This document shows positions 1-64,000 of a stretch of DNA of 64,000 bases, piece by piece. The stretch is from Mytilus trossulus (taxonomy: Eukaryota). The translations under genes and the position numbers were made by a program. How positions within the stretch are numbered: position 1 is the stretch's first letter; every line of letters starts with the position of its first letter. The stretch is taken from the NCBI RefSeq assembly GCF_036588685.1, contig NC_086382.1, forward strand, positions 77,128,001 to 77,192,000. The letters run 5' to 3'. The notes under the pieces are model-generated. The model ran no database searches. It was not told where the DNA came from and worked only from the letters and a program-made list of their open reading frames with translations.

Positions 1-1464
1 ATTATAAAGATAACTGGCCACTTAATTTGAAAACATAAAATGTAACATTGACACCAGAATAAGAACAATATTACTTTATTACACTTAAAGCATAATTGGC
101 CAGTGCATAATATTAAATCAAATGTAAATTTATGCTGAATTCTAAACAGAGAAGTTGTTGATCTTTCTTGATTTCTAGACTTTACAATATTTACTTGTAA
201 TTCTTATTGTTTAAAGGCATGTAACATTGACACATCTTCTGCGTCCAGGTTACATGCTACAACCTAATAAATGTGCATACAATTATATTCAATCAATAAA
301 ATCTTATTGAAATTTAAATTTGCTTCATTAAAATGATATTAAAGAAATAAATGAGTTTTAATTATTTGTGTTTATTTTTTTCCTGATTGACCAGCAATTT
401 TTCCTCATCATTTGTTGGTGTTCCTGTCAATGTTACATACATAACCCAGAATTATAATGTTTTAAAAGCATTGATTTCCAAACCTCTGTTATGAGCTTTA
501 AAATGAGTTTATCTGAGTTTATAAATGACTAACATCTGAAATATTGTCATCACACAATTTCTTTGATGCTCCTATGATAACTTTATGAGTAACATGGACT
601 ACGATTTTTGTATCAGGTCTTTTTGTGTTACATGAGAAGATTTTACTGTGTTAAAATCAACAGTTTATCTAATTTTTAATATTCAAAGTTATTATTATGA
701 TACTTATTTTAAAAAATAATGTATAAAGTAAACCCAAATTAAACTTTTTTTTCATTAAGAAATTGTGTATGTAACATTGACAGAGTCTATTATTTAGACT
801 TTTACATGTTCAGGCCAGTGTTACATGCGTAAACAAAACTTACTGCCATATGGAGCTATTATCTTATTTTTATTTTACAAAATTAAAGCGTTTTCATGTT
901 TTCCTGTTTAATTTGTCTTTTAACACTAGTTAGTAACATTGACAACAATATTTTGTGTCAAGATTATTTTATGTTACATGCAAAGGTATTACTTCCTTAA
1001 AGTCAGACATTTATATAACATTTTATAACCTAAATGATTAATTAGATATTACTGGGCAGCAATTATATTATTTCTCCAAAGTTGACTATTAAGCACACCA
1101 CTTATATCTTCTGGTCTTCATGTATGTAACATTGACATACAACCTTTTACTTTTCTGTCAATGTTACACGCATGAACAGAACTGATAACATTTACTAACT
1201 TCTTTGCTCTATAAAGAGATTATTGATAATTTAACTTGTTTTACCACCATCAAACTTCATCTTTATTTCTAAATATAAATATTCTTTATAGAAGTGTATT
1301 TTCTTCATTGACAACAAAATTGGTGTCGGTCTTGAAAATTTACATGCTTTTTTTAATAAAAAAAATCTACAGGCAATATAAACCAAAGAAAGAAAAAGAT
1401 GATCAGCAATAAATGTGACGAAGAAAACTCTCAGGAAGATGCTGCAAAAAGATACTGTCCCTGA

Positions 1465-1975
1465 CAACCAGTCAGATGGTGATGTCCCTGGCAGCCAGAC
1501 AGATGGTGATGTCCCTGTCAGCCTGGAAGATGGTGATGTACATATCAGTCAATCAGTTAGTTGGTGATGTTCCTGTCAGTCAGTCAGTCTGTGATGTTCT
1601 TGTAAGCCAGTCAGAGGGTAATATCCCTGTCAGCCAACAGATGGTGATGTCCTAGTCAACCTGGCAGATGGTGATGTTCATATTAGTCAGTCAGTTGGTG
1701 ATGTTCCTGCCAGTCAGTCATATGGTGATGTTCCTGTCAGCCAATCAGATGGTGATGTCCCTGTCAGCCAGTCAGATGGTGATGTCCCTGTCAGCCAGTC
1801 AGATGGTGATATCCCTTTCAGACTGTCAGATGGTGATAACCCTATCAGCCTGGCAGATTATGATGTCTGTGTAAGCCAGTCTGATAAGGTCCCTATTAGT
1901 GAGTCAGGTGGTGACGGTCCTTTCAGCCAGTCAGATAGTAGTGTTTTTCTGTGTCAGAAAACCAGATGATGGTGA
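1465..1975 (+). repeat. Degenerate 27-bp tandem repeat, (DGDVPVSQS)n-like decayed coding repeat
   Basis: Unit CAGATGGTGATGTCCCTGTCAGCCAGT, ~18 diverged copies. One frame is open from ~1647 to ~1968 and reads DGDVPVSQS repeats; frameshifts at ~1557 and ~1637. Confidence 0.75.
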
Positions 1976-2239
1976 CTGTGCATGCAGACATACTAGTGAT
2001 CTCCAATTTAACTATTCTACAGCAGTGTGGAAGATAGTTATTTCAAAATCTTGTTTATTTATCCCTTTTCAATCACCAGTCAACACATGTATCATGTGTA
2101 TTTACTGATGCTCATTATAGAAATCATGAGGAATTCAATTTGTAACATTTTTTTTAAATTGTTATGCCAATAATTGACATTCCAGAAGACCTTTTGCATT
2201 ATAAGAGGTTCAGGCTCCTTCTGATTTCAAAATAATAAT

Positions 2240-2360
2240 AATAAACTCATCATGGATACCAGAATTGAAATTTTGTAGGCCAGAAACGCTTTTCGTTTAC
2301 AAAAGACTCTTCAGTGACGCCAATGAAACAAAAAAGTAAAAGAAGGCCAAATAAAGTTGA
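2240..2360 (-). repeat. Retrozyme fragment with degenerate type I hammerhead (2278-2320)
   Basis: Reverse complement reads GCGTCA-CTGAAGA-GTC-ttttgta-AAC-GAAA-agcgtt-TC-TGGC. Flanks match the retrozyme at 32206-32658; stems II and III are mismatched. Confidence 0.7.
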
Positions 2361-3939
2361 AAACAGGACTATGGTCTAGTGGGTGTTGGTTTTCTCTTCT
2401 GAATTGTTTTACACTGGTCATTATGGGGCCCTTTAAATTGTGGCTTCCTGTAGTTTAGGTAACAAGTTTTCAAGATGAAATGGCATTGAAAAATAGAAAC
2501 AAGATATTTGAGAGTTTCTATATTATTGTAAATTTTATAATCTATGCATGGATTTTGGTTCTGTTTGAGGGTAGATTAATTGTTGTTTTGTTTTTTTCTT
2601 TTTTCAGATAGAAAGTTGAAGATGTTGGAGACAGAAAACAAGAAACAAGAAACTTGTTTTGAATGTTTGAAATAAAATTATTGTTTAAACCTTAAAAAGT
2701 TATCATAAATGTAAGATTAACCAGCAGAAATAAAACGAGATATGGGGTAATATGTCTATCAGACAACAACCTCAAAGATGAAACCCAAATTGTTCTTTAT
2801 AGAAGTTATGTAAACGATTGAAAATAAGATTCTCAATAAATGCAGCTGTATCAACCTCTTGTAGATTTGTCCATGTTTTGTCTTGGTTTTTCATACTATT
2901 AGTTTTAAGTGTAACTGTGTCACATGAATGAGGGATACATGTAATCATTTTGTACCCTTACTTTGTCAGTATTAGTTATTGAGTGAGAAACTTGTGGATG
3001 CTGATGGTTGTGTGGTTGTCTTCTTATCAATCTCATCCCTGTGCATAAAAAAACCGGTTGCTTACTTACTGATATAAAAATGTTTCATGTTGTGGAAATT
3101 TTGGATGACTCCTTCATCAATTGATCTATCTTTGGTCTTAATTTTATTTTTCTGGTTATTTTGACATTTGAATATCTTTTAATTTAGCCTTCCATAGTGT
3201 ACCACCATGAACAAGCATAACTTCTGGTATAGTTAAAAAATATGTCTGCTGTCTGAAATTTAGGTGAATGGTTTTGGTATTAACCACAATTTAAAGAATA
3301 TCATATATGAGAAATGTGGCAGTATTATTGTTTAATTTACATTCAGATGGTTGTTTGGAGGCTTTTTATATCTTTTAAGGTCAATTCTGGCATGGTTCAT
3401 TATTCATATTTTTTGTGTCCACGTTACATGCAACATTTAAGTCACTATTTTATGACAGAAATGAGATAATTGCAAAAATATTAATACAATTTTTTAATGT
3501 GAGGGTAACACAATGAAAAAGAGCCTTTACATGTTCAGAAAGAAAATGATTCTTAGTGTATTTTTTCTCTTAAACATTGCATGTAACATTGACAGAAAAG
3601 TAGAAGAAACTTGTTTTCACAAAATTTCTGAAAGAAATGAAAATATACATTTTAGAGTTTTGATGATAGACAATGTTTTGTGATCAATATATATGATATT
3701 GAATGTTGAATAAGTTAAGGAATCATTAATCTCAATTTGGAAAAAGTGTCCATGTTACATGCTCCAAATTCATTATTTGCTTTGGTTCCAAACTGACGCA
3801 AGTTTAAAAATGATTTTTTTGGTTACAAATAGAAGGACACCATTTGTAGCAATAATTTGTAAAAAATTTAGAAGCTTATAATGATTTTTATTTTTTTCTT
3901 ACAATGTCACACTAAAGGAGCATTAGCGAATTCCTGCCC

Positions 3940-4915
3940 ATATGTTTATATCATGGACACCACCGTCTGTGAAACAATGGCGGGTAATCATTAACTATTG
4001 GAATCGGTTACGATATATGGATGAAAATAGAATAAATAAGAAAACAGACAATTGGGCAGAGCAGAATTTCAGGCGTCATCGAGTGTGCAAAAACTCAAAC
4101 TTTAGAATTTTTAGTCTATTCGAATCATGTGGTATAGCGAACTGGTTTAATGACACTGATATTGATAAGCAGCAAGTTAACAATGCTATACACGTAAAAC
4201 TTATGTCTGACTTTAAACAGAAATGGAATGAAGATCTGCATAAAGACACTACTAGACGAAATGGACCAGGAGGTAACAAACTACGTACATATAGAAAATT
4301 TAAACAGGATGTATACAGAACTTTACCTAGATAAGCTGATTATACCTTCACACAGAAGAGCCTACTCTCAGTTTCGCTGTGGTGTTGCCCATATACGTGT
4401 GGAGACAGGACGCTATGAGAGTCTTCCAGTAGATCAAAGAACTTGTTTTGTTTGTGACAATAAAATTGAAAATGAGGAGCATGTATTGACTGAATGTCCG
4501 TTATACGACGATCTAAGAGACGAACTGTATACATGGTATAAGATTTAAAACTTTGAATACGAAAATTTTTGTCTATTGCCGAATTTTTTGAAACTTTCAT
4601 TTATTTTAGCGAGTGATAATACTAATGTGATACAAAAAAGTGCCAAAACCTGCAAGCTTATTTTAGACCGTAGAAGACGTTTTATATACCGATAATTGAT
4701 GTAAATATGTTTTATCATTTAACTTTTTTTTTATAATTGCTTTTTGAAAATTTGTAAATACTAGTTCCTTTTAATCCGTCTCTCATAATTCTTTTAGAAT
4801 GGCATTAATACATTTAATAATTTTAAAAAGGTTTACTTTTATAATGTGAAATGTTTATACTGTATTATTGATGGTGAGAGGTTAATAAAATATTATTGTA
4901 TTATTGTATTGTATC
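3940..4915 (+). mobile_element. 5'-truncated, frameshifted non-LTR retrotransposon (CR1/L2-group) 3' end
   Basis: ORF pieces read NKLRTYRKFK...SQFRCGVAHIRVETGRY...RTCFVCDNKIENEEHVLTECPLYDDLR (C-terminal CCHC finger of LINE ORF2). AATAAA at ~4884 is followed by a (TATTG)n tail. Confidence 0.85.
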
Positions 4916-4918
4916 ATA

Positions 4919-5150
4919 GATGTGGGAGTGCATTATACATGTATTTGTCAGGAGTGGGAGTGCATTATACATGTATATGTCAGGAGTGGGAGTGCATTAT
5001 ACATGTATATGTCAGGAGTGGGAGTGCATTATACATGTATATGTCAGGAGTGGGAGTGCATTATACATGTATATGTCAGGAGTGGGAGTGCATTATACAT
5101 GTATATGTCAGGAGTGGGAGTGCATTATACATGTATATGTCAGGAGTGGG
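4919..5150. repeat. 32-bp minisatellite, ~7 copies
   Basis: Unit GTGGGAGTGCATTATACATGTATATGTCAGGA; it explains the three overlapping repetitive ORFs at 4846-5285. Confidence 0.95.
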
Positions 5151-5480
5151 ACGCTTTTTTTAAGGCATTTCCTGTCAATTCATAATTTCACAAGTTTCTT
5201 TGTGTTAAAAATGTTAAAACCAAGTTATAATCCTATCATTTACCTCTTGAATGTGTTATTTATCATGATTGTTTTTGCACAATAAGTTTTAACTAGCCTT
5301 TTTTTCTATTTTTGGTGCACAGTAATGCAAATTTATCAAAGGAAATAAGTGTGTACAACTATAATATCATATTGGAAAGTTAGGAAATGAATTTTGTACA
5401 AAATAGAATAATCATTTTGATATAAAATGGTACATTGAGTATTTAAAGAAGTTTCATAATCCTTGTTTTATTTGTCCTAC

Positions 5481-5994
5481 CTTTAAGCAGTTTCTTGTGA
5501 TGTCTTTCTGTACCAAGTTTAAGAACAGTACCACCAAACAAATTAAACTGAACTGTCATCTTAGTTGCCATAGCTGCGTCAATGATGGCTGCTAACTCAT
5601 GGGCAGCAAATATTCGTAATGGATTGTCATTGAAATCAAGGACTGATAAAAAACCTGCATCACATATACGTTTAAGTCTCTGTAAAGCTACTTCTCTTTC
5701 CTCAGCTAAGGAAATGTTGTACTTTGGTATCATAATGGGATCACTAACAAACTGGCGGAATTGTTTACGCATTTCATGGTTATCGTGATCAAGTAGTTCC
5801 GTCATTTTGTCGAGATTGAAAGCAGGTGCTGGCCATGACTTACGAAGCTCATTTGGCTGTACAGCAATCATTCTTTTCTGTACATTACACGATTGAGGAA
5901 TGCTTATTTTGTTCTGGAAAACAGAAGGCTGACCTCTGGTTGATAACTGTCGCATGGCTGAGGCAAGACTTCGTAATTGCCTAGATCTCAACAT
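5481..5994 (-). CDS. Acyl-CoA oxidase family protein (ACOX3/ACOXL-like), first coding exon; gene continues left of the window
   Basis: MLRSRQLRSLASAMRQ...LLDHDNHEMRKQFRQF...EREVALQRLKRIC...HELAAIIDAAMATKMTVQFNLFGGTVLKLGTERHH matches the acyl-CoA oxidase N-terminal fold. Acceptor tatttcag ends at 6011, ATG is at 5994 (ACCATG), donor AAAG|GTAGGA is at 5481/5480. Confidence 0.85.
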
Positions 5995-6396
5995 GGTGAT
6001 GATTTTCTCTCTGAAATACAAATAATTAACTCTCTAGAATCTTGATGTAGATGTAACATGTATTGTGTATAAAATTCCTGTTTTATTTCTATAAAATGAA
6101 CAAAGGGAAGTAACCCAATGTTTTCACAGAACTTAGATATCTTTTATACTTTTTTAAAAAATTATCTACATTGTAGGTTTTGGATTTGATATTTAAATTT
6201 GATACCTTGTACTTTAATTAGATTACCATTACATGCATTATTGTGCATTGTTTACTTATTAATTTGTTATCACTATTCATTTAAATTGTTATCTTATTAA
6301 ATTATGAAAACCTTTCTAGCTATTCCTACATGTCCTATGAGAACATTAAGTCTAGTGATAGACTGACTACTGTCGATGCTGTCCCTTGGTTCCAGT

Positions 6397-6994
6397 TGTT
6401 ATGATATTGTAATTATTATGTTTATTTATGTTGGCCTAATTTGTGTTGTATGGCCTGATAGTTGTTTACCAAATAATCTTATAACTGTGCAGTTTAGGAA
6501 TCACTGGAACAATCACAGAATGATTGGAACTTTCTAGAATGATCCTTATAAAAGATGTGTAATTTAAACTTCTACGTTATTCCAGAAACTTCCGTTGTAA
6601 CTTTCCAGGATTTTCCACAATGTTCCATTAAAGAGTGTTCTAGAATTTTCCATGACAACACTATATATACAGACACTAAAGTTAAACTCTCATAATTAAA
6701 CTTGGACATAGACTTTGATAGAAATTAGTATTCACAGCATTTGGATTGACACTTTTATTCTACAAACAACATCATACTGGATTGTGACCTTAGTAGTGAA
6801 CATAATATTCAGATTGGATTCCGAAAGATTTCCGGATACAGATAAAAGAGTGGACTCATATTTTGACAGTTAAGTTAACAGTTATATTTGTAAAATACTT
6901 CTTGTAAACTTTTGTATAATAAATATTGTTAAATTTTACTATTGATTTGTGTCTTTTGTTGGCTACAATTTAAAGGCGATTTCTGGCCGTAACA
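6397..6994 (+). mobile_element. Solo LTR (Gypsy-type), 598 bp
   Basis: TGTTATG...CGTAACA termini, 4-bp TSD CAGT (6393-6396 and 6995-6998), TATATATA at ~6662, AATAAA at ~6918. Confidence 0.85.
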
Positions 6995-7852
6995 CAGTAC
7001 ATAAGAGTTAGCTTTCCCTTATCTTACAGTGTTCTGGACCTTAATCACCATGTATCACCATACAGCGGATATAGGTACTAACCAAGTGAGCATGATCGAT
7101 TTTGAACTGACACAGTAACGAAAATCTTTGTTTTGTTTTATCAACATTCGGTGAACATTTCTCAACATCTAAAATTCCTGTTCCAAAATAATTTTCGCAT
7201 TGATTTTTTCCTATTCACATGATTTATAAGACAACTTTTATATTCTAATCAGAACAATTAACTTGTAAATGCGCAAATAGTTGTGAATGTCAACACTAAC
7301 TTTCAATTTCAATACAATGGTCGAGACATTTACATGTTGTACCTGAAAGAAAGCTAATAATTTTATTTACTTGTATAGGTAAAAAAAAATTGGCTCAGTT
7401 ATTTCCCTTAGGCATTCAGATTTTTTTTACTTGTATTTATAAGTAAAAAAAATCATCCTTTCTTCTTTTCTTAAATTCTTAAGATTTCTTTGCTCTAAAA
7501 GAATTTTAAACTGTGTACCCTTTACAGATGTCTTAACTTATCATTTAAGTGTAATTTCATGAACAATGAAAATCCCATTTGTCTGTTATCTTCATAACAC
7601 TGCTAATTTACAAGCCCCGATGAAGCAATTTTTGAAGGCCCTGTGCAAATATACAAGATCTTTGCTCAATCAGTTTCTTTGATGAATTAATGCATATGAG
7701 ATTAAACATTGAACATTAAAGAACAAATTTGAGCAAACCTGGGAAAAATCATTAAAGGCATGATTTTACATCTCAAACTTGAGGATTTTTGTGAGATTGT
7801 AAGAAAAATTTATTTATACAAGTAATTTTTTTAGAAAATGAAGGGGAGATTA

Positions 7853-7960
7853 TTCAAAAATTATTTATATTATATAAATAATTTTTGAAAAAAAAATATA
7901 CACATATTTACTAAATATATAATAATTATATATTTAGTAAATATGTGTATATTTTTTTTT
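7853..7960. repeat. Two abutting perfect AT-rich palindromes (37 bp and 73 bp, 1-nt loops)
   Basis: 7853-7889 has 18-bp arms; 7888-7960 has 36-bp arms (AAAAAAAAATATACACATATTTACTAAATATATAAT-a-reverse complement). Confidence 0.95.
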
Positions 7961-9051
7961 ACTTCTTCAAGTAAATAAAATACACTTGTACAAGTAGTAC
8001 CCTTGACTGTCTGTAGCAGGAAGTGTCCCTAGCCTGAATCAATATTTACTTGCCTGGAGCATTAGACTAGTGGCTAACGGTGCAGAATGCTGTGATTACA
8101 CATTCCTTGAAAATTTTAAGGGTAATAAACGAGTATGAAAATTTTGTTTAAGTGTATTGTGTACAGCAACTTAACTTTGCACTGTACTGAAGGATTAATG
8201 TGGCCAGCTAAACACTGTACACAAGGGTTTTTTTTCAGAATAAAATATTAAAAAAAACATATGCATGAAAGATTTCAACGCTAATTATTGATACAACTAT
8301 ACTAAAGTTATTACACACTCACAGTGGCCTTCTATCAGAAAAAGAGTTTTAATGAATATAGAATTATATCAGATGAGATGAATGCCAACTTCTTTGACAA
8401 GTATAATGCACATGTTTTTAGTAATTATTCTTGTTTTGGGAAAATAATGAGACATGTCTAATCATCAACCTACGACCACATCATTTTTTAAAACAACAAT
8501 TATGTTAAGATTGGGGTTTGCAGTTTCAGCAGTCTTAGGGTTTTACAAATAATAAGGACTATATCTGTCCAATACCCCGTTCCAGGATACTGTTTGTTAA
8601 ATCTGTCGTGTGACTGTATCACCACTTGACCAAATGTAGGCATTGTCACTTCCAACACAGGCGTCTCAGAAGAAGAAAAAAATAGCCTTGCCAGAGGTCA
8701 TAACTATTTGGACTAATTTTTGGTGACCAATAGTTTGCATATAACAGTTAATTTCAAAAAATTATCTAATCTATCTCAAACAGTGAAACATGGCAATCCA
8801 ACAACTGTCCAGAGACGCTACACCTGTCTCTGCCTAAAGTTGCAATTAGCCGCACAAAAATTGCAAGCATTGACTTAAAAATAATGCAAATTTCTATAAA
8901 AACAAATTGTTTTCCAACTTGGTCGTGTTACATAAAAATAAACATTTGTTTTTATCAAGTTTAAAACTAGACAAAATTATTCAGTAAATGTCTAAAGATC
9001 AGAAAAATCTTAATTAAACTTTCAAAATTTGTCTGATATATATATTCTTAC

Positions 9052-9150
9052 CCTTTTTACTATTATAACTAGTTAGTAAATTAGTAGAGACAGCTCAGTT
9101 TTAGTTGGATGAACTTTGATCCCAAAACAGCAGAGGTGTCGCTAAAAACA
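9052..9150 (-). other. Possible non-coding first exon of the ACOX gene
   Basis: Strong donor AAGG|GTAAGA at 9052/9051, next to a CpG-richer stretch. The ATG exon starts with an acceptor, so an upstream exon must exist. The 5' boundary is a guess. Confidence 0.3.
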
Positions 9151-9375
9151 GTTTGCCGATACGTCTTATTACCACAACCGAAAATTGGGTCCGTATGTAA
9201 ACCAACATATTATCATGTAAAAAGTGACCCACAGTGGACAATATTTCATGATGATTTTTTTTTGTCGACGCATATATAAAAATAATGTCCAAGGAGGACA
9301 AGGGGGATAAAGTTTCACATTTTTTCTATATAGAGCATATGAAAAATTAATAGTTTACAGATTAAAAGCAAAGAC

Positions 9376-9716
9376 AACTAATAATATTAACGGTACCAAT
9401 TTTCTTGCACCAGATGCGCATTTCGACAAAACATGTCTCTTCAGTGATGCTCGCTGCCAAAACATTTGAAATCCAAAGCTTATATAAAAGATGAAGAGCT
9501 ATAATCCAAAAGGTCCAAAAAGTATAGCCAAATCCGTGAAAGGAATCAGAGCTTTGCACGAGGGAGATACATTCCTTAATTTATAATAATTTCTATCATT
9601 TTGTAACAGCAAATTTTAATTACACAAAAAAATCCGTATTTTCATGCCAGTACTTCGTACCGAAGTACTGGCTACTGGGCTGGTGATACCCTCGTGGACT
9701 AATAGTCCACCAGCAG
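9376..9716 (-). mobile_element. Retrozyme-like repeat, second family
   Basis: Contains an intact hammerhead (9407-9450) and a GCTGGTGG...GAGGGTATCACCAGCCCAGTAG domain shared with the retrozyme at ~32310-32355. Confidence 0.7.
9407..9450 (-). ncRNA. Type I hammerhead ribozyme
   Basis: GCATCA-CUGAAGA-GAC(atgtttt)GTC-GAAA-TGCGCA-TC^TGGTGC. Core, stem I and stem II are intact; stem III is minimal and palindromic; AUC cleavage triplet. Confidence 0.85.
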
Positions 9717-9953
9717 TATATTATATTCAAATATAAATAGTTGTAGATACAAGATTCAATATTTTATTAAAGCCTCACCACATACAATTACATTTACACA
9801 ATAAAATATTTATACAGGTACATAAAACATATACATGTATAACAACAAACTTTAAATTCACATTGTATGTGCCAATCTTGAAAGATTTACGAGAGACTGT
9901 ACACTCAATCTTATTGAAAAAAACAATTAGAAATTGTACACATGTATATATAT

Positions 9954-12000
9954 GTTGTGTACAAGTTATCATTTTGTACAAATTATAATTTGTACAAAAA
10001 TATTGTACAAATTATAATTTGTATTTTGACTTTGTACGAATTGTAATTTGTACAAAAAGTGCTTGTACAAATTACAATTTGTACACAATAGGACAAAAAT
10101 TCACTTATAACTCGTACAATATTTTTTCCATATGGATTTTGGCGAAAAAAGCATTGATACACATTATTGAATTGCTACTAAATGACCAGACAGAACACCT
10201 AAGTTACAAAATTAAAAAGTAGTTCTTTATCATTCGTTTGAGCAGGTGATTTAGTGATTTATAAAATCAGGTATTGCAAACCATCTTTTGGCTCTCAAAT
10301 CGATAACGACCTGTTTTACAGGCATTTTAACTGTTTCATATAGCGAGCGTTGAAGCTTATGAACTGTTGCTGTGAATAAACATGTGTATTTAACTGCTTT
10401 AAAAAAAATTATGCAGACCAGACAGACAGACTTTTATTTTATAAGAAAACTAGTTGGTGTAGTATTATAAAATTATCAGACCCAATGGCATTGAACCATC
10501 AATCATTTCACAAACAAAAGTGAAGCGGAATAAGTCATGTTAATAAAATCTTGAGATCCTGTAAAGTTTTCAGGATCATCGAAACGCTGTACATTATCTT
10601 TCACTACACAAAATATGAAATTTTACAAATATAATCGGTTGCATAGTTTCTGAATAAAAAAAAATCCTCAAAAATAACCATAAGAACTTATCAAGCAGTA
10701 CTATTAAATGATATTTTTTTTTAAAGAAAAAGACGTTTATGTATTAAAAATTTGAAAAAAATCCTATTTGTTTACTTTTTTTTCCTCAAAAATTTCAAAG
10801 ATCAACCAGCCTTTTGTAGTTGTGTATAAACGGAGTACTATGTTAATAAGGTTTAGTGTGTGGTCAGTTAATTACAATTCTATCGTGTGAATCATTGCAT
10901 TTTTCATCAAAATTCGTATTTAAAACTGTTGTACAAGTTATAAGTGAATTTAAGACAAATTTTGTACAAATTATAATTTGTACCGGCACGTTTTGTACAC
11001 ATTATAATTTGTACAAAGTCAAAATACAAATTATAATTTGTACAATATTTTTGCGGTCCAACGATTTACAGAAAAGAGCGACGATTTACAGAAAAGAACC
11101 GAAAAGAACCGGAAAGGACCAAAAAGAACCGAAAAGGACCGAAAAGAACCGAAAAGAGGATACATATATATTTATTAAATAAAGTTAAAACAATGTATAT
11201 ACACACGGATTTTTTTATATTGTTAACAATTCTTGGTAATAATAAAATTGAATGCATAATTCAAAATTTAGATTGTGCATTTAATAGAATATGTGAATTT
11301 ACAAAAAAAAAAAACACAATATAACATGTTTTTTTAGTAAATATTTTTTTAATACAAGTCATGTATGCTTAATTATCATTTATTTTTCATCAAGGATTTT
11401 AATCTTATCATTTAAATATTTGTTTTTATGAATATCAGAAGGTGTCAGCACTAACTACTTATGCTTCTTGTTTTTCTATTTATAGGTAAAATACACTAAT
11501 AAACCTGGAGCACATTAGTCAATGTCAACACTAGTATTAATTGAATTATAGTATATTGCTATTATTTTGTTCCGTGTTTCCTGGAGTATTTTTTTATAAC
11601 TCATATTACATATCAATTGTCTGTGTATTGCATATGTTATTGTTTGTATGCTATATGCCCTCCTAGGGGCCCTTATTTGGTGAATAAAAAAAATCTTTTC
11701 AATTTTTCTTTTCTATACGATAGGCATCCGAACCTACCTGTAGTTTCCACATAAATGTGAGTTAAAATTAGTCCTGTCACAGTATAAGGTTTTCAATGAT
11801 TAAATGCAATTTGCTTATTTCCTTCTATTACAAAAAAAATCGATATTCTTTTCGGTTCTTTTCGGTCCTTTTCGGTTCTTTTTGGTCCTTTTCGGTCCTT
11901 TTCGGTTCTTTTCCGTAAATCGTCGCTCTTTTCTGTAAATCGTCGAACCCATATTTTTGTACAAATTATAATTTGTACAAAATGATAACTTGTACACAAC
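9954..12000. mobile_element. Non-autonomous TIR (foldback/MITE-like) DNA transposon inserted in (TA)n
   Basis: GTTGTGTACAAGTTATCATTTTGTAC... at 9954 with its reverse complement ending at 12000. The ~165-bp TIRs are built from the palindrome TGTACAAATTATAATTTGTACA. The right TIR is split by a nested element. Confidence 0.85.
11054..11950. mobile_element. Mutator-like (9-bp TSD) MITE nested in the right TIR of the 9954-12000 element
   Basis: ~100-bp TIRs (CGGTCCAACGATTTACAGAAAAG... / ...CTTTTCTGTAAATCGTCGAACCC) with 10-bp GAAAAGAACC subrepeats; perfect 9-bp TSD ATATTTTTG at 11045-11053 and 11951-11959. Confidence 0.85.
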
Positions 12001-12023
12001 ATATATATATATATGTATAATAA

Positions 12024-15000
12024 CACTGTGTATCATCGCCACCGGAAATTGGGTACTAACGAAGCGGAGAGAAATAGAAAAAAAAGTAAACAAGTTAAGA
12101 ATTCATTCAATTTAAAGCATTTCCACTCATTTGATGAGGGTGCCGCTTAAAAAATGATTTTCTGATATATAATTCTTTAAATTATTAGGCAGATAAGTAC
12201 AAAATTAATACAAGATTTTGTGTAATACTCCAAAACTTGCCACTTAGTACCGGAAAATTTCGAGGTCGATCGTCCTCTGTGGCCCCATTCTTAAGATATT
12301 GAACTGTTTTTCATTATTTTTCCAGACACGTTTTTAGATTATTATAGTGTGGCATCATATTTACTGAAATTTGTTGTCAAAAAGATGTATTTTAAAGAAT
12401 ATAGACCATAAAAAACAAAGTCTAGGGTACGGCAACTTGCTCGTGTTGACAAATTTACTGTATGGCAACTTGTTTTCAACTGTAAGGCAACTTGCTAATT
12501 TTAGAATAATTATTTGCCGTCCTTTCAAAGAAAATAAAGTATTTAAAAGGTACCCTTTTAAGTTAAACTGTTTTTGTCCTTTTCAAGGTTAAACTTTGTT
12601 TAAAATTTTTATTTGACTGATAAATTTTAAAAACTGTTAACTGTTTTCGACCCACTGTCTGTAATCAGATTTTCTGTTTTGTTAAACTTTGCAATGTTGT
12701 TAACTGTTTATTTGAAATTGAGATTCCTGTTATCTGTTACTTTTAAAATACTTAAAATGTTCACTGTTTTTGACATTATTTTCTCTGTTAACTGCTCTTA
12801 ACTGTTTTTTACAAGAATCATTTTAAAATTTGCTGTCCGTCTCCTTCTTTACGTTGCTTCCGCAAAGGAGTGACATATTCAGCATATATGTAACTGTTCA
12901 TGTCTTTTAAAAAAAATTGAGTATAGTAAATCCTTGATAAAATTGAGAATGGAAATGAGGAAAATGTCAAAGAAACAGAAGCCCAACCAAATAGAAGAAA
13001 CATCCCAACGCAACGAGAAAATTATGCACTAGGGTGGATGTGAATTCACAGATAGGAAAACAACTTAGAACTGACACTCATAATTTTTAAACACCCTCTT
13101 TCCCTTCCTTTCTAATAAATAAGGCTTACTATTTGAGTTATGCATGTGTATATTTATGGAAAGAGAATCGTCCATATATTTGATTTCCAATAGTAATAAT
13201 GGTGAAATATAATCTTTTTTTTTGTGTTACCATGGCAACAATCAGCATTTATTTGATACCAAATATTGCAAAATAGGGGGTTGAACATGTCACAAAGATC
13301 TAAAAAGTTTGGTCCAAAGGAAAATTTCAATTTTCAATCAATAAAAGTGATACCTTTCCTGAAACCATAGACAAATATCTATCAAAAGGTTAAAAAAAAT
13401 CATATGCATTTCTGCTGTTTTTTTCCATAAATTGAATTGAAAAGATCGAGCGTCAAATCTTTGTTGAAAACAATACAAAATTTCTAAATCTAAATGTTCA
13501 TATAAACCCACTAGGAAGGCTATATTATTATTCAACTACCTAAATATCAATTCAATTGTACAAAAACTTTCATATTTAAAAAAATCACCATGGCTATAAT
13601 GCGAAACTAAACTTGTAACTGTGTATTGATATACCTGAAGCTGTCTCATACGTGAGCACTCATTTAACTACAAAAAGGGGGTAAAAGTTCAATGTTTGTT
13701 TCTTGAAACATATAAATGAACCAAAATTTAAAAAATGAAATAAATACAAGACTATATACAAATGTAGCAAAGGTTACGGACTCAAGTTGGGTCATGCAGG
13801 TGCAACAAATGCGGCAGTGTTAAACATGTTTAGGGATATCTCATGCCCCTCTTTATAAGTCTAACCAATGTAGTTATATATGCCTTCTATTTGTAATGTA
13901 TCCAAAACGTTAAAAGGAAAGGCCACTTCTTATCCAGCTAAAACCCTAGTCAGTCCTATGATGAAAATAATTCAGATGTATATATGGAATATTTGATAAG
14001 TTATATTGACCCAGAGTACCTGGACGGAATTGTGAAAAATAAGGTACCGTTTCAATTTGCAATTCGTAAAATAACTGAACAGTGTGGCCTGGTAGAAGAG
14101 GCCGACAATGAGGACTTGGTTCGCAAATTGATGTCAAATTTGCTAGTCTAAGACTTCGGAAATGTAAAGATGGACCAAGGCATTTTTTTTTATATCAGCT
14201 CAGAGTTCTTAATTGGGACTTGGAGATAAAAGAGCGCTTCAATTTGTGACAACTTATATGCTACTTTCTGATTTATACACTGGTTTTGATGATTTAAAAT
14301 AAAAGTCAGTAAACCTTCGTAATTCCTAATAAAATCATGAAAGCAATGAGTCGTATGAATACCCTGACTGAGATGTAACCATAATTTATAAGAGCCCCCG
14401 CCATAAAAAAAAATGTTCGCGCCCTATAGTATTCACTCATTCTATCTGTTTGTTACACTTTCCTACGTCATGACGATAACTCAAGTTTGCTACGACTGAC
14501 TGACATAAAACGTTTACTCAACAATATACATGACCAGAAGAAGCCTCCTTTTTGCTGTTTGAAGCATTTTCAATTATTCATGACATAGTCCTTTTTCTTG
14601 GAGTCAATTACTCCGTCTGCTTTTCCATCCGTTCAATTGTCTGTCCATGTGTCAAATAAAAAATATGGTACTTGCGTGTGTCTTCTGAAAATAAGTCAGC
14701 TTTACAAAAGATTCCTTATGGAGCTTGGCATTTCTGCGACTTTGTACAGTGGTTTTCAAGTTTTTGAATACATTGAAGATATGCACTTCCCCTTTTCATT
14801 GCTTTTGGGTTCGTTTGGAAAAAGGGTAAATTAAAGTTGCTGTTAACTCTTATCAGCATTTTAAATTTGTTGTTAACTGTTTTTGCCAAAGTCGAGGTGT
14901 TGTTAACATATTTTATCCTGATGGATAGTTATCTTATTTGCTATCATACCACATCTCCACTGTTTTTATCTAAAAAAAAAAAAAGCTAGCACCAAGAAAA

Positions 15001-15777
15001 GATGAATGGACGATTTATTTTATTGAACTTACACAATTTCAACCTAACAACAAATAAGACAACAGTCGTTAGTAGTATAACGATATATAAATGTATTTAG
15101 GATAATATGGTTGAAAAAAAACTTCTTGTACAAAATCGAAAAGCGGTACGCAACGAGGACTTCTGAACTAAATTAACGGCTTATATTTATATAAATGTGA
15201 CATTTTGTATATGTGTTAGCCTGTAAAGCTTTGATATCAACAATATATCGTCACTTGATATTATCTAAACAGTGATTAATTTCCTCTTAAAATTATAATA
15301 TATTGCAAGACGCCGTACTGACAAAAATTGTTATTTTGCAATTCGCCGTACAACGTCCTGCAATTCGCCGTACAACAAACAAACAATGTTTTTGTCCATA
15401 TTCTTTAAAAAACATGTTTTTGACAACAAATTTCAGGAAATATGATGACAGACTATAATAATCTAAAAACGTGTCTGGAAAAATAATGAAAAACAGTTCA
15501 ATAACTTGAGAATGGGGCCACAGAGGACGATCGACCTCGAAATTTTCCGGTACTAAGTGGCAAGTTTTGGAGTATTACACAAAATCTTGTATTAATTTTG
15601 TACTTATGTGCCTAATAATTTGAAGAATTATATATCAGAAAATCATTTCTTAAGCGGCACCCTCATCAAATGAGAGGAAATGCTTTAAATTGAATGAATT
15701 CTTAACTTGTTTACTTTTTTTTTCTATTTCTCTCCGCTTCGTTAGTACCCAATTTCCGGTGGCGATGATACACAGTG
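12024..15777. mobile_element. Non-autonomous Transib/RAG-like DNA transposon with ~390-bp TIRs
   Basis: Starts CACTGTGTATCATCGCCACCGGAAATTGG and ends ...GGCGATGATACACAGTG; 5-bp TSD AATAA (12019-12023 and 15778-15782). TIR similarity extends to ~12410 and ~15390, followed by subterminal TACGGC(A/G)A(C/A)TTGC repeats. No transposase ORF. Confidence 0.8.
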
Positions 15778-15919
15778 AATAAGTACGTCTGAGTCAGTGA
15801 CAACCCTACAACAGATGTATCCATCGGATCGCCATCAATGATGGTGATACTTGGCTGTGTACATAATGTATATACAACTCGTCTAAACATCAACCCAACA
15901 ATGTATAATATATATTTGC

Positions 15920-16620
15920 TTATGAATATCATTAAAATACAGCATAATCAATTATATATATAAAAAAAACATTTCTTCTGAATAAAATGCTATAGCAGGT
16001 TCTGGCGGCACTTCTAAAACTTTATCATTATTGAATAAAAAAATAACTTTTTATTATAGATCTGATAAAATGTTAAAATCCACATTAAAATTTGCAACTT
16101 CATAAAACAATATATGTCTAAGATCTTCATATAGTGGACATTTCAATAAAACATGTAGTTCATCTTTAATACTATTATTACAATAAAAAGTGTTTTAACA
16201 TGTTCTTTCGTTTATTTCTTTTCTTTCATATCTACCCGTTTCTATTCTAAGGGGAGCAATTCCACATCTAAATTTAGCAAAAGAACTTAAGTGGCATTTT
16301 ACATTTTAAGTAAGGTTCAGTACAATAATCATATTTGAATAACTTATAAGTTCTTAATTTATTACCTTGAACATACGCAGATACTCTATTACTCCACATT
16401 CTATTTTATATTTATCAAACATTCTCGTTTCTAATTGTACAAAAATAATACTCTTATTTGATACATTAGTTTCATAGTTACAATAATTATCAAAATTATG
16501 ATTTTTAAACATTTCTATACCTCTATAGCTCCAATTCTTAATTCTACCTCTACCTTTTTTACTTGACCATTTGAAAACCTTAAAATTTATTCTATCCTAT
16601 TTGAACATTTTTTCCAGTGT
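15920..16620 (-). mobile_element. Decayed LINE 3' fragment (same type as 3940-4915)
   Basis: Reverse complement of ~16225-16290 reads SSFAKFRCGIAPLRIETGRYER, followed by a decayed C-terminal finger (EDELHVLLKCPLYEDLR). Confidence 0.7.
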
Positions 16621-16644
16621 CTACATATGTAAATGCTCTTTTGT

Positions 16645-17188
16645 TCCGACCGGAAAGAACTAACTAGCCGAAAAGTTCAGGGGGAACTTATCAACTAGTT
16701 ACTTTGTTCCTTCCTCTGGTTTAAAAGTTCCACCGGAACAAACTGACTAGTTGAAAAGGTCCAACAGAACATATCAACTAGTTAGAAAGTACCTTTTTGC
16801 CAAATTCGTCAAAACCGGAACTAACAAACTAGCCCAAAAGTTCCAACGGAACTTGTCAACCAGTCTCAAAGTTCCGTTTGGAGAATTGATGCAAAGTAAA
16901 AGCGTAACATCTTATCTTTGTAAGTTTTCAAAGGGGGAAAAAGATACTAGCCACAAAAGTCAAACGGAACGTATCAACTAGTCACAAAGTTCCTCTTTGT
17001 CAAATAAGTCTATAAAGGAACTAACAAACAAGTCGCAATTACAAACAGAACTTATTTAATAGTCAGACAGCTACATTCAGAAAAAATGGCTACAATGGGG
17101 AAGAACATATCAGCAATGAACTTTTAAAAAACTGAACGCAGAGACGAAAAGACCCTAGCCACAAATGCCTAACGGAACTTATCAAACT
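16645..17188. repeat. Degenerate array of ~30-bp quasi-palindromes GGAACT-N4-AACTAG-N4-AAAGTTCC
   Basis: About 10 diverged copies (e.g. 16817, 16848, 16966, 17018); probably the subterminal array of a truncated DNA transposon. Confidence 0.55.
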
Positions 17189-17927
17189 CACCAAAAAATG
17201 AAAGACAATACAAACACATTGACGACATGTACAAGTTTTTTTCAATCATCAGTATCGGATACACATTTGTTACAGCCTTTTCATTTAATTTACGGTAATC
17301 CACACATAACTGATGATATAAATATAAGATGTGGTATGATTGTCAATGAGACAGTTCTAAAAAATAGACCTCATGATATAGAATTTAATGATCGTTTGTA
17401 TTGTACTAAGAGAATAGGAGCGGACCCTTCCCAAATTGATGTGTCTGTTCTTATGTTAATAACTGTTTTTCCACAAAGAGTTATCTTGTGTAGATATATA
17501 TTGAAGCAACTGCGCATCAGTCTTGTATAGGTTCTCGTCACAAATGAGTGACAAATATCAATACATGTATATTAACTCATCATAGATACCATGATTATTT
17601 TCTTTATTTACATCAGACGCGCATTTCGTCTACCAAAGACTCATCAGTGACGCTCGAATCCAAAAAGTTAAAAAGGCTAAATATAGTACGAAGTTAAAGA
17701 ACATTAAGGACCAACAATCCTAAAAGTGACGTAGAAAACCTTTGTATTTGAAAAAATCTTTTTTTTCTGGTTGAAGTCATCATAATTTATCTGAAGTAAA
17801 GCCACCAACATGAAATATTTTACATATGTGTATGCTGAATTTTAAAATATAATATCGATATTTCTCAGCTGATGATTGCACAATATAGTTCATCTGAACA
17901 CATTTAAAACACATGTGAAAAGGCACA
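17189..17927 (+). repeat. 739-bp direct duplication, copy 1
   Basis: Matches 28609-29347 (offset 11420) with about 4 substitutions seen. Confidence 0.95.
17611..17653 (-). ncRNA. Type I hammerhead ribozyme in a retrozyme fragment (duplicated at 29031-29073)
   Basis: GCGTCA-CUGAUGA-GTC(tttggta)GAC-GAAA-TGCGCG-TC^TGATG. Confidence 0.8.
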
Positions 17928-18207
17928 TATATACGAGAGTTGTGTGCCCTTAGAAAGCTAGTCGGTGATTATATCGGTGAGTGAAAAACTGCAAAAAACT
18001 GTGATTTAAAAGCATTTCATCAATTTATTCTTTCATGAATTAGTACAAGTGTCTCTCCGGATTATTAATATCAGCTGAAATATGTAAAATGTGACTCCGA
18101 AAAGACTTTTGATGATTGCATATGTTTTCAATACTTAACAATGATAGTGAAGGTTGAAATGTACTCACATTATATACTGTAGTTTTATATGTACAAAGGT
18201 GTAAATA

Positions 18208-19662
18208 ATGAGTACTTCGTCAAATACGACAGATATAACGGTCAATCATGAAGATATTCAAGGCAATGATGACTTATTTGCAGATGAAATCGAAAATCAA
18301 AATGATATAAATAACATTAATTTAACACAATCAATAACCGATAGTCAATTCAATGATGACGACATGTATAGAATTATCCAGACAAAGTTTGGTCAATTAG
18401 ATAGATATAATTTTAAAAGAGAATTATTACAAAATACTGACACAGATGATTTAAAACCTATCAGAAGCTCCCTTTATGAATTAACAAAGAAAAAGGAACA
18501 TGTAATATTAGAATCTAGACTCATCGAACGCACTCACCGTGAAAACGGACCGTCAATCGAAGAAAAGCTTTCTGATGACATTTACACCTTATTTAACTTT
18601 CTTGAGGGCAATCTCACAAGTAATGAACTGAAACCTTTAATTTCTCGAGGCAGACGGAATACGAATGCACATTTCGATACTGGCGATAACAGTGTACATG
18701 AGGTTTTCAACAAAATGACAAACCGTGAAACAAGCACCCAAGGCAATTCATATATACTTGCAACACTTCTCGAAATCAAACAAAGTTTCAATGAAAAACT
18801 TAAAACATTAAACGATAAAATCGACACAATAAATGAGAAATTCGAGTGTGAGATCAAGCGGCTTGCTAATGTGGTTCATGAAAAAGATAGACAAATGTAT
18901 TTATTAAAAACAGAATTGTATGATGAAAAAGAAAAAGTAACTCGCCTAAGGTCAGAAATCAAACTACAATCTCAAGATTTAAAAGACCAAGAAGATAAGA
19001 TACGCACGAGTGACTAACAAAGACAAAATGTTTTCAATAAAATAGTTAACCGACTAGAATCAATAGATGGTAAATGTAAAACACTTGGAAAAAAATCAAT
19101 GTCTTATAGTGAGGCTTTAAATCGAAGTGCTGATGAAAAAATACATTCACAGACGAAAACCGCTAACTCTGAACTTGATAATCATCAAAGTTTACATTAC
19201 GAAAACAACAGTATAAATAGCGCAAACAGGGATCATGTATATAATCAGGAAAACACAATGACAAAAAACACTTACGTGCATGCATACGCACGACCAAATA
19301 CAGTGGAAAGACCAGTTTCTACAGAACAGATTCAACAAATACAAACTCGAGTCACAAACGGAGATACAAGTGTATTTCGTGGTGTTGTAAGGAAACGTTC
19401 CAGAAGAATCGTACTTTACAATGTAACTGCTGATAAACCTTTCGAACTAGTTGATACTGCAGTTAGAAACTTTGCGTCAAGTAAAGGGGTTAATATAACT
19501 TTTGTAAAACTGCTAATAAAACGACAATACAAAGACATTGCAACATATACTCTTCGTGCTAACATCAACGAGAGGGACTTTGCTGCAGTAGAAAACGATG
19601 ACTTCTTTTGGCCAGAAGGCGTTTACTGGCGAGACTATATCCCACAAAACAAACATCAATAA
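18208..19662 (+). pseudogene. LINE ORF1 (coiled coil plus RRM-like C-terminus), one in-frame stop at 19015-19017
   Basis: ORFs 18208-19017 and 19099-19662 share one frame. Heptad region LKTLNDKIDTINEK; C-terminal RRIVLYNV...FFWPEGVYWRDY is typical of CR1/L2 ORF1. Confidence 0.8.
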
Positions 19663-20672
19663 CATTCATGTTCAATCTGTTATATATTGTATATTTTATT
19701 TTTCTCATGTTGTTACGAATAACAACATGGAATATGAGAGGCGCTATGTATGGCACCTCATATTTCGAAAACTTGCTTAAAGACTCTGATATATGTATTG
19801 TAACAGAGCACTGGTTAAATAGAACTAATATTACATTTTTATATGAGTTAGCAAATGATTTTCGAGTATTTTCATGCTTTAGCTCTAGTTCAGTAAATTC
19901 AAACAGAGGCTCTGGTGGAGTAGCTATTCTTGTAAGGAAAACATTTGGTTTTAAGACTTCTAATTTAATTTTTGATAATGACAGAATTTGTGCTGTCAAA
20001 TTATCCAAGCATGGTTATGAAAGTTTATGTATCATAGGTACTTTACTACCATCAACAAATCATTCAGCTGAAGAGTATTTACAATATTTTCAAACTGTGT
20101 GTAGTATTTATGATAGAATGTCAGTTGATTGTGTAACTGTAATAGGTGGTGATTTTAATACTGATATTGCAGTAACAAGTTTAAGTAGTAAATCAAAAAA
20201 TGTCATAGACTTCATTACAAAAAATAATTTATCTCCTGTTCCATTGATGTCCGGTCGTAAAGGCCCTGATTTTACATTTAGGTCTAAAGATATGACGCGT
20301 AAAACTATGATTGATTATATTTTCATTCCAGAATTCTTTTGTAATGGCTTTACAAATTTAGAAGTCAGAAATGACTGTCCATTTAATGTTTCAGATCATT
20401 ATCCTATTTTGATTTTCTTAGATATGAATTTGCTATGTAATACATCAAATAAATTTCATCTTTATCGTAAAGTTCTAATGTGGTCGAGATGTGATGAATT
20501 GGAGAAGAAATATTATCAAACAGAACTAGACAAATAACTAAATTGTGAAGTTTTACCTTTGAACTCGTGTGAAATAAACGAAAATTACATAGAACATATA
20601 AACTCAAATATTGTAAATGTTGTGCATATCGCTGCAAATTCTTGTATTCCCACTGGAAAATTTAGACACTAT

Positions 20673-21679
20673 TGTAACGTGTTTGGCTTATGAACTATAT
20701 GTTCGTATCCGTTTTCACAGAATCTGAGATACTCCAATATCAATCTTTCAGTTAACTCGAAAACCTAACTACAATTTGGAGGCTTGACTCAAAACTACAC
20801 CACCAACTTTGAAACTTAATAAAGGAATAACACTATTTACACAAACAACTTTGTATCAAAAAGTAGTCTGAAAACTATAACCTCAATTTATCCTTGATCC
20901 TTTCACCGACTCCGAGGTCCCAACTGATTTGACAAACAATTATATTAAATTTAAGAACAAGCTTCAAAACTCCTAGGTTCCTGAAACACCTAGTTCTGAG
21001 ACACCCAGTCTCTAAAACACCTAGTCCTGAAATGACTAGTCTCTGAAGCACCTAGTTCCTGAGACAACTAGTTTTGAAGCACCTAGTCTCCGGAGCACTT
21101 AAGTCACCAGATTATTACAAGCTATCTGTTCGAGGGACTGCGACCATTCCCGAGGGAAATTACAGTTTCGGAACAACGCGGTAGCTTGCAATAATTGTAA
21201 TACCTAGTCTCCGAAGCACCAAAGTCACCAGACTATCACAAACCACCTGTTCGAGGGACTGCGACCATTCCCGAGGGAAATTACAGTATCGGAACAACCC
21301 GGTAGCTTGCAACAATCGTAAAGACTTCAAAAACCGCTTGCTTCAAAACCACGACGCTTTCAACTCAACTAGGTTTACAAACTTCTCAATTCTAACTTCT
21401 TTATTTGCTGGTATTTTCTTCCCGATGTTCAACTATCAACGGCCAATTAATAAATGAGCGAACTTGCACCATGTATCGGTGTCTTTATATACCATGAGCG
21501 CGGACCTCGAAGAGAACACCCTAGCAACAATTAACGCATCTCATAACAACCGAGGATAAAAGGATGATTTGATATGTAGTTTTCGTTAACGTATTGTTCA
21601 AATGGGTAATTAATCATGGATTACAATTCAACGATAAATTACAAATATTATCTTATGCCTAAACTGCATTTTTGTCACA
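20673..21679 (-). repeat. 3' LTR
   Basis: Identical to 24404-25410 apart from two substitutions seen (21430/25161 and 21484/25215). Confidence 0.95.
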
Positions 21680-21830
21680 TTACCCACGCCTCCGATTTCA
21701 TGCGTCCTCGCATGACTTACATACTTTTATTTCCTATTTGTATCAGCACAAAGAATAAGTTTAAAAGGTCCCTAACAAATTTTGCCTCTGCAGCGGCCCC
21801 AAGGAGCCTACTCTTAACGAAATCTGCAGA

Positions 21831-21908
21831 AGGGGTCTTTTACATGCACAGGGCGTGACATGTCCCTGTACATGGGGTCTCGGATTTAACGTCCCCATCC
21901 GACGGACT
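21831..21908 (-). repeat. Nin/Deu SINE-domain-like segment in the LTR element's 3' UTR
   Basis: Reverse complement GTCCGTCGGATGGGGACGTTAAATCCGAGACCCC...GTGCATGTAAAAGACCCC resembles the Nin/Deu central domain as recalled (GTCYTTCGGATGAGACGTTAAACCGAGGTCC...GCACGTTAAAGATCCC). Confidence 0.55.
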
Positions 21909-21996
21909 CTACATAGATATATTTTTTACAACCCAATAGTTACAATGACAATAATATTTTATATAAAAAAAAAACATTGCTATCTGCAATCACTGA

Positions 21997-24213
21997 TTAA
22001 AGTTCAAACAAAGATTGAAATTCTTTCCGAATTGTTTCTGCGACCTCCTTTCTATTTAACATACTTCTAACAGACTTTATATATTTTCTGTACTTCAAAC
22101 ACTCTTTCTGACTTGGAGTCACAATTTTCTCATGTGTGGTCTTGCTTTCGCTAATTCCTTTCAGACACACTTTATCAGACGTCTTAACTTTTGTGTGAAG
22201 CACTTTATCATCATCTTCGTTTTCAGACCTGTCCCTTTCTGAAACGTCTATCATTTTCGTCAACTCTCTGTGATCTGACAACTTTGTCTTTTCACTGTTT
22301 AATAAGCATTCACTCTTGTTCACGTCTTCGTCGTTACAGTACGTGTCTTGCTCCCTTGGTAGCGCAACGATTTTAGTGTCATCATTTCTGTGAAGCCTTT
22401 TCATATGACGTCTGCGATAACTCGACTTTTTAAACGTTTTACTACACTGGTAGCAAGTCAATCCGCTTTTCTCTGAACATTTATTTGTTTTTACATTACC
22501 AACTTCAGTTTTTGGTAGAACAGATTTTCTACTGTTTCTAGACATCAGTTCCCGATTCGTAGGAGATAATTTTACAGTTGTTGCCACATATACCCTGTAG
22601 CAGCCGATCTGACCTTCAAATTGTAAACGGGTCTTTCTTCCGTTTACCCATATGTTACCTTTAGTGATATCGATCACACAACTGTGGCTCCTTTGGAAAT
22701 CTATTCCCAATATGCCATCTATGTTGAGGTCTGCTACTACAGCTATATTCGAATAAACATATCCATTTATATCAATGTCAATAATGGTCTTTCCAAATAC
22801 ATTTAAACGAGAACCGTTGGTAGTCAATATCTCTCTGTCCATTGGTGACAGGACATGCAAACGCATACTGTCAAATAATTTCTTTGAAATTAGAGATACT
22901 GTCGCCCCTGTGTCTACAAGCATCTTTGTTTTACAACCATTGACTTTAGCCTCTATAAACATACCAGCCTCATTTGCTAATTTATTTACTCCTATCACAC
23001 CGTTCTGTTTTTCGAGTGAAACTTCGGGACCGTTTTGGGAGTTTGAGTGTCCTCTTTTCACACTACTTTCGGGACAATCTATTTTAAAATGACCAAATTT
23101 CCCACAATTGAAACATCCCCGATTCTTGAAATGATCCCGGGTCTGCTTTAAAGCTTTAACCCCATCTTGCAAACCAGACAAAGCTGTCTGCATGTTTTTG
23201 AGAAGTTCAATTGTCTTGTCTTTAATGTCACTGGTGTCCCCGTCTTTGGTTATAGCCCTTGAATAGCCCTTCCCATTATCTTGCTTAATTTCTGCCTTAT
23301 TAAAAGCTTCCAGTTCAACAGCGTGTCGAATGGCGTCGTTCAAGTCAGAAGGTCGAGCTTGTTTTATTCTTAGCCTCATGTCTACACTCATTAGTCCGTC
23401 AATAAATTGCTCTTTAGCAAGTGTTTCTTTAACGTCAGTCGGGGCCGTGGGATACGCCAGGTTTGCCAAGCGCCTTACGTCCTGACCAAGTTCAGGAAGA
23501 CTTTCCAAAGCCTTTTGCCGACGCTCCCGTAATTGTGTTCGGTACAATTCCGTTTGATTGGCAGGCGAAAATCTCTCTTCAAGAGATCTGACAAGTTCTT
23601 TAAAATTTTGTCTTTTATCTGTGGGTAGATTTCCTAGTACCCCCTGGGCTTGTCCTCTCAATGAGACTGCCAAATACAAACCCTTTTCTACATCTGTCCA
23701 ACTATTTATATTTGAACATGCATCGAAATGAGACATGTAATCTATCCATGACCACTGGCCATCAAACGTAGCGGGCTTTATAATATTTTTGCTTTTGTTG
23801 TCTCCCCAATATGTATCTAATTTATCTTGTGGTTTTGGCAAATTTTTCTTTAACCTTTCAGTGACAAAATTTGTCTCAAGAACATAATCTGGATTATCTG
23901 TATTACGTATTGCAGGCCGTGGCATAACTTTTGTCTTAGCCCCTACCCCAAAGTGAGTACTTTGGAGTATGTTGCTGCCTGTACCAAAGTCTGGGTCTGG
24001 AATTCTAGCAGAAGCAATTCCAGAGTCAGATTGTCTTGGACGTGTTGCTTGACTAATAGGAGTTGACTGAGCAAAGTCTGGGGTATTTTCAAAACTCTTA
24101 TTTCTTAAGCACTCTATTTCCTTGTTTAATTTATCTAACTCCCTGGTCAAATTTCTTGTTTCGACACTGTAAGGGTTATACAACATTTTATCTTCTCTGA
24201 ATGTTCGGGACAT
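21997..24213 (-). CDS. Gag-aspartyl protease-C2H2 zinc finger polyprotein, 738 aa, intact
   Basis: Capsid-like KPATFDGQWSWIDY...LAVSLRGQAQ; zinc knuckle CFNCGKFGHFKIDC; protease LVDTGAT...ILGIDF; C2H2 finger CYQCSKTFKKSSYRRRHMKRLH. Confidence 0.9.
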   Translation of the reverse strand: MSRTFREDKMLYNPYSVETRNLTRELDKLNKEIECLRNKSFENTPDFAQSTPISQATRPRQSDSGIASARIPDPDFGTGSNILQSTHFGVGAKTKVMPRPAIRNTDNPDYVLETNFVTERLKKNLPKPQDKLDTYWGDNKSKNIIKPATFDGQWSWIDYMSHFDACSNINSWTDVEKGLYLAVSLRGQAQGVLGNLPTDKRQNFKELVRSLEERFSPANQTELYRTQLRERRQKALESLPELGQDVRRLANLAYPTAPTDVKETLAKEQFIDGLMSVDMRLRIKQARPSDLNDAIRHAVELEAFNKAEIKQDNGKGYSRAITKDGDTSDIKDKTIELLKNMQTALSGLQDGVKALKQTRDHFKNRGCFNCGKFGHFKIDCPESSVKRGHSNSQNGPEVSLEKQNGVIGVNKLANEAGMFIEAKVNGCKTKMLVDTGATVSLISKKLFDSMRLHVLSPMDREILTTNGSRLNVFGKTIIDIDINGYVYSNIAVVADLNIDGILGIDFQRSHSCVIDITKGNIWVNGRKTRLQFEGQIGCYRVYVATTVKLSPTNRELMSRNSRKSVLPKTEVGNVKTNKCSEKSGLTCYQCSKTFKKSSYRRRHMKRLHRNDDTKIVALPREQDTYCNDEDVNKSECLLNSEKTKLSDHRELTKMIDVSERDRSENEDDDKVLHTKVKTSDKVCLKGISESKTTHEKIVTPSQKECLKYRKYIKSVRSMLNRKEVAETIRKEFQSLFEL

Positions 24214-24381
24214 ATTTTGAAGAATAAATTAAACAATTAATTTTCCAAATATATTTTATGAAACAATTTGACAATCGATGTATTTACAAAACAGTGTGTT
24301 GCTTCTTGCAATAAAGGACAAATAGGAAATAATGACAATAAAACAATGTGATTATTTATATATAATACTGAAGTTTCTCAG

Positions 24382-24399
24382 ATCCCAACGCTGCCACCA
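24382..24399 (-). promoter_or_regulatory. Primer-binding site, tRNA-Leu type
   Basis: TGGTGGCAGCGTTGGGAT, 4 nt inside the 5' LTR, nearly complementary to the ...ATCCCACCGCTGCCACCA 3' end of eukaryotic tRNA-Leu. Confidence 0.8.
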
Positions 24400-24403
24400 A
24401 TTT

Positions 24404-25410
24404 TGTAACGTGTTTGGCTTATGAACTATATGTTCGTATCCGTTTTCACAGAATCTGAGATACTCCAATATCAATCTTTCAGTTAACTCGAAAACCTAAC
24501 TACAATTTGGAGGCTTGACTCAAAACTACACCACCAACTTTGAAACTTAATAAAGGAATAACACTATTTACACAAACAACTTTGTATCAAAAAGTAGTCT
24601 GAAAACTATAACCTCAATTTATCCTTGATCCTTTCACCGACTCCGAGGTCCCAACTGATTTGACAAACAATTATATTAAATTTAAGAACAAGCTTCAAAA
24701 CTCCTAGGTTCCTGAAACACCTAGTTCTGAGACACCCAGTCTCTAAAACACCTAGTCCTGAAATGACTAGTCTCTGAAGCACCTAGTTCCTGAGACAACT
24801 AGTTTTGAAGCACCTAGTCTCCGGAGCACTTAAGTCACCAGATTATTACAAGCTATCTGTTCGAGGGACTGCGACCATTCCCGAGGGAAATTACAGTTTC
24901 GGAACAACGCGGTAGCTTGCAATAATTGTAATACCTAGTCTCCGAAGCACCAAAGTCACCAGACTATCACAAACCACCTGTTCGAGGGACTGCGACCATT
25001 CCCGAGGGAAATTACAGTATCGGAACAACCCGGTAGCTTGCAACAATCGTAAAGACTTCAAAAACCGCTTGCTTCAAAACCACGACGCTTTCAACTCAAC
25101 TAGGTTTACAAACTTCTCAATTCTAACTTCTTTATTTGCTGGTATTTTCTTCCCGATGTTTAACTATCAACGGCCAATTAATAAATGAGCGAACTTGCAC
25201 CATGTATCGGTGTCGTTATATACCATGAGCGCGGACCTCGAAGAGAACACCCTAGCAACAATTAACGCATCTCATAACAACCGAGGATAAAAGGATGATT
25301 TGATATGTAGTTTTCGTTAACGTATTGTTCAAATGGGTAATTAATCATGGATTACAATTCAACGATAAATTACAAATATTATCTTATGCCTAAACTGCAT
25401 TTTTGTCACA
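24404..25410 (-). repeat. 5' LTR
   Basis: TGTGACA...GTTACA on the minus strand, followed by the PBS. Confidence 0.95.
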
Positions 25411-28400
25411 CTATCTAAAACCGTACTGGAAAAGTAACAGCTTAGATTATTACCATAATAAGCAACGACAAGCTCGTAAAACGTGGCTGTCAATGGGACA
25501 AACACGAAACAACGACAATATTTTTTATAAACAGTATAAAGATCAGAAAAGAGAATTTCGAAAGCATAAACGTAATGCAGAGCGATTGTGGGAATCTGAA
25601 AAATTTGCTGATGTGCAAAAAGCAGCCGAAATGGACATAGGACAATTTTATCGTGTAGTGCGAAAGCATAGACAACAAAAATCGCCAGCAACTTGTTTGA
25701 ACTATGATGGAAATACAGCTACTAATAACGGGGATATTTGCAAGTTGTGGAGTACTTATTTTAGCGATTTGTATACTCCTAATGAACACGAAAATGACAA
25801 TTTTGATCAATCTTTTTATATGGATGTCACAGAAAAAGTTCGTGAATATAGCAGTCAAATTAGCAAACCGTTTAATGCTTTTTTCGATGTGCCCTACACT
25901 GAAGATGAAATATATGAGCAAATTAAAACTTTAAAATGTGGTAAGGCTCCAGGACCGGACTATGTATGCAACGAACATATAATATACGGTGGTAATACCT
26001 TGTTGAAATGGATTTGTTATATTTTTAATATTATACTTAAATGCGAATACATTCCATTACTATATCGACATGGCATAATTATTCCGTTATATAAAGGAAA
26101 TAACAAAGACAAGAGTAATCCGAATAGTTACAGAGCTATTGTCCTAACATCCGTATTTGGAAAATTACATGACAAAACAGTCCTTCATCGAATAAATAAA
26201 ATGCTTACTGCACTTGATAAGACTTTTCCTGATCCTTTACAGTTTGGATTTGTTCCTGAACATGGTTCTATCCCCGCTTTATACACACTCAAAGAATGTA
26301 TTAACGTGTTTATGAAAAGTAAATCTAAACTTTATGTTGGTTTTCTAGATAACGAGAAAGCGTTTGATAAGATCTGGCACGACGGACTTTTTCTGAAATT
26401 GAAAGAAATCGGTGTAACTGGTAAATTATGGAACATACTTTTTATGTCTTACAAATCTGCTAGTGCACATGTGCAATATAATGGACTCACTAGTGACAAT
26501 TTCTCCATTTCGCAGGGTGTAGGGCAAGGGAGAGTACTCTCATCTTGGCTATTCTCCTTATATATAAATGACTTAATATTACAGCTGATTTCGACAAACT
26601 GTGGAATACGAATTGGTTATTTGAACATTCCTGCCATTCTTCTTGCGGACGACACAACCCTTCTTAGTGCTTCGCCAAAAGGTCTACAAGGTCTTCTTGA
26701 CTGTGTACAAACTTATGCTTGTAAATGGAGACTTAAATATAACGGAACAAAAAGTTGTGTCTTGGCTTTTAATAATAATACAGATATTGACATTAAGCTT
26801 GGAAATACAAAAATAGCGTGTAAAACTGATACAATTTATGCTGGTACATTGATAACTAACAATAACAAAACGTTTGAAAGGACAAAAAATGCGACTAAGA
26901 AGTTAAAGAAAAATCTACACTCATTGTATAGTGCTGGAGTTAACCCGAAAGGCCTTACACCGATTACAAACACGTTAATATGGAAGCGTTTTGTTCTGCC
27001 TACAGCATTGTACTCTTGCGAAGTATGGGGACAACTCTCAAATTCTGAAATAGAACTTTTAGAAAGAACACAACGATATGCTGCGCGATATATACAGTGT
27101 ATGGACAAATATTCACCAACGGACTCAACTATAAGCAACCTTGGTTTATGGTCATTGGAAGCTGTAATTGACAAATTCAAACTTTTATTCTTTGGGCGAT
27201 TATGTAGGAGTAAATCTACCACAACTCATAAAAAATTATTCAACATGTGCATTAGTCAATTTATTCTGGATGAAAATGCCGAACACTCTATAACCTATAA
27301 TCTTATTACAACTCTGGTTAAATACGATCTATTTTCTTTCCTTGAAACCTATGTAAATGAGGATTACATACCAGAAAAAGTGTTGTTCGTCAGTCTATTG
27401 AAATTTATGAAGAGAACATATGGAAAAGTAATTTAGAAAATAGAAACGAACTCAAAAGGTATTCCAAAATTCATCCTACCCTCTGTGAACATAGATTAAT
27501 TCGGTTGACAGTTTTATATCCCGATGCAAAACTCGAACTGCTAGTACTTGTGGCTTTAGGATCGGCAGCCATTAAGAAAGCTACATGTACTCTATGTAAC
27601 AAACAATCTTTCGATATCGTTAAACATTTAATAATGGAGTGTCATGTTCTATTGACAGAGAGAAATGTTATGTTTTATAAAATTGTAGATGAACTTCCCA
27701 TTCAAAAATCTGTGGACATTTTCAATTTAGACGACGATGACCTTCTTGAAGTACTACTAGGATCTGTTCATGATATAGTATACGATCTCGATCCTATAGA
27801 TTGGTCTAGAATGATGTATTACATAGCAAAACATGTTTACCCCATGTTTGAGAAATTCAGACATGTATTATTTGAAAACAGATTTAATTTTGAATTTTGA
27901 ATAGACTTTGATTGAAAAACATTGTGTTTTTGTTGTGTATACAAGAATATGTCATTATCTGAATTGTGTGTTTATCTAAATATGGATGTTGGTTTTTTTT
28001 CATTGGGTATTTATCTCGAAATGTATGATATTTTGTTTATTGTGTAAATAATTATTAATTTCTGTTTGTATGCAAAATCTTCATATACATGGAGGAAATA
28101 AAGATTCATTCATTCATTCATTCAATAAACAAAGTAGTCAAAATATGGGTACATCAGTCATCATCGTATAACAATTTTAAAAGGAACAATTTAACAGAAC
28201 ACAAAAACATCTATCTACAAACACATTCATTGATTTGTGTGTCTGAAAATTTTATACGTCACATAGATTTGTCGTTCAATGTGCATACAAACAATTTTAA
28301 AATTTACATAGGCAATGTTAGCATACAGGGTTAAAAAAATCAAAAGTATGTAAGAATAAACAGAAATAGACTGAGATTTAAAAAAGTCCAAAAGTTATAT

Positions 28401-28608
28401 ATAGAATTTATAAGAATCCACAAATAGTTAATTCCACTACGCGATTGAATGATTTTGACGTTTGTGTTCAACGTATTTTGTAATTCATAATAGAAATATA
28501 TCATAATGACATAAAATAGAACAATATCATACTGACGGGATCTTTTAAAGTACAGAATCACGTTATAAGAACCAAAGAAATACAAAAAGTCGCATATACA
28601 AAACACAC

Positions 28609-29347
28609 CACCAAAAAATGAAAGACAATACAAACACATTGACGACATGTACAAGTTTTTTTCAATCATCAGTATCGGATACACATTTGTTACAGCCTTT
28701 TCATTTAATTTACGGTAATCCACACATAACTGATGATATAAATATAAGATGTGGTATGATTGTCAATGAGACAGTTCTAAAAAATAGACCTCATGATATA
28801 GAATTTAATGATCGTTTGTATTGTACTAAGAGAATAGGAGCGGACCCTTCCCAAATTGATGTGTCTGTTCTTATGTTAATAACTGTTTTTCCACAAAGAG
28901 TTATCTTGTGTAGATATATATTGAAGCAACTGCGCATCAGTCTTGTATAGGTTCTCGTCACAAATGAGTGACAAATATCAATACATGTATATTAACTCAT
29001 CATAGATACCATGATTATTTTCTTTATTTACATCAGACGCGCATTTCGTCTACCAAAGACTCATCAGTGACGCTCGAATCCAAAAAGTTAAAAAGGCTAA
29101 ATATAGTACGAAGTTAAAGAACATTAAGGACCAACAATCCTAAAAGTGACGTAGAAAACCTTTGTATTTGAAAAATTCTTTTTTTTCTGGTTGAAGTCAT
29201 CATAATTTATCTGAAGTAAAGCCGCCAACATGAAATATTTTACATATGTGTATGCTGAATTTTTAAATATAATATCAATATTTCTCAGCTGATGATTGCA
29301 CAATATAGTTCATCTGAACACATTTAAAACACATGTGAAAAGGCACA
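28609..29347 (+). repeat. 739-bp direct duplication, copy 2 (contains hammerhead at 29031-29073, - strand)
   Basis: Matches 17189-17927. Confidence 0.95.
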
Positions 29348-30402
29348 AGTTTTAGCTTATAACACTTTTATGTCATGGAGACAGATAAAAAACTGATTCC
29401 TGTGAGAAGTGTGCACCATCAGGGGTTGGAGGTAAAATATCCGATTCCTGGGAACTTATAGTTGTCACGGAAACACTTCCTTCAGGTACATTTATAAGTT
29501 CTTCAACTTCTTCTCTCAATGCTTCTACTTTTTTATTTAAACGAACCTTTGCAGAAGTAACAATCTGCCTTTTTAGAAATCTGTTTAATATTTTTAACAA
29601 TGTCCACTGGATCAGCATGTGCCACATGGGTTAATGTTTTATATCCACTGGAATGAATCTGTTTAGCTCTTCACAATTTGACACCTGGAGTTTCCATCAA
29701 GGGAATTAATTCTGTTGTGACACAATATGGCAGTCTTTTCACAAAATTTCCAAGTAAATCTTGGTATGCCCAAAAACACTTCAAATTCCCAACAGAAATG
29801 AACACTGGACGCAAAACCTGATGCACTAGACAACATATTCTGTATAAGTCCTCTTGGCTGCTGAAATTTGTCGGCGACTTCCCATAAACTTTTCTGTTTC
29901 CATAACTCTTACAACATCAGGGTGATGTAGAAGCGATTTAATATCAAATCATTTACATTCTGTCTAGAGCATTGTCCAGAAGCTCTCGTGGCTATGTAAC
30001 TCTCAGTCACACCAACCAAGGATGCTCCTTTCAATTCAATAATATCTAATGCTGAAAGCTGATGGAAATAAATGATCCATGATGGTTTGACCATATCTAC
30101 CATATCATAAGGAGAAACAAAAGATGTATTTATGTAGCCAGAACAAGGGACTCCTCGCCCTTCTTCAAATCATTGTAAAGTTGTGAGGCATTATCAATAT
30201 CTTCATATCTTTTAAATGTAGCTCTTCCTAAAAGGTGTAACTTTTAAATGAAAATCATCACAGTTCTCATCTCCCTCAGACATTGACCCTTTCTGGACAA
30301 CTAAACCAAGTTCAGTTAACTAATGCAGTGAATCTTTGGTTACCATAGTAACATCACATGTATTTCCTTGAGTGGACAACAAAGTTTTTCTCATGAATTC
30401 GA

Positions 30403-32195
30403 TCACATCAATGGTGGTCTTAGTAACCTGTAAACCTATTACATAACGTATGAGACTACGGATTCCCTTTCCTTCATCATACATTAGCCTACAGTAACAC
30501 ATCAGTGGTGGTCTTAGTAACCTGTAAGCCTATTACAGAACGTATGAGACTACGGATTCCTTTTCCTTCATCATACATTAGCCTACAGTAACACATCAGT
30601 GGTGGTCTGAGTAACCTGTAAGCCTATTACAGAACGTATAAGACTACGGATTCCCTTTCTTTCATCATACATTAGACTACAGTAATACATCAGTGGTGGT
30701 CTGAGTAACCTGTAAGCCTATTACAGAACGTATGAGACTACGGATTGCCTTTCCTTCATCATACATTAGACTACTGTAACACATCAGTGGTGGTCTGAGT
30801 AACCTGTAAGCCTATTACAGAACGTATGAGACTACGGATTGCCTTTCCTTCATCATACATTAGACTACTGTAACACATCAGTGGTGGTCTGAGTAACCTG
30901 TAAGCCTATTACAGAACGTATGAGACTACGAATTCCCTTTCTTTCATCATACATTAGACTACAGTAATACATCAGTGGTGGTCTGAGTAACCTGTAAGCC
31001 TATTACAGAACGTATGAGACTACGGATTCCTTTTCCTTCATCATACATTAGCCTACAGTAACACATCAGTGGTGGTCTTAGTAACCTGTAAACCTATTAC
31101 AGAACGTATGAGACTACGGATTGCCTTTCCTTCATCATACATTAGACTACTGTAACACATCAGTGGTGGTCTGCGTAATCTGTAAGCCTATTACATAACG
31201 TATGAGACTATGGATAACCTTTCCTTCATCATACATTAGACTACAGTAATACATCAGTGGTGGTCTGAGTAACCTGTACGCCTATTACAGAACGTATGAG
31301 ACTACGGATTCCCTTTCCTTCATCATACATTAGCCTACAGTAACACATCAGTGGTGGTCTTAGTAACCTGTAAACCCATTACAGAACGCATGAGACTACG
31401 GATTCCCTTTCCTTCATCATACATTAGACTACTGTAACACATCAGTGGTGGTCTTAGTAACCTGTAAGCCTATTACAGAACGTATGAGACTACGGATTCC
31501 CTTTCCTTCATCATACATTAGACTACTGTAACACATCAGTGGTGGTCTGAGTAACCTGTAAGCCTATTACAGAACGTATGAGACTACGGATTCCCTTTCC
31601 TTCATCATACATTAGACTACTGTAACACATCAGTGGTGGTCTTAGTAACCTGTAAGCCTATTACAGAACGTATGAGACTACGGATTCCCTTTCCTTCATC
31701 ATACATTAGCCTACAGTAACACATCAGTGGTGGTCTTAGTAACCTGTAAGCCTATTACAGAACGTATGAGACTACGGATTCCCTTTCCTTCATCATACAT
31801 TAGACTACTGTAACACATCAGTGGTGGTCTGAGTAACCTGTAAGCCTATTACAGAACGTATGAGACTACGGATTCCCTTTCCTTCATCATACATTAGCCT
31901 ACAGTAACACATCAGTGGTGGTCTTAGTAACCTGTAAACCTATTACAGAACGTATGAGACTACGGATTCCCTTTCCTTCATCATACATTAGACTACAGTA
32001 ACACATCAGTGGTGGTCTTAGTAACCTGTAAACCTATTACAGAACGTATGAGACTACTGATTCCCTTTCCTTCATCATACATTAGACTACTGTAACACAT
32101 CAGTGGTGGTCTGAGTAGCCTGTAAACCTAGTACAGAACGCATGAGACTACGGATTCCCTTTCCTTCATCATACATTAGACTACTGTAACACATC
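30403..32195. repeat. 94-bp satellite, ~19 copies, derived from HELQ pseudogene coding sequence
   Basis: Period 94 (ATCAGTGG at 30501, 30595, 30689, 30783). The reverse-complement unit reads CYCRLMYDEGKGIRSLIRSVIGLQVTKTTTDV and is contiguous with the flanking HELQ sequence. Confidence 0.93.
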
Positions 32196-32205
32196 TCATT
32201 TGGTC

Positions 32206-32658
32206 ACTGATGAATCTTTTGTAGACGAAACGCGCGTCTGGCGTATATGAAAAATTTAGTGCTGGTATCTATGATGAGTTTATTTACAACCACTGGGTCG
32301 ATGCCATTGCTGGTGGATATTTATTTCCCCGAGGGTATCACCAGCCCAGTAGTCAGCACATTTTGTGCTGACATGAATTGTCATTGATATGGTTATATAT
32401 AAAAAATTAACTGTTTACAAAATTTTGAATTTTTGAAATACTAAGGCTTTTCTACCTCAGGCATAGCTTACCTTAGCTGGATTTGGCAACACTTTTAGGA
32501 ATTTTGGCCCTAAACGTTCTCCAACTTCGTACTTTATTTTGGCTTTTTTCAACTTTTTGTATTCGAGCGTCACTGATGAGTCTTTTGTGGACGAAACGCG
32601 CGTCTGGCGTTTATAAAAAATAAAGTCCTGGTACTAGTATATATGATGAGTTTATTTA
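32206..32658 (+). mobile_element. Non-LTR retrozyme: 366-nt monomer bounded by two type I hammerheads
   Basis: CUGAUGA cores at 32207 and 32573; GUC cleavage sites at 32238 and 32604 (366 nt apart); flanked by TTGGTC direct repeats (32200-32205 and 32659-32664). Confidence 0.88.
32567..32610 (+). ncRNA. Type I hammerhead ribozyme (intact)
   Basis: GCGTCA-CUGAUGA-GTC(ttttgtg)GAC-GAAA-CGCGCG-TC^TGGCGT. Confidence 0.9.
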
Positions 32659-35600
32659 TTGGTCCATAAATAAATTCTTGTACCTTATCCCTGTTTGTAG
32701 ATAAAGTGATCAGGATGCTTTCCCCTGAAGAACCAATACCAGCTCTTCCTGTCATCTGTTCATACTGAGTCCTGCTCAGAAATGCATTCCCTACATAGGG
32801 ACTTCGTAAAATTACTCTGTTAGCAGGTAGATTAACACCAGCCGCTAGTGTACTTGTACAGGCCAGTAAATACAGTGTTCACTCTAAGTAAGCATCTTCT
32901 ATCAGTCGTTTCTCGTCCATCGTCAGTCCACTATTCCAAAGTGTACAGGCCAGTAAACACAGTATTCCCTCTGAGTAAGCATCTTCTATCAGTCGTCTCT
33001 CGTCCATCGTCAGTCCACTATGATGATAGGCTATTCCAAAGTGTACAGGCCAGTAAACACCGTGTTCCCTCTGAGTAAGCATCTTCTATCAGTCGCCTCT
33101 AATACTAATCACATTAAATAGTCTGGATCTGTTTTGGTTTGTTCAGAAGAAAATGGAAAAGTCACAACCCGGCTGTGCGATACCAATTCTTTTGCCGTCT
33201 TAAATATTACCTCATAAATGTTGTCCTCTCTCAATTTCCCAGGTCTAAAATCATTATGATAGACATCAGCCTTTAGAAAATTCTGTAAATCTTCAATCTT
33301 GTTCATAGTAGCACTCATTCCTATGATCTGTGTATTACTCTGCGTGTGAATAATTTTCAACAATGTTGATTCTAAAGTAGCACCGCGACTCCCATCTTCC
33401 ACAATCATGTGGAGTTCATCCACAACAACTAATCCTAGAGAATCTAATCTGTTGTTCTCTATCAAGCTGTTAATAAGTGAGTGAGCTTTCTCTATTGTAG
33501 CTATATAAAACGATCGTTTGTTCCGTCTTTTCATTGGAGGAAATCTGCATTTACTGCCTGCATATTCATCGACCAAGAAATCTAATTCTAATGCAAATGT
33601 GGAAATACTTCTAACCTTTTCCTGTACTATTGAAACAAATGGAAGTATAATGAATATAGTAATAGCATCTTTTTGTTGACACAGTATCTGTTTGAGTATC
33701 AGTATCTCAGCTAATAATGTTTTTCCATCACAAGTAGGTAAAGAATAGATTAGATTTATTCCTTCTCTCACACCTGGCAGGTTCAAACATTCATCTTGCC
33801 AAAGTTTTGTAATTCCTCTATGTACTTGTAGAAGTTGCTGAACTTTAGATCGAAGACCATAAAATGGACAAATATCTGTAGTACTTCCTGTAGTTTTCAG
33901 TCTTTCCATTTCTTCCTGGACTTTCTGTAGTTGTTCCTCTGGTTGTTGTTGTATAACTGATCCTGGTCCCTGAGGTGTTTTTACACATGCATTATTATGG
34001 AGTCTCTGTTTGATTCTGTCTCTTAGAGTGCATACAGGTGTAAGAGGAACTGCTTTCTGTTTTAACATGCTATTTATTAATATCTTTTTATATCTGGTTT
34101 TAGTTTCACTTCAGATTTTTCATCATGACCTTCACACCAATTAATGTCCATGTCTGCCAACCGGAAGTCACTGCTGTCAAGGATAATATCTTCTGCTTCA
34201 TCTTCATGATCTTTCCGTTTTTGTTCCTGATTTAAATCTTTAGGCTCCGTAGCTGTATCTGAATTTCTTATCACCTTTCTGATGGCTGACTTTGGTTCAG
34301 GATATACCACGGTACTGTTATCAACTTTGATATGACGATGACTCTGGTCAATAATTATTTTACTATCACACGCTATTTTTGCCAAGTTAGCATCACCGTC
34401 TGGATCAGTAAGATCTTGTGGATTTATAACTGATGATTTTTTTTAATCTAGAGTTGTTTTTGACATGTTGAACATTGTCATACTCATGACTCTTTCTTTC
34501 ATTATTAAAATAATTTGCAAACCATGAAGAATTGTCATTTGGTGATACAGTATCATTAAATTGACAGTTACTTATTTCATAATCACATTTTACATTTGGT
34601 TCACTTTTGAAATATTTACTCTGTCGATTTATTTCATCTTTCAAGTCACTACTACTTTTGCGCCTGGTAATATCAAATCTTCGACATGGTCCCTTTTCCA
34701 CATCAGCTGACATTAAGGTACATACACATACAATAGTGACTTCTTCTGTGTATGCCGACGAGTAATTTCAGTCTTACACCATTGTACACAATTTAAATCT
34801 AGTGCCATTTTCCAAAATAAAACAATCATTCATGAATTCAGAAGTTTTGTAAACAGTTAATTAATAAATTTAAACTCCACCAGCAGTGGCATCGATCATG
34901 TGGTTGTAAATAAACTCATCATAGATTATCAATCTGTACATCAATATTGTCACCAATATTCATAACTGGAGCAGTATATCTGTGTTGGCTGCTTAAAATA
35001 ATATGGCATCCATTATTCTCATATATGCATGCATGTACAAGACTAGCGCTAGTTTATAACACGTTTAATAATTAATGCGTCCTAAGCACTTTTTTGGATT
35101 AACCTTCATCAGGAACAATCAAAGCCAATCATTTGAAATCAGAAGATGTATAAGAACCGAAAATCGTTGAAGAGCTATATGTCAAAAATACTTAAAATAA
35201 ATAGCCAAATTCATCTGAAGCAAATTCATTAAGTTTCGCTCATAAACAGAGCACCATCAATATCCAACTAAATAAGTCCTACCTTTCCTATCAATCTAAA
35301 CTAAATAGTTCTACCCTTATGTTTAGCTGGTGCAATGCTTGTCTCTAAAGCAACTTACTTGATCGAGTGTTTATATTTCCCCCCTGAAATGGCATATTCT
35401 TGCAATTTACCTCAAAAGAAGATGAATTCCAATCCCAGTGTCTTACCAAAAGTTAATTCTACTAACTAATTTGATTTCACGCCTCCATTTTGGGAACTAG
35501 ATGCTCTGCAGGGCACAGCTTAATACAACCGCAGAGGTTTGGGCAAGTATGGACTCAACATTCAAGCTAAATACAACTCTGAATTTGGATTGTGATTAAA

Positions 35601-37122
35601 TAGTTGACGCTGTGGGTTTCTGTCTAAGGAACCTACATCTTTTTTTAGCTTTTGAGCAATACACTATGTGGTTAAATATCAATCCCCTCAAAAAGAGTTT
35701 GCAACAATAACTACACATTTAAATACATCATAAAATATGAAAATATAAAATGACATTCAGTCATGGTTAAAATTAATATAATTAATAGTAACCCAAACAT
35801 GTCTAAATATAAATTAACAGCTAATCATCTCAAGGCAATCATCATTTCTTATTACAAAATTTTCAAGCAGTGTAAGGGAGATAATAAAACATCTATATAG
35901 CAGTATGCTTTAAATGGAATTGTCTTACCTTCCTTACACAGCTTTTAAATTGTCCTTTAACCAGAAAACCCCTTGTTTTCCCTTTTTTGTCCCTAATTTG
36001 AGCCATAACCTCCCCCCCCCCCCCACACACACAAAAGGTCAAATAAAAATGGTGAGACTAACATTTACATCACAAAATATTGCCATACATCAAATATAGT
36101 TGACCTGCATATAGTATTAGATAAAAAGATCAAAACTCAAAAACTGAACTTGACCACCGAACCATGAAAATGAGGTCAAAATCAGCTCACACCTGCCAGC
36201 TAGGCAAGTAGTATTTTGCACAAGAGGAAAAAAATAATTCTGTATCTATAAATGAATAAAGAAAACATATTAAAACTGAAACAGCTGTTTTTGTTGTTAT
36301 AGTTTAATTGTATTCTCAGTTATGAATTGAACAATATAAACTAAAACATATAAAGGAAATAGAGCATCAACGCGACGCAACAAATGACATTAAAAAAAAA
36401 TAAAAAAATGTGATGCTATCCAAAATTTCATGGGAGAACACTGCAAGTATACCTTATAATCATACCATACACCAAATATAGTAGACCTATTGCATACAAT
36501 GTAAGAAAAACACACCAAAACACCAAAACTTAACTATAACCACTGAACTATGCAAAAGAGGGCAAGGCCAGATGACAACTGCCAGTTTGGATTGAACATC
36601 TTACAGTCCTTCCATATACCAAATATACTAGATCTATTACTTATAGTATTTGAGATATGGACTTGACCACTGAAATTTAAACTTGTTCACTGAACCATGA
36701 AAATGAGGTAAAGGAGTAGAGAGCATCCAGGTCTTCAACCTTCTAAATTATAAAGCTTTTAAGTAAACTTACACCACCACAGCTTAATCACTTAATCACA
36801 CAAGTTCTACAACAAAAGTTGCAGGCTCAACAAAAATGACATCATTGATATTTTTAGAACAGATAAAAGATTCCTGCACCTTGCAAAAGTTATGAAATTG
36901 TTATGAGTATTTTGTAACTTGAATATATGAGTATATATTGCATTGATGAGTTTCTGGAAATGTTCATGGATAGTATAGATGGAATTTTATGATCAATACA
37001 CTTTATTTTGAGTATTTCAAAAGTAGTAATTAACCTTAGAAAGATATAGTTATCCAGTCAGTACCATAAGATTTTGATTGCATTTCATGCAATCTTTACC
37101 ATGTCTACCAAAAAAGAATATT

Positions 37123-37412
37123 AACAAGAATGTGTCCTCAGTACACGAATGCCCCACTCACATTATCATTTTCTATGTTCAGTGGACCCTGAAATTAGGG
37201 TAAAATCTCTAATTGGGCATTAAAATTAGAAAGATCATATCATAGGCAACATGTGTACTAAGTTTGAAGTCGATTGGACTTCAACTTCATCAAAAACTAC
37301 CTTGACCAAAAACTTTAACCTGAGGCGGGACAGACGGACGGACGAAGGGACGAATGGACGCACAGACCAGAAAACATAATGCCCCTCTACTATCGTAGGT
37401 GGGGCATATAAA
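37123..37412 (+). mobile_element. Helentron/HINE-like non-autonomous element (partial relative at ~39420-39656)
   Basis: AACAAGAATGTGTCC 5' end, (GACG)n microsatellite, 3' hairpin ATGCCCC...GGGGCAT followed by an A-rich end. Confidence 0.6.
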
Positions 37413-37454
37413 GTTCTCAACTACAGAAAATGAATAAAATATAAAGATGAGAGT

Positions 37455-37658
37455 TTATGTTTGTTTTATTTTCTTTGGACTACTAGGGGTTTCAGCGGAG
37501 TCTGTTGTTCCAGTGGTCTCGGCAGAGTCTGTTGATTGTCTCTTTTTCAATCCTTTCATTTTTCTTGTCTGTAATTTACCCAAGTCCTGTTTTGTCATAT
37601 GAATTCTTCCTAGTTTACTTCCAAAGGCATCCTGGGAAATATTCTTTTTCTTTCTTGG
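37455..37658 (-). CDS. RPF2: RPF2 exon 10 (last)
   Basis: PRKKKNISQDAFGSKLGRIHMTKQDLGKLQTRKMKGLKK...*; acceptor tttttag; stop TAA at 37455-37457. Confidence 0.93.
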   Translation of the reverse strand, partial: PRKKKNISQDAFGSKLGRIHMTKQDLGKLQTRKMKGLKKRQSTDSAETTGTTDSAETPSSPKKIKQT

Positions 37659-37979
37659 CTAAAAAAAATTAAATTAAAATAATTATTGAGCAGTTATTTT
37701 TGAGATATAGTATCATGTCATGTCTAAATTTCATCTTCCTTATCAATTTTAGAAAGATAAGAAGTTTCCTATATTTCTGAGATATGATTTTATTTGTTCG
37801 ACTAAGTGGTGTATCTTATGTTTTCAAAAAGGGTTTAAGGGCTCATTTGTCATTGTTTCTGAACATTTATAACTAACACAGTTGTGTGGTAGGTAATTGA
37901 TATGGTCCCCAGCCAAGTCATACTCAAACTTATATATAGGTATTTGCTCTTATTCAGTCTGGTTTTAGAGAATTACTAT

Positions 37980-38098
37980 TGTCTCTCTAGGTACTTTCAG
38001 GGTTTGTTTATATCAACACTTGGAGGCTATTTCAAGTCTTCTCATTAATAAGTCTAAAAGAAAGAGTGCTCTCAACAAGCTCTATTCTTAGTGTTTTC
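37980..38098 (-). pseudogene. Degenerate intronic duplicate of RPF2 exon 9
   Basis: Reverse complement ACTAAGAATAGAGCTTG...AAATAGCCTC...TATAAACAAACCCTGAAAGTACCTAGAGAG parallels exon 9; frameshifted, no splice sites. Confidence 0.8.
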
Positions 38099-38108
38099 AT
38101 TGACTAAC

Positions 38109-38253
38109 CTTAGCCTCTCTAGGTACTTTCAGGGCTTGTTTATATAAATCATCAGAGGCTATTTTGGTTCTCCTCATTACAAGGTCTAAAGAAGGACCCA
38201 TCTCTGCAAGTTCTATTCTTGGTGTTCTGCTACCAGACTTTTTCAACATGATC
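38109..38253 (-). CDS. RPF2: RPF2 exon 9
   Basis: IMLKKSGSRTPRIELAEMGPSLDLVMRRTKIASDDLYKQALKVPREAK (Brix-domain ELxEMGP motif); 145 nt, AG/GT. Confidence 0.95.
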
Positions 38254-38479
38254 CTGGAGAAAAATTGATTGTTAAATCAAATAATGTATATTTTGTTATG
38301 TTACAATCATTTCTAGATACATAATTTTAGAATTATATTAAAGTCATTATTCATTATAAAGAATGTCCGTTTTATAAAAGAGGAAGATTACACACTTCAA
38401 AATTCAACCAAGTGAGAGAAAAAAATAATGTAATATTTAGAAAGTTATGTAATACCCTATAATTGTAGAATACTGCCGT

Positions 38480-38662
38480 TAGTTTTTTCGTTTGAATTGT
38501 TTTACATTGTCTTATCAGGGCCTTTTATAGCTGACTATGCGGTATGGGCTTTGCTCATTGTTGAAGGCTGTACGGTGACCTATAGTTGTTAATGTTTTTG
38601 TCATTTTGGTCTTTTGTGGATAGTTGTCTCATTAGCAATCATACCAAATCTTCTTTTTTATA
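38480..38662 (+). repeat. Dispersed SINE-like repeat 3' part (reverse copy at ~60465-60640)
   Basis: TTTGAATTGTTTTACATTGTC...GGCCTTTTATAGCTGAC...GTTGTCTCATTAGCAATCATACC; related pieces recur in the window. Confidence 0.55.
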
Positions 38663-39070
38663 TTGATACTTATTGGAGCTAAACTCTTGAAATAAAGATT
38701 ACTATTTATATTATTATTGGAGTTCTTGCTCAAAACAAAAACACATGTTATTTCAGTTTTAAATTAATATTAACATAATTGTGTATTGAAAAAAAACAAA
38801 ATATTAAGTGGTAGAACTTTTTTTTATTTAAAAGTCTTTTTATTTAAAAGTCTATAAATCAAAGAATGATATGTCCCCCATTTTACATCTTTGCACTGGT
38901 TGTAGGCCACTTAGTAGCTGAACTTGACATGCCATGTCAGTTAATTGCAGGCCAATTAGAAGCTATTGGTACTAAAACCCTTATCCCTTACCCAAGCCAT
39001 GTGATTGTTAGGCATTAAGTTGCTAAGTACTCAATCAACAATATAAGTCATGTGAGTAATTGATCATTAC

Positions 39071-39173
39071 TTGTAATTTCTGAGAAGGATCTTGTCTTTT
39101 ATAGCTGTCACACTGATAACATGTTCAACACCTGCTAATCTGATATTCTTTACTGAAGGTCCTCGGAAGAAAT
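39071..39173 (-). CDS. RPF2: RPF2 exon 8
   Basis: DFFRGPSVKNIRLAGVEHVISVTAIKDKILLRNYK; 103 nt, AG/GT. Confidence 0.95.
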
Positions 39174-39892
39174 CTGAAATTATAAGGTTTGTTTTTCAAT
39201 ATTTAAGGTGATGATGGTAAACTTATGTCTTCTTTACTTTTAATATTTAATGTGATAATCTTAGCAATATAATAAAACATTCCCTAATCTACGCAATAAA
39301 ATAAAGCATTCCCTAATCTAAGGAATATTCCATCGATATGATAGGAATGGTTGTAGGTCATTTGTGATTGAAAGTCCATTTGATGTATGCAAAAATATTT
39401 ACAGAACAGAATCATTCTGTGAAATAGACTGTGAAAATGGGGTAAAAACGCTAATTTGGCATTAAAATTAGAAAGATCATATCATAGAAAATATGTGTTC
39501 TAAGTTTCAAGTTGATTGGACTTCAACTTCATCAAAAACTACCTCGACCAAAAACTTTAACCTGAAGCAGGCAAACATCGAATAACCTAACTGAGGAACA
39601 ATCAGCCTAATGGACGCACAGACCAGAAAACATAATGGCCATAAATGGGGCATAAAAGTATGTTTGGATGCATGCAATGTTCATGAAATAGTTCATGTGC
39701 TATAATTCTGTCAAAACCAGTTAACTGGAAGGAGACTTAAACTTAATATGTAAGTCACTATTGAACAAATAAAGTTCAAATTCAGCTTCAGTTCAAAAAC
39801 TGTTACATACAAAGTTCAGTCCAAGTTAAATGTGTATGCAATTTCAAAGACCTGCGGCTGTCATTCCTCAAAAAGTCGGTAAAAAACAGAAA

Positions 39893-42307
39893 CCTTTTTT
39901 ATCTGTAGATAATTATCTTACACAAGTTCACTTACCAATGAAGAGGTTTTTTATCTGTAGATAATTATCTTACACAAGTTAACTTACCAATGAAGAGGTT
40001 TTTTTATCTGTAGATAATTATTTTACACAAGTTAACTTACCAATGAAGAGGTTTTTATCTGTAGATAATTATCTTACACAAGTTAACTTACCAATGAAGA
40101 GGTTTTTTATCTGTAGATAATTATCTTACACAAGTTAACTTACCAATGAAGAGGTTTTTTATCTGTAGATAATTATCTTACACAAGTTAACTTACCAATG
40201 AAGAGGTTTTTTATCTGTAGATAATTATCTTACACAAGTTAACTTACCAATGAAGAGGTTTTTATCTGTAGATAATTATCTTACACAAGTTAACTTACCA
40301 ATGAAGAGGTTTTTATCTGTAGATAATTATCTTACACAAGTTAACTTACCAATGAAGAGGTTTTTTATCTGTAGATAATTATCTCACACAAGTTAACTTA
40401 CCAATGAAGAGGTTTTTATCTGTAGATAATTATCTTACACAAGTTAACTTACCAATGATCTTACACAAGTTAACTTACCAATGATCTTACACAAGTTAAC
40501 TTACCAATGAAGAGGTTTTTTATCTGTAGATAATTATCTTACACAAGTTAACTTACCAATGAAGAGGTTTTTTATCTGTAGATAATTATCTTACACAAGT
40601 TCACTTACCAATGAAGAGGTTTTTTATCTGTAGATAATTATCTTACACAAGTTAACTTACCAATGAAGAGGTTTTTATCTGTAGATAATTATCTTACACA
40701 AGTTAACTTACCAATGAAGAGGTTTTTATCTGTAGATAATTATCTTACACAAGTTAACTTACCAATGAAGAGGTTTTTTATCTGTAGATAATTATCTCAC
40801 ACAAGTTAACTTACCAATGAAGAGGTTTTTATCTGTAGATAATTATCTTACACAAGTTAACTTACCAATGATCTTACACAAGTTAACTTACCAATGATCT
40901 TACACAAGTTAACTTACCAATGAAGAGGTTTTTTATCTGTAGATAATTATCTTACACAAGTTAACTTACCAATGAAGAGGTTTTTTATCTGTAGATAATT
41001 ATCTTACACAAGTTCACTTACCAATGAAGAGGTTTTTTATCTGTAGATAATTATCTTACACAAGTTAACTTACCAATGAAGAGGTTTTTATCTGTAGATA
41101 ATTATCTTACACAAGTTAACTTACCAATGAAGAGGTTTTTATCTGTAGATAATTATCTTACACAAGTTAACTTACCAATGAAGAGGTTTTTTATCTGTAG
41201 ATAATTATCTCACACAAGTTAACTTACCAATGAAGAGGTTTTTATCTGTAGATAATTATCTTACACAAGTTAACTTACCAATGATCTTACACAAGTTAAC
41301 TTACCAATGAAGAGGTTTTTTATCTGTAGATAATTATCTTACACAAGTTAACTTACCAATGAAGAGGTTTTTTATCTGTAGATAATTATCTTACACAAGT
41401 TAACTTACCAATGAAGAGGTTTTTACCTGTAGATAATTATCTTACACAAGTTAACTTACCAATGAAGAGGTTTTTATCTGTAGATAATTATCTTACACAA
41501 GTTAACTTACCAATGAAGAGGTTTTTTATCTGTAGATAATTATCTTACACAAGTTAACTTACCAATGAAGAGGTTTTTCCTTTTTTATCTGTAGATAATT
41601 ATCTCACACAAGTTAACTTACCAATGAAGAGGTTTTTTTATCTGTAGATAATTATCTTACACAAGTTAACTTACCAATGAAGAGGTTTTTATCTGTAGAT
41701 AATTATCTTACACAAGTTAACTTACCAATGAAGAGGTTTTTTATCTGTAGATAATTATCTTACACAAGTTAACTTACCAATGAAGAGGTTTTTATCTGTA
41801 GATAATTATCTTACACAAGTTAACTTACCAATGAAGAGGTTTTTTATCTGTAGATAATTATCTTACACAAGTTAACTTACCAATGAAGAGGTTTTTTATC
41901 TGTAGATAATTATCTTACACAAGTTCACTTACCAATGAAGAGGTTTTTATCTGTAGATAATTATCTTACACAAGTTAACTTACCAATGAAGAGGTTTTTT
42001 ATCTGTAGATAATTATCTTACACAAGTTAACTTACCAATGAAGAGGTTTTTATCTGTAGATAATTATCTTACACAAGTTAACTTACCAATGAAGAGGTTT
42101 TTATCTGTAGATAATGATCTTACACAAGTTAACTTACCAATGAAGAGGTTTTTATCTGTAGATAATTATCTTACACAAGTTCACTTACCAATGAAGAGGT
42201 TTTTTATCTGTAGATAATTATCTTACACAAGTTCACTTACCAATGAAGAGGTTTTTATCTGTAGATAATTATCTTACACAAGTTAACTTACCAATGAAGA
42301 GGTTTTT
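39893..42307. repeat. 51-53-bp satellite (~45 copies) containing the RPF2 exon 7 splice donor
   Basis: Minus-strand unit AAAAACCTCTTCATTG|GTAAGTTAACTTGTGTAAGATAATTATCTACAGAT; higher-order period ~413 bp (CTCAC variant at 40381, 40794, 41207). Confidence 0.95.
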
Positions 42308-42391
42308 CAGTCTTTTATGTTCTTTATCCTGTTCAAATAGTTCTCCTGTGAATATCAAACAAGGCTTGGTTCCATGAGAACACTTAGGACC
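42292..42391 (-). CDS. RPF2: RPF2 exon 7
   Basis: GPKCSHGTKPCLIFTGELFEQDKEHKRLKNLFI; 100 nt; acceptor ttttcag, donor gtaagt. Confidence 0.95.
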
Positions 42392-45300
42392 CTGAAAATA
42401 AATTAAATCAAAGATAGTATTTGATATCAAGAGAACACTTAGGACCCTGCAAATAAGTTAAATCAAAGATAGTATTTGATATAAAGAGAACACTTAGGAC
42501 CCTGTAAATAAGTTGAATCAAAGATAGTATTTGATATCAAGAGAACACTTAGGACCCTGCAAATAAATTAAATCAAAGATAGTATTTGATATCAAGAGAA
42601 CACTTTTGGACCCTGCAAATAAATTAAATCAAAGATAGTATTTGATATAAAGAGAACACTTTTGGACCCTGGAAATAAATTACATCAAAAATAGTATTTG
42701 ATATCAAGAGAACACTTAGGACTCTGTAAATAAGTTGAATCAAAGATAGTATTTGATATCAAGAGAACACTTAGGACCCTGCAAATAAGTTAAATCAAAG
42801 ATAGTATTTGATATAAAGAGAACACTTAGGACCCTGTAAATAAGTTGAATCAAAGATAGTATTTGATATCAAGAGAACACTTAGGACCCTGCAAATAAAT
42901 TAAATCAAAGATAGTATTTGATATCAAGAGAACACTTAGGACCCTGCAAATAAATTAAATCAAAGATAGTATTTGATATAAAGAGAACACTTTTGGACCC
43001 TGGAAATAAATTAAATCAAAAATAGTATTTGATATCAAGAGAACACTTAAAATTAGGACCCTGTAAATAAGTTAAATCAAAAATAGTATTTGATATCAAG
43101 AGAACACTTAAGACCCTGTAAATAAGTTAAATCAAAAATAGTATTTGATATCAAGAGAACACTTAAAATTAGGACCCTGTAAATAAGTTAAATCAAAAAT
43201 AGTATTTGATATCAAGAGAACACTTATAATTAGGACCCTGTAAATAAGTTAAATCAAAAACAGTATTTGATATCAAGAGAACACTTAGGACCCTGTAAAT
43301 AAATAAGTTAAATCAAAAGATCGTATTTGATATCAAGAGAACACTTAAAATTAGGACCCTGTAAATAAGTTAAATCAAAAATAGTATTTGATATCAAGAG
43401 AACACTTAGGACTCTGTAAATAAGTTAAATCAAAAATAGTATTTGATATCAAGAGAACACTTAGGACTCTGTAAATAAGTTAAATCAAAAATAGTATTTG
43501 ATATCAAGAGAACACTTAGGACCCTGTAAATAAGTTGAATCAAAGATAGTATTTGATATCAAGAGAACACTTAGGACCCTGTAAATAAGTTGAATCAAAG
43601 ATAGTATTTGATATCAAGAGAACACTTAGGACCCTGTAAATAAATTAAATCAAAGATAGTATTTGATATAAAGAGAACACTTAAAATTAGGACCCTGTAA
43701 ATAAGTTAAATCAAAAATAGTATTTGATATCAAGAGAACACTTAGGACCCTGTAAATAAGTTGAATCAAAGATAGTATTTGATATCAAGAGAACACTTAG
43801 GACCCTGTAAATAAGTTGAATCAAAGATAGTATTTGATATCAAGAGAACACTTAGGACCCTGTAAATAAGTTGAATCAAAGATAGTATTTGATATCAAGA
43901 GAACACTTAGGACCCTGTAAATAAATAAGTTAAATCAAAAGATCGTATTTGATATCAAGAGAACACTTAAAATTAGGACCCTGTAAATAAGTTAAATCAA
44001 AAATAGTATTTGATATCAAGAGAACACTTAGGACTCTGTAAATAACTTAAATCAAAAATAGTATTTGATATCAAGAGAACACTTAGGACCCTGTAAATAA
44101 GTTGAATCAAAGATAGTATTTGATATCAAGAGAACACTTAGGACCCTGTAAATAAGTTGAATCAAAGATAGTATTTGATATCAAGAGAACACTTAGGACC
44201 CTGTAAATAAGTTAAATCAAAGATAGTATTTGATATAAAGAGAACACTTAGGACCCTGTAAATAAGTTAAATCAAAAATAGTATTTGATATCAAGAGAAC
44301 ACTTAGGACCCTGTAAATAAGTTGAATCAAAAATAGTATTTGATATCAAGAGAACACTTAGGACCCTGTAAATAAGTTGAATCAAAGATAGTATTTGATA
44401 TCAAGAGAACACTTAGGACTCTGTAAATAAGTTAAATCAAAAATAGTATTTGATATCAAGAGAACACTTAGGACCCTGTAAATAAGTTGAATCAAAGATA
44501 GTATTTGATATCAAGAGAACACTTAGGACCCTGCAAATAAATTAAATCAAAGATAGTATTTGATATAAAGAGAACACTTTTGGACCCTGGAAATAAATTA
44601 AATCAAAAATAGTATTTGATATCAAGAGAACACTTAAAATTAGGACCCTGTAAATAAGTTAAATCAAAAATAGTATTTGATATCAAGAGAACACTTAAGA
44701 CCCTGTAAATAAGTTAAATCAAAAATAGTATTTGATATCAAGAGAACACTTAGGACCCTGTAAATAAGTTAAATCAAAAGATAGTATTTGATATCAAGAG
44801 AACACTTAAAATTAGGACCCTGTAAATAAGTTAAATCAAAAATAGTATTTGATATCAAGAGAACACTTAAGACCCTGTAAATAAGTTAAATCAAAAATAG
44901 TATTTGATATAAAGAGAACACTTAGGACCCTGTAAATAAGTTAAATCAAAAATAGTATTTGATATCAAGAGAACACTTAGGACCCTGTAAATAAGTTAAA
45001 TCAAAAGATAGTATTTGATATCAAGAGAACACTTAAAATTAGGACCCTGTAAATAAGTTAAATCAAAAATAGTATTTGATATCAAGAGAACACTTAGGAC
45101 TCTGTAAATAAGTTAAATCAAAAATAGTATTTGATATCAAGAGAACACTTAAGACTCTGTAAATAAGTTAAATCAAAAATAGTATTTGATATCAAGAGAA
45201 CACTTAGGACCCTGTAAATAAGTTGAATCAAAGATAGTATTTGATATCAAGAGAACACTTAGGACCCTGTAAATAAATAAGTTAAATCAAAAGATCGTAT

Positions 45301-46397
45301 TTGATATCAAGAAAACACTTAAAATTAGGACCCTGTAAATAAGTTAAATCAAAAATAGTATTTGATATCAAGAGAACACTTAAGACCCTGTAAATAAGTT
45401 AAATCAAAAATAGTATTTGATATCAAGAGAACACTTAGGACCCTGTAAATAAGTTAAATCAAAAGATAGTATTTGATATCAAGAGAACACTTAAAATTAG
45501 GACCCTGTAAATAAGTTAAATCAAAAATAGTATTTGATATCAAGAGAACACTTATAATTAGGACCCTGTAAATAAGTTAAATCAAAAATAGTATTTGATA
45601 TCAAGAGAACACTAAAGACTCTGTAAATAAGTTAAATCAAAAATAGTATTTGATATCAAGAGAACACTTAGGACTCTGTAAATAAGTTAAATCAAAAATA
45701 GTATTTGATATCAAGAGAACACTTAGGACCCTGTAAATAAGTTGAATCAAAGATAGTATTTGATATCAAGAGAACACTTAGGACCCTGTAAATAAATAAA
45801 TTAAATCAAAAGATCGTATTTGATATCAAGAGAACACTTAAAATTAGGACCCTGTAAATAAGTTAAATCAAAAATAGTATTTGATATCAAGAGAACACTT
45901 AGGACTCTGTAAATAAGTTAAATCAAAAATAGTATTTGATATCAAGAGAACACTTAGGACTCTGTAAATAAGTTAAATCAAAAATAGTATTTGATATCAA
46001 GAGAACACTTAGGACCCTGTAAATAAGTTGAATCAAAGATAGTATTTGATATCAAGAGAACACTTAGGACCCTGTAAATAAGTTGAATCAAAGATAGTAT
46101 TTGATATCAAGAGAACACTTAGGACTCTGTAAATAAATTAAATCAAAGATAGTATTTGATATCAAGAGAACACTTAGGACCCTGTAAATAAATTAAATCA
46201 AAAGATAGTATTTGATATCAAGAGAACACTTAGGACCCTGTAAATAAGTTAAATCAAAAATAGTATTTGATATCAAGAGAACACTTAGGACTCTGTAAAT
46301 AAGTTAAATCAAAAATAGTATTTGATATCAAGAGAACACTTAGGACCCTGTAAATAAGTTAAATCAAAAGATAGTATTTGATATCAAGAGAATACTT
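42376..46397. repeat. 55-61-bp satellite (~70 copies) containing the RPF2 exon 7 splice acceptor
   Basis: Minus-strand unit TTGATATCAAATACTATCTTTGATTTAACTTATTTACAG|GGTCCTAAGTGTTCTC. Confidence 0.95.
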
Positions 46398-46471
46398 GTT
46401 AAATCTAAGATGAATTTGATATCATAAAATCATAAACAAGGAACTTGTTAATTTCTAAATGTAAGTGAGTA

Positions 46472-46584
46472 AAGTCAAGATATGAGGCCGACTTAACCGT
46501 ATCTGTTGCATCCTTTATCTCTAGTTCGATTGGATAGATGCGTTCAACATAGTCACCAAATTTTGAATTATTTAGTGAGAGAAC
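46472..46584 (-). mobile_element. Penelope-like element RT fragment
   Basis: Reverse complement translates VLSLNNSKFGDYVERIYPIELEIKDATDTVKSASYLD, the segment following YIDD in PLE reverse transcriptases. Confidence 0.75.
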
Positions 46585-46868
46585 TATAGTTCCTGAGAAG
46601 GATGCAACATAAAATTTTCATGGGAAGAACAGACAGAGATAAAATAGTATATCCCACTTTTTCACAGATTGTACATAATTATAAATAGATAGTAACCACA
46701 TGTAATTTGAGGTTACAGGTCTGGTCGATTTCTTGTCACAGGATTAAAATTAATTATCGCTGCTTGTGTTTTTTTCCTTATGACTATGTTGTTGTCTTTC
46801 TTTGACTTATAAAAGACTGCCTGTCTTATATCTTAAGTCTCTTTCTTTGTTACAAAGGATAAACCTAC

Positions 46869-46945
46869 CTCTATTTCAGCCATAGGTGTAAATTTATCCA
46901 CACCCAACTCTATCATATCTAACACATGGAAATCAAATAATCGCC
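46869..46945 (-). CDS. RPF2: RPF2 exon 6
   Basis: (G)RLFDFHVLDMIELGVDKFTPMAEIE; 77 nt, AG/GT. Confidence 0.95.
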
Positions 46946-47227
46946 CTACAATATATAAAGTGAATGTGATAAAAGATGTAATAAAATCTTGCAAGAAAAG
47001 ATATTTTAATGCAACTTGGATGTAACATTTTTTTTTATTTGACGGTCGCAAATCTCCGTTTTACTGTCTCCGCTATGCATTGCCAGTAAAACTGCATTTG
47101 CAACCGTCAAATCTCCGTTTTACTGTCTCCGCTATGCGTTGCCAGTAAAACTGCATTTGCGACCGTCAAATCTACAATTGACGGTGGCAACTCTTCAACT
47201 ACAGTACTGTTATTCCTTAAGTGTACT

Positions 47228-47570
47228 TTATCACACCGCTGGTAAAATATCACGTTTTGATTGGTTTAACGCCGTCACGTGGTGACCCCATATGAGACTG
47301 TAGGGGGTTAGTAAATTTCATAGAAGTTTCATGACGCATTAATGGTGACGTCATCTATTAATGTTGTTGTGTTTCATTGTATTTTTTCAACATGACGCAG
47401 CAGAAAAGTCCAGCCTGCGATAAATTCGTTATACAGTTTTAAAACTACTGACCCCCTACGGGCCATAGAGGGTGAATAAAATCCATAGGAGATTCGGCCT
47501 CCCGCCTCACCCCTTATGAATTTTACTAACCCTCTATGGATCCGTAGGGGTCAGTAGCGAACCATATAAC
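47228..47570. mobile_element. Small non-autonomous element with a long internal imperfect palindrome (possibly Crypton-derived)
   Basis: CTACTGACCCCCTACGG...ATAGAGGGT and ACCCTCTATGGATCCGTAGGGGGTCAGTAG arms at ~47445-47558; TGATTGG motif near the left end. Family assignment is weak. Confidence 0.4.
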
Positions 47571-47804
47571 TTAAAGTATGGTGTAGCATATCTAACACAA
47601 AAATCCCATTCACACTTGATAGACCACAGCGTTATTATTGATTTTCTTTATTTTATAGTGGAGGATATATTTGTTATCAAAGCTATAAACATTTGATTTG
47701 CCGACATAATAGTGTATACAAAAATAATTATATATAAATAAGCAGTTGCAAAATCAACATTAAACATAGTAATACATAAATGGTTAAAAAGTAAAATTCA
47801 TTTA

Positions 47805-48460
47805 GGGTGCAATCAACAGTTTTTATCTATGACGTCATATTTTGAGGGACCATCTATAATTGACCCTTAGTGGTGTTATAATGTTAATGAAGATACTTGT
47901 ATAAAACTAGATATCATTAGAATCAGAATTTTCTCTAGTTTATAATGAAATAAAAATAAATTGTACTTTTAATAGTACCAAAAAGTTTTATCCAGAGAAA
48001 ATGGGAAAAAACATTGCCTAATCTATGCATAAAAAACATTAAATCAGGCCATGTGCACACCCATGCAGACATGATACATGCACATTTTTCATATTCAAAA
48101 CTGTATGAATTTCATAGGTTTTTACCTGGTCTTTCTAAAAATTTATGCTTCAGGCTACGTTCGCCTGCTCCGGAAAAAGCTACAGTGGGTGCAAATAAGT
48201 TTTGCACTTTTCAATGCTAAAAAAACAGGATGTTTACAGTTTGTCTCCCCTTAAAACATGTGTATTTAATCTAATTTTTAAAAATTATTTTAATCATTCA
48301 ACCTGTTTTAATTGAAGCTAATTAACTTATTTTTACAATCAAATATAAAAAACATGATACTTTTTTACCAATTATGTTGATAAAAAGGGACTTCCCTCCA
48401 AGTCTATTTTTAGTCGGGGAATAACCCCTAGTTTTTTATACGAAACTGTTTATAGCACCC
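47805..48460. mobile_element. MITE with GGGTGC-TATAAACAGTTT-type TIRs (Kolobok-like)
   Basis: GGGTGCAATCAACAGTTT at 47805 and AAACTGTTTATAGCACCC ending at 48460; flanks TTTA/TTAG resemble a decayed TTAA TSD. Confidence 0.55.
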
Positions 48461-48743
48461 TTAGGCATCGATATCGACTATAAATACAAGTATGTACAGT
48501 TTAAAAATCTGTGTAATAAAAGATATGAAATAAAACAAATATGGTGATGCTAAAATGCAGTCTAGAGTTGACATCCTTCACTTGTACTGAAAATTCTGTA
48601 TAGTGTTTTATGCATTAAATATTTCTGTTTTAATACTACATGTAATATCTACATGACCTTTGCACAAGATTTGAAACATAATCACAAAATTTTGGTGAAT
48701 CCCTTTGACTTTGACTAATTCAGGTTAGACTGTAATACCATAC

Positions 48744-48825
48744 CTAATACTAAGTTGTCAGGTCTTTTCTTTGAATGACAGCCAAACATAAATAATGAGG
48801 CATCAGATTTCTTGGAAAAAAATTC
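48744..48825 (-). CDS. RPF2: RPF2 exon 5
   Basis: EFFSKKSDASLFMFGCHSKKRPDNLVL(G); 82 nt, AG/GT. Confidence 0.95.
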
Positions 48826-48984
48826 CTAAAACACATTTTAAAATCACACTGTAATGAAACAAACATCTAACTTACTTAGTCATTCTGATGAGAGCTTAAA
48901 CAAACTAATAATACAATGTACAAGTTAGATTTCATATAATTGTTGTCCAACAGTTAAATTTGAAGAAGCCAACAATCGCCCTAT

Positions 48985-50545
48985 CTTTCAGACTTTATCC
49001 AAATATTCAGTGTTTTCTGTTCAGACATTTTTCAAAGCGTTCATTGATTTCTGATCAGACATTATGTGAAACGTTCATTGTTTTCTGTTCAGATATAATC
49101 CAAAGCGTACATTGTTTTCTGTTCAGACATTTTATAAAGTGTTCATTGTTTTCTGTTCAGACATTATCCAAAGCATTCATTGTTTTCTGTTCAGACATTA
49201 TCCAAAGCATTCATTGTTTTCTGTTCAGACATTATCCAAAGTGTTCATTGTTTTCTGTTCAGACATTATCCCCAAAGTGTTCATTGTTTTCTGTTCAGAC
49301 ATTATCCCCAAAGTATTCATTGTTTTCTGTTCAGACATTATCCAAAGTATTTATTGTTTTCTGTTCAGACATTATCCCCAAAGCGTTCATTGTTTTCTGT
49401 TCAGACATTATCCCCAAAGTATTCATTGTTTTCTGTTCAGACATTATCCAAAGTATTCATTGTTTTCTGTTCAGACATTATCCAAAGTGTTCATTGTTTT
49501 CTGTTCAGACATTATCCAAAGTGTTCATTGTTTTCTGTTCAGACATTATCCCCAAAGTATTCATTGTTTTCTGTTCAGACATTATCCAAAGAATTCATTG
49601 TTTTCTGTTCAGACATTATCCCTAAAGCGTTCATTGTTTTCTGTTCAGACATTATCCCCAAAGTATTCATTGTTTTCTGTTCAGACATTATCCAAAGCGT
49701 TCATTGTTTTCTGTTCAGACATTATCCAAAGTATTCATTGTTTTCTGTTCAGACATTATCCAAAGCGTTCATTGTTTTCTGTTCAGACATTATCCAAAGT
49801 GTTCAGTGTTTTCTGTTCAGACATAATCCAAAGCGTTCATTGTTTTCTGTTCAGATATTATCCAAAGTATTCATTGTTTTCTGTTCAGACATTATCCAAA
49901 GCATTCATTGTTTTCTGTTCAGACATTATCCAAAGCGTTCATTGTTTTCTGTTCAGACATAATCCAAAGTGTTCAGTGTTTTCTGTTCAGACATAATCCA
50001 AAGCGTTCATTGTTTTCTGTTCAGACATTTACAAAGTGTTCATAGTTTTCTGTTCAGACATTATCCAAAGTGTTCATTGTTTTCTGTTCAGACATTATCC
50101 CCAAAGTATTCATTGTTTTCTGTTCAGACATTATCCAAAGTATTAATTGTTTTCTGTTCAGACATTATCCCCAAAGCGTTCATTGTTTTCTGTTCAGACA
50201 TTATCCCCAAAGTATTCATTGTTTTCTGTTCAGACATTATCCAAAGTATTCATTGTTTTCTGTTCAGACATTATCCAAAGTGTTCATTGTTTTCTGTTCA
50301 GACATTATCCCCAAAGTGTTCATTGTTTTCTGTTCAGACATTATCCCCAAAGTATTCATTGTTTTCTGTTCAGACATTTTACAAAGTGTTCATTGTTTTC
50401 TGTTCAGACATTATCCAAAGCATTCATTGTTTTCTGTTCAGACATAATCCAAAGCATTCATTGTTTTTTGTTTAGACATTATCCAAAGCATTCATTGTTT
50501 TCTGTTCAGACATTATCCCAAGGTTCATTGTTTTCTGTTCAGACA
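48985..50545. repeat. 34/36-bp satellite, ~45 copies, in RPF2 intron 4
   Basis: Unit TTCATTGTTTTCTGTTCAGACATTATCC(CC)AAAGTG; it explains the repetitive ORFs at 48960-50602. Confidence 0.95.
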
Positions 50546-50997
50546 ATCTTAGTCATTGTTTTCTTGTTAAATCAGAGGTTGTTTTTTACAGTTGCCATGT
50601 GAACTAATGTTTAATTGTTTAATTTACAATTGAACTGGTCAAGTAAGAATCAAGGAAACTAGTTTAACCCAACCACATGTAATGCCTCTGCATAGTTTTG
50701 CTGGTTTTTATTTCTTCAAGGATGAGTTGGTTCTGTTTATTGTGATGTGATATTTTTTTGATACTTTGATGTTATATTTTCTTTCATGAACAGGTGACTG
50801 ATGTCACTATATTTGGTTGGTTCAGTTAAAAATCAATATTTCCAGGCATTTAGTATTTGTGTATCTCCATTTCCCAAAGGAACAGGTCTAATGGTTAGTT
50901 CAGTCTACTTTTGATTGCTTCAATTTTGTTCTAAAATATTAACACCGTTTCCATGATCATATTATTGTTGATTATATTATAACCGTTGATAACTTAC

Positions 50998-51037
50998 CAA
51001 TGGTGTTTCATCTTCAAATGGTCGCAATATATTTTTT
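50998..51037 (-). CDS. RPF2: RPF2 exon 4
   Basis: (R)KNILRPFEDETPL; 40 nt, AG/GT. Confidence 0.93.
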
Positions 51038-51514
51038 CTGAAATTGAAAAAAAGCAAGTCAAGTAAATAAATAAAAACACATTCATAGCCTTTAACATGT
51101 AAGGAAAACCATGAAAACAGGGAATTTAACCAATTCAATGAACACTAACTTATAATTAAACATATAATTATAACCTGTACATCTATGTGATCATGGTGAT
51201 ATAAACAGGTTTATTTCTGGCTTGTGGTTTGAAATCTTTATTTAGCATAGAATGATAGGAGGGGACAGGCCATTACTTGTTCTCCTCCTGACAAATATAT
51301 GGTGAACAAGAAAATTATTTTTATCTGTCATGACTTTTAACATGGTTCAGTATTCATGTAGTACATGTTATGCTAATATAGACTTATTAATTCTTAAAGC
51401 TTCTGAGAATCAGTGTATTTAATTAATTAATACATTTAATCAGCTAAAACATTAACTGCTGCATTAATCATATATTTCTGTCACTTCTTGTCTCAAACAA
51501 TCACTATTTAGTGA

Positions 51515-53480
51515 TTATTACAACATCATACAGAATAACTGATATACTAATCGTGATTACTACGGTACAACATCATACAGAATTACTGATTTACTAATCG
51601 TGATTACTACGGTACAACATCATACAGAATTACTGATTTACTAATCATGATTACTACGGTACAAAATCATACAGAATTACTGATTTACTAATCATGATTA
51701 CTACCGTACAACATCATAAAGAATTACTGATTTACTAATCATGATTACTACGGTACAACATCATACAGAATTACTGATTTACTAATCATGATTACTACGG
51801 TACAACATCATACAGAATTACTGATTTACTAATCATGATTACCACGGTACAACATTATACAGAATTACTGATTTACTAATCATGTTTACCACTGTACAAC
51901 ATTATACAGAATTACTGATTTACTAATCATGATTACTACGGTACAACATCATACAGATTTAACTGATTTACTAATCATGATTACCACGGTACAACATCAT
52001 ACAGAATTACTGATTTACTAATCATGATTACTACGGTACAACATCATACAGAATTACTGATTTACTAATCATGTTTACCACAGTACAACATTATACAGAA
52101 TTACTGATTTACTAATCATGATTACCATGGTACAACATCATACAGAATTACTGATTTACTAATCATGTTTACCACGGTACAACATTATACAGAATTACTG
52201 ATTTACTAATCATGATTACTGCGGTACAACATCATACAGAATTACTGATTTACTAATCATGTTTACCACGGTACAACATCATACAGAATTACTGATTTAC
52301 TAATCATGATTACTACCGTACAACATCATAAAGAATTACTGATTTACTAATCATGTTTACCACGGTACAACATCATACAGAATTACTGATTTACTAATCA
52401 TGTTTACCACGGTACAACATCATACAGAATTACTGATTTACTAATCATGATTACTACGGTACAACATCATACAGAATTACTGATTTACTAATCATGATTA
52501 CTACCGTACAACATCATAAAGAATTACTGATTTACTAATCATGTTTACCACGGTACAACATCATACAGAATTACTGATTTACTAATCATGTTTACCACGG
52601 TACAACATCATACAGAATTACTGATTTACTAATCATGATTACTACGGTACAACATCATACAGAATTACTGATTTACTAATCATGATTACTACCGTACATC
52701 ATAAAGAATTACTGATTTACTAATCATGTTTACCACGGTACAACATTATACAGAATTATTGATTTACTAATCATGATTACTACGGTACAACATCATACAG
52801 AATTACTGATTTACTAATCATGTTTACCACGGTACAACATTATACAGAATTACTGATTTACTAATCATGATTACTACGGTACAACATCATACAGAATTAC
52901 TGATTTACTAATCATGTTTACCACGGTACAACATCAAACAGAATTACTGATTTACTAATCATGATTACTACGGTACAACATCATACAGAATTACTGATTT
53001 ACTAATCATGATTATTACGGTACAACATCATACAGAATTACTGATTTACTAATCATGTATACCACGGTACAACATTATACAGAATTACTGATTTACTAAT
53101 CATGATTACTACGGTACAACATCATACAGAATTACTGATTTACTAATCATGATTACTACGGTACAACATCATACAGAATTACTGATTTACTCATTGTGAT
53201 TACTGATTTACTAATCATGATTACTACGGTACAACATCATACAGAATTACTGATTTACTCATCGTGATTACTGATTTACTAATCATAATTACTACGGTAC
53301 AACATCATACAGAATTACTGATTTACTAATCATGATTACTACGTTGAAACATCATACAGAATTACTGATTTACTAATCATGATTACTACAGTGAAACATC
53401 ATACAGAATTACTGATTTACTAATCATGATTACTACGGTACATCATACAGAATTTATCAATTACTGATTTACTAATCATG
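51515..53480. repeat. 47-bp satellite, ~41 copies, in RPF2 intron 3
   Basis: Unit ACAACATCATACAGAATTACTGATTTACTAATCATGATTACTACGGT; ends ~12 bp from the exon 3 donor. Confidence 0.95.
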
Positions 53481-53492
53481 CTAATAGTTTAC

Positions 53493-53530
53493 CTTTTATA
53501 CATCACTGCATGAGGTTTCTTTAACATGTA
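53493..53530 (-). CDS. RPF2: RPF2 exon 3
   Basis: YMLKKPHAVMYK(R); 38 nt, AG/GT. Confidence 0.93.
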
Positions 53531-54032
53531 CTGAAATACAAATAATCATAAGAAATTATATACAGTAGTATTCTAATGTTATCAGTTTCTTTGTTTTAGT
53601 TATAACAATTTGACATCTGAATATTCCTTTATTTCTGATATAGTACAAGTATGATAAAAGTTATGCATGGCAATCTCTTACTTATGATTTTATCTGTGAT
53701 AAGTTATAAAAGTTTAATTCACATGACAGTTTGGGCCAAGTGAGCTAAACCAAGAATTACCTTCTCAAGCAAAGTATAAATCTCTGATTAATCACTTCAA
53801 GTTCAACTTATTATTTTTGTGACATAATTCAGTTATATCTTTTTTCAACCATTAAGGATGTTGTAACATAATTCAAGATCTATCTTTCACCAATACCTTC
53901 GGCTGTTTTCTTCTCTTTGGTCGGGTTGTTGTCTCTTAGACTCATTCACCATTTCATTCTCAATTTTATTATAGTTCTGTGATATAGTTACTATAGTTTG
54001 GTCTCTTACAAATATCTTTAACATGGAAATTA

Positions 54033-54212
54033 GTATGGCGTTCATTATCACTGAACTAGTATATATTTGTTTAGGGGCCAGCTGAAGGACGTCTCCAGGT
54101 GTGGGAATTTCTCGTTACATTAAAGACCTGTAGGTGACCTTCTGCTGTTGTTTTTTTATTTGGTCGGGTTGTTGTCTCTTTGACACATTCCCCATTTCCA
54201 TTCTCAATTTTA
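54033..54212 (+). repeat. Dispersed SINE-like repeat (related copy at ~54765-54925)
   Basis: ACTGAACTAGTA...GGGGCCAGCTGAAG...GGTTGTTGTCTCTTTGACACATTCCCCATTTCCATT; partial copies at ~53900 and, reversed, at ~12940. Confidence 0.55.
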
Positions 54213-54341
54213 TATATATGGTATCACTATGTATAGTAATTTATCTTTTATATCCTTAAAGTTGGTTATGGCAATTTTATGTATTATCTCTTACTAATAT
54301 CTTAATCTTGGATATATAGTAGTTTAGCTTTAATTTCTTAC

Positions 54342-54474
54342 TAGTTCCTTTAAAATCTGTGACACAGTAATACTGGTATTTCCACCTTTGATAAACATGG
54401 ATGATTTTGTATTTTCTGTAATCTTGCCATCTCTGTTCTCTAAAAATCTTCTTCCTTTTTGTGTCTTAGGCTTT
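54342..54474 (-). CDS. RPF2: RPF2 exon 2
   Basis: KPKTQKGRRFLENRDGKITENTKSSMFIKGGNTSITVSQILKEL; 133 nt, AG/GT. Confidence 0.95.
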
Positions 54475-55855
54475 CTGTATTAAAAAAACATATATGTACA
54501 AATGTAGTGCATTTCAGTAACTGTTAGTAGTCCTTTATTAACTGGTGTATTATTATCATTTCCCTTAGTTTCTTCTGTTACCTATTCTGAAATTGGACTC
54601 AGATTTTTATTAAGCTGAGTTTAACTGTGCATATTGCTTTGCATTTGTTTATTCTGCCTTTGCTAGAAGTAAAGTGGGAGGGTTGAGATCTCACAAAACG
54701 TGTTTAACCCTGCCACATATTAGTTTATTTATATGTTTCTGAGTTAAGTGTCTACTGAAATGTAACTGAACTAGTACAAATTTTGTTTAGGGGCCAGCTG
54801 AAGCCCAACTAGAGTTGTTGGATTTTCTTGATATGTTCAAGACCCATTTTTGGCCATGGGCTCTTTTCTGCTTTTTGGTTGGGTTGTTGTCTCTATGATA
54901 CATTCCCCATTTCCATTTTATATTTTATATTTTATTTACCCAAAAGTTCATTATTTTGTCTTTTATCGTTATCAATGTGAATTACTTAAATATAATATTC
55001 AAGTGATTAATTCAACAATTCAGAAGATTAAAAGTCCAAATATCTACAGAAAACAGAAAGGAAGAGTCTTACAACACCCCACTTTTTGAACTCCGCTGAC
55101 CCTCATGGACACTTCAAATATACTTTTTTCCATTTTTTCTTCTTCTAACTCTTTTATAAAATAGTTGTACCAATAATAAAAGAGAAAAATATCAAAATCT
55201 AACCAATGAACAGATATCCAGGATACTTGAACTGATTACTATAAATTATGAATATATTTGAATTTTATAACACACACAATCATGACAATGTAATCCGGAA
55301 AGTGATGAATCTGCAGACGTTTTTCCTCATATTGATTTTCGATTTTAACATAAAAATGATGCCCATAAAAATTGGAAAATTGTTTCATTATAAGTAATTT
55401 AATTTATTTTATCGTATTATTGTATAATATCATAGTTTTTCTTAGTGGTAGGTGGTATTTGAGGTGTTCGGCGGCGTTCTGTGGTGTGCAGTGGTGTTCG
55501 GTGGTGAAAAGACCCACCCGCTTGTGACCTTAGATTTTGTGTGTGTTTTGTCAAGAAAATGAATGAGTTTATCAAAGTATATATAGGCATGGCAAAGGCG
55601 GAGTTAGAGGGGGCATGTGCCTATCTATCTCTATCTTCATATTTCTGAGTACTAGTAGGCAGTCAATGGGCCCCCACTTATGAAAAATTCTGGATCCGCC
55701 ACTGCATTGTTTTCAGAGATAAGTGTGTGTGATGTATTGTTCAGACACAAATCAAAACAAATAAACCTTTGATATGACTTGATGTATGTGTGAACAGTGT
55801 AAAGGTTAAAACACCTAGTACATGTATTGATAAGTATTCTGTATTTTTCTAAACT

Positions 55856-57574
55856 ATCTGTCTGTATCTGTATCTGTATCGTTACGTCGAAGGTACCAAT
55901 ACTGGCTTTTACTCGACGGGAGAGAGAGCGCCTATTGACCGTGTTGGAGAGCTGTTTTGAAGCTCTCAACTGACTTGGCGCACACTGCTGCTTCTTCCAG
56001 TTGGTTCCAATGAATAACAGTCTTGACAAAGAACGAGTTCTTAAATTGTTCAGTTTTACAGTTTGTAGTATCAATTGCCTTTGAGTTGTTTTTAACTGAG
56101 TTGGTAACTATGTTTGTGCTCTCAAAGTCTACAAAGCGTGTAGGTTTGATTGTCCTTTTGGTTTTGCTTTTTACCAAAAATTCGTCAGGTTTGATAGCTG
56201 GGACCAAACCCTCAACCACTTTGTACAGAAATACCAGTCTTTGGCTTGTTCTTCTGGACTGTAGGTTTTCAAGTTCCAGCACTGTTAGCATTTTGGTGAC
56301 CGATCCCTCTTCTCTTGATTTATAATCCCCTGTGATGAAACGGGCTGCTCTTCTTTGGATTCTTTCTAATTGGTTGATGTTGTTTGATGTATATGGGTCC
56401 CATACAATTGCCCCATATTCCATCGTAGATCGCACCAATGAAATGTATGCTGTTTTCTTGCAGTCTTTTGGGCAGAATCTTAGGTTGCGTCTAAGAAAGC
56501 CTAGTGTAGAATTCGCTTTCTTAGTTACATTTGAAATGTGGGTGGTCCATTTCAGATCGTCCGATATCTGTAGACCCAGGTATGGGTTGTGTTTGACCTG
56601 TTGGAGTATGTGTCCATCAAGGGTATAGAACTTCTGACTTTTGTTCTTAATGCTCAAGATGTAACATTTCTTTGCGTTGAAGCGCATACCCCAGTCTTTG
56701 GCCCATTTTTCTAGGCTAACCAGATCTTGTTTTAACAGTGTGTGGTCTCGTTGAGTTTTTATATTTCTGTATAGCAGACAATCATCAGCAAAAAGTCTAA
56801 CAGTTGATTTTACTGAGTCCGGGAGATCATTGATATGACAGAGGAAGAGAAGGGGTCCGAGTACGGTTCCTTGTGGCACTCCTGAGTCCACTGTAACTTC
56901 TTCCGATTCCTCTCCATCAATGACAACCTTCATCCTTCTCTGAGTTAGAAACATTTCTAGCCATTTATTCAGTGGTCCTCTCACACCATATTCGTCTAGT
57001 TTGTGTAGGAGTTTGTTGTGTGGCACTGTGTCAAATGCTTTTGAAAAGTCCAGGATAGCAACATCAATTTGGTTTCCAGCATCGTGTGATTTCATGAAGT
57101 CGTGCAGTGTGACTAGTAGCTGTGTCTCACACGAGTATCCGGATCTGAATCCATGGTTGAGTGATGTTAGTACCCTGTGCTTGTCTAGATGGTTTAGTAT
57201 GTGCTTACAGATGATATGTTCAAGTACTTTGCACGGCACAGATGTTAGTGATACAGGTCTATAATTTTCTGGTGCATGTTTATCTCCTTTTTTAAAGACG
57301 CTCGAGATGTTAGCCTTTAACCAGTCTCTTGGCAGTTCTCCAGTATTTATTGACTTTTGGTATATTATTGAGAGTCCTGGTGCAAGTTGTTTTGAGCACT
57401 CCTTGAGGATTCTATTAGGTATACCGTCTGGTCCTGAAGCTTTTGATGGGTTTAGTTGCCTGAGTAGTTTTTCGACTCCTTCATGTTTTATTTCAAGGAA
57501 TGGGATTGAGATCTTTATGTGCTTTGTTGTTTTCGGCAATGTTTTGTCGTTGTCCTTTGTAAATACTGATTTTT
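55856..57574 (-). mobile_element. 5'-truncated CR1-group LINE with uninterrupted RT frame, in RPF2 intron 1
   Basis: ORF 55932-57539 has KASGPDGI, NYRPVSLTS, DFSKAFD, GVPQGTVLGP, FADD; (CAGATA)n tail at ~55856-55880. Confidence 0.93.
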
Positions 57575-57714
57575 ACTGTTGTATCAGTAAAACTAAAGCT
57601 AAAGCCTATGTTCATTAGCCTATGATCTAAAACTGTTAAACAATAAATGATAAAAAGAAAATCGACTTTCAAGTGTGTTCATTTTTATCCTGATAATAAT
57701 ATTTCATAACCTAC

Positions 57715-57734
57715 ACTACTCTTTGCATGACCAT
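57715..57734 (-). CDS. RPF2: RPF2 exon 1 (coding part), ribosome production factor 2 homolog
   Basis: ATG GTC ATG CAA AGA GTA GT|gtaggt joins exon 2 to give MVMQRVVKPKT, matching the conserved RPF2 N-terminus (RVVKPKT). Total CDS 942 nt, 313 aa. Confidence 0.85.
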
Positions 57735-57776
57735 TTTTACTGTCTTGCAGTGTCTGTTTCTTGTTTACAAATTTTC

Positions 57777-57782
57777 CACGTG
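57777..57782. promoter_or_regulatory. E-box CACGTG at the RPF2 5' end
   Basis: Canonical Myc/Max site ~45 bp upstream of the ATG of a ribosome-biogenesis gene. Confidence 0.4.
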
Positions 57783-58098
57783 TGAATCTAATGTTAGACA
57801 CAACTTCGGTAAGACGTGCAAAACAACTTCCGGATTAGACTTGACTTAAGTAAATCTGGCTAAAAAATAATATTTTAACAAAAACATTTATTATTTCAGT
57901 AGAAAAATAATGAAAGAAATATGATTTTTAACAGTATGTTAATATCTGATAAAAATTTGAAAAAAAATTATAAAAAATATATAAAGATCGTTGTTGTTTA
58001 TACTTTTATCGGTCATTTTCGGTTTTTGTTTTAAAATATAAATTGTCTCCCATATTTTTGTCAAGTACGTCACAAATTTATGAGCACAAAGAGCACAT

Positions 58099-58113
58099 GT
58101 TGTCCAAGGCAAC
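58099..58113 (+). promoter_or_regulatory. RFX X-box
   Basis: GTTGTCCAAGGCAAC just upstream of the putative PPP1R32 non-coding exon 1 (donor AATC|GTAAGT at 58199/58200); fits a ciliary gene. Confidence 0.65.
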
Positions 58114-58511
58114 CAAGAAGCTTTACTGAACAATTTAGTTAAATTACCGTATTTTAATTGTTTACATACCAAACAGACTTTATCAGTGATAAAATAATCG
58201 TAAGTTTAAGTGGCTTTAGAAAATTTGCATTGATAAATTTTATGAAAGATAATAAATTGGTTGTAAAAGTACAGTAAAGATGTTTTGCACATCATAATTT
58301 GTCAATTATATTCCTATTCATGTTCACAACTGTCAATATTTTATGATATTACATTGTTGGTCCTCTGTTATTTTAGGGCTCCCTTTATTTAAGGGTGAGG
58401 GAATTTTTACTTTAGGTGCTATGGGTATATGTTTGGATCAGGGACTGCCTAATGGTTAGGTATAAGTAATGTCACCTTATAAAAATGTACCATACCAAAA
58501 ACTGTTGTTTA

Positions 58512-58696
58512 ATAGGACTCTTCACGGTTAGTTCGACCATATTGGATAGGGGCAAAAATACGGGAAAACATCATAGAAACAGAGCAGTTGCTTGGAAACA
58601 CACATAGGATTTCCCATGCTTTCATAATATTTCCACCTCTTTCTAAAAAATCTGCCCCCTATCCAACATGGCCAAACTAACCGTGAAGAGCCCTAT
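58512..58696. mobile_element. 185-bp MITE
   Basis: ~43-bp TIRs ATAGGACTCTTCACGGTTAGTTCGACCATATTGGATAGGGGCA / TGCCCCCTATCCAACATGGCCAAACTAACCGTGAAGAGCCCTAT; TA flanks. Confidence 0.8.
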
Positions 58697-60009
58697 TATA
58701 CATGATCTTCTGATTGCTTCCTTTTCACAAAGCAAACAGCTTAATGTCACAATGTCTATGATGGCTCATCCCCTACACAGCTACAGGTCCCCAGATCTAG
58801 TACGACTGTAAGCATTTCATACCTAAAAAGTTAAAATTGAAGTTGGAATCTTTTGTTACAATTTTTGTACAATCAGTGAAAAAATAATACTTTTTTTAAA
58901 GGATGATGGCTGTCATGGGCCATATATTCATGTAAGAGCTAGATAAAAATTTCCATTGACCATTGTTGAAATGAGAACTCAATACATGTAGCAATATGTA
59001 CATGTACATATGTATGCTAATTGTCTTCCATAGCATGTAAGTACAGAGGGAATTGCTGAAAAAATATGTCTTATCTCATTTTTAATTCCTACAGAAATTT
59101 TTATGATTCTATTTTAAATTCATGAAATCTTGATTGACCTTAGTGTCGTTGTTGTAACATTAAGGGACTTTGTTAACAACTATTAAATAGTTAAATAAAG
59201 AATCTGAAGTTGAAAAAAAAATCTTTATTGACCTTAATTGATTTCTGTTTAATTATTTGTTTCTCTGCTGAAGTGCTGTGGCATGTACTTGAGAATGTCA
59301 GTTTGCACAAAGTAATTTGTACTGAAGACTTAATTATGTCACTTTTAGGATATTTTAAGGTTTTATCAAAGCATTTTAGGAATAGGGTTTGTTAATTAAA
59401 TTCTATTCTTACTAATGAGAATACTATTTACATGTCGTGTCACATTGATTAGTTCTTGGTTGAGAATTTATTTGTACATCAGAGCTTTAGAAACCAGACC
59501 AAAAGTGAGTCTTGCACAAGCTTTTATCCAGTTTGGTAGAGAGTTTACATAAATATTATATTTCTGACAGTTCACATACATGTCTATTGTTTTGATCCTA
59601 CAATTTACACCTGGGACTGAAAGGTTTGGTTATTATTATAATGCAAATAGTTAATTTGTCTTTTCAACATAGAAATGCAGAACATGAAGAGGACCCCTAA
59701 ATGACCTCTCACATAAAAAGAAATATCTACATTAATTCATAGTTTGCTAATCATAAATGTGAAAGTGAAGTAACAGGAAACTTTATTTATTTTCTTTGTA
59801 CAATATTAAAAGAAAACATTTCTTTGTGAACCTGTTTTGTACAAATGTTGGCTGATTGCAGTACTAGTATAAATATAAACTGTATATATAATTAGGACTA
59901 GTAATTTTTATTTTTTAAGTCATTATGATGACAAATTATTGTAGGTACTGATACTATCTCACTATTCATGTTCATCTACATTCATTTATATTCCAGCTTT
60001 CAAACAAAG

Positions 60010-60239
60010 ATGGGTCCTTTACCACAAGGAAGTAGAAATCTCCATATCAAGGCCAGTCAAGGTCCAGATATTAACATGATGAAATTTTACATCACACAAA
60101 ATTCTACCACTTATGGTAGATACCATGAAAAATTTAAACCAAGAACTGGCCGACATACTGGGACTGGTTACTCTGCCAACTTCCGACCTGCCGTATATTA
60201 TAACCAACGTCTGGATCAATCTGATAACCCAACTCTAGC
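60010..60239 (+). CDS. PPP1R32: PPP1R32/SAXO4 (ciliary microtubule-associated protein), first coding exon
   Basis: MGPLPQG...MKFYITQNSTTYGR..FKPRTGRHTGTGYSANFRPAVYY..LDQSDNP matches the PPP1R32 N-terminus (LKFY.T.Y...YG..FKPR.G.H.GTGY.SNF.P.V). Acceptor ttccag at ~59996, donor at 60240. Confidence 0.85.
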
Positions 60240-60918
60240 GTAAGTATTTAAACTACAGACATGCATTTAACATATATTATACCACAGTACTTTCTATAGC
60301 CAATAAAATACACTGAGAACATGACTATAATTAATAACTAACAGCAGCTCATAGATTGCAGTCGATTTTTCTATTTACTGTGAATTTTAAAAGTTTGAAA
60401 TTAGAAATGTTTATGAATTGAAAAAAGACCAAATTACCAAAGAGGCAATAAAAAATCACAATATAAAAATGAGGAGATATCGTATGGTTGTCTTTTAGAC
60501 AACATTCCAGCAAAGTTCAAAGAGAATGGATGTAAGCAATTATAGGCAACCATACAACTTTCAACAATGAGAAAAATCCTTGCCGTAAAGTCAGCTACAA
60601 ATGGCCCTGACATGAAAAATATGAAACAATTCAATTAAAAAAACTAACAACCTAATTTGTACTAATTAAAAAAGTTTAAGAAAAACAAATATGTCAGACA
60701 AGAACCAACCACTGAACTACAGGCACAGGCTCCTGACTTGGGACAGTTTCATAAATAGGGGGGGGGGGTTAAACATGTTTGTTAGCACTCAATCCTCCCT
60801 GTAACAGCACAACATAGGAACAAGTATTTGTCAGAAACACACAAAACCATGGCAAAACATTTAAAAAACTTAGAGAAGACAAAAGAGACTGTTTAGAAAA
60901 CAAATGATAGAGCAATAT

Positions 60919-61211
60919 GAATAACTGTTTAACATTTTACCTAGTAATAACTGTTTAACATTTTACCTAGTAATAACTGTTTAACATTTTACCTAGTAAT
61001 AACTGTTTAACATTTTACCTATTAATAACTGTTTAACATTTTACCTAGTAATAACTGTTTAACATTTTACCTAGTAATAACTGTTTAACATTTTACCTAG
61101 TAATAACTGTTTAACATTTTACCTATTAATAACTGTTTAACATTTTACCTAGTAATAACTGTTTAACATTTTACCTAGTAATAACTGTTTAACATTTTAC
61201 CTAGTAATAAC
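60919..61211. repeat. 26-bp minisatellite, ~11 copies
   Basis: Unit AATAACTGTTTAACATTTTACCTAGT. Confidence 0.95.
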
Positions 61212-61306
61212 TGTTTAACATTTTACCTAGTTTTCCAATTCTGTATAGTTACTGTCTTTACCCTTGAATTTGTTTAAGTTCTAAAATGTGTTATTTGTAT
61301 TTACAG

Positions 61307-61460
61307 AGATATTTGTTCCAAGAACTACCACACAGTAACAGAGATAGCTTACCAACCGTACAAGGAGAATAGTGGTAGAGAACCGTTACCTGGTAATGTC
61401 CATCAAGTGGGGTCAGGATTTGTACGACAGAAACCAATCACATTTTCTAAAGATGCTGAT
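61307..61460 (+). CDS. PPP1R32: PPP1R32 coding exon 2
   Basis: DICSKNYHTVTEIAYQPYKENSGREPLPGNVHQVGSGFVRQKPITFSKDAD; 154 nt, phase-compatible AG/GT. Confidence 0.85.
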
Positions 61461-63008
61461 GTAAGTTGGGTAGGGGAGTGGGGTTGTCATTAGGGAACTT
61501 TGTATTAGTTCTTATAAGAATTTTTATTACAGAAGCCTTAATAATATAATAGTTTGAGACTACGGTTTGTGACATATAATTTAAGGTTGTTTGGAATCAT
61601 CAAGTCAATGGTATAACTGTCTCAAGCTTACCATAAAGATATATATTGTTTTAACTTGTGATTATGTTTGTGAGATATATTATGAAAGAAGAAAACTGTT
61701 CCAATAACTGGATTAAGTATGAAACTTATAACATAATGCAATTATGGGATACTACAGCTTTGTATATCAAAAAGATCAACCCTATAATACAACCTATAGT
61801 TGTTGCACTACTTTTTATCTTAAACAAAATAATCAAACATTTAGAACTGCATGTTAGAGTAGTTTAAGACTTGCACATATTTTATTGTTATTATTCAACA
61901 CACATATAAATATTGTACACAAATTTATAAATAGATTTTTATTATTTTAGCACATACCCTTTTAACATACTATATTATCACCTCTTTAGTTTATAAATCA
62001 TAATATATAGCAAAACAGTTTTGAAAATTCCACACATTTTCCTTTCACAATAATAAAGATAAATGTACCAATATAATTTTGATGGAGGTACAACATACAA
62101 CTTATTGTAAAATGATTTGTACGGTTTTGCTATATATTATATATAATAACACTCTTATATTAGAGGGATTTATTGCAAGAACATTTAAAAATTAAAAATT
62201 CAATTGATACAATATATTAAGCATCTGTAAGAAAGGATTATGGTATTATTTAAAATATAGTCATGACACAGTTACAGATTTGAAATGTAAATTGATACAA
62301 CCTGGTCATGTTTTGATTAAAGAGATAATGCATATAGCACTTAGTTTCTTTTTTTTTTAACTTTAAAGATGAAATGAAAACTCTATAAAAACCTACAGTA
62401 AGCCTTTGTCATAAGATGCCAATTTATACAAAATGCTGGTTAAATTTACTTAACCTCATCTGGCATGTCTGTTGACAAAAAGAAAAATCAAAGGGAAGTT
62501 GTAAAGGAAGCATTTTTGATTTACAAGAAATATATGTTTTTGCAGTAAATCCAATATATTGTTTTTTTTCTGACTTTTGTATTTACATTATTGTCTCCCT
62601 TTATTCTAGTTAAACATTTTTAAATAATGCACATCATTGTGAATAAGTCTGCAAATTTACTGCATTAAATTATTATGATGTTTTATTACTGAGAGATGAA
62701 ATTTTGGAAATAATTTTCTGTACTGGAATCAATTGAATTAAATTGAATCAAAAATGGTGTCTGAAATTGAGTGATAATTTCAAAAATTGAAGACGAAGAA
62801 AAATGATGTACATGTATATTAAATATAAGTTCGACAGACAACCTTTTGGCATTGATTTTCTACAAACTTTGATTTCTGTATATAGACATTATATTCATGG
62901 AGAATGATTTGCTTCTTAAGAAAGGGAGATAATATAATCTTGTACTTCAAAGACTTTTTAATTTTTTTTGGCTTATCTTTATTGCATGTTTAGACTTTGT
63001 TATTGTAG

Positions 63009-63131
63009 GTAAAGGCAGTATTTATAGATACTAGGGCTGCCTCTGCACCAGCCAATATTCTGCCGAGATCTAAACCTTTATTACATAGAATACAAGCTAA
63101 GGATCCGATAGAATTAGAAAATGAGGGCTAT
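63009..63131 (+). CDS. PPP1R32: PPP1R32 coding exon 3; gene continues right of the window
   Basis: VKAVFIDTRAASAPANILPRSKPLLHRIQAKDPIELENEGY; 123 nt, AG/GT. Confidence 0.8.
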
Positions 63132-64000
63132 GTAAGTTTTTAAAGCTGGTGTGACTAATGGCCAACAATTCACATGTTTTGACATAGCACTGGAAGAAAC
63201 GGTTACAAGCTCATCAAATTTCATGATTCTTGAGGACACTGGCACGTTTTTACACTCAAGTACTCTTTGGATTAAGAAAGAGATGATATCATAATAATAC
63301 ACTGAAAATCCAGTCTCTTACAGTAATGTACAACCAGTTAACTAGTATTGAATGTTAAATTTCCAATTTCCAGTGACTCAGTTAGTGAGTTGCATTTTCA
63401 ATCATTTTAGTTACTTTTTATATTCATATTTATAATTAAGTTGTACAAAAAACTTGAAAATTTGCATTTCTTTCAATGATATAATGTACAAATGACATTC
63501 TTATTTCAATTTATAATTGTAGAATCCTGTACTTTATATTGTTTTTGATGCACTTTTATTATAGTTTTGCACACTTTGTAGTCCTAACACAACCAATACC
63601 TAGCAATGCACTTTATACACACATATTCTTCTATGTACACTAGTAATACACATTACTCACATTTATTTTATTTATGTCCAGATGGGTTGACTTGTTTGCC
63701 AGTATAGCTGTCATTAAAGATAGTATTCAGCATGTGATGTATATTTATACTGACTTGACTTCTGTTCATATAAAAGTGTAACTTTCACTGTTATTATATA
63801 ATATGCATATTGGGTGAATTCGTATAAGTTGGACTAATTTGAAATCAAACCCTTACAATCATTTAGGATATTCTTAAGATAATGACAGACATGCTTGTCC
63901 AGACCAGACCTTACAGTTAAAGATATTTTGCGTATGATTCGTTAACAGTCTCAGTATTTGAACCTTTGAAATTCTAGACTTGGCACATGGTGTTTTGAGC

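Follow-up and report, generated by a model that had tools for sequence, protein, structure and literature searches.

The element at positions 20673–25410 of our window (the whole 64,000-nt stretch of Mytilus trossulus DNA that was analysed) was inserted recently and belongs to an old, multi-copy Ty3/Gypsy family that lacks pol, here called family A. The capsid and protease of family A are under purifying selection, and the retention of a selected Gag-protease in a pol-less family implies that it needs a helper. We consider it probable, at roughly 0.85, that the family arose when an in-frame deletion joined Gag-protease to a finger from ORF2, an accessory gene of autonomous relatives, and that it supplies its own capsid and relies on an autonomous relative packaged with it for RT, RNase H and integrase.

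The element displays the Ty3/Gypsy hallmarks of paired TG...CA LTRs, a PBS and a short TSD (Table 1). The original prediction had described 1007-bp LTRs with two differences, a clean CTAT duplication, a PBS and a PPT. The LTR pair differed only at 21430 and 21484, the duplication was exact, and the PBS was found to pair with the source genome's own tRNA-Leu(AAG). The PPT is at the right position, but it is a copy of part of the primer tRNA and not a plain purine tract. A 121-bp tandem duplication (21074–21321) and a run of 15–16-bp repeats (20981–21103) were observed in the 3' LTR. The insertion site is the interior of a LINE, with the endonuclease part to the left and the reverse-transcriptase part to the right of the element.

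Table 1. Coordinates of the element, its parts and the interrupted LINE in the window.
Feature	Position	Strand	Remark
LTR element	20673..25410	-	paired LTRs and TSD
3' LTR, 1007 bp	20673..21679	-	
5' LTR, 1007 bp	24404..25410	-	
TSD CTAT, left copy	20669..20672	.	
TSD CTAT, right copy	25411..25414	.	
Host LINE, endonuclease part	19602..20672	+	in-frame stop at 20535-20537
Host LINE, reverse-transcriptase part	25411..27436	+	
PBS for tRNA-Leu(AAG), 18 nt	24382..24399	-	one mismatch in this copy
Plus-strand priming (PPT) position, 14 nt	21682..21695	-	same-sense identity to tRNA-Leu(AAG) nt 50-63
Hairpin, 7 bp, 4-nt loop	21698..21715	-	just upstream of tRNA-identical site; kept across clade
MetaSINE-like 3' UTR block, 161 bp	21749..21909	-	by eye against published rows
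Single ORF, 738 aa	21997..24213	-	Gag, CCHC, protease, short pol remnant, ORF2-derived finger and tail
Capsid core, aa 146-312	23278..23778	-	dN/dS 0.10-0.17 between diverged copies
CCHC zinc knuckle (nucleocapsid)	23074..23115	-	
Aspartic protease, aa 420-524	22642..22956	-	catalytic DTG motif within 22903-22920
ORF2-derived part, about aa 576-738	22000..22488	-	border approximate; finger, acidic linker, eroded tail
C2H2 finger, aa 587-608	22390..22455	-	matches second finger of ORF2

The expectation of one intact 738-aa ORF encoding Gag, protease and a C2H2 finger but no RT, RNase H or integrase was confirmed by Pfam and tblastn. Pfam recovered zf-CCHC and an aspartyl protease (E 2e-11), together with Retrotrans_gag (E 4e-4) and zf-C2H2 (E 0.028), the last two below the cut-off, and found no RT, RNase H or integrase family in the ORF. 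A tblastn search with the RT-RH-IN region of an autonomous element had no match in the element and matched its positive control; the element thus has none of the three enzymes of its own that an autonomous Gypsy requires. An ORF2 profile from a 30-sequence set matched the C-terminal part at E 6.8e-8 with the finger and at 0.016 without it, and the family-A tail beyond the finger has weak homology to ORF2 (E 0.004–0.11).

A search with the protease-finger junction, put forward with the original prediction as a count of copies in different TSDs, recovered at least 14 family-A loci in the source genome. Exact 4-bp TSDs were present at different sites in seven of the 14 loci and 3 of the 4 bp matched in one more; the LTR pairs of these copies were 98.8–100% identical. 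The frame was open to the same end in 7/14 loci. No pol was detected by tblastn with RT-RH-IN in any of the 14 loci or in the five loci of a second family (family B), compared to the control L036, which matched; the lack of RT and integrase extends to the whole family, as in semi-autonomous Gag-protease elements. None of the 19 further LTR matches retrieved was backed by an internal region; all were solo or truncated LTRs. Decayed family-A copies have LTR segments 78–91% alike, and the Gag-protease-finger fusion is also present in named proteins of M. edulis, M. coruscus and M. galloprovincialis. The family is therefore old and long-lived and only individual copies are young, so that the description ‘very young’ applies to the copy at 20673–25410 and not to the family. 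The outcome named as fatal to the prediction, a junction unique to this locus and full pol in all other copies, did not occur, and a one-off in-frame deletion after insertion, its stated alternative, had nothing in its favour and is extremely improbable given the same architecture at 14 loci with different flanks and seven exact TSDs, and in three named Mytilus species. We recovered no autonomous element of the same family among the best 40 of 410 LTR candidates and the best 105 of 1543 Gag-protease candidates; the closest pol-bearing elements of the source genome among those 105 were 46–50% identical in Gag-protease, and with no such parent the junction could not be mapped to the base.

The prediction of a pol-less family that keeps Gag and protease was also upheld by its proposed dN/dS analysis. 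Between diverged family-A copies (four pairs), dN/dS was 0.10–0.17 for the capsid and 0.13–0.32 for the protease, and an intact Gag-protease frame under selection is a further feature of semi-autonomous elements. A comparison of six frames, selected for their length, showed about 16 distinct indels, and 15 of these were multiples of three. The family-A copies are mosaic, and some of the low dN/dS could therefore stem from segments of an unseen autonomous donor. No match to the stretch was found among runs recorded as RNA, and four contig runs of guessed kind were uninformative on expression.

The likely source of the finger lies in elements that carry pol. As the original prediction had supposed, autonomous relatives encode the finger in a separate 3' ORF: a twin-finger ORF2 of 230–290 aa lies behind pol in eight pol-bearing loci of the source genome, and the family-A finger corresponds to its second finger. 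One such relative, L041, has the Gypsy domain order (CCHC, PR, RVT_1, RT_RNaseH, Integrase_H2C2, rve, p58_C). In five of nine ORF2-bearing relatives from other organisms ORF2 continues in frame from integrase, making the finger a natural polyprotein tail. Gag-protease::ORF2 fusions with other junctions were found in family B and in six database proteins, which come without genomic context and some of which may be gene-prediction joins. On a quick tree of 75 rows (10 rows dropped for short coverage, 67 unlabelled database rows omitted), the fusion label forces at least five changes and a single clade for families A and B was rejected (p-AU 0.0007); judged from these sequences, similar fusions recur on at least five branches. 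Searches with ORF2 in the ESM Atlas returned generic C2H2 clusters only, and viral contigs searched with integrase contained no relative. In our proposal, the finger of family A would have been taken from ORF2 of autonomous relatives through one founding in-frame deletion, with one end just past the protease and the other between the two fingers of ORF2. More speculatively, the protease may free the finger, which could retain part of the function of ORF2, likely to bind nucleic acid inside the particle or the nucleus.

We considered whether the fusion could have arisen by splicing of an autonomous genomic RNA, from a donor after the protease to an acceptor in ORF2, followed by reverse transcription. 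The autonomous ORF2 start is preceded by a pyrimidine-rich stretch ending in AG that resembles an env-type acceptor, and families A and B break at nearly one point past the protease. However, the junctions vary among lineages, P0056, P0063 and P0070 retain sequence upstream of the ORF2 start that splicing would remove, and the variants of family B differ by further small in-frame losses, which makes splicing a quite improbable route compared to a deletion in DNA. A larger share of doubt concerns the finger itself. The family could be real and its finger and tail translatable filler, a decaying passenger behind a frame that selection keeps open as far as the RNA end, with nonsense-mediated decay as one possible pressure; we give this an appreciable chance, although well short of an even one. 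The linkers are near-neutral (dN/dS near 0.5–1) yet in frame, family A retains one of the two ORF2 fingers and has lost the motif at the C-terminal end of ORF2, and the last ~40 aa were lost by frame change in the young copy L026 and in P0010. Other pol-less families of the source genome, of the L044 and L051 types, end in integrase scraps fused in frame to Gag-protease, suggesting that an open frame may matter more than a finger. Mere filler is harder to reconcile with the four zinc ligands, all kept in 8/8 aligned family-A frames and in the named Mytilus homologues, or with a finger dN/dS of 0.17 (CI 0.06–0.51) in one pair, the only one with an interval below 1 (two others gave 0.36 and 0.48, with intervals spanning 1). 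The recurrent ORF2 fusions always retain the second finger, but the finger was the criterion by which fusions were scored. There is modest evidence, then, that the family-A finger itself may be functional.

The search for autonomous relatives that share LTR ends and PBS with the element, likewise suggested with the prediction, was successful, although none belongs to the same family. Family A and these autonomous families have in common the tRNA-Leu PBS, the last 9 nt of the LTR and the 3' module, and the LTR pairs of the autonomous relatives are 98–100% identical, which makes these families contemporaries of family A; such sharing with a contemporary autonomous family is another trait of semi-autonomous elements. 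Since several autonomous families share these features, the helper is not singled out by them. The block in the 3' UTR was more informative and gives an indirect sign of mobilisation in trans: in young family-A copies it is 92–96% identical to that of the autonomous L041/L053/L060 family, and old family-A copies and family B carry another version, which makes an L041/L060-type family the likely helper. Family-A Gag would co-assemble with the Gag-Pol of the helper, and a template switch inside a particle common to both would explain the L041-type block of young copies.

The plus-strand priming position is unusual in this clade. Its 14-nt site ends 2 nt before the TG of the 3' LTR, at what is presumably T54 in standard tRNA numbering, and spans the variable arm and the 5' strand of the T-stem of tRNA-Leu(AAG). 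The identity to the tRNA covers 11–17 nt in most relatives. The site contains five pyrimidines, compared to the near-pure purine tract expected of standard PPT-primed elements. In a pattern search for other tRNA-Leu variants, the same gene was the only one among 100 of the 558 rows. In the lineage of L051 and L061, the adjacent hairpin has a compensatory change.

On the conservative reading, to which we give nearly an even chance, a single template switch brought in the tRNA piece, which now acts as an atypical but purine-rich PPT of the genomic RNA. Purines make up nine of the 11 bases that precede the final T, this position is an ordinary purine tract in L139, L145, L147, L051 and L061, which share the PBS and the hairpin, and PPTs are described in the part of PMC3185511 cited here as having no common consensus and allowing a pyrimidine. 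A mere PPT would, however, be expected to drift toward purines, and the tRNA-matching pyrimidines persist across lineages about 50–65% apart in protein, with the match reaching further upstream (13–17 nt) in several separate lineages. It is unlikely that the site is a second tRNA-binding site of the Ty3 type, at which genomic RNA invades the variable stem of the tRNA. Ty3 and Drosophila gypsy, whose primer sites are bipartite, do have another tRNA-related motif close to the 3' end of the genome (PMC1635307, in the part cited), and pairing of the plus-sense mussel site with the tRNA's free 5' part is possible at -10 to -18 kcal/mol. The Ty3 and gypsy motifs are the complement of the tRNA, whereas the mussel motif is identical to it and lies exactly at the PPT position. 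The identity also covers loop and 5'-strand bases that strand invasion would not need (17/18 site bases in L131), pairing of the minus copy with the tRNA, approximated with RNA parameters, comes to -24 to -39 kcal/mol, and in four of seven external sites the one change inside the tRNA match is a wobble in the tRNA:minus-DNA pair.

We tentatively raise the possibility that one tRNA supplies two primers and that a copy of the variable arm and T-stem 5' strand of tRNA-Leu has replaced the PPT of the clade, although we regard this as less probable than not. The 3' 18 nt of the tRNA would sit on the PBS and the freed arm would anneal to new minus-strand DNA beside U3. The arm would be cut at T54, either by RNase H or as what remains once a 22-nt 3' fragment of the tRNA is split off, and would then start plus-strand synthesis 2 nt short of the LTR. 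If one tRNA did prime both strands, the pol-less satellite would keep the tRNA-identical module because it must use the RT of its helper, in a lineage that repeatedly spawns Gag-protease::finger satellites from its twin-finger accessory gene. Plus-strand priming would then not always start from genomic RNA, contrary to the textbook rule.

The Gag-protease ‘semi-autonomous’ core is already known in plants, and family A is a variant of such elements. The wheat and barley families RLG_Sabrina_SA and RLG_WHAM, termed semi-autonomous Gypsy in the part of PMC9744471 cited here, encode Gag-protease only; like family A, they are whole families without RT and integrase that have persisted for long and share little with the proposed helper beyond the PBS and LTR tips. 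They occur in plants in thousands of copies, and no in-frame accessory finger is reported in that part of the paper; in contrast, family A is from an animal, with at least 14 loci, an ORF2 fusion and a recombination trace toward its helper. The TR-GAG and GAG/PROT-only families of a sugar beet survey (PMC13570524, in the part cited), with Gag or Gag-protease and no pol, are similar in the loss of pol and in a parent that is often untraceable, but they are plant elements with often patchy domain remnants, unlike the frame of family A, on which purifying selection acts and which terminates in a module from an accessory gene. The mollusc Gypsy clades (C-clade/Mag, MolGy) share the domain order of the autonomous relatives, TG..CA ends and 4-bp TSD, and the main text of that report (PMC6238403), in the part cited, makes no mention of a zinc finger, an additional ORF, non-autonomous elements or a PBS. 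Membership in Troyka, described in the cited part of PMC12440569 with CG..CG termini, a 3-bp TSD and a CX2CX8-10HX4C knuckle, was rejected, as the element has TG..CA ends, a 4-bp TSD and CX2CX4HX4C. A literature search of titles and abstract starts, with Repbase and most subscription journals outside its scope, returned no description of ORF2, of a Gag-protease::ORF2 fusion or of a tRNA-identical PPT, and an earlier note on any of these may therefore exist. Our results document, in an animal, a satellite retrotransposon that encodes Gag-protease only, is under selection and has both an origin that can be traced and a probable helper, and they bring to light a twin-finger accessory gene behind pol whose fusion to Gag-protease arose several times.

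The 3' UTR block has a further resemblance, to MetaSINEs. Its first ~75 nt match Meta-domain rows by eye, unscored (the Meta-domain is a 66-bp central domain), and the block resembles rows of BivaMD-SINE1 (PMC4824008 supplement) and Tgr_1 (PMC4758252 supplement); unlike a MetaSINE it is without head and tail and resides in the 3' UTRs of Gypsy elements. The MetaSINE literature, in the parts cited, makes no mention of a Meta-domain in LTR elements. Assignment to the V-SINE domain was rejected, as the block is not in Vhc-type SINE sequences and the Meta-domain rows match instead. No Rfam family matched the element at E≤1, and the block was absent from 75 loci of other collections. A pseudoknot-plus-hairpin model of the block had 90% of cells paired and double changes in two pairs only; these were no more than in shuffles (289/500), and the structure is therefore suggested only. 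The reason for the conservation of SINE central domains is called unknown in the cited part of PMC5786205, and a MetaSINE-like block kept in Gypsy 3' UTRs bears on that question. In the source genome, 24 of the 25 best matches to the block lie inside LTR elements of this clade, and a tRNA-headed SINE-like copy with the same body (71%) is located beside L044.

The original prediction of a very young LTR element (1007-bp LTRs with two differences, a CTAT target-site duplication, or TSD, and one intact 738-aa Gag-protease-C2H2 frame without RT, RNase H or integrase) was confirmed in the window. The element interrupts a LINE, leaving the endonuclease part on its left and the RT part on its right. 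Its sole long frame encodes Gag, a CCHC knuckle and an aspartic protease with a weak C2H2 match (E 0.028); a domain search of this frame found no pol families, and the closest named homologues of the protein are Mytilus proteins.

Features of the window by position
Feature	Position	Strand	Remark
Two open frames	18205-19659	plus	upstream of the LINE endonuclease; probably LINE ORF1 in two pieces
LTR element	20673-25410	minus	CTAT on both flanks
LTR mismatches	21430, 21484
Plus-strand site	21682-21695		14 nt, two bases before the 3' LTR
3' UTR block	21749-21909		161 bp
Long frame	21997-24213		738 aa
Open frame	33112-34110	minus	333 aa, no assignment
Tandem-repeat array	48900-50600		source of several repetitive open frames
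Second LINE-like RT frame	55655-57572	minus	546 aa

We searched the genome (G000, 1.3 Gb) with the DNA of the protease-finger junction and obtained 16 matches at 14 loci (family A), the 13 besides the window element being fetched. Exact 4-bp TSDs at differing sites were present in seven loci and a 3/4 match in one more, and the LTR pairs of these eight copies are 98.8-100% identical. The frame is open to the same end in seven of the 14; the remaining loci are cut, tandem or decayed. By tblastn, with control locus L036 positive, RT, RNase H and integrase were absent from 14/14 family A loci and from 5/5 loci of a sister pol-less family (family B). A single in-frame deletion after insertion, with a junction unique to this locus and full pol in all other copies, had been raised as the alternative, and it is contradicted by 14 pol-less loci at distinct sites. 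LTR segments of the oldest copies are 78-91% alike and their internal region is equally short, so the pol-less form has been mobile over a long time. All 19 further family A LTR matches that were fetched (best 40 of 410 candidates scored) are solo or cut LTRs. The same fusion is on record in M. edulis, M. coruscus and M. galloprovincialis proteins (60-77% identity). These results support the proposed satellite retroelement with its own Gag-protease and borrowed Pol, whose mobilization in trans we infer. L021/L022 form a head-to-tail family A tandem with a common LTR, and the old copies L029 and L030, with identical flanks, are a single insertion present in duplicate.

In four pairs of diverged family A copies, the capsid had a dN/dS of 0.10-0.17, the protease one of 0.13-0.32 and the linkers ~0.5-1. 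The 32-codon finger gave 0.17 (CI 0.06-0.51) in one pair and 0.36 and 0.48 in two others, both intervals spanning 1, and was identical in the fourth. Fifteen of ~16 indels keep the frame in six long family A frames, a biased set. The copies are mosaics, a pattern expected from template switching among RNAs packaged together.

Gag-protease searches of the genome returned pol-bearing relatives at 46-50% (best 105 of 1543 candidates). As anticipated, a separate 3' finger ORF was found: eight of the fetched pol-bearing relatives carry, behind gag-pol, a 230-290-aa ORF2 comprising a start motif, C2HC finger, C2H2 finger, acidic stretch, basic motif and conserved end, preceded by a pyrimidine-rich stretch with terminal AG. 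ORF2 was missing from L035, L037, L040, L042, L057, L058 and L061. In family B, Gag-protease is fused to the second finger and the ORF2 end motif is retained; the ORF2 profile matches at E 3e-13, or at 5e-7 once the finger is left out. For family A the corresponding values are 7e-8 and only 0.016. The pol remnant ends near the same motif, ~50 aa past the protease, in both families. The finger of family A is best explained as a remnant of the lineage's accessory gene ORF2. ORF2 was also present in 9/75 external loci (metagenome and genome collections); in five of the nine (L131, L136, L137, L139, L190) it is continuous in frame with integrase, and the finger protein can therefore end the Pol polyprotein. 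An ORF with a C2H2 finger also follows pol in a remoter Gypsy element whose gag and pol lie in separate frames (L055:7345-8328, oriented).

Six unnamed database proteins, known without genomic context, join Gag-protease to ORF2 at other points, four of them keeping the ORF2 start. A quick Gag-protease tree forced at least five changes of the fused label and a single clade for families A and B was rejected (p-AU 0.0007), although recombination could inflate both results. Two other pol-less families in the genome end in integrase scraps, which speaks against a special role for the finger. L044-L050 and L067, derived from the L040 family, have paired LTRs and a 717-aa frame with Gag-protease in frame with the integrase start. 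In a third pol-less type (L051, L052, L062, L063), Gag-protease is in frame with the last ~100 aa of integrase; L051-type elements are 91% identical to autonomous L061 and have an ordinary purine tract. L056 and L069 (4.6 kb, identical LTRs) have a Gag-only frame of 434 aa.

Autonomous partners sharing LTR ends and primer-binding site (PBS) were found as predicted: families A and B and the autonomous relatives all have a tRNA-Leu PBS and agree in the final 9 nt of the LTR. The 3' UTR block is 92-96% identical between young family A copies and the autonomous family L041/L053/L060, despite ~49% identity in Gag-protease; its downstream half differs in old family A copies and family B. Since 24 of its 25 best genomic matches sit upstream of the clade's 3' module, these are not free SINEs. 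The block resembles MetaSINE body rows by eye, and a tRNA-headed SINE-like copy (71%) adjoins L044. On the simplest reading, the block would have been swapped between family A and L041/L053/L060 in a shared particle, making the latter the likely helper at about even odds. L112-L114, L116, L118, L120-L122 and L124-L126 combine an L060-type 3' end with a MetaSINE-like block and have no ORF of at least 80 aa in the upstream 1.5 kb; they may be a non-coding satellite family.

Gag-protease-only families are described in the accessible text on wheat (PMC9744471) and sugar beet (PMC13570524), so this core is a design already known in kind. Beyond it lie the recurrent fusion, ORF2 and, foremost, the tRNA-identical plus-strand site. 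Literature searches, with Repbase outside their scope, returned no description of ORF2, the Gag-protease::ORF2 fusion or such a site. The accessible main text of a mollusc LTR survey (PMC6238403) is silent on fingers and additional ORFs, and the accessible parts of PMC8220671, PMC2774666, PMC11952523 and PMC6887750 hold nothing on ORF2 or the site. As far as their accessible text goes, Troyka has different termini and a different TSD (PMC12440569), and Helenus has tRNA sequence within its LTRs as promoter, with a normal polypurine tract (PPT) (PMC10886601).

The PBS is matched by the 3' 18 nt of tRNA-Leu(AAG), and the plus-strand site is identical in the same sense to nt 50-63 of this tRNA, immediately upstream of the PBS-paired end; the match ends at T54 in standard numbering. 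The 14 nt are unchanged at the family B site, and autonomous families in the genome have 11-12 nt, with only 7 in copy L039, which has one change. In a test chosen after the match was noticed, such lengths occurred in 0-1 of 5000 shuffles of the upstream 26-mer, and a match of at least 11 nt in 1 of 3900 random internal 26-mers. A tRNA-like site was found in 7/75 external loci (runs of 10-17 nt, up to 17/18 identical), many others being too short to reach it; all seven end at the same T, followed by two bases and TG, with LTR starts read from one copy and the tRNA of G000 as the reference.

The most probable of three readings of the site, at roughly 0.45, is that it is an atypical PPT acquired from the tRNA. 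A short hairpin lies upstream of it throughout the clade, and L051, L061, L139, L145 and L147 have the same PBS and hairpin with an ordinary purine tract, so tRNA-like site and purine tract are alternatives at one position. That the tRNA's own 5' part primes on minus-strand DNA at the site seems less likely to us; the computed pairing energies (-24 to -39 kcal/mol for the minus copy, -10 to -18 for the plus site) favor the minus copy and are compatible also with the plus site. Less probable still, the site might be a second tRNA-binding site used by strand invasion: the second sites of Ty3 and gypsy, in the accessible text of PMC1635307, are complementary to the tRNA, whereas the present site is identical to it.

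In L192 (6628-6648), which is distantly related and has a shorter PBS, the 9 nt immediately ahead of the 3' LTR match tRNA-Leu nt 2-10 exactly; this may be chance, as ~0.5% of random 26-mers reach 9. Around base 4-8, 20 of 39 PBSs in the genome deviate by an insertion or change of 1-2 nt, common to several separate insertions per family; standard copying of the primer tRNA should erase such variants. Arrays of tRNA-Leu(AAG) are present in the genome (240 pattern matches), including long tandem arrays of a 1.29-kb unit at G000:C2 ~47.07-47.18 Mb and 103.66-103.71 Mb (L090-L101), on whose opposite strand ARAGORN calls a 'tRNA-SeC'.
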